Source: Octopus vulgaris (Eukaryota). Taken from it: 64,000 nt of DNA. Where the stretch lies: NCBI GenBank assembly GCA_951406725.2, contig OX597830.1:66030001-66094000 (forward strand), read 5' to 3'. Positions 1 to 64,000 of the stretch are shown here, piece after piece. Below the pieces are notes generated by a model. It had not been told where the DNA came from. It made no database searches and saw nothing but the letters and a program-made list of their open reading frames with translations. Position 1 is the stretch's first letter, and each line of letters opens with the position of its first letter. Made by a program: the position numbers and the translations under genes.

Positions 1-310
1 CATGTGTGTGTGTTAATGGAAATGAATGGTTGTTCACTACACAATTTCAATATCTAAATATGTGGTGCTTCTACGTTATTTTCCTCTGTATTACTACAAT
101 ATCTGTGTGATATGCTCACTAAGAATCCATAGGTCAGAAAAATATGCACTCATATCTTTCACAATAGAGTGGATATTCTAAATATTTACAGTATTAAATA
201 TTCATTACAGCTGATCAGTTATAACTGCCAACTCTGACAAGTTCAGGGTTACATAATCACACTGTTATCAAACATTCTGTTCAACCTCTAGTGCAAAACC
301 AATTGGTAAG

Positions 311-523
311 AGAGCTGGCAGAAATGTTGGCATGCCGGGCGAAATGCTTAGTGGTATTTCATCTGAGTTCAAATTCCGCCGAGGTTGACTTTGCCTTTCG
401 TCCTTTCGGGGTCGATAAATTAAGTACCAGTTATGCACTGGGGTCGATGTAATCGACTTAATCCCTTTGTCTGTCCTTGTTTGTCCCCTCTATGTTTAGC
501 CCCTTGTGGGCAATAAAGAAATA
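311..523 (+). mobile_element. SINE family B (tRNA-like head, central GCCTTTCATCCTTTCGGGGTCGATAAA domain, Meta/MESC-like)
   Basis: Head GAGCTGGCAGAA...GAGTTCAAATTCC (A/B-box-like); near-identical copies at 17046, 21700-22328 and 34249. Confidence 0.8.
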
Positions 524-645
524 AGATTGGCCATAATGGATATATAATGCTGTACACTTTGATTAATATATAAAAGATGTGTGTGCGCGCATGTGTGTAC
601 ATATAAATATATTATTTCTTATATATATATATATATATATATATA

Positions 646-1031
646 CTCTTTTACTTGTTTCAGTCATTTGACTGTGGCCATGCTGGAGCACCACCTTTAG
701 TCGAGCAAATCAACCCCAGGACTTATTCTTTGTAAGCCTAGTACTTATTTTATCAATCTCTTTTTGCCGAACTGCTAAGTTATGGGAATGTAAACACACC
801 AGCATTGGTTGTGAAGTGATGTTGGGGGCGGGGACAAGCACAGACACACACAAAGTATATATACATATATATACGACGGGCTTCTTTCAGTTTCCATCTA
901 CCAAATTCACTCACAAGGCTTTGGTTGGCCTGAGACTATAGTAGACGACTCTTGCCCAAGGTGCCACGCAATGGGACTGAACCTGGAACCATGTGGTTGG
1001 TAAGCAAGCTACTTACCACACCGCTATTCCT
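646..1031 (-). mobile_element. SINE family A (CORE-like, bipartite with central TA/TG microsatellite)
   Basis: Reverse complement of GGAGTGGCTGTGTGGTAAG...CCTTGGGCAAG...tail AATGACTGAAACAAGTAAAAGAG; more than 15 copies or fragments in the window. Confidence 0.85.
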
Positions 1032-1048
1032 GTACGTCTCCACATTGA

Positions 1049-1053
<5 letters not shown>

Positions 1054-1093
<40 letters not shown>

Positions 1094-1481
1094 ATGTATG
1101 TATGTATGTATGTATGTATGTATGTATGTGTATGTATGTATGTATGTATGTATGTATGTGTATGTATGTATGTATATGTATGTATGTATGTGTATATATG
1201 TATGTATGTGTATGTATGTATGTATGTGTATGTATGTATGTATGTGTGTATGTATGTATGTATGTGTATATATGTATGTATGTATGTGTATATATGTATG
1301 TATGTATGTGTATATATGTATGTATGTATGTGTATGTATGTATGTATGTATGTATGTGTATGTATGTATGTATGTGTATGTATGTATGTATGTGTGTATA
1401 TATGTATGTATGTGTATATATGTATGTATGTGTGTATATATGTATGTATATGTATATATACATATCTTTGTGTGTGTGTGA
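1054..1481. repeat. (TA)n/(TATG)n microsatellite
   Basis: Direct inspection. Confidence 0.97.
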
Positions 1482-2089
1482 TGTTGTGATAGGTACAGGC
1501 ATTGCTATAAGTGTAGGCACGTCTGATTGATTAAGAAGTTTGTGTTCAATCTTAATCTGTTGCACCTTGTGGATGTATCACCTGACGACCGCCTTTCATT
1601 GACCAATGCCTTGTTAATGAGATTTGGTAGGCGGAAGCTTTACAGCAGGATGTTGTGTGTGTGTGTGTGTGTGCGTGTGTACATGTGTGTGTGTTTGTGT
1701 GTTTGTTTCTGTACGTCTCCGCATTGACACCGATCAGGTGGCAGTGATGCTTCTGCCTGTCCCACATAACAACTCCCGCAGCTTTGCCTGTCTGACATGC
1801 AGCGAACACCGGAATAATGCACTTTACTTGGAAACATCCGAACTGTAGGATTTGCGTTTCACGAAGCTTTGTCCCGCTCGTGCCAAAACAGAAAACAGCA
1901 GATGTAACATGATGATGATGATGATGATGGTGATGATGACAACGTTGATGATGGTGGTGGTGGTGGTGGTAGTGGTGGTGGTGCTGGCAATTGTGATAGT
2001 AGTGGTGGTGGTTACATACTTATATACACATTACATGCATATCATATATATGTGTGCATGTGCGCACGTGTTATGTGTACTGTATATAT

Positions 2090-2345
2090 GTATCCATCCA
2101 TCTATCTATCTATCTATCTATCTATCATCTATCTATCTATCCATCCATCCAGCTATCTATCTATCTATCTATCTATCATCTATCTATCTATCCATCCATC
2201 CATCTATCTATCTATCTATCTATCTATCATCTATCTATCTATCCATCCATCCATCTATCTATCTATCTATCTATCTATCATCTATCTATCTATCCATCCA
2301 TCCAGCTATCTATCTATCTATCTATCTATCATCTATCTATCTATA

Positions 2346-2389
<44 letters not shown>

Positions 2390-2659
2390 ATCTATCTATC
2401 TATCCATCCATCCAGCTATCTATCTATCTATCTATCTATCATCTATCTATCTATCCATCCATCCAGCTATCTATCTATCTATCTATCTATCATCTATCTA
2501 TCTATCCATCCATCCAGCTATCTATCTATCTATCTATCTATCATCTATCTATCTATCCATCCATCCAGCTATCTATCTATCTATCTATCTATCATCTATC
2601 TATCTATCCATCCATCCAGCTATCTATCTATCTATCTATCTATCATCTATCTATCTATA

Positions 2660-2699
<40 letters not shown>

Positions 2700-2850
2700 A
2701 TCTATCTATCTATCCATCCATCCAGCTATCTATCTATCTATCTATCTATCATCTATCTATCTATCCATCCATCCAGCTATCTATCTATCTATCTATCGAT
2801 CGATCGATCTGTCTATCTATCTATACACACACACACACACACACACACAT
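2090..2850. repeat. (TATC)n microsatellite with 51-bp higher-order unit
   Basis: CAG marker recurs at 2413, 2464, 2515 (51-bp period). Confidence 0.95.
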
Positions 2851-3094
2851 ATGACGAGAGAGAAAGACTGACGAAGTTAAGAAGGCTTGCATCATATGTA
2901 TTTTAAATTAGTGTTATGCATTTAGTTGCTTAGACCATTTAAAGCGTGCATGTGCGTATGTGTATAAATAAATATGGATGTGTGCATATATATGTGTGTG
3001 TGTGTGTGTGTATATATGTATATAAAAATATGTATGGATGCATGTGTGTGTACATATATATATACATGCATATATTCATATATATATATATATG

Positions 3095-3169
3095 TGCAGG
3101 AGTGGTAGCCTCGGGCCGACCAAAGCCTTGTGAGTGGATTTGGTAGACGGAAACTGAAAGAAGCCCATC

Positions 3170-3205
<36 letters not shown>

Positions 3206-3410
3206 ATGTTTGTGTTTTTCTCAATGACATCACTTGACAACTGATGGTGGTATGTTTGCATCCCCATAACTTAGCAGTTCGGCAAAAGAGACCGATAGAA
3301 TAAATACTAGGCTTACAAAGAATATGTCCTGGGGTCGATTTGCTTGACTAAAGGCGGTGCTCTAGCATGGCCACAGTCAAATGACGGAAACATGTAAAAG
3401 TGTAAAAGAG
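3095..3410 (+). mobile_element. SINE family A, internally deleted head
   Basis: GCCTCGGGCCGACCAAAGCCTTGTGAGTGG... through the tail. Confidence 0.8.
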
Positions 3411-3470
3411 TATATGCATATATACATATTTATACATTCATACATACATATATATACGTACACGTGTTTG

Positions 3471-3526
<56 letters not shown>

Positions 3527-4229
3527 CATACATACCATTGAATTAATTCTTTTCTTTCCTCTTCTATTTATTTCAGTGAATATCATCAGTCATTTTTTTC
3601 GTTACACATTAACGACCTGTTCGTTGATACTCTAAATTCATACAGACGCATACCGACACGTCCCTTGTATTTACATGCGTGTATGTGCACATGAGTGTAT
3701 GTGCTTTTGTGTGTGCATGTGCATGCATGTGTATGCATGTGTATGCATGTGTGTGTGTATTGCACCATTTTCATTAAAAAAAAATCAACTTAATTACATC
3801 TGAATAATCATTGTTTTTTGGTGGAGTTTTTTTTTTCTTTGTTTGTTTGGCTTCTTCTTTTTCTTCTTCCTCTCTTCTCGTTCGCAAAAGTTATAATTAA
3901 TTTTGCTACATGGAGGATGTATATATATATATATGTGGGAAATGGTGGTGATTTTGACGGCAGCAATGGTGGTGAAGGTGGCAATGGCAGCAACAGTGGT
4001 GGTGATGGTGGTGGTGGTGGTTGTGGTGGTATTAGTGAAATTATGAAGGAAATGCGGGGGAGGGGGTGCATCTTGATAATAGCGTAAAAGGAAAAGCGGA
4101 GAAGAAAAAAAAAAGTAGTGATAATGAGTGGAGAGGAAAGAGTTAGCGAAAAGGATACATGAGAAGCTAAAACATGTAAAAATATTTTTTTTTTAAAGTA
4201 GAGGGGGGGAGAGCGTGCGTGCATGCATG

Positions 4230-4272
<43 letters not shown>

Positions 4273-5904
4273 CTGGTGGAAGTGAGGAGGGAATGTGTGT
4301 GAAGGAATAGATTTGGGAAAGAGAGGAAGGATTTGCCTGAAAAATGAGACAGGAGAAAGAGATAGGGAAAGAAAAGTGGAATCTGTGGAGAGAGATGTGT
4401 GCGGAGGTTGGAATGGGGGGGGGTAATTAGAGAGATGTGGAAGAAAGAGATTGAGCTTAGAAGGGGTGGGAGAGAATGAAAGAGAAAGAGAGAGAGAGAA
4501 AGAAATTGGGAGTGGAAGCCTGTGTAGGAAGGGGTTTGATATTAAAGTGTCATATTGAAAGTGAGAGGAAGAAAGAGGAAACTGGGACAATGTTGAAGTA
4601 CCAAAATCAGACAGACAGACTGGCTGACTGACGGACAGACAGACAAATAGATAGATAGATAGATAGGGAGAGAGAGAGAGAGAGTAGTTAGACTAATATT
4701 AAATTGGTGTATTCAGAGAAATATTGAGGAGGAACATCGAAAGGGAGCTAGAGGGGTTAGATATGATAAAGTGGTCTTATTGAGAGAGAAAGAGACAGAT
4801 AGACAGACAGACAAAATGAAAGTAAGACTGGGAGATAGAAAGTGGTCTTATTGAGAAGGAGATAGACTGATAGACAAAATGAAAGTAAGACTGGGAGATA
4901 GAAAGTGATAGCAAATTTGAAAGTGTCATTTTGAGGGAATTATGGAAAATTTATTGGTGGGTTAGATACAGAAAGAGACAGACAAACAGATCTGAACAAA
5001 GATAAATAGATAGATAGATAGATATGGAGGGAGGGAGAAAGACAGACAGAGAGAGGGAGGGAGAGAGAGATTTCCAAAATGCTAGAAAGAGATGGAACTG
5101 AAATTAAAGTACAAGAAGTCAGGGAAGTAGAGAGATGGGACAATGTGAAAGTCCCATTTTGAATGAAGATTAGATAGATAGATAGATAGAGGGAGGGAGA
5201 GAGATCTGTCTGTTGGGTAGTGAAAGAGAGATAGATGCATTGATATATATACGTATATATATATATATCATTATCCATATACATAAACATTGATAAATAA
5301 ATATGGAACTAAAATGAGAGAGAAAGAGAGAGAGAGAACTGAAGCTAAAAGGATTTGAAGAGAAGGGAAAAGGAAGAAGAAAAAAATAAACATTGAAGGA
5401 GTGTATCTGTGAAAGAGGAGGGAGGGGTATATGAAAGGGGGTTGAAGGAGTATTTTTTAGGATAGAGTAAGCAAAAAAAAAAAAAAGTAACACAGCAAGG
5501 AGAGGAAGACAGTTCATTGTGCAACGTCAGTGAAGCTGAGAAATCAGTTATTCGCAGAAGTCAATCAACTGCACAACAGGTTCAATTCCTCCCCACCTCT
5601 TCACCCCGTCGTATTTACATTGCCTTCATATAACATACTGGTGCTTTTTTTTTTTTCTCTCTTTTGCAACAAAACACATTCAGCTATGTGGGGAGACAAT
5701 GTTGTTATTTTTAATCTAGAGATTTCGGTTTGACGGGGTTGTTTTGGTTTGGTGGGTGTTGTTTTGTAATGGTGGCTAGATGAAAGAGAGAGAGAGGGAG
5801 AGAGAGAGAGAACATGGGATGGTGAGGGAGTGGAGCAACTTGTTTTTCTTCTTTACTGTTTTTATCAGGGGTGGGTGGGGGGTCAGCCCCTTTTTTTTCC
5901 TTAT

Positions 5905-7182
5905 ACTACCAGCATCACCCTCACCACTACCACAACCACCATCATCGTCATTGTCATCATCATCATCATCATCATCGTCATCACCACCAGCACCATCATC
6001 ATGATGTTAAGTACCACCATACCACTGGTATCACTCTGAATATTCTTTTAAAACCCACCCCACCTGCTACCCTCAGTAAGCAAATGCTGTTCTAAGGAGG
6101 GTTGCTGCCTTGACACTTGTGAACCATTAACCATCACTGCCACTTGCTGTGCCATTAACCACCAACCGTCCTTACCATTATGGTTGCCTCCTTCTCTTCC
6201 TGCAGAGAAAGAGAAATAGATAGAGAAGGGGCTGCAAAGAGAAAGAGAGAATCTCACATAGCACTCATCACACCACCACTACCATCACCAACACCACTAC
6301 CACCTTTAACACTACCACCACTACCTTCACCAACACTATTACTACTACCACCACCACCACCAACACTAATTCTACCATCACCACAGGCAACACTACCACC
6401 ACCTTTAACTCTACCACCATCACCAACCACCTCCTCCATCACCAACACAACCACTACTATCACCAGCACCACCACCATTGCCAGCATTACCACTGCTACT
6501 ACAGCCACCACAACCATCACTGACAACCCCACCACTACCAACACTAACACCATCACCTATGCTACCACCATCACCACTGCTGACACCACCATTGGGATGG
6601 ATTCTATCAACTTGCTAGAAATAGCAGTTAAATCCCCCTCTCATCATATCCTACTATTTTGACCATAGAAAGCATACATGAAGTCTTGAATACTTCTAGA
6701 AAGTGGGGGTGGTCATGGCTAGAATCATTGATCATGGGTCTGTTTGATGAGCTAACCTGGGGTTAAATATCAATACCACAATCACTACTTACTCCACCAC
6801 CGCCACTACCATCTCCATCTCCATCACTACCCTCACCATCAGCTTCTCCAGTACTATATCATCATCACCACTGCCACCATCCTCACCACCACTACCATAA
6901 TCTCTGCTAGCTGCTGCAGCAGCAGCAGCAGTAGCAGCACCGCCGCCACCCTCATCACTCCTAATAATACTTCCACCACCACCATCGCCACCTGTAGCAC
7001 CATCAGCATCTCCAGCACTATACCCATCACCTCCACCACAACCACCTCCACCACAACCACCTCCACCACAACCACCTCCACCATTATCAATACTACCATC
7101 ATAACTGCTAGCATCATCACCACCACCACCACCATCATCAATACTAGCATCACCACCACTACTACTACTACTACCAGTAATA

Positions 7183-7227
<45 letters not shown>

Positions 7228-7417
7228 ATGTATTTTATACATCATCATCATCATCATCATCAGTAGTAGCAACAACAATGCCAATTTTTCTTTCTCTATT
7301 CTACCATCACTACTTCCTGCAAACTCCGTCCCCACCACCTCCACCACCACCACCACCACCACCATCAATTTTTGCGTCTGTTATTCACTTTCTTTCTTTT
7401 TTCTGTATCATTATTAG

Positions 7418-7448
<31 letters not shown>

Positions 7449-7450
7449 TA
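5905..7450. repeat. Low-complexity (CAC/CAT/ACT/TAT)n trinucleotide tract
   Basis: Degenerate trinucleotide runs; source of the Thr/Pro/His/Val-rich ORFs. Confidence 0.9.
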
Positions 7451-7674
7451 TTCAAATTTTTTTTGTTTTCCTTTATATAAATTTCTCCATGATCTGCCAA
7501 TATCTATCTATCTCGTTGATTGTGACTGGGACTCCCAACAGCAGCGGAGCATTTTGGGCGGTTTATATATTATATTATATTATATTAATTTATATTCTAT
7601 AGTTGTTTTGTTTGTTTGTTAGTTAGTTCTTTTTACTTTCTCCTCTTCACTGTGTATGTGTGTGTGACATGCAG

Positions 7675-7837
7675 CTCACAGACACAGCAGTGATCCTACC
7701 GAGTTAATCTTTATTCCGCTGTGCTCGTGTGTGCATGGCTTATGTATGCATACCTTAACCGTCCTGAGAAGATGGAGTGCAGATCACTTGGAACGTGGCA
7801 GCGGAAAACGCAGATATTCGAGCTATTTAAACATGAA
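7675..7837 (+). CDS. Candidate coding exon (...HRHSSDPTELIFIPLCSCVHGLCMHTLTVLRRWSADHLERGSGKRRYSSYLNM), product unknown
   Basis: Unique sequence; pyrimidine tract then CATGCAG acceptor; stop-free frame from 7668; in-frame ATG at 7746; AA|GTATGT donor after 7837. No homology recognised. Confidence 0.3.
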
Positions 7838-9927
7838 GTATGTTGTTTTGTCTTTTTCTCTTTTACTCTCTCTCTTGCTCTCTGTCTGTCTCTCTTTCTC
7901 TCTCTCCTTTTGTTTCAAGGAATTAAGTTGATTAGTTTCATTAAGCTGATTAATTTATTTTCTGGATTTAGATGTAAGCAATCCCATGTGTATTTATTTT
8001 CTGAGGACTGTTGTTTGTTTCTTTGTTTTTACTTTATTCAATCATGTGTCACCTCCCACCCCACCCTCAACTCCACCATATCACACCACACACCTACTTG
8101 ACCAAACTTCAGCCAAATATTATCTATATTTTTATTAATCAACACCACCACCACCACCACCACCACACCACTGTCGCCGCCTTCACCCTTATCTATCTTT
8201 TTTTTTTTTTGAAAGGTGTAGTGAGGGGTGGCACTGGTTGGTTTGGATATGTTGGAAGTAATATAAACCCAGGCTGTTCAACAGACTCTAATAATAATAC
8301 TTATGTTTGCAGGAATGTATTTTCTGCTTTCACATGAATTGGTGTATTCTTAGACACTACTCACCTGCTGTTCTGACACAAGTAAAAAAATAATAAAAGA
8401 AAATTTTTTAAAAAAAAGCAAAAATTCTTGTAAAGAAAATCTACCTCTTCTAAATATTGTATGAAGTTTAATATAACACAAAACAAAAAGAAAAAGTTTT
8501 TTGTCTCTTTTTAATTTTTTTTTTTTTCAGAATCTGTTACGGTTCAATGATTGTTGTTATATATAATAATATAATACTAGTAGCATACTGGAAATTACTA
8601 AAGTTTATGCATCATCCTTGTTTTGATAGATGAGCCATTCAAAGGTGTGCAGTGGTTTTTATTTGTTTTCTTTTCTCACACTAAACTCTCACAGGTGTTC
8701 AACTAATTAAGATATACTGTATTTACTTGTGCTTCAGTTGCACTGGTGCATAAATTGTACCGTTAATTTAGTGTTAAATTTTGGTACAGAATTTTTTTTC
8801 CCTTCTCAGTTTTATTTCTGTTCCATATGTAAGTCACAAACCTAGGTGGTTTTTTTTTGTTGTTGAAATGAAATATCAAAACAGTGCAGTATATACACGT
8901 GTAAATGTAAATACAGTGCTTTATTAATAAGTTTGAAACACCAACAGTGTGTTTCTTACAAAATTACTGTTTAAGGAGTCAGTACCTAACACCAAGTCCT
9001 GCCCTGGTCAAGCTGACTTACAATCCAAGGTATTCCAACTGTGTCCACTCCAACTTTATTCTCCGGGTTGGGAGCCATGAGGCAGGTGTCATCAGGCACT
9101 GTCAGCATTGTAGTAGCATGTCCACTTCCCAGTCATTTCAACCTGCCTGGTACCCCTCTAAGGGTACTCTTCACCAAGTGTCTGAGGCAACCAGTGTGTT
9201 CATTGTGAAAAAAATTGATTATGACTTGGACTCTCTGGCAGCGGGGCATTTTGGGTGTTATATATTATATTATATAATTGTTTTGTTTGTTAGTTCAGAG
9301 TGGACCCCACCAGAATAACATTCTCCAATGTGTTTCCTTCTAAAATAGTAGGGTAGGATGTAATTTGAGAGAGATTTAACTGTTATTTCTATCAGGTTGA
9401 GTAAATAACATAGCGGCTCTCTCATTAAGCTCATCATTAAAGAGTATTTTATTATAGTGATTACCACATAACATTTTACCTGGGTAAATAAAATGGAATA
9501 TTTGTTATATTGATTTTATAATTTCTCTTAATTAGTGAAATTTCTTTACTGAAATTTTATTCAATAATTTTAGTTCCCTTATTTTCTCTTTTCATCTATT
9601 CCCATAACTTTTCCTAATTTTTATTGATATTAAGCTTTTTCGTTAAAGAAATAATCACTGATATTTAATGAAACCCTTGAGAGTCATTTTTCATCTAATT
9701 ATTCATGTTTATTCTTAAAGTTGCAATTTACATACTAACCCCTTGATATCAACCTGCTTGAGACAGCCCTGTTTTATGGTAAAAACTTCCGTGTTTTAAA
9801 GTCATCTAAATTAAGTAACCTTCCATCAAAATATCATTAATTTATGTTTCACAAAGCAGATTAATAATGACAAAATTATTTCATTATATATCAGTCTTTA
9901 TATTTTTTTTTTAATGAAAAAGCTTAA

Positions 9928-10265
9928 TCATCATCGTTTAACGTCCGTTTTCCATGCTAGCATGGGTTGGACAGTTCAACCGGGGTCTGGAAAGCCAGGA
10001 GGCTGCACCAGGCTCAAGTCTGATCTGGCAGTGTTTCTACAGCTGGATGCCCTACCTAACGCCAACCACTCCATTAGTGTAGTGGGTGCTTTTTAGGTGC
10101 CACCGGCACAGGGGCCAAAGTAGGCTGGCAACGGCCACGATCGGTCGGTGCTTTTTTACATGCCACCGACATGGAAGCCAGTCGGGGCGGCACTGGCATC
10201 AGCCACGTTCGGATGGTGCTTTTTACGTGCCACTGGCACAGGTATCATAACTACAATTTTCCATT
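9928..10265 (-). mobile_element. SINE family C (Ceph/RTE-type tail ending (GAT)n, internal GGCACGTAAAAAGCACC repeats)
   Basis: Reverse complement of GGTTGGCGTTAGG.AGGCATCCAGC...CATGGAAAACGGACGTTAAACGATGATGA; copies at 17588, 27435 and 36713. Confidence 0.75.
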
Positions 10266-11786
10266 TGATAAATAGGGAAAATGAGGGAACTAAAACTATT
10301 GAATAAAATTAATTGAAAGAAGCTGTATATCTTTGCTAAAATAGTTCAAGGTTTTTAATTGACCATTTGGCTTCTATAACTTGTTTTGTGTTTACAATCA
10401 TCATCATCATCAACACTGTTGTGGTCTTTATCATCATTACCATGATGATCATCATCATCATTATCAGCATTATTATAAACCAGGTTTCAAACACCAAGTT
10501 AATCTCTGTGATGAAATAGAATAGAAAGTGACAGGTTTACATAAGCGGACCCACTCCTTGGCTTCTGATGATGGATTAATAAAGTTGCTGTTACTTAGCC
10601 CCAAGTCAACCCTTACTGAGTAGTTCTGTGATTAAAGGTATTCTACCTGTTTTTTTCCCTTATGTGCTGGAACCTATGATTGCACTATCCAACATATCCA
10701 TTTGTAAAACAGTGAGATATGATTTAAGGGAAAATTCGGCTGCTTTTTCTAGCAGGTCGAGTGACCTCATAGCTATTGATATTTAGTGGCTGCCTAGCCT
10801 TACCCCTATCTGAGTAGCTGGAAATAAAATGCCCTGTACTTCTGTACTTTGTTTCTTTTAAAACCAGACTGCTCTTTATGATTTTTTGATTCCATTAATT
10901 ACACCCTCTAATTGACCTTAGTAGGTGGCCAATGTCCTATCACCACAATTATCACTATTGTCTTCATGTGGCCCTTGGAAGCTGCATGGAAGTTCATTGG
11001 ATGAAGTAAAGTTGTATAGAAAAGTCCTATCTTGTCAAACAAAATGAGTATCACACTGGTTCTGTTTAAGGGTTATGTTATAGGTAGAAATATCTGTGGA
11101 ATACTCAGCTACTTGTGCTATGCTACAAGGAGTATGTAGTTCTGTTGATGGAACAGTCAAAGTACTCATTGCCAAAACTGACTGAGGATCTGTTTGTTTG
11201 ATGTGTGTGTGTGTGTGTGTGAGGTTAGTGTAAATCTTACTTGTTTCAGTCATTAGACTGCAGCCATGCTGGAGCACTGCTTGAGGAATTTTAATCAAAC
11301 AATTTCACCCCAGTATGTTTTTGTTTTTCGATGCCTGGTACTTATTCGATTGGCCTTATTTGTCAAACTGCTAAGTTAGAGGGATGTAAACACACCAACA
11401 CCAGTCGTCAAATAGTAGCAGGGAACAAACAAAAACACATCAACACACACACGCGTATGTGTGTGAGACTGGTTTCTTTCAGATTCCATCTACCAAATCC
11501 TCTCACATAAATTGGACGGTTTGATAGGATCTGGCCAGGCAGGAGCCTGCACCAGACTTGTCTCTGTTTTGGCAGGGTTTTTTATGACTAGATGCCCTTC
11601 CTAACACCAACCAACCAGCAGAGTGGACTGAGTACTTTTTACGTGGCACAAACACAGGTGAGGTCAGTTTTAGCAAGGTTTTTACAGCTGGATGCCCTTC
11701 CAAATGCCAACCAGTTTACAGTGTGGACTGGATATATATGTGTGTGTCTATATTTATATGTACATGCTGACATCTAATTATATAGT

Positions 11787-12040
11787 TATAATTATAGCAA
11801 AAGGGTGTGGATAAGCACACCAAAATACTGGAAATGGATGCTAATGGCTCTATAAACCACATATTATTTTACTCTGCTAATGAAAGTGGGCTAATGAATC
11901 AATCAGATTTTTAAAAGAATGATTCACTAGCTTGCTTTCAAACTGTGCTAATGGAGTAAAATAATATGTGGTTTATAGAACATTAGCTGCTATTTCAAGT
12001 ATGTTGGTATGCCTATCCACACCCTTTTGCTATAATTATA
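11787..12040. repeat. Imperfect foldback (inverted-repeat) element
   Basis: TATAATTATAGCAAAAGGGTGTGGATA ... TATCCACACCCTTTTGCTATAATTATA; inner arms CTATAAACCACATATTATTTTACTC / GAGTAAAATAATATGTGGTTTATAG. Confidence 0.9.
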
Positions 12041-12142
12041 TATCAGTATAAATATTTACCTAAATGGAGTTAACATGCTGGCTAATTAATAGAATGGGTT
12101 TATCCTTCATTAATTAATTAAATATATATATATTTATATATA

Positions 12143-12420
12143 TACATATAAGAGGGATGATCACTAAGTGGACATCCATTATGCTAGAGGTAGACCCCAT
12201 ATGGTCTGACCACTAAGAAAAGATTGTTCTCAAGAAAATTCAGCAAATGAAAAGATACAAAATATATTTATATTTTGTATCTTTCCATTTGTCTTGCTCG
12301 CTTATGTTCTGGCATTTTGTTGAATTTTCTTGAGAACAATTTTTTCTTAGTCGTCAGACCATATGGGGTCTACCTCTAGCATAATGGATGTCCACTTAGT
12401 GGTCATCCCTCTTATATGTA
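12143..12420. repeat. Foldback element with ~100-bp arms
   Basis: TACATATAAGAGGGATGATCACTAAGTGGACATCC... pairs with ...GGATGTCCACTTAGTGGTCATCCCTCTTATATGTA. Confidence 0.92.
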
Positions 12421-12520
12421 ATATAATTTTTCTGAATCTTCAGATTTTTCAATATGCTAGGCCACTGGTTTTAAATTGATATTAATCAAATTAATATTCA
12501 ATTTTTCAGCATTATTAATT

Positions 12521-12559
<39 letters not shown>

Positions 12560-12744
12560 TCTTGGAGTGGTTGGTGTTATGAAGGGCATCCAGCCATAGA
12601 AAACCATGCCAAGTCAGAGTGGATCCTGGTACCGCCTTCCAGCGTGCCAGCCCAGTCAAACCATCCAACCCATGCCAATATGGACAACGGCCATTAAATG
12701 ATGATTATACATATATATGTATATGTGTGTGTGTGTGTGTGTGT

Positions 12745-13050
12745 GGAGGCGCAATGGCCCAGTGGTTAGGGCAGCGGACTCGCGGTCATAGGATCGCAGT
12801 TTCAATTCTCAGACCGGGCGTTGTGAGTATTTATTGAGCGAAAACACCTAAAGCCCCACGAGGCTCCGACAGGGGGTGATGATCCCTGCTGTACTCTTTC
12901 ACCACTCTTTCTCTCACTCTTTCTTCTGTTGACCTGCTCGCTTAGCCAGCGGGGTGGTGTCATTTGAAGACTAAAACAATGCGAAGTGCATTGTGACCAG
13001 CGATGTGCAGCAACATCTGATAGCCTGGTCGGTCACAGTGATCACGGTGA
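12745..13050 (+). mobile_element. SINE family OR-like (tRNA-Arg-like head), tail type 1
   Basis: GGAGGCGCAATGGCCCAGTGGTTAGGGCAGCGGACTCGCGGTC head with A/B boxes. Confidence 0.85.
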
Positions 13051-14813
13051 TATATATATATATGGATGCCTGGACGTGCATGTGTTGTTCATAAGAACAC
13101 AGTTTATAGAAGCAAATAAAGCACTCACTACATTAGGAAGTGTGTTATATCATTTATTAGGGGACTGATGTACATTTCTTCTCTGTACATAACAGCAAAA
13201 CTTACCTGAAGATGTGACCCTTCTCATAAGAAAAATGTTTTTTGTAATGTTTAGATTTGGGAGAAGGTATCCAGTTACAAACTGTATACCTCAGATCTTG
13301 GAATTCCTATTTCCTATCACTTATAATTATAGAGAGTGTAGACAAGCTGGAGAGTGCTATTGCTCCCTCATAATTATGTAAAGTTGTTGTTTAGCTTCAG
13401 ACTACTTCCCATCAAATGCATTCCAGCCATGACCATCCTGTCCTTTTTTCAAGTATAATGTATCTAGAACTATAATTATCCAATGTATCTTACCCTTCTT
13501 TCTAAGATAATAGGGTGTGATTTACAAGAGATTTGGCTGATATTTCTAGGAGATCAATCAAGTGATGCATTTGTTGGCTTGAATTGGGGAAGTTATTTTT
13601 GTTGTTGTTTAATTCCAGGTCAGCCCTCACTGAGCAAACCCTATAACTTCACCTGATTATATATACACTTTAGATGAGTTGTAGTGCACCTGAGCACTGT
13701 ACACAATTATTATTATTATTATTATTATTATAATTGAAAGCATTCAGTCCTACCATTCCATTTTATTTATAAGATAATGTATCTAAGATAACTTTATTCA
13801 CTGTGCCCTTTCTTCTTTGAATGACAGCAGGGTGTTATTTGAGGGAGATTTTACTGCTATTTCTAGCCAGCCACGTAACTACCTAGGGAGATTTCCTCCT
13901 CTGCTAAAATTGGGAAAAGTTAAACATTTTGAAGCAATTTATTTTGAAATTGTATTTTATATGTAATTAAAAATGATATTAAACCTGAATTTAGAAAGAC
14001 GCCATACATAAAATAAAAGCAGGGCTTTCAAAATAAAGTATGATCCTTAACTTGTTTAGATTGTAGGGACACCATTGAAGATATCATCTTCATAATAGTT
14101 TGTCAAAGATAAGTCCTTCCTCTATGTACCAGGTTTGTTTTAGAAGCATTGGTGATTATGGATCTCCATGCCAAAATCTGAAGATGCATGATTTTTCTTA
14201 GGATACATATGTAGTTTCATGTTACCTTTTGCCAGTATATTTGCAGTTAATTCAGCCAGGTTCCTACTCTTCCAAGCTTACCCTTGAGGCATGGGGCCAA
14301 TTTAACCATTAAGTAAAGAAACTGGTTAATGTGACATCTGAGCATGTCCACTGATTGGAGGGCCTGTGTGACATATTTTGAGGAGCCAGACCTTCTCCAA
14401 ATCCCATGTGCTAATATCCATAGGGCCATATTCTGCTATTTCACCCACAACTGGCACAAACCTCAAATTTCGATCTATGCAAAAATCAACCCATCTTCAA
14501 CATTACTGGTTATAATAAATATGAAATAATTGAACGGATATGATAATTGGACAACCAATATGTCGTGGGTTCAAATCCACTGCAGGTATTTCATTGCACC
14601 ATTCAGCAGTGAAATCATTTCTGTCAGTCCCAGTTCTGTAAATTACCAATCAAATGATCTGAGAATAGAATGTAACTTGTGGTAAACTGGATGATGTGTT
14701 TGTTAAACTCTACCAGGTTGTCTTTTATTCAAACCCTATCTAGAATAACATTGTGTTATCATCACCATCATCATCATTTAACGTCCCTGTTTCCATGCTA
14801 GCATGGATTAAAT

Positions 14814-15031
14814 CAGGGGTGGGCAAACTGCGGGCCGCATGCGGCCCGCCATAGGTTTTCATGCGGCCCGCTGAGAGGAATATTTCACAAAATTTCCTTT
14901 CAATCAATTGTGTGTTTATAGGTCTATAACCGCCTTTAAAAATATTTTCACTTGATTTTTATAAATGAGACCCGCCAAGGTTCCAAAGACGCACTGTGCG
15001 GCCCGCGATCAAAAAAGTTCGCCCACCCCTG
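14814..15031. mobile_element. hAT-superfamily MITE
   Basis: TIRs CAGGGGTGGGCAAAC / GTTCGCCCACCCCTG; perfect 8-bp TSD GATTAAAT (14806-14813, 15032-15039); inserted in a family C SINE tail. Confidence 0.93.
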
Positions 15032-15800
15032 GATTAAATGGTTTGGCAAGAACAGACAAACCAGGGTTCTATGCATGCTTGTTTCTATGAATGCACCAGG
15101 TTCTATGTATGCTTGGCAGGGTTTCTATATCTGGATGCCTTTCCTAACGTATGAGTCCAATATTTTTCTAAAGACAGTAGGTTTGATTTGAGGAAGATTA
15201 GGCTACTATTTCTAGCAAGTCAAGTGACTAGTTAGAGGATCCCTCAGACTTGTGTTGTCGTTTAGCGCCAAAGTCAGCTCTGATCAAGCAGACCTATAAT
15301 TAAAAGCATTTAAATGCTGATCATCTCATCTATTGAGTATCTTTGGCTATATTATCCACTGTGTCCTTCCTTTTTTTTTTCATGACGTGTATTCGAAAGA
15401 TTTTACTACTATTTTTAGCAAACGAAACAACTGTATAGGGGAGGGGTCCTTTGTTGGCTTGCTTAACCCTCAGATTTATTTTCTATCCATATATATATCT
15501 CGTCTCCTTAAACACCACAAGGCTAGAGCTAAATGTCAGCCCTTAAAAACTCGAGAGACATTTACATTGTATTTTTATATTATTTTTTATGAATTAAAGT
15601 CATTGGACTGCTGCCAATGCCGGAGCACCACCTTCAAGATATTTTGGTGGGGTCTTTCGCCACAACTTTCTCTCATTCTCTCTTCCTGTTTCTTGAGTAA
15701 TGCTGAGATGGACTGGTGTCCCGTCCAGCTGGAGGGAACACATATGCCACAGAAACCGGGAAACCGAGCCCATGAGCCTGGCTAGGCTTGAAAAGGACAA

Positions 15801-15839
<39 letters not shown>

Positions 15840-17045
15840 GCATGGCTGTGTGGTTAGGGAGCTTGCTTCCAAGCTACATGGTTTCGGGTTCAGTCCCACT
15901 GCGTGGCAGTATGGGTAGGTGTCTTCCACTATAGCCCCGAGCCGACCAGAGCTTTGTGATTGAATTCGGTAGGTGGAAGTTACTAGTTACTGCCGTGTGT
16001 GTATGTGTGCGTATAGCTGCTCAGTGCTTCTCCGAAAGAGAGAGAGGGATATATATATATATATATACACATATATACATACATATATATATATTTGGTG
16101 GCCAACTGCAATGTTCTTGCTAAAACCTTCAATTACAATGCATGGGTCAACATAAAGCTATGGCAGAGGACAACTGGCCAGAGTGCCAGTTGGTGGTATC
16201 AAACCTGGAACTGCACGATTGCAAACTAAACAGCTATGTTTACATAACTTTGTTGGCCTCCTGTGTTTTACGTTCTTCCATAGTTCAAGTGATTCTGTCT
16301 GTTGGGTGTAATATATTGATCATGCTGTGATTGCTGTCAATAGAGCTTTTAGCACTTGTAGATTATATACGTATACGTATATATCAAATCTGTGTTATAT
16401 TATATGTCTAACTCTGCACTGATTTATTACAACATAAGTGTCCATTGATTGTAGTTGCTGAGGAAATTGAAATAACCAGTCTCTGAAATGTAGAACTATG
16501 CATTAACAATAAATGGCAATCAAATACCAGAACACGAACTATGAAGATTAGCATTCTGTCATGACTGGTAAAACCAATTTCAATGAGAGGTCTCACATAT
16601 TTCCCAATTTAGCATCACCACCTGGTCTTTAGGTGCTTTTAGTTTGTATAGCAGGGCCTTCCCACATTGGTTCAGCACCACCAAGAGCCAACTAGAGAGC
16701 CTCTACATGATCATTCAAACTGCAAGAAGTAGCAACCAAATATCCTTCAAATCACAAGTTTTAAGAAAAGGCAAAATATATGGGATAATGTAGTGCTAGG
16801 TACATCATTGTTTTTGCATCTGCTTTTATCATGTTGGCTTGGCTTATATGGGACTTTTTGATGCAGTGTTTTGCAATTACATGCCATTCCTGATAGCAAC
16901 TATTTTAGATGCCTTCTACAACATGCTAAAAAGACACATTAGAATGTGTATGTTAGTTTCAAATACATTGTGTGAAAAATATAAAGGATAAAACATAATT
17001 GTAGTGTGGAAGACATAAACTAACTATTCAGAAACACACAAAGAC

Positions 17046-17258
17046 CTATTTCTTTACTATCCACAAGGGGACAAACAAGGACAGACACACGGATCAAGTC
17101 AATTACATCAACCCCAGTGCATAACTAGTACTTATTTAATCGACCCCGAAAGGATAAAAGGCAAAGTCGACCTCGGCGGAATTTAAACTCAGAACGTAAC
17201 GGCAGATGAAATACAGCTATGCATTTCGCCCGGCGTGCTAACGTTTCTGCCAGCTCGC
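17046..17258 (-). mobile_element. SINE family B
   Basis: Reverse complement matches 311-523 and 34249-34477. Confidence 0.85.
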
Positions 17259-17587
17259 ATACCATTAACTTTACTTGACCCTTTGGAGATGGAGCCTTGT
17301 TTGGTGTTTCAGTGCCAAGAAGACTGATCCCTTTTCACAAGCCCTACAGTCAGCGTGCACTTATTTTTCAAAAAAAAATTATAAAATATAAAGAAATTAC
17401 TTTACATACTTAAAACTATACATATTCTTGAAGGAAATTGAATGAGCTAATACAATCTTTGCCATTTGACTTTTCAGACAATAGTTTGACCCTGTCATCT
17501 CCTAAGGGTTAAATATTTATTTGTAATTGGATGACAAAATTTTCACCACTCAAAACTGCAACCTGTTTGCTGGCAAAAATTTCAACA

Positions 17588-17925
17588 CCATCATCATCAT
17601 TTAACGTCCGTTTTCCATGCTAGCATGGGTTGGATGGTTCGACTGGGGTCTGGTAAGCCATGAAGGCTGCACCAGGCTCCAGTCTGGTTTGGCAGTGTTT
17701 CTACGGCTGGATGCCCTTCCTAACTCCAACCATTCCGTGAGTGTAGTGGATGTTTTTTACATGCCACCGGCACAGGGCCAGAGGAGGCTGGCAAACGGCC
17801 GCGATCAGTTGGTGCTTTTACGTGTCACTGACACGGATGCCAGTCAGGCAGCGCTGTCATCTGCCATGTTTGGACGGTGCTTTTTACATGTCACTGGCAC
17901 AGGTGTCTCAACTATTTCCATTTGA
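17588..17925 (-). mobile_element. SINE family C
   Basis: Colinear with 9928-10265. Confidence 0.8.
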
Positions 17926-18841
17926 TTTTTATTTTGATGTTGGTGTTGACGTACCATATTACAAATAAATATTTAAGTGAAGTTAAGAGTCTTTCTGTGT
18001 TTCTGAATGGTTTATCTTGTATCTTCCACGCTGCAATCACTTTAGATTCTGCTTGTGATCTCAGATCAAAACACCTGCTTTGCAAGTACATTTCTCTAAT
18101 GATGGGATGATTGAGGCTGAAATGCCTTGATCAGAGGTCTGACTGATCAGGACTTGATTTGAGGTGAAACAACACCACCACCACTACTATATGACCCTTT
18201 GATGCAAGTGTTCAGACTAAAATCATGATTCTCTCTTGGCCCTTGGTTTTTCTGTAGATTTTTCAGGTTAGGCATCTTCAACATTAGACTCACCAATCTT
18301 GGAAGAAGGTTTTCTAAAGTCATGGGACTGCTTCTTCTATTTTCCCCATAGACATTGCTCACTACTTGGAAGAACAGACAAACTGTTGACCTCTCAGCAG
18401 CCCAACACTCTCAGCTGTCATAGAGTACCTATTTTTTAACCATTTCACTGTGGAATTAAACTTTATGGTTCTTCCAGCAATGATGTTAAATATCTACCAA
18501 AAAACATAAAATTGATAATTTCTGTAAGTCATACTTGACTTATCTCAACAGAAAATAGCTTCAAACCTGACATTCCGCAAAGAACGCTAGATTGGTTTAT
18601 AAGACTACTTTCCACAGATAAGGGTAACAGAATTTTAAATGGATATATCTGCTTTCTGCTGTAACAGGGTTAAGCACTAAGGATCTTTTCTTTTTTCTGG
18701 ACAGCTTCACTATATTTTGATTGGTGTATTTTCCATTTGTCCTCACTTTTATAGTCTGGAATAGAAAAAACAAAAAAAACAAAAAAAGAATTGTAAGAGT
18801 ACAATTGATTAACAGAGGCTTTGTGCTTAATTCTTGTTTTA

Positions 18842-19352
18842 CCGTAAATCTTCGAGTATAGTCCACCCTTGAGTATAATATGCAGGGGATTTTTAGGGGT
18901 CAGTACCTCTGAAAAACCTAAACCTTGTGTATCATACACGCCCCTTCTCTAACTTGAGTCGTGCATAATTAAGCCAGCAGCACCTAGTTGAACAAACACT
19001 TCCGCGCATGTGTAATACAATAATGGTGATGTTCTTAACTGTTATATGGGAATGTAAATATGTTTGCAAATTGTTTTTGTTACATGTTATTCTGTGTTCT
19101 GAATACTTTTATTTTAATAAATGTGACTTACTGCAGGTTATGGAAGATTCTTTTATGACTTCATTGCTTAAGGTATTTTCGCGTCTGGCATCACAAAATG
19201 CATCTGAACATTGCCAAACAGCAAATAGAGACTCAAACATTGTTTAGAAAATATTTTTCATTTTTAACCTCGTTTATAGTACACACAAGGGATTTTGACC
19301 ATTAAATTTTTTTTTGGGGGGGGGGATGCGGATTATACTCGAGGATTTACGG
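18842..19352. mobile_element. pogo/Tigger-like (Tc1/mariner) MITE
   Basis: TA|CCGTAAATCTTCGAGTATA ... TATACTCGAGGATTTACGG|TA TIRs with TA TSD. Confidence 0.9.
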
Positions 19353-19439
19353 TATATTAATGTATTAAATGAACAAGTAAGAAACCAATCATGGATAGAA
19401 CACATATTTAGGGTTAGTGTAACTGATATTGCAAGAACA

Positions 19440-19730
19440 CCTTCGGCTCATGATCGTAAGGTTGTTAGTTCAAATACCTGGTGACACATGTCCTTGAGCA
19501 AGACACTTTATTACGTGTTGCTCCAACCAACTCAGTTGGCAAAAATGAGTTGTACATGTAATTCAAAGGACCAGCCTTGTCACATTGTGTTCTACTGAAT
19601 CTCCCTGAGAACTACTTTAAGGGTACTTGTGCCTGTGGAGTACTCAGCCATTTGCACATTAATTCCACAAGAAGGCTGTTCTGTTGATTGGATCGACTGG
19701 AACCTTCATAGTCATTACCAACAGAATGCC
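19440..19730 (+). mobile_element. CORE-like SINE (family D-type core joined to OR tail type 3)
   Basis: GTCCTTGAGCAAGACACTTTA core followed by the tail seen at 37800-37980. Confidence 0.7.
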
Positions 19731-19884
19731 AGTTTTTTAAAGTTTTTTTGCTATTCCTTACAAGACAAACAGAAGCACATGGCATTAAGTCCCCAGCTCC
19801 CCAAATAGCGTGGCTGTCTGGACACTGACAACTTGGCCCAACTGACCAGCTATTCAACCTGCCATGGCAACAGTATTTTACTAT

Positions 19885-20300
19885 GTTAGTTAATTTGGCT
19901 CAAAAGCAAATAGCAAGGCCATGTAGGGGGACATGGAGTTAAGTACAGGGTGGTGTTCATGTAAAGAGTTCAGGCCACTTGAGGTCAAGGGAGGCTTTGA
20001 ACAAAGCGGTCGTTGGCATCTTCACCATCTCGTCTGGCAGGTTGTTCCACGGATCCGCAACCTGGACGGAGAAAGCTCCTCTCCTTCGATTGAGATGAAA
20101 TCGTCGCAGGTAGAGCTTTTCGGAATGACCCCACAGCCGACGCTCTGGACCAGGAGTGAAGAACAGCTCTTTCACGAGGTTACACTTTCCGCTTATGATG
20201 CTGTGGGCGAGAATGAGTATGTTTTGGCACTGGATGCATTATGTCTATGTCCAGCCTGCAGCTTCCCTTCTATGTAAGGCCGTTATCGTTTATGGCCAAT
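19885..20300 (-). mobile_element. 5'-truncated CR1-group LINE, ORF2 C-terminus and 3' UTR
   Basis: ORF 19957-20175 ...WGHSEKL...RRGAFSVQVADPWNNLPDEMVKMPTTALFKASLD matches the RGH..KL...FS.RV...WN.LP...FK..LD end of CR1 ORF2. Confidence 0.85.
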
Positions 20301-20744
20301 ATAATGAATAAAGAAGCTTGCTCTCCAGCCACATGGTTCCTGGTTCAGTCCCACTGCATGATACCTCGATCAGGTGTCTTCTACTATCACTTCAGGCTGA
20401 TCAAAACCTTGTGAGAGGATTTGCTAGATGAAAATTGAAAGAAGACCATCGTATACACATGTGTGTCTGTGATCGTCCTCTACCACTACTCGACAACCTA
20501 TGTTGGTATGTTTATGCAAAAAAAAAAAGAGAGAGAGAGAGATAGAATAAGTTACAGGCTTAAAAAAAAATCCCAGGATCAATTCATTTGACAGAAAATT
20601 CTTCAAGGTGGTGCCCCAGCATGGCCACGATCTAATGGCCAAAACGAGTAAAAGATTCACACAGAAAATAATTAAAGGGAACATTGCATATGGCAGAAGT
20701 CATTACCTTCTTTGATCATCAGCAGATGAACATGGTAACTTTAA

Positions 20745-20962
20745 CCCTTTAGCACTCAGATTATTCTGTCAAATGTAAAGCTTATGTATTCACACCATTT
20801 TAGAGCAATCATGCATTATTTCACGGCTTTGAGATTTCAATGATGTGATTGTTTATTTTTAAAATAACACTGTAAGGTAGCTATGAAAGACCATATCTGA
20901 CCAGTTTGAAGATAAAACGTAGAATATTTTGGCCAGATACGGCTGGTTGAAACACAAAAGGG
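20745..20962. mobile_element. piggyBac-like MITE (inverted relative to the 42441 copy)
   Basis: TTAA|CCCTTTAGCACTCAGATTATTCTGTCAAATG...AAAAGGG|TTAC; matches the reverse complement of 42441-42660. Confidence 0.8.
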
Positions 20963-21190
20963 TTACATATCTTTTTCTGTTTATCTCTTCATTTCTTTCT
21001 CTTTCTCTTTATTTATCTACTTTTTGGGCAGTTGTTAGGTCATTGTAGTTGACTAGTGAACTATTACATCACAGTTTGTGAACAAAAGCATCGTTAATTA
21101 CAGGTTTCCAATAAACTAATCAAAATTTCACTGAATTTCTGGTTGTGAGAGTAGCAAAAGAATATCTGTAATTTGGTGCAACACATATTA

Positions 21191-21575
21191 CTCTTTTACT
21201 CGTTTCAGTCATTTGACTGCGGCCATGCTGGAGCACCGCCTTTAGTCGAGCAAATCAATCCTGGGACTTATTCTTTGTAAGCCCAGTACTTATTCTATCG
21301 GTCTCTTTTGCCGAACCGCTAAGTGACAGGGACGTAAACATACCAGCATCGCTTGTCAAGCAATGCTAGGGGGACAAACATACATGCACATACATATATA
21401 TATATATACATATATACAACGGGCTTCTTTCAGTTTCCGTCTACCAAATCCACTCACAAGGCATTGGTCGGCCCGAGGCTATAGCAGAAGACACTTGCCC
21501 AAGGTGCCACGCAGTGGGACTGAACCCGGAACCATGTGGTTGGTGAGCAAGCCACTTACCACACAGCCACTCCTA
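21191..21575 (-). mobile_element. SINE family A, near full length
   Basis: Near identical to 38490-38853 and 62815-63263. Confidence 0.9.
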
Positions 21576-21699
21576 TTTTTTTTTTTTTCACGTATGACTT
21601 TATTTAAAGAACATCATTTTTGCATTTGGTATTGACGTTTATCTCCTTTGCCAATTTATATCAGCAAAAGACTTACCCATACATGTATTCAATAAGTTT

Positions 21700-22328
21700 C
21701 TTATTTCTTTATTGCCCATGAGGGGCTAAACATAGAGGGGACAAACAAGGACAAACAAAGGGATTAATTCGATTACATCGACCCCCAGTGCGTAATTGGT
21801 ACTTAATTTATCGACCCTGAAAGTATGAAAGGCAAAGTTGACCTTGGCAGAATTTGAACTCAGAACGTAACGGCAGACGAAATACCGCTAAGCATTTCGC
21901 CCAGCCTGCTTACGTTTCTTTTTTTTTTTATTGTCCACAAGGGACTAAACATAGAGGGGACAGACAAAGGGATTAAGTCGATTACATTGACCCCAGTGCG
22001 TAACTGGTACTTAATTTATCGACCCCGAAAGGATGAAAGGCAAAGTCAACCTCGGCGGAATTTGAACTCAGAACATAACGGCAGACAAAATACCTATTTC
22101 TTTACAACCCACAAGGGGCTAAACACAGAGGGGACAAACAAGGACAGACAAATGGATTAAGTCGATTACATCGACCCCAGTGCGTAACTGGTACCTAATT
22201 TATCGACCCCCGAAAGGATGAAAGGCAAAGTTGACCTTGGCGGAATTTGAACTCAGAACGTAGCGGCAGACGAAATACCACTAAGCATTTCGCCCAGTGT
22301 GCTAACGTTTCTGCCAGCTCGCTGCCTT
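21700..22328 (-). mobile_element. Three tandem copies of SINE family B
   Basis: AAGGGGCTAAAC...GATTACATCGACCCCAGTGCG...GAATTTGAACTCAGAAC repeated three times. Confidence 0.9.
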
Positions 22329-23011
22329 AAAAGTTTCTGTATAATTTCTATCTACCAAATTCTACATACAGGGTATTGGTCAATCCAAAGCTATAGCAGA
22401 AGACACGTGCCTAAGGCGCCATGCAGTAGGATTGCACCCAGAACAATGCGATGACTAAGTGAACTTCTTAACCACACAGTTAATCTTGCACTTCAGAGGA
22501 TTTCAACGAATCAGACTGATAATCCTAATCTTTAATCTAGTTAGTCATTTTAGTTCGTCTGGTGTAACAGTGAATTGCAGTGTTGACACACTGTGAACCG
22601 TTATAAACTAAAAACAATTTTTTAGCTCAATCCTAGCTCAAAGATACAGAAAATGTTACCGGAAGTTGTTTGGGGAAATTAAACGTCAAAATTCTTGTGT
22701 AGCTTAATCTCCAACACAAAAATGAGGTTATGAGTCATTAATATGTGTCCTCCCAGATCTCAGAGAATTTTTCTTCTGTTCTGAAAATTTACCATTCTTT
22801 TTTTTTCTTTTGCTTTATTTAAAGAAACATCATCACCATAAGCTGCGGTTTTAGCATCAATCATCTTAATTCTATCTCCATGGACATTGAGCACATGTTG
22901 GGTGTATACCTATATATGTATTATATTTTTGCATGTTGATATGCATTCATATATGCCTAGCTGAAATTTTGCATGTATACACACATTCTACACATGAGGA
23001 TATATATCTAT

Positions 23012-23378
23012 AGGTGCAGGAGTGGCTGTGTGGTAAGAAGCTTGCCTCCCAACCACATGGTTCTGGGTTCAGTCCCACTGCATAGCTTCTACTATAGCCT
23101 TGGGCCGACTAAAGTCTCGTGAGTGGATTTGATAGACAGAAACTGAAAGAAGCCCGGCAAATATGTGTGTGTGTGTGTGTGTATTTGTGTCTGTGTTTGT
23201 CCCCACCACAATTGCTTGACAACCATGTTGGTGTGCTTATATCCCTGTAACTTAGCAGTTTGACAAAAGAGGCCAATAGAATAAGTACTAGGCTTACAAA
23301 GAATAAGCCCTGGGGTTGATTTGTTCGTCTAAAGGTGATACTCCAGCATGGCCACAGTCAAAGACTGAAACAAGTAAT
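23012..23378 (+). mobile_element. SINE family A
   Basis: GGTGCAGGAGTGGCTGTGTGGTAAG head through GACTGAAACAAGTAA tail. Confidence 0.85.
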
Positions 23379-24509
23379 AGTCTATATATATATAGTGAAC
23401 TGGTAGATTATTATTATTATTTATTCATATAATTTTTATTGTAAGATCTTTGGTACTGGATTCAAAGCAAGTAGGGTTATTAGGCATTGCTTGTAATACT
23501 CTTTTACTTTCTCTTTTACTTGTTTCAGTCATTTGACTGTGGCCATGCTGGAGCACCGCCTTTAGTCAAGCAAATCGACCCCAGGACTTATTCTTTGTAA
23601 GCCTAGTAATTATACTATCAGTCTCTTTTGCCGAACTGGCCTGGGTGTCAAGGGGGCAGTAGCCCATAAAAGTTTAGGAACCACTGCCTTAAACGATGAT
23701 GATGATGATGATGATGATACCAAATTGACTAACAAGGCATCGGTTAGTCCAAGGTTATAGAAAACACTTGTTCAAGGTGCTTCCTCTTTATGGAAATTTG
23801 ATTTTAATTACAACTGAAATCTGAACATAATGTTTATACAGGTGTGTGCCTATGTGTGTTTACATACCTGTGGTATATTTGCAGGATTTTGAGTGTGTGA
23901 GAGGTGATGTATTTTTATGTATGTGGTTGAAGGTATACTTATGTGTATTTTTGGTACGTGTGTGTTTGTGTCTATATGTGTGTGTGTGTGTGTGTTTATA
24001 TAAATGTGTAAGGTTGTGGTTTTAGGTGTATGTGTGATGTATTTTTTATGTATTTGTCTGCGGTGTGTGTGAGAGAGAGAGCATGATTACAATTATGTAA
24101 TTGTATTCAGTTCATATTCAATACAATTTATTGTAATATGTACATAGTTTATAACATTACTGTTAGTTGTTGTGTCTGAAATCTGCCTTGACTAAACAAA
24201 CCTATGATCAAAGCTATCCTAACAGTTACCATCATACAATTTATTTTAGGTACAGTGTATCTGGGACTACATCATATAATGCACCCCTTTTGTTTAAAAG
24301 ATGTCAGGATGTGGTTTAGTTTCTATTTTTATTAAGTAGCCTGGTAGGATTCCCTCATCGGTTTATCTACATTTTTCATCATACACATGTGTACCGTGTT
24401 GACCTGTAATCAAGTTTATTTTTAACTCATAACAATCTAGATGAGTGTGATGTGTATGTACTCTATAACCTCTATTATTATCACTTAGATATTGACTAAT
24501 ATCGTGTGA

Positions 24510-24850
24510 AGGCGCATGGCTCAGTGGTTAGAGCGTCGAGCTTACGATAGTGAGGTTGTGAGCTCGAATCCCGGACCGGGCTGCGTGTTGTGTCCTTGAG
24601 CAAGACACTTTATTTCATGTTGCTCCAGTTCACTCAGCTGTAGAAATGAGTTGCGACGTCACTGGTGCCAAGTTGTATCGGCATTTGCCTTTCCCTTGGA
24701 TAACACTGGTGGCGTGGAGAGGGGAGGCTGGTTTGCATGGGCGACTGCTGGTCTTCCATAAACAACCTTGCCCGGACTTGTGTCTAGGAGGGTAACTTTC
24801 TAGGTGCAATCCCATGGTCATTCATGACCAAAGGGGGTCTTTACCCCTTT
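24510..24850 (+). mobile_element. SINE family D (tRNA head, CORE-like domain)
   Basis: GGCGCATGGCTCAGTGGTTAGAGCG (A box), GCTCGAATCCC (B-box-like), GTGTCCTTGAGCAAGACACTT; flanked by TATTGACTAATATC direct repeats (TSD). Confidence 0.88.
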
Positions 24851-25554
24851 TATTGACTAATATCTGGTATGATTGAACCTAAGATCAGACCATCTTGACT
24901 TTTAATTTTTCAGTCTGGAAATGCGAATCACCTTCACCTTTAATTTGTTTTATTTACTTTGACTTCGACGATAGATCAACATTAAAACCTTTTAACCAGC
25001 CAAGATGTTTCCATCCTAAGAGCCCCAAACAAACATTTCAGAATTACAGATCACATTTATCACTTATTGATAGAAACAGAAGGACTTTTCAGCCTGTAAA
25101 CTTTACGTTTTCTGTTCTCATACATTTTTAAGCAACTCGTTTTGTTGTTTTTGTTCTTTGTTTTGTCTTTTTTTTTTATTTTTTGTTTTTTCTTCCTTAC
25201 CATTCACCATCTGATGCTGAATTAGTCATATTTATTTCTGTACATGTCCTTAGGCTAGTATTGGAAAAAAACAAATAAATAAATAAACACCGCCCTGCCT
25301 CCTTACTTAGCATAGCCCAAGGGTTCCTATGATTTTTTTTCCCATTAGGCTACATTTGAAACATGGTGTTTTTTATAAAACAAAATAGAACCCTTCCACC
25401 CTCCGAAAAAAAACGGAAAAAAAAAAAAAAAAAAAATAATAATAATAATAATAATAATGGAAAAAGCAAGAATAATAGCCTGAGAAGTCATTTCAGAGGA
25501 ATTAATAATAATAGTGCATCTCTGAAATTTAGGCAGCGTATAGATTTTAGTTTT

Positions 25555-25568
25555 GTTTCCATGGCAAC
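25555..25568. promoter_or_regulatory. RFX X-box consensus match
   Basis: GTTTCCATGGCAAC fits GTTNCCATGGNAAC in non-repeat sequence; function unproven. Confidence 0.35.
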
Positions 25569-25716
25569 AAAGCACCAGACCACACTTAACTATCCGAGAC
25601 ATTTATTTATGCATTTACTTAATGCTATTCCATTTCCATCTCAAAAATAGAAATCAAACAAATTGAATTCCAGAATGTGCTGGAATAAATTGATATCACA
25701 AAGTCAGTCCATATGC

Positions 25717-25804
25717 TTGCCTCGGAAGCATGCTAATTGAAGGGGGAAGCCCAGAGCCTCTCTCTACATGGCCACTTATGCCTGTTAGAAATAGCAGCCA
25801 AAAA

Positions 25805-25841
<37 letters not shown>

Positions 25842-26232
25842 TCGTATATTAGCTTCTCAAGACTGCATTTGGATAATAAAGTCTGAGATCAACTATGCTG
25901 GAAAAGTTGGGATGGTCATGACTAGAATACCTTTCAGTTTATAACTCTGCTTTGTCAAGGCTGAGCTGCGGATAAACATACTTGCCTCGGAAGCATTCCA
26001 ACTGAAGGGGAAACTGGAGCCAGCCTCTACATGGTCAATCTTGCCTGTTAGAAATAGCAGCCAAAAATCTCTCTCCCTCTCAAATCATACACTAACTTCT
26101 CAGGACTACATTAGATAATAAAATCCAGGATCAACTATACTGGAAAAGATGGGATGGTCACGGTTAGAATGCCTTTCTTCATAACTTTGCTTTGTCAGAA
26201 CTGACCTGGGGATAAGCAACAATACTAACAAC
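25717..26232 (+). repeat. ~264-bp tandem duplication of the unclassified AGAAATAGCAGCCAAA repeat family
   Basis: CTTGCCTCGGAAGCAT...TAGAAATAGCAGCCAAAAATC...GGGATGGTCA repeated at 25717 and 25981. Confidence 0.85.
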
Positions 26233-27434
26233 AATCAAAAAAATATGCTAATTGAACCATTAATATCTTCTCTACATTATTTCTGGTCTTTGTGTGTGTT
26301 TCAAAGTTGTTTCCACTTCATGTCCCTAAATGATAATTTATTCCCCTCCTAGATTTTATCACGTCAGGAATTTACTCTCAGTTCTTCGCTCAGTAGCATT
26401 GGTATGAAATATCCATGGTGGAAACCTATTATACTTTCCAGCATTGATTTTCATAATAGACTGTTTGTTATAAGGATGAATGCACCTAATGTACTCTTAT
26501 TTTAATTTTTCCTTTCGTTTTTTTTTTGTTTCGTTTTTTTTTTTTGTTTTCACTACTGGTTCATCAAGCCAAATGAGGGGGGGGGGAATGTCTGTGTTAC
26601 CTATTCAGTCCACTAGAAATAGCAACCAAATCTCTCTCTCTCTCTCTCTCGGATCATACCATAACATCTTAGAAAGAAAAATATAGCTAGCATACATTAG
26701 ATAAACGTGGCTCTAGATATTCCATGCCTAAAAAAAAAAAAAATAAATAAAGTAAAGCTGGATGGGCATGGCTGGGACACCTTTTATCATAGGTCTGCTC
26801 AGTCAAGCTGACCTGGAACTAACCAACAACCCCTACTTCATCTTTGCCTCCTCCCACTTCATCTTTGCCCCCTCCCACTTCATTTTACTTCCTCCCACAT
26901 TATTATCCTTTGGTGTGTCCGCTTTTGCTATCCCCTCTTCTTCAAAACTAATCCCCCCTGCTTCTTCCTCTTCTATGCCTTACACTTCTACTTTTTCCTT
27001 CTTACTCCTCTCCTTGTTTTGATTTCTTTTTACATTCTCGATGCTCCATCCCCTCCTTCTTGTTGCCATTCTATAGAATCAGTTTTCAAAGAACTATCTA
27101 CCGCAACTGGCAACGGTCTTGTTGTTGTGACATCTCCCATCACAAAGTAACCTCTCCCAGGGATAAGCATAACAGTCATCTCTGGTTCCATCCACAGAAC
27201 AATAATAGAATATCATTACAAATGCGAGAGAGAGAGAGAACAAATGAGTGAGTGAAGAATATGATCTGATGGATGAGGAAGAGGATATTGTAAATCTGGG
27301 AAGGGTTTGATTAAAGCAAGATTGAGAGATGGGGTTAAATGTAATAAGAAGTAACAGCAGATGTGCACACATGCATGTACGCACAGACAGACACTTATAT
27401 ACATATATGATAAGCTATTTTTTTTTTTATTTGT

Positions 27435-27790
27435 CTTGCAAGTTACTCGGGTGACTCTGCCAGTGCTGATGCCATGTAAAAGGCACCGGTGATGGTGCCA
27501 TGCAAAAAGCACCAGTGATGGTGCCACATGACACACATGAAAAACACTTGTGCTGGTGCCATGTAAAAAGCACTAGTGTTGGTACCACACAAAAAGCACT
27601 GGTGCTGGTGCCATGTAAAAAGCACTGGTACTGGTGCCACATATGAAAAGCACCCAGTGCTCTCTGTAAAGTGGCTGGTGTTAGGAAGGATATCCAGGCG
27701 TAGAAACCATCCTGAAACTGGCAAAGGAGCCTGGTGCAGCCCTTGGCCTAACTAGCTCCCTTCAAACCTATGCTAGTATCGATGACATAC
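27435..27790 (+). mobile_element. SINE family C with ~27-bp internal tandem repeats
   Basis: TGCTGGTGCCATGTAAAAAGCAC repeated about 7 times, then GGTGTTAGGAAGGATATCCAG. Confidence 0.7.
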
Positions 27791-28540
27791 GAATAGAACA
27801 GAGTGGTGACATTTAGTAGAGATGACCCAGAAGTTGTTCCTCTTTGATTACTATCGCAAACGGCAGTAGCTTTCTTTAACTGAATACATGACGTTGATTG
27901 GTTGAAATTACCCAAATACGACAACTTCAAAAATACCAAATTTTGTCAAAAATGTTCAAAGTAAACCGTGTTCTGCATGAGACATTCCACCAATATATGA
28001 AGTTTCAAACTGTTCAGTTAAAAAAAAAATTAATTGAAAAAATCTGTGCACCAAACTGAACAGATCCAACAGATGTTAAATGATGATGATGATGAATGAA
28101 TGGATGCTTGCAAAAGGCCTAGGTTAACCCAGGGCTATAGTAGAAGAGACGTGTCCCAAGTGCTACACAGTGTCACTGAGTCCAAAACAATATGGTTGGA
28201 AAGTAAACTTTTTACTATATTTCTCAGTATACTAGTTAAATTTTTCAAACCAAAATTTACAGCCAAAAGACGGGTATTTTAATCCTCTCTCAAAGAATCT
28301 TTGAATTACAAATTACTTGTTGACCCTGTCAGCGCTGGTGCTACATAAAAAGCATCCAGTCCACACTGTAAAGTGGTTAGTGTTTGGAAGGGTATCCAGC
28401 TGTGAAAAGAAAAAAAAAAACATGCCAAAACTGACCTTGCCTGTGTTGGTGCCATATAAAAAGCACGCAGTCCACTCTACATAGTGGTTGGTGTTAGGAA
28501 GGGCATCCAGCCATAAAAGCCATGTCAAAACAGACAGCAT

Positions 28541-28840
28541 GGAGGCGCAATGGCCCAGTGGTTAGGGCAGCGGACTCGCGGTCGGAAGATCGCAGTTTCG
28601 ATTCTCAGACTGGGCGTTGTGTGTGTTTATTGAGTGAAAACACTTAAAAGCTCCACGAAGCTCCAGCAGGGGGTAGTGGCAACCTCTGTTGTACTCTTTC
28701 GCCACAACTTTCTCTCGCTCTTTCTTCCTGTTTCTTGAGTAACACTGTGATGAACTGGCATCCCGTCCAGCTGGGGGGTGGGGGGACACATACGCCACAG
28801 AAACCGGGCCCATGAGCCTGGCTAGGCTTGAAAAGGGCAA
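28541..28840 (+). mobile_element. OR-like SINE, tail type 2, nested in a family C SINE
   Basis: Same head as 12745; tail CCCATGAGCCTGGCTAGGCTTGAAAAGG (also at 15770); AAAACAGACAGCA duplicated on both sides. Confidence 0.85.
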
Positions 28841-29646
28841 AAAAGAAAAGAAAAAAACAGACAGCAAAGCATGGTGCAATCTTCCACGTAGCCAGCTCCT
28901 GTCAAACCGTCCAACCCATTCCAGTATAGAAAGCAGATGTTAAATTATGATGATGATGATGATAGTGTGATTTGAGGGAAGCTTTTACTGCTATCTCTAG
29001 CAAGTTGAGTGACCACATAAAAGATAGAGGGTGTCTTGGTAATGGTGGTCTTAGCAAAAGTTGGTGGCAACATTTAGCGATGCTGGTGATGGTAATGATG
29101 ATGGTGATGATGATGGTACTACTGCATGTAAAAATATATGAAACTACAACTCCATTGTGTATCATATTGTCAAACAGCAAAAGAAAGAAAGAAAGAAAGA
29201 AACAGTTATTTTACACAATTCACGCAACAAACACCTTTCTATGACTACCAAACAATGCATTTTGAAATACAATTACAATTCTCGGACTATACAATAATAG
29301 TAATTCTGGCCACACTGGAAAACTGCCCAGACATGTTTAGGAAAGAAAAAAAAAAACCCATTTAGTTGGCATTGCATGTGTTTTGGCAAATACATTACAC
29401 TTGCTTCAATATCGGTCGGTGTAATATATAATAATGTCAAAGAACATAATCTAATTCTTCATAATGTCAATTCTCTGCCAGAAATATCAGCTTCTCTTTG
29501 GAAACAGTGGCAACATTTTTGTACCAGATGTTAAATTTATTTTAGTCAGATATGCAACATGCAATGGTTAATGGTTTCCTATTTCACCAAGAGAATTCTA
29601 TTATTTTTTTTTTAATTGATGGCAACTTATTGCATTTGGAACAATA

Positions 29647-29817
29647 GGCATAGGAGTGGCTGTGTGGTAAGTAGCTTGCTTACCAACCGCAGGGTTCCGG
29701 GTTCATTCCCACTGCGTGGCATCTTCGGCAAGTGTCTTCTACTATAGCCTCAGGCCGACCAAAGCCTTGTGAGTAGATTTGGTAGACAGAAACTGAAAGA
29801 AGCCCGTCGTATATATG

Positions 29818-29848
<31 letters not shown>

Positions 29849-30065
29849 ATGTTGTGTGTGTGTGTGTTTGTTCCCCAACATCGCTTGACAATCGATGCTG
29901 GTGTATTTACATCCCCATAACTTAGCGGTTCAGCAAAAGAGACTGATAGAATAAGTACTAGGCTTACAAAGAATAGGTCCTGGGGTCGATTTGCTCGACT
30001 AAAGGCGGTGCTCCAGCATGGCCACGGTCAAATGACTGAAACAAGTAAAAGAGTAAAGAGAGTAA
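29647..30065 (+). mobile_element. SINE family A, full length
   Basis: Head, central microsatellite and tail all present. Confidence 0.9.
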
Positions 30066-33000
30066 CAATAATTCTTTCTACGAGAGGATCAAGACCTGAA
30101 ATGTTGGAGGAGGGGACTACATCGGTTACTTCAACCTCTATACTTAACTTGTGCTTATTTTATCCACCCCAAAAGGATTGAAAGGCAAAGTCAATTTAAG
30201 TAGAATTTGAACTCGGTGTTTAAAGATAATTGAAACTCTGCCAAGTACTTTCTCCGATGTTCTAACAATTCTACCAGTTCACCAACTTAATGATGATAAT
30301 AATAATAATATGCCCTGATGTAGTACCAGGCAGTGGCTCTCATGGTTTCTGATCTTAGCTGATTGGAAGTGCTATCATGTACATTGTTTTGTCTTAGTAT
30401 AAAAGAAGGGCTACAGCAAATATTCTGCTCAATACCACAGATTTGCTTGTCAGTTGTTTGACCATAACCAGTTGAGCATGTCTCCTATGTGCATCTCTGA
30501 TCATGAGCAGAAGTAGTTGGGGAGCATAGCCATGTGTTGAGAGGAATTCTTTGGAGTTTGGATAATTCACCTTTGGAAACATAGGTGTTTCGTTCAACAT
30601 CCTTAAACAACCCTTATTCAAGGACCTTTTGAGTGGTATGGGCTACTCAACCCGAAGAAAATTCTAACTGGGCCCCACCTGCAAGGTCATGCATTGTTTA
30701 TCTTGATATGAGATCACCATGTCATGCACATATGGTTGTGATGCATGTGCCTGGTGTACCCTTATCAGACAGGTAGTCATGATGGGTATACTGGGCTTCA
30801 TATATTTTACCCCAGTGTCACTTCAACGGCATGCACTGCTCTCTCACTCAATAATAAGGTACAGGAGTAGCTGTGTGGTTAGAAATTTATTTCCTAACTA
30901 TATTGCTTCAGGTTTAGTCCCACAATGTGGAACTTTAAGCAAATGTCTTCTACTATAGCCCCGGGCCAACCAAAGTCTTGTGAGTGGATTTTAACTTAAA
31001 GAAGCACATCATATATACATGTATGTATGTATGTATATATATATATATATATATTGAGCCAAGTTCAATGACTGGCACCCATGCCCGTGGAGCGCTAACA
31101 ACTCCATCCAAGCGGGATCACTGCCAGAGCAGCTGTCTGGCTTCCATACCAGTGGCACGTAAAAAACACCATTTGAGCATGATCATTACTAGCGCCGCCT
31201 TACTAGCACTTGTGCCGGTGGCACATGAACAAAACATTCGAGTGAGGTCGTTGCCAGTGCCACTGGACTGACTCCTGTGCAGGTGGCACATAAAAGACAC
31301 CATTTGAGCGTGGCCATTGCCAGTACTGCCAGACTGGCACATAAAAGCACCCACTACACTCTCGGAGTGGCTGACATTAGGAAGGGCATCCAGCTACCAA
31401 TCCTTATCCTCGTTGAAATATTGTCCAGTGAAAAAAATTAATAAATAACACAGTTCCAAAATAGAGCATAGCTCACCTAGTTTGTGGGTCTTCTATCATC
31501 AGTCTTGTCCAGATGTAATATATCTGGGGGGAGCCCTACCTGTCTAACCTCTGGCCAGAATCTAGCAGCATATACTCTAGTTCAACTATGTCCATCCGAA
31601 GTGGTAGCTAAAGGGGAAAAGAGGCCTACACTGATTGTCCTTCTGCTTACCTTATGTTACTGGCCCTACATTTCTAGCAATTCCCCCCTCGCCCCACATA
31701 TATTGACATTTATTTACAATCTGAAAATTTTAAATATATCTTCCACATTCAAAGTTTGCAATCCTCAGATGGTTTTCTTGCAGTTTTATTGGTGATAAAT
31801 GCTGTCTACAGCAATTCGAATATGTTACCGACCATCATAGCTGGGAGATTTTTATTCACCATCACAATCTGTGCAAGACAACTGTCAAGAAATGAACAGA
31901 TGCCATTTCACACCATATGCTCTGCAAGCTCTCCCCCACCACCACCACCAAATTGCAACCTTGTTTTCTATAACTTTTGCAGAATCCTCCTATTTGCTCC
32001 TCCTCAACCAAAACGGCTTTATAAATAGCACTGCTGTTGATAACCTCTCAATATTTATTGCTCACTTACCTTCCAGCTCCACATGACACACACACAAAAC
32101 CTTACCTTGTACCTACAGACCCCAGGTACAATCACTTTCACCAAAGGTGATAAATCCCGATTGTCTCCCTTCTTTTATCTTCAAACAGTACTCAAAACCA
32201 ATGCTTCTCAAACTATCTGATGTGGCATACTGGTAGTTTTTTTTTTTTTTTTTTCCAATGTGCCAGGGACCAGTAATATTTCTTAGTAATATTAATTTAT
32301 TGTGTGTCATGGCTAGCTAGAGGCAATGGCCTCTTGGAGCTAATCACCGGCAGCTTTCGTCCTATATTTCTGGACTGCCATGTTAGCTTGGCGATAACTA
32401 TTAATATCCCGTACTGCTGACCATAGTCTCGTTTAGAGAGACTTAGAAATTTTAATATTTCTATTAATATATATAATGAATATAATAAAAGTTGACAATT
32501 TTATCTTATATTTATTCTGTAAACAAATAATACAATATTACATAAGCATTTTATAAGGTTTCTTTCTTTTCTGGAAACTGAGTACCGACTGCTGATGGCT
32601 TTCGGACTGGCACTGGTCCGCAGACCACCACTTTGAGTAGCACTGATCTACACTACTTGCTTCTGTTCTCAAAAGAAAAAAAAATCTCTCTCTTGACTAC
32701 CTCTATCTATAGAAATATGCATGAATGAGTCCCACTCCCAAGAATGGTAACCTCTTTTACTCTGCAATCAACCAATCTTATAAACAACTATTTCCTCTAT
32801 TATTTAGAGTTTCTTTCCGTCCTTAGTTTGAAACAGTATGGTTTCTGTTGATCCAAATCAAATGTTTTCTCTATGTTATGAATCAGATTTTTCTTAATTT
32901 AAAAACTTTGGTAAAGCATTTGATATTAGTAAACTCTTTGACCACAACTAGGAAGTCATGCCTATGGTCTCCACCTGTCTCTGAACTCTTAAATTGGAAG

Positions 33001-33462
33001 TTTCCTGTCTGATAGTAGCTTCATCACAGCAGGCATTGTCAAATTTGACCCAAATTCCCTACTTCAAAGTTTGGTTAAATCCTCCACAATTTTTTTTCAG
33101 TTTACTAATGACCTACTTGTTGTTACTTCTAACTACACTTACTCCCATGCACATGACAACATCCTCCACTCTTCTTTAACCTTCTATAGACAGCTGTTAT
33201 CATTGTACAATTTAGATACCACACCCTAGCCATAAATTGGTTCCACAAATACCCACCAATGTGGAAATAAACTTGTTTTCTTTGAAAGCACAAGTACAAT
33301 AGCTATCACACATATCATAACTGACAGCTAAATCTATCAAAGCTGTTACAAATGCCACTCTTTATAATTTCTCATGATCATTCATGGGAACCACATAAGT
33401 ATATGTTTTCCAATTTCTTTTGCAAGATTCCTGATGTGTAATCATGTGTTGAAGTAGGGATG

Positions 33463-33778
33463 GTCATATTTTGGGTTGGTCATTTATTTATTTGGTCTTC
33501 ACTTCATATATATTATTGTTCTTATTTTATGCCCATTGTCTGGAAATCTTTTGTGAGGAGGAGACAGCACATGGGATGGGGAATCACTGAAGAGGTCTTT
33601 TATCACACATCCTGTGACCTCTTCAGCATTTCTCCATCCCATGGTGTCTCCACTTGACAAAAGATTTCCAGACAAAGGACATAAAATAGGAAAAATGGTA
33701 AATCTGAAGTGAAGAGTGAATAAATAGAGCCGTGTATTTATTTGGCAAAAAAACTAAAATGACCACCCCAAAGTATGA
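33463..33778. mobile_element. Fully palindromic foldback MITE-like element
   Basis: GTCATATTTTGGGTTGGTCATTT / AAATGACCACCCCAAAGTATGAC outer arms; TTGTCTGGAAATCTTTTGT / ACAAAAGATTTCCAGACAA; CTGAAGAGGTC / GACCTCTTCAG inner arms. Confidence 0.8.
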
Positions 33779-33961
33779 CAAACACATAAAAATTATATTC
33801 TAAATTTGTATCTAGAACACTTAGTTTCTTTTTTCAATACCGAAAGATATCTCGGCCAAGATCAATTATTGATCCTTTGCAAAGCTAAAATGAAACTCAC
33901 AGTAAAATACTGTTCATATAAACATAAACACCCTAAACCCTATAAAAATGACCATCTAGCA

Positions 33962-34214
33962 CAATGTTTCTGAACCATGTTTTACCTGTAGACCCCTTTG
34001 ATTTCTATTTTACTTGGATGGGTCCCTCCTAGCCATTCAATGTTAAAAACAATCCTATTTTCAAAATTAAATATTATTAGGAATTGTATAAAAATAATTA
34101 TTAAAATATATTGTGTATTGTAAAAGTATAACCAATTTATTGAGATATTTTAATAACAAAATCTTATATGAACCCCACCCCAAGGGCCATATGGACCCCA
34201 GTTAAGAACTACTG
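33962..34214. mobile_element. Degenerate hAT MITE
   Basis: CAATGTTTCTGAAC / GTTAAGAACTACTG termini; 8-bp TSD ATCTAGCA / ATCTAGCT. Confidence 0.7.
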
Positions 34215-34248
34215 ATCTAGCTTATCTGGTAAAAATTTTTAAAAAAAA

Positions 34249-34477
34249 GGCGAGCTGGCAGAAACGTTAACACGCCAGATGAAATGCTTAGCGGTATTTT
34301 GTCTGCCATTACGTTCTGAGTTCAAATTCCGCCGAGGTCGACTTTGCCTTTCAACCTTTTGGGGTTAATAAATTAAGAACCAGTTATGCACTGGGGTCAA
34401 TGTAATCAACTTAATCCCTTTGTCTGTCCTTGTTTGTCCCCTCTGTGTTTATCCCCTTGTGGGTAGTAAAGAAATAA
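34249..34477 (+). mobile_element. SINE family B, full length
   Basis: GGCGAGCTGGCAGAAACG... through AAAGAAATAAG; CTGGTAAAAATT on both flanks. Confidence 0.88.
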
Positions 34478-34741
34478 GAAACTGGTAAAAATTCATATAA
34501 ACATGTTACAACTTCTGACCCACATAATTACTTCTCTTTTCATCAATTTCACTGGTCAAAGAGGCTGGGGGGGTCATGAAAACTGCTCTCTTCCTCCAGA
34601 TCTAATAGTAAGTGAAAGGAAAAAAAAACCCTGAAGCACCATTCCATAATAAAGCCCTAAGAGGTGTATGTTCTAATGTTCCATAAGTGTTTGATAACAT
34701 TCTAATAACCTTCTTATAACCATTCACTACAGTTTTAACAG

Positions 34742-35055
34742 TACACATGGCTCAGTGGTTACATCGTTGGGCTCACAATCATGAGGTAGTGAGTTCGATT
34801 CCCAGACCAGGCTGTGTGTTGTGTTCTTGAGCAAGACACTTTATTTCACATTGCTCCAGTTCACTCATCTCTTTTACTTGTTTCAGTCATTTGACTGTGG
34901 CCATGCCGGAGCACTGCTTTTAGTCAAGAAAATCGATCCCAGGACTTACTCTTTGTAAGCCTTGTACTTATTCTATCGGTCTCTTTTGCTGAACTGTTAA
35001 GTTACGGGGACGTAAACACAACAGCATCAGTTGTCAAGTGATGTTGGGGGGACAA

Positions 35056-35106
<51 letters not shown>

Positions 35107-35465
35107 CGACTGGCTTCTTTCAGCTTCCGTCTACCAAATCCACTCCCAAGGCTTTGGTCGACTCGAGGCTATAGTAGATGACACTTGCCCAAGATGCCAC
35201 ACAGTGGGACTGAACCCAGAACCATATGGTTCGTAAGCAAGCTACTTACCATACAGCCACTCCGTTGAGATGAGTTGTAACATCAATAGTGCCAAGCTGT
35301 ATTAGCCTTTGCTTTTCCCTTGGATAACATCAGTGGCGTGGAGAGAGGACGCTGGTATGCATGGGCGAATGCTGGTTTTCCCTAAACAACCTTGCCTGGA
35401 CTTATGCCTCAGAGGGGATCTTTCTAGGTGCAATCCCATGGTCATTCTTGACCAACAGAGGTCTT
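34742..35465 (+). mobile_element. SINE family D interrupted by a minus-strand family A SINE (34869-35263)
   Basis: Alignment to 24510 breaks after CCAGTTCACTCA and resumes at GATGAGTTG. Confidence 0.85.
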
Positions 35466-35849
35466 TTTTTTTTTTCAACATTTTTAACAGTGATATGATG
35501 TGGAAACCCTTTTATATATGACTATGGTATAGTTCCAGCCATGACTCACCTGCACAATTACCTATTTTACTGGATTTAGGAAATAATAATACTAAGAATG
35601 CTCAAGATTGCACAAAAAAAAGAGAGAAAGTGAAATGATTTGATGTAAAAAAAAAGTGTGTGTGTGTGTGTAGGTACAATGGCTGTGTGGTTTAGAAGCT
35701 TGCTTTGTAGCCATGTGGTTTTTGGGTTCAATTCTGTTCCCTGGCACCTTGTGTGTGTGTCTTCTACTACTAGCCCCAGGCTGACCAATACCTTGTGAGT
35801 GAGATTTGACAGATGGAAGCTGTGAGGAAGCTTATTATGTGTGTGTATA

Positions 35850-36069
35850 TGAAGGGGTACTGAAAAGTTCTTGGCTTTGGGTAAAAGAAAATACAAGAGG
35901 ATCAGTTAATTATGATTTTATTCAACATATTCCCCTCTCAGAGTGACACACTTATTGCAGTGGTCTTTCAGTTTTTCTAAGCCCTGTAAAAGAACTCAGA
36001 GGTTGGGCCTCCAGCCTGGCCCTTCGCAATACCCTTAACCAATACCAGGAACTTGTCAGCACCTCCTCA
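35850..36069. mobile_element. mariner-type MITE inserted in a family A SINE microsatellite
   Basis: TA|TGAAGGGGTACTGAAAAGTTCTTGG ... CCAGGAACTTGTCAGCACCTCCTCA|TA. Confidence 0.8.
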
Positions 36070-36712
36070 TATGTCTGTGTGTGCTTGCCTTTGTCCCTGC
36101 CAACCAAAGTTGGTTTGTTTACATCCCTGTCAACTTAGTAACACAGCAAAATAAAAACGACAGAACACGTATCAGACTTAAAAACAAGTACTAGGGTTCA
36201 TTTGTTCCACTAAACCCTTCATAATGTTGACCTATCCTGGCTGCATTTCAGTGGCAGAAACAGTAAAAGATTCACCTTAGACCTTTATCTTCAGCCTCGG
36301 CTTTGTCTTATTTTCCCACCTTTTGTTCTATCCATTTTTCTATTTCTACCATCCTTCCACTTTTCTATCTGTCTTTCTACTTTCCTTTTCAAATCCTATG
36401 TGATATCATTTTTCATGTCCTTCTACACATCTTATCTTGATGCTGTCTCATAGCCTTAAGACCTTTATTGATATGTTTATATTGATACTTGTACCAGGCT
36501 GTCATTTGTTTGTTTTCATCACCATCTTTTACATTTGCTCATTTATTCACAGCAGCTTTCTGCTGTTGACTCCACCAAAATGAACAATTTTAGCATTAAA
36601 GACAAGGAATTTTTATGATCTTTGGATGATAACCAATGAGAGAAGAGCATGTCCAGTGCGTGAATTTACTGTCTGTTCTTTTGTTATTCTTCTGTGCAAT
36701 ATTTAAATTATA

Positions 36713-37080
36713 TCATCATCATCGTTTAGCGTCCACTTTCCATGCTGGCATGGGTTGGACGGTGCAACTGGGATCTGGGAAGCCAGAAGGCTGCACCAGG
36801 CTCCAGTCTGATCTGGCAATGTTTCTACGGCTGGATGCCCTTCTTAACGCCAACCACTCCGTGAGTGTAGTGGGTGCTTTTTACATGCCACCTGCACAGG
36901 TGCCAGACAAGTCTGGCAAACGGCCATGATCGGATGGTGCTTTTTACGTGCCACCGGCACGGAGGCCAGGCGAGGCTGGCAACGGCCTTGATCGGATGGT
37001 GCTTTTTACGTGCCACCGGCACGGAGGCCAGGCAAGGCTGGCAACGGCCACGATCGGATGGTGCTTTTTACGTGCCACCC
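36713..37080 (-). mobile_element. SINE family C with ~63-bp internal tandem repeats
   Basis: GATCGGATGGTGCTTTTTACGTGCCACC repeated three times. Confidence 0.8.
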
Positions 37081-37513
37081 AAATGTGGCTAGCCTTTAAG
37101 GGTCGCTGCTACTATAGCTTATAGCCCCAGGAATACATCTCCTCCAGCTGGCTATTGACACAGTATCTGTGCCCTATCAGTATTTGCAAAGGGAAGTCAT
37201 CGTTCCCATCTCCAGCCTGACGTGATACACATGGACCCGGGTTTCTGGGTATTGACCCATCATCAGCGTGTGACAACCACCGGTTGGCAATGGGAAATGG
37301 TTCTCAGTGCAAATATATATATATACTTTTCCCAGTGATGAAAAGTCACTGATCTTGAAAAAGTAGAAACAAGCAATAATGAATCTCTGAGCCAAATACA
37401 AACAGTAGCTGCACGACATCGTGAAGTATATTTACCACTTAAATGTGGATAACTCTTAAGGGTCGATGCTACTGTAGCTTGTAGCCCCAGGAAGACATCT
37501 CCTCCAGCTGGCT
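37081..37513 (-). mobile_element. Hammerhead-containing 360-nt unit with 73-nt direct repeats (retrozyme / Penelope-pLTR-like)
   Basis: 37081-37153 vs 37441-37513: ungapped, 8 mismatches in 73 nt; hammerhead motif inside. Confidence 0.75.
37222..37280 (-). ncRNA. Type I hammerhead ribozyme motif
   Basis: Minus strand GUGGU-UGU-CACACG-CUGAUGA-UGGGU-CAAU-ACCCA-GAA-ACCCGGGU-C-CAUGUG-U-AUCAC: full core, 5-bp stem II, palindromic stem III, GUC site. Confidence 0.88.
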
Positions 37514-37600
37514 TGGTAGTTAAGATAAATCCCAGCTGTTTCCTCTTGAAGCACATCCATTTATTCCATTTCTACAATCCAGTATGTAGTCACAGCTAGT

Positions 37601-37990
37601 GGAGGCGCAATGGCCCAGTGGTTAGGGCAGCGGACTCGCGGTCATAGGATCGTGGTTTCGATTCCCAGACCGGGCGTTGTGAGTGTTTATTGAGCGAAAA
37701 CACCTAAAAGCTCCACGAGGCTCCGGCAGGGGGTGGTGGTGATCCCTGCTGTACTCTTTCACCACAACTTTCTCTCACTCTTACTTCCTGTTTCTGTTGT
37801 ACCTGTATTTCAAAGGGCCGGCCTTGTCACTCTCTGTGTCACGCTGAATATCCCCCAGAACTACGTTAAGGGTACACGTGTCTGTGGAGTGCTCAGCCAC
37901 TTACACGTTAATTTTACGAGCAGGCTGTTCCGTTGATTCGGATCAACCGGAACTCTCGTCGTTGTAACTGACGGAGTGCTTCCACAACAG
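37601..37990 (+). mobile_element. OR-like SINE, tail type 3, full length and young
   Basis: Near identical to the reverse complement of 58528-58916; AGTCACAGCT / AGTCATAGCT flanks. Confidence 0.9.
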
Positions 37991-38489
37991 TCATAGCTGC
38001 TGATGTATGTTAGTCAAAATACATATTAAGTGAGAATTAGGGAAATATCAATTGTATAAAAAAAAACAGGATAACACCCACTTTCCTGTTTTGTTGTATA
38101 TATATATATTATTTTACTTGTTTTAGTCATTTGACTGTGGCCATGCTGGAGCAACGCCTTGAAGTGCTTTTGTTGAACAATTCAACCTCAGGGCTTATTC
38201 TTAAGCCTAGTACTTATTCTATCGGTCTCTTTGCCAAACCTCTGAATTCTGGGGATGTAAACACACCAATACCAGTTAAGGATGATGGGCAGAACAAACA
38301 CAGACACAAAGACACACACTCCTAGATACATACATATTTACATAATGGGCTCCTTTCAGCTTCTGTCTACCAAATCTACTCATAAGGCTTTGGTCGGCCC
38401 AAGGTGCCACACAATAGACTGAGCCTTTTTTGCCACACACACACACAATGAGCTCTATATTAAACACAGCTATACAATCTATACTCTCT

Positions 38490-38853
38490 CTTAACTCTTT
38501 TACTTGTTTCAGTCATTTGACTGCGGCCATGCTGGAGCACTGCCTTTAGTCGAGCTTTGTTCTTTGTAAGCCCAGGACTTATTCTATCGGTCTCTTTTGC
38601 CGAACCGCTAAGTGACGGGGATGTAAACACACCAGCATCGGTTGTCAAGCAATGCTAGGGAGACAAACACAGACACACAAATATATATATACGACAAGCT
38701 TCTTTCAGTTTCCTTCTACCAAATCCACTCACAAGGCATTGGTCGGCCCGAGGCTATAGCAGAAGACACTTGCCCAAGGTGCCACACAGTGGGACTGAAC
38801 CCGGAACCATGTGGTTGGTAAGCAAGCTACTTACCACACAGCCACTCCTGCAC
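38490..38853 (-). mobile_element. SINE family A
   Basis: Matches 21191-21575. Confidence 0.9.
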
Positions 38854-39324
38854 CTATGTGGTAGATAGTAGTTAAGTTTTTTTTGCAAACAAATTAATGT
38901 AAATACCATTAAAAGGTTAATTAATACATAATTACGGTAACGACAGAACAATATTAGTCAGCGATTAATAGTTATTTATTTCATCACAAGGCCATTATGT
39001 TTTTTTATGGTTTTGAAGGAGGATGTAGTCAATTTAGTTGACTTCAGTACTTAACTAGTACTTATTTTATTGCTCCCGGAACAAAGAGAAAATAAGCTGA
39101 CCCGGGTGGGATGTGAACTTGCGATGTAAATGGATGTAACTAAAGACTATAAGGCATTTTGTCTGCCACTAAGTTGATTTTGCCAATCCCATCATCACTT
39201 AGCGTCATTTCATCACTTGTGTACTAGGGGTCCAAAAGCCATAATGGATATACGAACACTGTACACTTTGATTAATATACCCACTCTATTGACAAATATA
39301 TGAGTGCATATTTTTTCTTCTTTA

Positions 39325-39537
39325 TGGGACCACGTGTGTACTGTTGGCGATTTTTTTTTTTTTTTTTTTTTTCCTCTGTCTTCCCTTCTCTGGATCTTTC
39401 CTTCTCCTATGTTTCCGACGAAGAGCTCCGCTCGAAACGTTAAACCCTCCTTCTTTCCTGAGCGTCCAATAATACTATATTTGTTCCATGTCCTCGTGTT
39501 GTTGTGTTTTTTTTCTGCTTTCATGTTTGGATTAACT
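39325..39537 (+). mobile_element. Penelope-pLTR-like fragment ending in a (TA)n tract
   Basis: Pyrimidine-rich element carrying a minimal hammerhead, then AATAAT and a (TA)n junction; left boundary uncertain. Confidence 0.55.
39411..39445 (+). ncRNA. Minimal type I hammerhead ribozyme motif (U4C variant)
   Basis: GUUU-CCGACGA-A-GAGC-UCC-GCUC-GAA-ACGU-U-AAAC: stem I GUUU/AAAC, stem II GAGC/GCUC, palindromic ACGU stem III. Confidence 0.65.
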
Positions 39538-39587
39538 ATATATATATATATATTGTTGATGTCAAGACTTTAGAAATTTCATGAACA

Positions 39588-42110
<2,523 letters not shown>

Positions 42111-42440
42111 AGTATGAAATGATACTTTTTTGGAATGGTGAATCTCAAAGCAAAAAAAAAAAACAGAAACCCTTTGGAAGAATGCCTGTCATGTTAACAG
42201 GAGATATGGGTTTGTGTCCCAGATGCAGCCCGCAACTTTTTCAATCCAAAGGGTTTTTGAACCCAATATTTACATGCTATTATTTATAGCTTTGTCTGCT
42301 TTTGTAATTCACTTTTACAAAAGAATTCATACACAGATTTTATTTCTTATGTGAATTCAACTCTTTCATAATCACGTGGTTTCAGGTTCAGTTATACCAC
42401 ACTGCATTTTGGGGCATATTGCCTTTTATTATCACCTTAA

Positions 42441-42660
42441 CCCTTTAGCATTCAAACCGGCCATATCTGGCCAAAATATTTAACCTGTTTTATATTGAAA
42501 CTGACCAGATCTCGCCTCTCACCTCAGCCCTACAATGTCATTCTAAAACTAAAAAATCACATCACTGAAATCTCTAAACTACAAGGTAATGCATGATTAA
42601 TTCAAACCATTTTAAATAAACAAACATCACATTTGACAGAATAATCTGAACACTAAAGGG
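42441..42660. mobile_element. piggyBac-like MITE
   Basis: TTAA|CCCTTTAGCATTCA ... TGAACACTAAAGGG|TTAA. Confidence 0.88.
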
Positions 42661-42934
42661 TTAAGTCAATCCAATCCCTGAGAATGACAATGATTGCGTG
42701 GGGTTGGTGGGCTGCGAAAAGTAGTAGTGGTGGTGGGTGGAGTCAGAAATTATATGGAAGCTCATTGGACAAGCTGTCTTCGGTCCTTGGCGGTTGACCT
42801 CATCCATCGCCCTGTACAGCACAATTGCTTGGCCCTAGGGTGCTTTTTACATTGACAATTGTGCGCATGTTCTCAAGTTTGAAAAAAACCCAAACTAATT
42901 TGATGTCTTAGTTTATTGTTTTCTACTGCATAAC

Positions 42935-43030
42935 CTGTAAGTCGTGGTTTCTTCCTCTGCTTCTCCACTCCATCAGACACGAAGGGTCTGTAAAGGTCAC
43001 GGTCGTTGTTCCATTAAAATAAAAATCCAT
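42935..43030 (-). CDS. Candidate first coding exon MDFYFNGTTTVTFTDPSCLMEWRSRGRNHDLQ, product unknown
   Basis: ATG at 43030 (minus), 32 codons, CAG|GTTATG weak donor; unique sequence; no homology recognised. Confidence 0.2.
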
Positions 43031-44436
43031 AAAAAAATTATCAAAAACTTGTATCTGTATAAATATGTTTCTCCCTTTTTTTCCGTTAACAGTGAGGCTG
43101 ATTTTGCCAGATCGAAATTCACTAAGACTCTTTCTTCCAATGAATGAATGAATGAATGTTATTTATTTATTTATTTATGGTTGTTTGTTTGTTTGTTTGT
43201 TTGTTTTATGGGTTCGAAAAGAATGATAAAATCGATTCTTCTGATTCTATATCAGAATGATTATTTTTACCCTGCACTGACATGCTATATAGTTTGTTGT
43301 TTGAAGGCCATAGTTGTTCAGTCTATTCGGAATTGACAAATAAATAAATAAATAGAGGGTGGCGGTGGTGGAGGTAAACGAGAGAAAGAAAGAAGAGAAA
43401 ACGAAATGAGAAAGAGAAAGAGAGAGAGGATAGGGAAGAAAACGTGATCAATAATTATCGATCGAAGGGAGATAACCCTACAACAAGGTAGTCAACGAGC
43501 ACTGACTCTGAGCAGGTAAAACGTCAGTAGGCTGCAGTTTACTGGTGCACATACATATTTATATAGCTTCCTGCTGCAATCAACTAAGCATACGGAACAT
43601 AATAATAGTACTGCACGCTTCAAAGGAGTCCAAGGTGCTCGCTTTGATGACTGATCTTCAACGGATTAGACCCACCCCCCGCTGTACAATAACAAGGAGA
43701 TGCGATCACTGGTGAAAAAAAAGCGAAACTAACATCTGGGTGTGTTATTGTTTATTCTTCCTTTTTGAATGTTGTTTCTTGTCTGTCTTTTCTTTTCATT
43801 TGTTCTTTGGAATATGTTGTATCGGTTCTGATTGTGAATGAACAGTGTAGTGTGCCTCCTGACAATGAATGACTCGCTAATTACTACTTTTATTTCGTTA
43901 CAAATACCTAAAATCAGAGGTATATATACACATATATATATATATATGTATATGTGTGTATGTATGTATAGTAGAGAGAAGTTCATCGCTTTCTTAAGTC
44001 TAAGAAATAAAGTAAAATAAGAATTATAGCGTTACAGCTGAGAATATATACACATCGTTCTTTCACAATTTATTTATAATGACATGCACACAGACTCAAT
44101 ACATACAAACATTATACACACTACCGCCCCCCTCATATTATATAATATATATATATTTATTTATTTATTTATATTTATATATACATACGTATGGCAGTTG
44201 TCCATGAATTAGAAACAAAAAGCACACTCGATGTAAATTATAAAACGGGTATATAGTTATATCTTTATAATCGTCAAACAATATTGTTTGATATCTACAC
44301 ACACACACACGTATATATATATATATATATCTACATACATACACACACACTCATATTTGTGCATGTCCGTAAGAACAAGGCTAACAGAGTTTGAGTTAAA
44401 CAGAACCACATAAAATAATTACACACACACATAAAT

Positions 44437-44474
<38 letters not shown>

Positions 44475-47400
44475 CTAGCGCGAACACGTGTACATCAAAT
44501 TCTTGACATTGCCAATTACAAGAGCTTGTGTTAAAAAGCAACAGTGTCTTGTAGTTAGTAATAATAGTTATTTTATGCAAAATTATGTTAAAAGTTTTGA
44601 AATTCTGCTGCTTGAAGTTATTCGAAATGCTTACAATATAATTTAATTTGTATTTTTATCTCAATCATACAACTAACCTTATGCTGTTGTTACCACATTT
44701 TTACAGTGTGGGTTTCCTTGTTTCATTTTTATGATTGTCAGAAAGTGGGAATACCCACGCATGCCGCCTTATCCGAATTATTTCCATTCGCTTCTTAGTC
44801 ATTGTCCTTTTTTCTTTTCTTCTTCAATGTGGCTTAACAGAATTTTGAAATATTTAAACATGTGTGGAACAGACCGACAGTTTTATTCCTGTGTTTATTA
44901 TATTATATATATTTTCTGTTGAAATGAGACAGACAGACACACACACACACACACGGGTGTTGTTATAGAATTCTGTCTATGGTTTTCCTGTACGGGGAAA
45001 GCCTCTCTTCAAACTTCACAATGGTAACTCGGTGCTTTTAACCGTCTCCCTTTTGCTCGTCTATAACGATGGAAACAATGACCGATTTTCTATAAAACAA
45101 TGCCTGACTTGTTTTATGGCTGCAGGCACTGCAGACACAATTTAAAGAAGCTGGAGCCGGTGTTGTTTTAAATAAATGCTATATGATCTATCTATTCGTT
45201 GTTATTTCATTTAAGACAAATCTATATCAATTTAAGGAGCAATAGAAGAAAATGTAATTATTATATTTCTAATTTAGCTTGTCATTTTTCTGTCTTAATT
45301 TCATTTAAGGCAGATGTAGACAGTTGTAATTATAATGTAGGTGTAATTGTTATATATTTCTAATTTCTTTTCGCTTTTGCCTGAGTGTCTCAGGATGCGG
45401 TCTTCTTGCGAACGTATACAGCTTAACATTTAAAAATTAATGTATCTCATCTTTCTCTCCATCCGATGCTAATTATATAGCGTTCTTAGACATATAAATT
45501 TTAAGACAATAGGGTATGATTTAAGGGATATTTGACTGCTATTTTTAGCAGAGCAAGCGACTACGTAGAGGCTCTCTTGTTGGCTCATTAAGAAAGCTAA
45601 TTATCTCCTAATTAATAAACGGAAATCTCTCACCAAGCTGTGAATGTGACCGTTTCGATTCTTTTGACTGTAGCGATTTAATTTAATTCACTTCTGTCGT
45701 TAAAGTCCTTGAGAGATGGATGAATGTCACACATTCTTACATCATTTTCCCTTTGTAAACTCGGCAGCTGTAAAGAATTAATGTTGCTGAAATTATTGTG
45801 GCGGACACTAACCAACCGATCAGTGGTTTCAATTCCGATTTAAACAATAGTGCTTTATTTATGGCGGTAATGCCTTTGGGAAGACACGATTGTCAAATAA
45901 TAACCATTTTCTCATTTTCAAAGTCTTTTGTGTTACAGCAAAACAAACCAATAGTATTTATCCAGTTGATTGATTTGTATGTGGTCAACAAACCTTGTCG
46001 GATCTATCGTCCCTTAGGGAACTTCTATGTGGCCGTTCGAACTGGCTAGTAATAGCAGCCAAACTTTCAACTCTTGTCCAGTCATCTTAAAAAGGGAAAG
46101 AAAAAATAACGAAGGACACATAGGACGAAATAAGCTTGGATGCACAAAAAGATGGGATGGTCACGGTTTGGACGCTGTTGATCATAGGCATGACTGGATC
46201 AAGATTAACCAGTGGTTAAATAACAATATACTGTCTTCGCTAATGGGTCTGCTTTGCCAGGATTGATCCGAGGGGCTAAGCAACCACATCAAACCGTAAT
46301 TCATCAAGCTTAATTAAAATGCAAATCGAATAGAAACTTTGAAAAACTAACACTTGGAATAGATAAATCGGTTTTCATTCTTTATTGTGGAAGGGGGCTT
46401 CATTGTACATCATCTTTCGAGGAGAGAAATTATAAAGAAAAATTAAAAACGAAAACGCATGGACACAATTTCGATTTTTTTTCCCATGCCCGAAGCAGGA
46501 AAAAAAAAAGGAAAAGGAAAACAAACGTTACATAGACTTCTAGATAAACTATTTAGATTTCACAGTTGATTTTTTTATAAGTCAGTTCTTTGTTCGGATC
46601 ATAATCTCTCTCTTCACAGCCAATATTTGGGCGTTGAATATTAAAAAAAGGTTATCTTGTCACGATATGATATGCTTCATTAGATTACAGTTCGCGCATT
46701 ATTATTGTTGTACACCCTATGACTAATAACAATTATCTACTTCTTCCCCCACCACCTCTCTCATACAAGCTCAGTCAGCTGAAAGTAAATCTTTTTATAC
46801 CCTCACACAAAACACTATATGAATCAGCTGCAGAGTACTTGACCGGCACTTTATTTTATCGAGCCGGAAGAATGAAAGGCGACGCCGAGTTTAAATCCCT
46901 TCGAGGTCGACCTCTATGGAGAACGTAAAGGCTCGTCCGACGCCCCAGCGAATTTGCCAATTACATCTTTTTCTGTCTCTACTGGAAAATCTTCCAGCCG
47001 TGCCTTCAGCATGATAAATATATAGCTAAATGTAAGCTACCCTACATTAGATGGTGAACCGAAAATAACGACTAATTTCTTGAAATTACAAATCTAATGA
47101 AAAAAAAAAAAATTGTAGCGTCAATGAAAATTTGTTGTCAGAGGAAATAAGGGAGAGAACTCTTGAAAATTTAAATCTACTTCTAGGTTGAAATATGCAA
47201 GAAGGTGCGGGGCAGAGAAATGAATTTGATCATAGCTGATAAGTTCGGACACGTTCTGATCATATTTGAACCTCCTTGACAAATCTTAAATCAACTAAGA
47301 ATTTGTGTCAAGAGATATACTCTTTTTACTCGTGTATAATACGAGAAACTTAACGCCAAAAAATATCAGGGTAAAATTAGTGACCTGGGTGAGAGGCAGT

Positions 47401-48789
47401 GTATTCGTGAGAAATATATTTGGGAAGCAAAACTAAACTACTTCCGTCTCAGCTCACCAGACAACATACGCACAATCCCTCTCGCTCACACACACACACA
47501 CGCCGTCAGTTTTCTGGACCTCCAACCACGTCTTTCATTGGCCCCTAGATGGGGAAGCATTATGCTTGTTGGTGGGGGGGGGGGGGTAGATAAAAGGGAT
47601 TATTGATATTTAGGTACAAAATGTCGGATCGCGAAACTTGCTGAATTTGCCATGAGCCCTCGGACTCAAAGCCGAAATTTAATCCTGTTTCCATGGTGTA
47701 GTACAAAAGCCCCCTTGCCCCCTAAACGGGACATGTCGGTCTGTCGCAGGGAAAACTTCCCGGCTATTGCTAGAATTCGTTTACCGCTGAGTGGACTGGC
47801 GCGACATGAAACGAAGTGTTTTGCTCAAGAACACAACGTATCGCTCAGTTTGGGGAATCGAAATCAACATCCTACATGAGTACTACACCTTAGCCTCTGG
47901 GTCACGTGTCTTCACTGCGTTACCTGTCCTTGGGTAAAATACAGTGGTACTTTTTTTTTGTGTGTGTGATTATAGACACACGGCCTGAAATTTCGAGGGG
48001 AAGAGCTAGTCGATTATTCTATTAAAACTGAAAGGTGCAGTCGACCTCGGCGGAAATTGAACTCAGAACGTAAAGACGGGCAAAATGCCGATAAACATTT
48101 TGTCCGACTCGCAAACAATTCTGCCAGCTAGACAAATTAAAATAGGAATTTTCCCAGGGTGCCTTCTGCACGAAACCCTTATGTATAAGTGCAAGCTATC
48201 ATTTCTGAAGCAGCGAAACGAAAATAACTTTTACTTAATTGAAATTACAACCTTAATGAGTAAGAAAAAAATTAATTGATGTTAAAAATAGTTTTCAAAT
48301 GGCTTATTTTAATAGGAATTATGCAGGGATTAGAGAGGAAGGAAGTTGGGTCTTTTGGCAGCCGTAGTGACAACCCCAGACGTGTGTTTAATTGTACCGA
48401 GAGAAAATTTTCGTTCATTTTCATTACTTCTATTTTTCATTAGGGTTATAATTTTAATTAATTAATTAATTACATTTTTTTTATCACCATTTCAAGTATG
48501 GTATTTTGTTCCTAACTATATAGCTACACGTTCTACATACAGAGAATATGTTTGGGAAATTTTCCAAAATCATTTAAAAACTTTATATATATTTTTAATC
48601 TTTTTTCTCACTAGATTTGTAATTTCAATAACTTAGAAAATCATTTTCGTCTCACCATTCTTAAGTATGGTTAATTCATAATAAGCCTTTTGTGCTTCCT
48701 TCTACCTAATCTATTAACACACTAAAAAAAAAAAATTTTTTTTTCGACCATACGGTCACTTATCTTCTGAAGTACAATTTCGTTAATGC

Positions 48790-49440
48790 ATAAACAAACA
48801 CACATCATAAGACAGACAAGCATACAGACAGACAGAGATACAGACAAACAGGCATACATACATAGACAGACAAACAAACAAACAGGCATACATACATACA
48901 TATAGACAGACAGACAGGCATACATACATACAGACAGGCCATACATACATTCAGAAAGAGAGACAGGCATACATACATAGGCAGACAGAAGACAAACAGG
49001 CATACATACATACATACAGGCAGGCATACATACACACATACATACATACATACATACATACATACATACATACACACACATACACACACACACACATACA
49101 CACACACATACATACATACATACATAAATGCATGCATGCATACAGGCAGGCAGGCAGGCATACATACATATACAGACAGACAGGCCATACATACATACAG
49201 ACAAACAGGCATACATACATAGGCAGACAGACAGGCATACATTCAGGCCAACATACATACAGGCAGGCATACATACATATAGACAGACAGACAGGCATAC
49301 ATACATACAGACAGACAGACAGAGAGACAGGCTTACATACATACAGACAAACAGACAGACAGGCCATACATACAGACAGACAGGCAATACATATATAGAC
49401 AGGTATACATACATACTGACAGACAGGCATACGCACGCAC
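48790..49440. repeat. Compound (CATA)n/(CAGA)n/(CAGG)n microsatellite
   Basis: Direct inspection. Confidence 0.95.
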
Positions 49441-49903
49441 GTGTGTAGGCGGCGAGCTGATAAAATCGTTGGCGAGTCGGACAAAATGCTTGGCAGTGTT
49501 TTTCTTTTTCCGGCTTTGCGTTCCGGACCCAAATTCCATCAAGATCGACTTTGCCTTTAATCCTTTCGAGGTTGGTAAAACAGGTAGCATTTGGGACGAA
49601 ACAATCGATTTACCTACGCCCTTAAAATAGTTGGCCTGGCGCCAAACTTTGAAACCATAAACATACATATGCATACATAAAGACATACACACACATATAT
49701 GCAAATATACATGCATACATACACACATACATATATCAATGCACACATAAATACATGCACATATATACATACATAACACACACATGCATAGATACGCATA
49801 CATGCATGCATATGTATATACATACACATTCATATATATACATACGTACATACACACATGCATACATACATACATGGATACATACACACAAACATACAAT
49901 ATA

Positions 49904-50041
49904 TGGCGTGGCTGTGTGGTAAGAAGCTTTGCTTCCCAACCACACAGCCACACAGTTCCGGGTTCAGTCCCATTGCGTGGCACTTTCGGCAAAGTCTTGT
50001 GAGTGGGTTTGGTAGATGGAAACTGATAGAAACCCGTCGTA

Positions 50042-50117
<76 letters not shown>

Positions 50118-50310
50118 CGAATCTTTGTGTCTGCCCCCACCTCATTACAACCGGTGTTGGTGTGTGTTACGTTCCCGTAACTTAGCGGTTCGGCAAAAGA
50201 GACCGATAGAATAAGTACTAGGCTTTCAAAGAATAAGTCCTGGGGTCAGTTTGTTCGACTAAAGGCGGTGCTCCAGCATGGTCGCAGTCAAATGATTGAA
50301 GCAAATAAAA
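49904..50310 (+). mobile_element. SINE family A
   Basis: Head, (TA)n and tail present. Confidence 0.85.
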
Positions 50311-51248
50311 ATTATATGTGTCTGTGTGCATATACACATGCATGTATACACACATTAGATTCCGACACTAGCTTCTGTATCCCTAAGTATTTGCAGCATC
50401 GGGTGAAGAGCAGACAAAATAAATTTATTCAAATTGTGCCCCACATGCCTTATATATTCGTAACAGTTTGGGATCTTGTCTCGGTGGTATACGGACCTAT
50501 AAAAGAGTGAGTGTACGAGCCAATGAACCGACCCTACGCTGTTGCTCGACGTACTAGATAAAAGTTACAAAACTCCCTCAAATCATGCCCCATCAAATTG
50601 AAAAGAAAATGGACACGTTTGCTATTGTAAATTTAGATAGACAATGGCCAAGAATGGGTTGGAATAACTAAGGTTAATTGAGAGCTAGATTCAAACTCGG
50701 ATTTTGTTCACAAAACAAAGAAAGGCAATCTTTCGTCTCTAGTAGACCTTTCCGTCGATTTCCGTAAAAATTTTTTTTTTTTTTTACATATGGGCTTTCG
50801 GGATCTTTTGAAGTAATGAGAGCGAAAGAGACTAAGAGAAAGCGATTGTATGACGAGGGAAGTTCTTTTGAAGTTACCGTACATGGGAAGCATTGATGTA
50901 CATGTGTGTGTGTTTGATGGGGTGTGGGAGACAGACAGTATGTTGTGTAAGTGAAGTGCTTCTGTTAGTGTGTGTGAAAGAGAGAGATAACTGAAATTTT
51001 TTACTCGTTGTATGTGTATATGTATGTATATTACTTCAAAAGTGCCCGCAAGCTCATATGTAAAAAAAAAAAAAACGGCAGTCGACGAGTGACGAAAGAT
51101 CGCCCAAAGAAAATATGCTTGCACTCATTCATAAGTACAACTTAACTGTAAACACACTTGAGAGGAGATAGGTCTCTCGGAAACAGTGTTAGGGGTCTGG
51201 TTTCGATATCTTGGTAACACACGTTGCTTAATATATTTCGGCAAGTTA

Positions 51249-51705
51249 AGGCGGCAATGCGACAGAATAGTTAGCACGCCAGGCCAAATTCTTAGCGGCA
51301 TTTCGTCTGTCTTTGCGTCCTGAATTCAAATTCCGTCGAGGTTGACTTCACCTTTTATCCTTTCAGGATCGATAAAATAAGTGCCAATGAAGCTCTTGGG
51401 TCGATGTAAGCGATTTCCCGCCATTGCCGGAATTACTGGCCTTGTACCAAAATTTGAAACCAATATATTTTGACAAGGCGAGTGAATTGGCAGAATCGTT
51501 AACACGCCGAGCAAAATATTTAGCGGCATTTCGTCCGTCTTTATGTTCTGAGTTCAAATTCCGCCGAGGTCGACTTCACCTTTCATCTCTTCAGGGTCGA
51601 TAAAATAAGTACCAAATGAGCACTGAAGTCGATATATTCAACTAATTTCCTCCCTTGAAAGTGCTGGCCTTGTGCCAAAATTCGAAACCAATATATTTTG
51701 GCAAG
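51249..51705 (+). mobile_element. Two tandem family B SINE variants
   Basis: Both end in TGGCCTTGT.CCAAAATT.GAAACCAATATATTTTG. Confidence 0.8.
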
Positions 51706-51852
51706 TTATGAACGGCATAACACCTATTTCCCTTCCAAAATCCATCAAACTCACCACTTATTTGGTTGAAGCGCTTCTTTCTTTTATTTGTTTCAGCCAT
51801 TGGACTGCGCCCAGGATGGGGCACCGTCTTGACGGGTTTAGTAAAAGAATTC

Positions 51853-52112
51853 GGGATCTTTTCCTTTTGAACGGCGCATGTCAACACAATTTCTTGTTAA
51901 CTAAACACTTTAAAACTTCGTATACTGGTAGAATGTGTCAAAATAAAACATTTTTTTCCTCTTGGCTTTCTTGATAAAATTGTAATTCGTTTGCTTAACG
52001 TAGTTTAATTTTTCGAATTTTAACCAATCAATTGCCTCTAATTGAGCTAAAATCATTTGCTGCGTCTAAAACTGAGACAACATCCTGTCACTAACCCTCA
52101 CCCTCACCCTAA
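51853..52112. mobile_element. Unclassified DNA-element fragment with (TAACCC/TCACCC) repeats; related copy inverted at ~27850-28067
   Basis: GGATCTTTTCC...AAACTTCGTATACTGGTAGAATGTGTCA...TTAACCAATCAA aligns with the reverse complement of 27890-28067; Helitron/Helentron-like by recollection only. Confidence 0.45.
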
Positions 52113-53632
52113 ATTTTAGCCTTTCGTTTTTTTTTTTTAATATACGTAAAGATGAAATCGATCTCTCAGTTTTTTTTATCGCTTATTCTTGGTTTACAAC
52201 TAATTTTTCTCTCAGAGTAAGGCCTAGGCCCTTGGATTAGAAACTGTCAAATTACCATTTCTTAAATGATAGTGATAATTGTTGTCATAGTTACCACTAT
52301 AGTCGCATGTCTACTATTTTAACGTATATTCCATGCCTCTTCTGCATGTACCAAGCCTTATGAAGCCTGTCTCTAGGCACCCCTACGAACATCTGTTGTC
52401 TATTAACTTTATATGCACTTCTGTACCCTGTCGAGACAAAGTGACCCACTGGTTAAAGTATAAGACTATCTAATAAGGGAGCGTTATTCTATATACCCAC
52501 TGTAAGTGTCTCGTATTTCTGGGCAAGCTAGCTTATTTTTACATTGCTGAAATTCACTGAATTGGCGACGTGGGGAAAAGGTACTAAGTTCATCTGAAAA
52601 TGTCACCTGCGATAGACTGACCTTTTTAGCCAGCGGAAGAGTTATCGCCCATCCACTTTACGCCTTGAAACCGCAAGCTTAAGATTGGCTTGTCAAAAGA
52701 CAGTCGGTGCTTCAGAAGTGGGCTTCTTTTTTTCTTTTTACACACACCGGCGTAATAATTTGTGTTACACCTTTATTATAAAGCGCTCGTGGACGCAATG
52801 GACTGCTACCTGTAGTAGAATTTGAAATTGATCTTAAAAAAGCGTGCCTTTTAAATAAACCTGAACTGTGCTCACTAAAATACTGCACCACTAACCGGAA
52901 AAAGAAAATCGCACACACACGCGGAGGGCTCTATATGGTTACTCGCTTGCTAAATATAGCAGCCAAATATCCGGTCTTAGAAGAGAAGGACATTCTTTAG
53001 ATAATGCAATCCGATATGCTCATGAAAAAATAATTAGAAGATATATTATGCCTGAATAATAAAAAATAAATAGATCGTCATAGTTGGAACGCCTTTGATT
53101 ATAGGTCTGTTTGACAAGGGCAAACCTAGGAGTAAAGAACAACAATAACAGGCATTGTCAACCTGTCTTTTTCCAAACAACAATGGCTTCTTTATGTGGT
53201 TGTTCGACTAGCTAGAAATAATAGCCAAATCTCTCTGAATCCACACCTTATCGTGCAAAAGAGGAACATGTTGATTACTGAAGTTCATTATTCTCGGAAG
53301 AAAGAGAAAAAAAATGCACAGTAGGGGATTGGAACTATCGCTGCTAGCATGAATCTAAACAACGTAACTCGCCTTCTAAAGAACTGTTTAGTAGAAAGAA
53401 AAGCTGGGAACGTTGTTGTATAACTTTTCCTAAGTTTATGGGAAATGAAATAGCTTCAACTGGGGATTGAAACTGCGTCGCAGTATTAATTCTCTTTAGT
53501 AATTACCAACTTTTTTTTTATTCTCAATCCACGAAAAACGTACTAAAAGTACATAAAGTATTCTTTTCTACTCTAGGCACAAGGCCCAAAATCTTTGGGG
53601 AGGGGGGCAGTCAATTAGATCGACCCCAATAT

Positions 53633-54094
53633 GGGCAAAACATCCGCCCGTCCCCGCCAAAAATCACCCGTTAAAAAAATTTTTTTTTTCGACGGGGAAT
53701 GCGAATCCGCAAAAAATTTGGCAAAAATCATCATTTTTAAATAAACCCCACCTCACCCTCAACCTCATTTCCTTCATTTTTAAAAACTTTTTTCAGAATT
53801 TTTTTTTTCAAAATATGCAGAAAAATACGGAGATATTCTGAAAAAAAATTTCCCAAAATTTTTGTAAAATTTTTTTTTGATAAATATGCAGAAAAATACG
53901 GACATTGGGGCGTTAGGGTTAGGGAAAAAAAAGTCAAAATTGAAAAATTTAGGGAGGAAAGAGGATAAAATTTAACAATGCCGCTTTTTGGTAATTTTCC
54001 GGAACCTCCGTATCCGAAAACTGGGGGTTTTCACAAAAGAATTTTTTTTTAAACAAATTAGGGTGAAAATGAGTGGAGGGCGGAAGTCTTTCTC
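53633..54094. mobile_element. Unclassified TIR element inserted into a family B SINE
   Basis: CAATAT duplicated on both sides; imperfect TIRs GGGCAAAACATCCGCCC / GGGCGGAAGTCTTTCTC; the SINE resumes at GCAACTGGTACTT. Confidence 0.65.
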
Positions 54095-55514
54095 CAATAT
54101 GCAACTGGTACTTAATGTATCGCCCCCGAAAGAATGAAAGGCCAGCTCGCCGCCTTAAATACGTAAAGTATTAACATGGTATTAAAAAGTTTTGTAGAAT
54201 TTAAATTGTTTTAAAAGAGAGGCGAGTAGACACCTTGTTCTTTGATGCAAAGGAATATGCATGCACCGATAGGATGTCTTAAAAAAAATAAAAACACCCA
54301 AGTTTTGCAAAATATCCTAGCACTTTCCGACTCGCCTCCAAAACTTGCGGCACATTTGTGCTTTATGTGTGTTTTGCAAACGTCTAATCCAGCAAAAAAT
54401 CCAGAATCCAAGGAAACAAATGTGTGTCAATTGGAGAGTTGGATAAGTATATTCGGCGCGAGAGTTTATAAAATCGTTTTCAGGGTTAACCTTTCTTCCG
54501 GGAGGGAAGGAGAGGGAAAGGTGCCATTGTCACCCTCAATGATTGGTACAAAGAGTACCGAGGGTCCGTACGTTTGATTCTTATCAGCACTGCAATGAGA
54601 TATGGGTTAAAATAATTGATTCTCCAATGTCACAGTCTGTCTGGCTGTACGTAGTTCCACAGCTCTGAAACAATTTTCTGCTGTTGATCCTTAAATATGT
54701 TTTTGCTATGACCATCGAGGGTCTGTGGTGTGGAGTGGATTGAATCAAATCCTTTACTGTGTCACTGCGAAGCGGACTTCTCAACTATATAGCGATTAGT
54801 GGGAAAACATAAATTAGAAAGAGTATATAGCCAGCAGGAAAATCGCATGCGACGTAACTGGGCGCGAGACGAGAAGGATAATGATGAGTGGGTTCGGATT
54901 TTAGTAATCAATGTATCAGTTAAAGGTCAGAATCCGTTGTAGTAGCAACAGGAGAAAGAGAGAACACCAGAACACGTGAAAGTCGTTGCTGAGCCCTTGG
55001 TTGATCAGACAACAGATTTTCCAAGAAAACCTAATCACTACATTGTCCCCGTTTTTCTTCTTCTAAGACGATAAAGTGTAATTTGGGAGACGTTTGACTG
55101 TTATTCCAAGTAGGTCGAACATCCGTGTAATGATATCCTCGTTGACGAGAGAAAGAAATAGTTGTAGGCTATATTGTTAAATAAAAACTTGTCTATCAGG
55201 TTTCGCGGCATTTTTCTGCCGTCCTCACAATATCTACTTTATCTTTGTGTAAGCGTGCGTGCTACTGTATAACTACAGGTTACTCCCAATCGAACAGACC
55301 TATGATCAAAAGCACTCTAACCGTGACTGCAATTACGGGTATCTAATACTACTTTATCTTTCCTGTGTTTGCCCTCTTTTAAAACGTAGTGGGTGTGTGA
55401 TTTGAGGAAGATCCAATTGGTTTCTAGCAGTCGAGCGACCACCTAGAGGCTCTCTCTTATTGACACGAATGTGTGGTGCGAGTAATATGTGTGGCAATGA
55501 TGTGGATAGGATGT

Positions 55515-55568
<54 letters not shown>

Positions 55569-56311
55569 TAAAAAGTGAGATAATGGTTATGAGTGTAACC
55601 CACTATGGGATATCAGTTATCCAATATACTGTTAGTGAAGTACCCAAAAGGCTAATACATAAATGCTAATAATTGTAATGCAATTAGTTCATTTATTGAA
55701 TTAGATGGGCGAAGGTAAACTATTTTACCTCAAAATCTTACTTATTGATGTATATTGTTTTATTCTGTTGGATTTGGATGTTCCTATTTAAGTAGTTAAT
55801 TAATAATTTGAATTGGTATTATCTGTAAGTCGATGATTGAAAGGAATCTGTTCCTCCATTTTCGTATTTGTGTTATATATATATATATATATATATTTGC
55901 AGAAGCCTTGTTTTGGTTCTTCACGGTTCTGAATTCAAATAAACTCAAAACTTCAGATTTACCCTTTCACCCTTCGCTGCCCTTCGTCAAAATATCTACT
56001 TCCTGACTGAATTGCTAACAACAGCGATATAACCCCCCCCCACTTCCAAATAATAAAGACAGGGCAGAACAAGCACTACAACATTGACGGTCAAGTGTCA
56101 CACGTAATTTCTCGCTCCCCATGAAACATTCTGATATGATTTTATTTAATTATTACTAAGGAGAACGACGGATAACAATGACCCCGTGACCTTTTTTCAA
56201 AGGCTCCGAAACCGTAAACTTGACCCGATTACTTGCAACAAAATAGACTCTTCACTGGCCGGGTCATTTTTTTTTTTTTTAGTTGAGCGACAGGTAGCCT
56301 ACAACCTTAGA

Positions 56312-56354
<43 letters not shown>

Positions 56355-56361
<7 letters not shown>

Positions 56362-56526
56362 TACATTATATAATTAGGGCTTAGTAAAATAAATTACTTT
56401 GCCACATACTGGACTTAGTAGAAATAGCAGCCAAAAAAAAATAAAAATGGCTGCTATTTCTACTAAGTCCAGTATGTGGCAAAGTAATTTATTTTACTAA
56501 GCCCTAATTATATAATGTAATATTTT
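56355..56526. repeat. Perfect 79-bp inverted repeat with 14-nt A-rich spacer
   Basis: 56355-56433 is the exact reverse complement of 56448-56526. Confidence 0.95.
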
Positions 56527-56607
56527 GAATTCGCCTTAAATGGTCCTTTTACATACTGAACACTTGGTGAAATTGATTAATTAATTAATTTTACCCTCAA
56601 TTGTTGA

Positions 56608-56638
<31 letters not shown>

Positions 56639-57593
56639 GTACTTGTTTCAGTCATTTGACTGCGGCCATGCTAGCACCGCCTTTAGAGTGGTGAAAGAGT
56701 ACAGCAGGGATCACCACCATCCCCTGCCGGAGCCTCGTGGAGCTTTTAGGTGTTTTCGCTCAATATATATATATAATAAAGAGTAAAATTAATTAATCAA
56801 TAAATAACTTTTCCAAATAGTTCGGTATGTTAAAAGAACCATTATCAGTAACCTTATACAAAAATTCTATAATTATAAGTATAATTATAGAATATATATA
56901 TATATAAGCATGGCTGTGTGGTTAAGACAATTAGCTTCGGGTACTACTGCGCTGCACTTTCAGCAAGTGAATCTGATAGACAGAAACTGTGCGACTCGTC
57001 CCACCCCCCGCCCATACACGGGTGTATATATGCATCTTCGTGTATGTATTTCACAGTTTGATATATCAGGTTTGTTTTGTTATGCCTGTGACCGAGCAGT
57101 TTCGGCAAAATAAGACCGATAGTGTAAGTACCAGACTTTAACAAAAAGGCTGCTGTCCAATGACCGATCCGGTACAGTCTACCTGCAATCTTTTTCGAGA
57201 AGCGAATCGCATGAGACATGGTTTATCATCAGGCGAGTCGTACTAATCCCTTCAGTAAGTCCCGCAGGTTGCAGTTTGCTCGTGACTGCAGTAGACCAAT
57301 GATTACAGATGTTCAAGCCACAATCGTTCATTGTTCAGATATTACGTAAGAGGACTTCCAGTAGGTTGTCCCATTCCTCCTCCCCTCCTTTTTCTTTTTG
57401 TCTTTGATTCGAGGGAGATTTAACAACTGTTCCAAACAGGCCAAGCAATCACGAAGATGATTACTTACTGGCTTGTTTTAAACTTGAGTTTTTTGCAGAG
57501 AAAGTATAAGCAATTAAAATTATAGTTTTAGTAAAAAAAGAGAGACAAGCTCAGTTTTTAATATTGATTCAATGCGAAAAGTAATCAAAAATG

Positions 57594-57870
57594 ACTCTCG
57601 GACTTCGCAGTTTGCGATTCTTTTGCTCTCTCCCATATCCAGGATGGTGCGGTAAATAGGAGGGTCACTGCTTCCGTAGCCGAACGGAGCAGAAGTATCA
57701 GGACCTGTGGCGTTTGAGACATTAGGAGGGATTGGGCCACTAACCGCGAAGCTTTTCTTATCGTTTGCGGCTCACCTCACCGATGTATCAGGTGATGCCC
57801 GTAAGGTCGCTTGGCTTTTCCAACGCCTTAGCCTCGCCATCAACCCTGGTAATGCTGCGAGTGTGCTGGT
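57594..57870 (+). mobile_element. Decayed CRE-clade non-LTR retrotransposon C-terminus (restriction-like endonuclease region)
   Basis: SDFAVCDSFALSHI...ASVAE, frameshift, QKYQDL, then PVAFETLGGIG...GDARKVAWLFQRLSLAINPGNAASV; fits the CRE pattern ETLG..G...L.QRLS.AIQRGNAA. Confidence 0.8.
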
Positions 57871-58527
57871 TTACGATCAATTGAAGCACTTAGTGCTGTA
57901 TCGATGTTGTTTTTCTTTTCTCTCTCTTCTTCCCATTTTCCTTTTTTCTGATTTATTCTTTTCTTTCCTTTGTAAAAATTGTATTAGTGTACTTCGAACA
58001 TGTTTCGGTCGTACTGGACCTCCTTAACGAATCTTAGTTTAACCTTTACTGACGTTGTTAAATGACGAGAGTAGTAGTAGTATATCAGATTTTCCTGAAT
58101 GAATACGTGTCTAGTGAAATTAACCATTATCATGAATGAACACTTTACTAGTGAAATTAACCATTTATCATACATGCAATAGTGTGGGTTTCACAAATAG
58201 TTAAAAATTGCAACAAGCTGTGTACTATTAATATATAATCCTTAAATAACAAAACTGTGTAAAGAACAAAGGTGTGCGTACGGAAATAAACTGGATTCCA
58301 CTATCAGTGTTACTTATTTTATCAAAGCCCTCGTGATATTTACTGAAAATCGTGGGGCCTAAAAGCTGACGGTTTTAACTTTAACAGAATTCCAAAACTC
58401 ATCTAGCGTTACTCATGAAATACTTAATGTTTCTATGTTCAAATTCCAATGAGATCAACTTGAGCCTTTCATGTTTTAGAAATCGGTAATAAAGTGACAG
58501 CCAAGAAACTGGGGTAGATTGTTATCA

Positions 58528-58916
58528 ACTGTGGAAGCACTCCGTCGGCTACGACGACGAGGGTTCCGGTTGATCCGAATCAACGGAACAGCCTGCTCGT
58601 GAAATTAACGTGTAAGTGGCTGAGCACTCCACAGACACGTGTACCCTTAACGTAGTTCTCGGGGATATCCAGCGTGACACAGAGAGTGACAAGGCCGGCC
58701 CTTTGAAATACAGGTACAACAGAAACAGGAAGTAAGAATGAGAGAAAGTTGTGGTGAAAGAGTACAGCAGGGATCACCACCATCCCCTGCCGGAGCCTCG
58801 TGGAGCTTTTAGGTGTTTTCGCTCAATAAACACTCTTAACGCCCGGTCTGGGAATCGAAGCCACGATCCTACGACCGCGAGTCCGCTGCCCAAACCACTG
58901 GGCCATTGCGCCTCCA
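58528..58916 (-). mobile_element. OR-like SINE, tail type 3, full length
   Basis: Inverted near-identical copy of 37601-37990; GTTATCAACT / GTAATCAACT flanks. Confidence 0.9.
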
Positions 58917-59955
58917 CTGTAATCAACTAAACCCCTTTCCTCGAAATCACTGGCCTTCTGCTTAAATTAGAAACAATTATTATTGAGACTCACATAGTTA
59001 ATTTTCTTTTAGAAGTTTAGAACAAGTAAACTGTTAGATATTTTTTTTTCATTTCGTGAATAAAGGAAGCCTGTTGGTGTATCTGCCAACCTTGCCTCAC
59101 GAGTTTCTTATGTCCCGGTCGAAAAGCAGTCATAAAACATCTAGTTAAGGCCAACTTACTTCATATGTTGACTCGACGAATTTTACAATGTTAAAACGTA
59201 TATACATTTTGAAATAAAAGACACATTCAGCTCATAATTCCATCTGAATAGTGTTTCTTTACACTGTATTCCCCCGTTTACTAGTCAACTATTTTCTCTT
59301 CCACACCCTCCCAACGTATTTGATAAGCAAAAATGCAGTCTTTGTTTACAACAGTTTATTACATAACATTAACGACTTAGTAATTAATTTCACAGTAATA
59401 TCTTTAAAAATCAACATTAAGGAAAATAAACCTAGCATAAAACAGTGTGGATAATGAGTTGCAAAGAGCTTTTCAATATAGAAAACGATTTCCCCTCACT
59501 GGAATTCCTCAATTTCCACCTGCAATCTTGAAGTTTCCTCTCGGAGTGGGGTGTAGTTTCCCCCAACTCCTACACACATCTCTGGTTTAAGAATTACCGA
59601 GTTAGAACAAGAAAGAGTTACTGTCTGCAGATTACAGTGAGTTAGTGAAAAAGCATAATTAAAAATAAACTGAATTAAAAAATAAAAACTTAACCAAAAG
59701 CTTCATCGTGTAAACGTAGTAGGTGTCTTAAAATAGAAAGAAAGTAAAAACCGCATACAAACAAAAACAAAACGGTATTTGAGAGAGAGAGAGAGAGAGA
59801 GTATGAGAAGATTGGAAGTGAAAATAGAAGATGTTAGTTATAATAAATAATTTAAGAAATAAACTTTTCACCTCTCACCTACTTCATGGAAGTTTAGTTT
59901 GCTCTTAGCTTCAGCACTTTTCATAAACCAACTAACTTTTCTCTCTCTCTCTCTA

Positions 59956-59990
<35 letters not shown>

Positions 59991-61199
59991 TACATATCTG
60001 TTTAGGTCTTACTCTGTCTTTTTAATCTTTCTTTTTCTCTTACTCCCTCTCTTTCTTTCTCACTCACACTCTCACTCACTCTTTTTAGCCTTGCTCTTTT
60101 TCGCACACTTGCTTGAAGACATGCAATTAATCACATATATATATACCTATAAGTGCGTGTATTATAGTTATATATAGATATATATATATATTATAGTCAC
60201 AAGTTTAGTGTCTTCCACACACTCATTAACACTTTTTCTCCTCACCTCACCCCATACTTTTATACGGCCATTCAACTTAACTCAAACACACACGCCTTTC
60301 TGTAATTTCATATGCTCACCTCCTTACATACATACATACCTACATACTTACACACATGTAACAAACCAGCTTTATCAGCCCAGCCTTTATTGTCTGTACT
60401 TGTCTGTGAGAAATGGACACAGCCAAGTTAAATATGAAGATAGCGAAAGACTACTTCACCAGTAGTCAAAATATCGTTTTATTTCCTTCCAGAGACTTCG
60501 GGAAACGGAAATTTATCAGTTTGAGCTCAGAAAAGCAACGTGTTCAATCGGCGAAGGACACCCAAAACAACATGCGGTCTCGTAAGTAAACAATCCAAAT
60601 CATTTTATTCTAATTGCAAAAGTTTTGCTTCCTTTCCACCAACTACATGTTTTCAGCATTACCAATTTTCGACATCAATTGAAATTACCAAGGAACCTCT
60701 GTAGTTCCTTTATAAATATACACAAAAGTTTGGCGATGCAAGCAGGAAATATAGAACTCAAAACATGAGTATATATATATATATACATGAGTATATATAT
60801 ATATATATACATGAGTATATATATATGTATATGTATATTCTGATGTCATCATTGATATTAATTCCTTAACTATTGCGAAGGAACTGCAGAGATTTGGTAA
60901 ACGAATATTTCTTTTTTTTTTCTTTTCTTTTCTTTTTCCCCATTGGCATCAGACTTTGACCTAGTTTCATTTTGATTGAAAGTATGTTTGGACTCTGTTT
61001 ATATTTACACGTAAACATGACTAGTCAATCGACATTTTTACACTCCTTGAGGGGCGATACCAGCTTCGGATTTCAAGCAGCAATTGTCAAACGAAACCCA
61101 GCTTGGGTCACAGACACACATACACACACACACGCACACATTTTAACATGATATTTATTTCTGCTTTCAGTATGTATAAACTACATCAAATTATTTTAC

Positions 61200-61241
<42 letters not shown>

Positions 61242-61449
61242 CATACGCACACACACACGTATGTATATGTGTAGTGAGCATGTGTAATTATTTTAATAGT
61301 TATGTGTTTGTTTGTGTCATCATTGTCGTTTCTGCGCCGGTTTTTTCCATACTGGCAGTGGTTGTGCGGAACTTGTTGAAGCAGTATTCTTCAACTAAAC
61401 TACCTTCTCAAAGCTGATTTTTGTTGTTGCTGTTGTTGTTTTTAAAGTA

Positions 61450-61591
61450 GGCGCAGGAGTGGCTGTGTGGTAAAGTAGTTCCGGGTTCAGTCCCACTGCG
61501 TGGGGCAAGTGTCTTTCTTCTACTATAGCCTCGGGCGGACCAAAGCCTTGTGAGTGGATTTGGTAGACGGAAAACTGAAAGAAGCCCGTCG

Positions 61592-61632
<41 letters not shown>

Positions 61633-61828
61633 CTGCATTTGTCCCCCCAACATCGCTTGACAACCGATGCTGGTGTGTTTACGTCCCCGTCACCTAGCGG
61701 TTCGGCTAAAGAGACCGATAGAATAAGTACTAGACTTACCAATAATAAGACCTGGGGTCGATTTGCTCGACTTAAAGGCGGTGCTCCAGCATGGCCGCAG
61801 TCAAATGACTGAAACAAGTAAAAGAATA
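61450..61828 (+). mobile_element. SINE family A
   Basis: GGCGCAGGAGTGGCTGTGTGG head through the tail. Confidence 0.9.
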
Positions 61829-62814
61829 AGGCAGTTTATTCTGCAACTTCACATGAATTCCCGAATTGTCGAACTTTTTGTGTCGGAGGACCAGGCATAA
61901 ACAAAATCTCGGCTAGCTAAACCTAATCGATGCACACATACATGCATGTGCACACACAAAAACGCAAACGTGTGTGTGTGCGCACGTGACCATAGGTCTC
62001 TGGAAAACCTAGTGGTGGACCAAGAACTAGATGGTTGGATATTATCCATAGTCTCAGTTGGACGTGCTTGAGAACCCTTTCGCAAAGTCTAATTATGCTG
62101 CTTCTGATAGGACCCAATGTAGGAGTTGCTTCAGTCCTCTGCCTCCAACAAACATCTCAGGAATTCTGGGCTGGGCAGAGAAGATAGCTAGCTAGATATG
62201 TTTATATGTATGCATGGACAGAATTTTGGAATAAATGTGCTATATGTACATCATGAGAAAGGAAACAGGTAATTTTCTTGGGGGGGGGGGGGCATTTTTC
62301 TTCCCCCACTCCACCCTACTTTAGTAACATTTTCATTTCCATGAGAGACATCCGACTGAAAACTCACACACACACACACACACACACAATATACAAGAGG
62401 CCTCCACACGGCTTCCTTCCACTAAATTTCACCTCGAGCCACCTGTTAACCCGTGGCTACAAAAGAAGCACCACCTCAAGGTGCCCACCACCACCACCAC
62501 ACACATGCACACACAGTAGGCGCCCATGCGGCAAATTTTGCTCATAAAGCACCTGTCGACATGAGACCACAACAAATAATAGTCACCTGCTCAAGGAACC
62601 AAACTCAAAACCGGGTGATTGCAAAACGAATTTCATATATTTAAAGTCAGTGCTTTTAATAATTTAGATTAAAAAAAAAGTAAATGAAAAATTACTTCGT
62701 TGTTGCGCAGATTCTAAATATTTCATTGGACTTTGTGGAACATGCCATTGCCAGACAAACATTGAAATCACAGCTACTCTGCATTTCAGTCTAATAATAA
62801 TAATTATAAATTTA

Positions 62815-62990
62815 TTTGACTGCAGCCATGCTGGAGCACTGCCTTTAGTCGAGCAAATCGACCCCGGGACTTATTCTTTGTAAGCCCAGTACTTATTCTA
62901 TTGGTCTCTTTTGCCGAACCGCTAAGTGACAGGGACATAAACACACCAGCATCGGTTGTCAAGCAATGCTAGGGGGACAAACATATATAT

Positions 62991-63062
<72 letters not shown>

Positions 63063-63263
63063 GTGCAGGTGGCACGTAAAAGCCCCACATACATATATAC
63101 GACAGGCTTCTTTCAGTTTCCGTCTACCAAATCCACTCACAAGGCATTGGTCGGCCCGAGGCTATAGCAGAAGACACTTGCCCAAGATGCCACGCAGTGG
63201 GACTGAACCGGGAACCATGTGGTTGGTAGGCAAGCTACTTACCACACAGCCACTCCTGCGCCT
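62815..63263 (-). mobile_element. SINE family A
   Basis: Matches 21191-21575; ATAAATTTATT on both flanks. Confidence 0.9.
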
Positions 63264-63564
63264 ATAAATTTATTATAAATTTATTGATTTTTTTTTTTTT
63301 GCTTGTTAAATTTTGTCCATATTGGGGTATCAAATTCAAGGATTTTAGTTGACCCTACCCACTTTTAATACTATCTCTGGTACTTTGGATTGCACTACCT
63401 ATGTTCAGTTGTCTGCAGGATGAAGGCATCAGCATGTTCTGTCCACCAACCATGGTTTGATGTAGAGGCCATGAATTTGAGCTTGAGTTCATACTCATTA
63501 GATGGGCCAACTCTGCTACACTGGCTTGACAGAGGAGTGCAGTTTTTATACTCTTACCCAGGAG

Positions 63565-63740
63565 GAGTCAAGTCGGTTACATTGACCCCCCAGTGCTCAA
63601 CTGGTATTTATTTTATTGACCCCAAAAGGATGAAAGGCAAAGTCAGCCTTGATGAAATTTGAACTCAGAACCTAAGGGTATGAAATACCGCTATGCATTT
63701 TGCCCAGAATCCAGCATGCTAGCAATTCCACTAGCTCACC
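63565..63740 (-). mobile_element. Degenerate SINE family B
   Basis: GACCCCAAAAGGATGAAAGGCAAAGTC...TTTGAACTCAGAAC. Confidence 0.75.
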
Positions 63741-64000
63741 ATCTGGTTCTTACTTTATTAATATTGTTAGAAATAAAATGCATGTTGTACTTAACATTAA
63801 AATATAACCCGGACTGACTTAAATACTGGTGTTTTTATGTAGGCATGGCTTAATGGTTAAGATCTTCCCCTCACACCTTGGTTCCAAGTTTTGCTGCACT
63901 GCAGGTGTCCTCTACTACAATCTTCATAGTGCTGGTAGCATGAAAAAGACAGTTAGTACATGCTGTAAAGCGGTTGGTATCAGAATGGCATCCAGCTGTA

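Follow-up and report, generated by a model that had tools for sequence, protein, structure and literature searches.

A decayed copy of a hammerhead-bearing, probably retrozyme-like repeat family in the genome of Octopus vulgaris

Retrozymes with hammerhead ribozymes are already known from mussels, corals and salamanders. According to the accessible text of Cervera & de la Pena 2020 (PMC7229834), metazoan non-LTR retrozymes are units of about 170 to 400 nt with a GC content under 50%, and those of Mytilus galloprovincialis measure 350 to 390 bp. The cycle proposed for such elements starts with the transcription of tandem copies and hammerhead cleavage; a host ligase then closes the circle, and an autonomous element, probably a Penelope-like one, provides the reverse transcription, which extends over more than one unit (PMC7229834 and PMC7761336, accessible parts). 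The canonical metazoan hammerhead has 6 bp in helix I, 4 bp in helix II and 1 to 2 bp in helix III, which ends in a palindromic loop of 2 to 4 nt, while in the minimal motifs of Penelope-like elements (PLEs) helix I is short, A9 is followed by an additional base and the palindrome measures 0 to 2 nt (Cervera & de la Pena 2014, PMC4209133, available portion). For one PLE, the Poseidon element PAc, insertion was reported to be independent of cleavage (Frangieh et al. 2024, PMC11167929, accessible part). A survey of PLE-derived retrozymes names, in its accessible text, 31 vertebrates, three insects and one anthozoan but no mollusc (Li, Clavereau & Pollet 2026, 10.64898/2026.07.22.740005). Among cephalopods, 31 recently active Penelope families were described in O. 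vulgaris (PMC13282606, accessible part), and the giant squid genome gave 235 matches to the Rfam family hammerhead_1, with no element described in the available part of that paper (PMC6962438).

The locus described here occupies positions 37081 to 37513 of the window (the whole 64-kb stretch of O. vulgaris DNA analyzed) and consists of a non-coding repeat with a unit of 360 nt, present here in 1.2 units (433 nt); its RNA sense is the minus strand. Compared with the retrozymes of M. galloprovincialis and the axolotl Rtz_353, as far as these are described in the accessible text of PMC7229834, it has in common a non-coding 360-nt unit with a GC content under 50% and many copies, as well as a canonical type I hammerhead whose 2-bp helix III carries a tetraloop, together with the absence of LTR signs and of a short target site duplication (TSD). 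It differs in that the octopus copy comprises 1.2 units with a single, damaged hammerhead, a comparison made for the mussel family by description only. In the survey of PLE-derived retrozymes, dispersed monomers predicted to be inactive are, in its accessible text, common (10.64898/2026.07.22.740005), a situation similar to that of the octopus copy; for the octopus unit, however, a homologous pseudo-LTR was not identified. With the hammerheads of PLE pseudo-LTRs (pLTRs), including PAc, the locus shares the type I topology, the palindromic helix III, a partial tandem, inverted copies and an end point downstream of the ribozyme (PMC4209133; PMC11167929; parts of both). However, PLE motifs are mostly minimal, and the octopus locus is devoid of a reverse transcriptase/endonuclease (RT/EN) open reading frame (ORF).

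A first-pass annotation, made from the letters alone, had marked a pair of 73-nt direct repeats at the two ends of this locus, and they proved to be just as annotated. Positions 37081 to 37153 and 37441 to 37513 match without gaps at 65 of 73 positions with a lag of 360 nt; the chance expectation for a repeat pair of this kind in the whole 64-kb window is, in a rough estimate, 5e-19. After a break of 2 nt, the in-register match extends 4 nt farther upstream (37075 to 37078 versus 37435 to 37438). The GC content of the 360-nt unit is 44%, and no second copy of it was detected in the window by blastn or nhmmer. In the RNA sense (minus strand), the repeat at 37441 to 37513 is the 5' end and the putative end point of reverse transcription; that at 37081 to 37153 is the 3' end, the putative start of reverse transcription and the more decayed of the pair. 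The two repeats differ by 11%, and this copy departs by about 7% from the majority letters of the sequencing run X1 (30 of 433 positions, counting the listed variant rows only). Both repeats carry the same minority letter, at 37104 and 37464, which fits a single template. They also share an A at 37133 and 37493, where the majority of contigs aligned to the first repeat have a G. Among the listed rows, the differences private to one repeat (37106, 37114, 37121 and 37134 in the first, 37449 and 37454 in the second) fit decay from one template.

On the minus strand, positions 37222 to 37280 form a predicted type I hammerhead, comprising a distal helix I, an internal loop, a 6-bp helix I, the core, helix II and a palindromic helix III, with the predicted cut between 37234 and 37233. 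The core CUGAUGA lies at 37266 to 37260 and the GAAA at 37245 to 37242. Helix II (37259 to 37256 paired with 37249 to 37246) can be drawn as 4 bp with a 6-nt loop or as 5 bp with a 4-nt loop. Helix III has 2 bp closed by a 4-nt loop, and the 8-mer from 37242 to 37235 is a perfect palindrome, with a self-duplex energy of -14.9 kcal/mol; C17 is at 37234. In the proximal helix I (37272 to 37267 paired with 37233 to 37228), five of the six pairs are formed, and the single C.A mismatch is located at the second pair from the cut. A 3-by-1 internal loop separates it from the distal helix (37280 to 37276 paired with 37226 to 37222), whose pair probabilities range from 0.84 to 0.96. The minus-strand type I hammerhead proposed in the first-pass annotation is therefore present with its CUGANGA core, the GAAA, the UH, helices I to III and an open helix I. 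A strict scan that checks the helices gave this hammerhead as the sole match in the 64-kb window, and any match at all appeared in only 2 of 100 block-shuffled windows. A loose pattern was uninformative (16 matches in the window against a mean of 8.9 in shuffles). No Rfam family matched the motif, either at the gathering score or at E values up to 10, and the minimum-energy fold of the isolated motif is not the hammerhead. Judging by the helix sizes and the distal helix, the motif appears to be of the canonical metazoan type I and not of the minimal Penelope type. Variants of the PLE hammerhead were reportedly treated by Lunse et al. in 2017.

The hammerhead sits at the tip of an imperfect stem, the arm upstream of the ribozyme (37315 to 37282, minus strand) pairing with the downstream arm (37217 to 37181). 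Together, stem and helix I reach -30.8 kcal/mol, versus -21.2 (standard deviation, 3.5) with shuffled arms, a value attained by 5 of 500 shuffles. The whole monomer of this decayed copy folds no better than shuffled sequences, either as a linear (z of -0.85) or as a circular (z of -0.71) molecule. In a unit excised by two consecutive hammerheads, the flanking stem would keep the newly formed 5' and 3' ends close to each other, ready for ligation.

To find other copies of the unit, we turned to sequencing runs, among which 20 of the 24 listed (from 12 studies and with six organism labels) contain part of the stretch. Half or more of its words occurred in only two of the listed runs, and small shares in six. 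Contigs from four runs (X1, X2, X15 and X17, two of them small-share runs) were aligned at 80% likeness onto positions 37050 to 37597. All four consist of contigs; none of the listed runs with part of the stretch is recorded as RNA, and the designation of X15 and X17 as RNA is only a guess that was not used for expression. The number of matching contigs was 9,552 in X1, 5,215 in X2, 1,016 in X15 and 141 in X17, and 29 of 29 bins were covered in each of the four runs; contig counts and summed contig depth reflect many divergent copies and are not copy number. These alignments show that the unit belongs to a many-copy family. In the genome, viral and metagenome contig collections, a 24-nt motif of the repeat had no match. 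The hammerhead patterns likewise had none in the genome and metagenome contig collections, and in the viral contig collection they hit two similar loci that have only a 35-nt motif in common with the unit.

The letters found in most of the other copies tend to improve the ribozyme. The first-pass annotation would have been contradicted by a single-copy unit or by a hammerhead whose core and stem pairing were not conserved elsewhere. Instead, copies are many, helix I is restored in most of them, and none of the 40 variant rows listed out of 102 changes the conserved core. The variant at 37232, carried by 78 to 90% of contigs in the four runs, restores a G-C pair and so mends the helix I mismatch; that at 37277 (64 to 80% in all four) converts a G.U pair of the distal helix into A-U. 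A third, at 37240 (42 to 65%), alters the helix III loop, and a dimer would hold U.G pairs there. Most other copies have a C after CUGAUGA (37259, 56 to 82%), which would make the basal pair of helix II a C.A if 37246 does not covary. The axolotl HHR_Amex2 tolerates a U.U at the same place, according to the accessible text of PMC7229834, and the mismatch in the octopus family is possibly alike. Eight of the listed rows fall in the stem arms: five stabilize the stem singly, 37202 and 37297 jointly give a C-G pair, and 37208 (38% in X1, 66% in X2 and X15 and 0% in X17) breaks a pair. Combined, the eight change the stem by -10.2 kcal/mol, which 31 of 1,500 random sets of eight changes reached. 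Since the letters common elsewhere mend helix I and strengthen the stem, this copy seems to be a decayed version of a better-paired source.

Coverage along the unit was far from even. Summed depth varies about 100-fold, with a trough at 37278 to 37334; in X1 it peaks about 30 to 180 nt past the cut in the downstream direction, and immediately upstream of the hammerhead it is lower by a factor of about 100. In addition, the sequence upstream of the hammerhead is a different one in nine X2 and five X15 contigs. Because of this variation in depth and these diverging contigs, it may be that many relatives have only a portion of the unit in common, and such partial relatives would give the same depth picture as internal initiation with 5' truncation. 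Joints between opposite strands made up 5 of the 15 joints listed (84 in all); most were seen in single contigs, and the joint 37179/37280 was present in both X1 and X2. The dependence on PLEs proposed in the available portion of 10.64898/2026.07.22.740005 fits these opposite-strand joints.

Other copies do not stop at the 73-nt repeat. Beyond 37513, 74 contigs of X1, 47 of X2, 12 of X15 and 1 of X17 carry the letters that follow 37153, a continuation that, taken alone, could reflect contigs of the first repeat aligned to the second. One X1 contig, however, has a joint from 37468 to 37122 with at least 44 nt on each side and covers the end of the unit, the whole repeat and the start of the unit. 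Within the unit, summed depth is high to either side of the repeat (37411 to 37448 and 37145 to 37201), and it drops outside, at 37525. The first-pass annotation had expected tandem or permuted units elsewhere, and these copies indeed pass through the repeat from unit end into unit start. As other copies extend from the repeat into unit sequence on both sides, the 73-nt repeat is a head-to-tail junction and not an LTR. Among the pieces listed for the four runs, none had two hammerheads and none spanned the entire stretch. The 73-nt repeats lack TG...CA ends, no TSD was found at the locus, and a primer-binding site and polypurine tract were judged by eye to be absent. An LTR or TRIM reading was thus rejected, the repeats being no fixed termini and having neither TG...CA ends nor a TSD.

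The insertion is bordered on both sides by unrelated repeats. To the left (36715 to 37079, plus strand) lies a common interspersed repeat made of 62-nt tandem units and broken in mid-unit at the insertion; its internal units are variable in number, and other copies are found at 9927 to 10239, 17589 to 17900 and 31394 to 31134. At positions 37073 to 37078 (plus strand), 6 nt of this repeat are identical to the retrozyme-like family in register (37433 to 37438, taking the majority G at 37434, which has a frequency of 95% in X1); the left junction lies somewhere within 37073 to 37080. This is the end at which reverse transcription of a minus-sense RNA would start, which fits priming by microhomology; a later deletion fits equally. 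Deletion repair leaves microhomology just as typically as priming does. In PAc, the start site is not homologous to the target (PMC11167929, accessible part), whereas the octopus junction has the 6-nt microhomology. On the right (37514 to 37597), the insertion abuts a piece of another repeat family, other copies of which have a different left neighbor, without a TSD. A loose end before 37515 was seen in 26 X1 contigs of this right-flank repeat, and a TA-rich run precedes its other copies.

The coding capacity of the unit is negligible, in agreement with the initial impression that it has no convincing ORF. The longest stop-to-stop frame of the locus (102 amino acids; 37263 to 37571, minus strand) matched nothing in Pfam or PDB, and the frame opened by the AUG of the hammerhead core ends after 28 codons. 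We dropped the idea of a Penelope-like start codon at helix II, as most copies lack the U in question and the frame is that short one. In the 64-kb window, Pfam matches were absent from the 149 ORFs tested out of 219 candidates, and accordingly no RT plus GIY-YIG ORF was found beside the unit.

Taking these observations together, we consider it probable that this locus represents a copy, longer than one unit and now decayed, of a non-autonomous hammerhead repeat family of the metazoan non-LTR retrozyme kind. The retrozyme-like reading had already been put forward in the first-pass annotation, and the many copies, the better-paired hammerheads elsewhere and the continuity across the repeat speak in its favor. 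In the cycle that we propose, a head-to-tail source located elsewhere would be transcribed on the strand that is minus here, and successive type I hammerheads, acting either as monomers or dimerized via the palindromic helix III, would excise the 360-nt unit. Helix I and the flanking stem would juxtapose the new ends, and a host ligase would close the circle. A reverse transcriptase provided in trans, most likely Penelope-like, would then use a DNA end bearing the 6-nt microhomology as its primer, begin about 150 to 160 nt downstream of the cut, copy through the ribozyme junction and stop 73 nt past its start, leaving 1.2 units with initially identical ends that would have decayed afterwards. 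Since the copy includes the cut site and measures 1.2 units, a ligated circle or a tandem transcript left uncleaved would have served as its template, and the sequence data appear to fit both. With only one hammerhead, and that damaged, this copy is a dead end, which bears out the earlier remark that a single hammerhead could not release a monomer. A good-looking motif is no proof of the predicted cleavage either, since eight of nine predicted Xenopus retrozyme dimers showed no cleavage in vitro, according to the accessible text of 10.64898/2026.07.22.740005.

The features shared with PLEs could also be explained by a solo or internally deleted pLTR of an autonomous PLE, with truncated partial tandems produced from linear, uncleaved RNA, the hammerhead kept and no 360-nt circle formed. 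PLEs do form partial tandems and inverted truncated copies, and here the locus has 1.2 units and 5 of the 15 listed joints are between opposite strands. The depth peak downstream of the cut and the fall upstream resemble the internal initiation with 5' truncation of PAc (PMC11167929, accessible part), although summed contig depth is not copy number, and the contigs with other sequence upstream of the hammerhead would suit such an origin too. We nevertheless hold it unlikely. With its 6-bp helix I and distal helix, the hammerhead is canonical, while metazoan PLEs mostly have minimal motifs; the 149 window ORFs tested, out of 219 candidates, have no Pfam match; and the AUG, located 27 nt ahead of the cut site (as against 26 nt in PAc), depends on a U absent from most copies and opens a frame of 28 codons. 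Retrozymes may themselves stem from pLTRs, as suggested in the available portion of 10.64898/2026.07.22.740005, so the boundary between both readings is soft.

A remnant of a longer tandem array, namely a hammerhead satellite whose origin or growth took place at the level of DNA and which deletions trimmed later, would account for two flanks that are both broken-off repeats without a TSD. The microhomology would then be the trace of a deletion, for which it is equally typical, and the 11% difference between the 73-nt repeats would be no surprise. DNA-level tandem expansion has indeed been proposed (10.64898/2026.07.22.740005, accessible part). However, a dispersed, hammerhead-keeping family is still required, so that a trimmed array would change only the history of this one copy, and the opposite-strand joints and heterogeneous ends elsewhere point to retroposition; we find such an origin distinctly improbable. 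There is very little to recommend a TRIM-like miniature LTR element with true 73-nt LTRs, or a chance hammerhead-like motif in some other repeat. The two direct repeats around a non-coding core recall the former, but they have neither TG...CA ends nor a TSD of 4 to 6 bp, and other copies pass through the repeat on both sides. For the latter, Rfam does not recognize the motif and the hammerhead is not its lowest-energy fold, yet only 2 of 100 shuffled windows had a match and other copies pair better.

Neither the retrozyme kind nor the unit size is new, mussel retrozymes of 350 to 390 bp having been published (PMC7229834, accessible text). In the literature searched, which leaves most subscription papers outside its reach, we found no description of a cephalopod retrozyme, and the main text of PMC7229834, as accessible, has no match to "Octopus" or "cephalopod". 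The family may already be catalogued under another label in Repbase, Dfam, the Zenodo O. vulgaris repeat library or the supplements of papers. Taken alone, this copy is just decayed repeat DNA of an ordinary kind. A retrozyme family in the octopus would extend hammerhead retrozymes to cephalopods, with their repeat-rich genomes and active Penelope families. The reverse transcription and insertion of animal retrozymes are still a proposal, and a high-copy, dispersed family with readable junctions makes both testable from existing assemblies. Going further, we tentatively suggest, as a possibility that we would ourselves bet against, an abundant and mostly dispersed octopod retrozyme family in which a Penelope-type reverse transcriptase starts inside the ligated 360-nt circle, in a preferred zone about 125 to 200 nt downstream of the cut, is primed by short microhomology and reads through the junction, giving rise to permuted, truncated, more-than-unit and inverted copies that would document the step still missing from the retrozyme cycle. 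If this were true, thousands of junctions per genome would test circle insertion and the enzyme responsible directly.

The two viral loci mentioned above belong to IMG/VR contigs that are equal at 6,447 of 7,032 positions without gaps (L001:3501-3532 and L002:3501-3532). In both, the core is hammerhead-like and helix II has C and A at its base, a feature possibly shared with most copies of the octopus family; with its poor adjacent helix I, the viral motif may be a chance match or have another topology. As for the window itself, it is repeat-rich, animal-like DNA. Positions 51263 to 51705 hold 1.9 tandem copies of a 228-nt unit (79% match), where the strict hammerhead scan was negative, and a 2.1-kb (TA/TATG) microsatellite block at 39750 to 41873 yields spurious open frames of 500 to 740 codons. 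Next to the right-flank repeat, positions 37598 to 37986 (plus strand) contain a young SINE-like repeat, 96% identical over 389 nt to 58918 to 58530. By eye its head is tRNA-like, and ARAGORN found no tRNA in it. It is bounded by a probable 10-nt target duplication with one mismatch (37588 to 37597 and 37989 to 37998).
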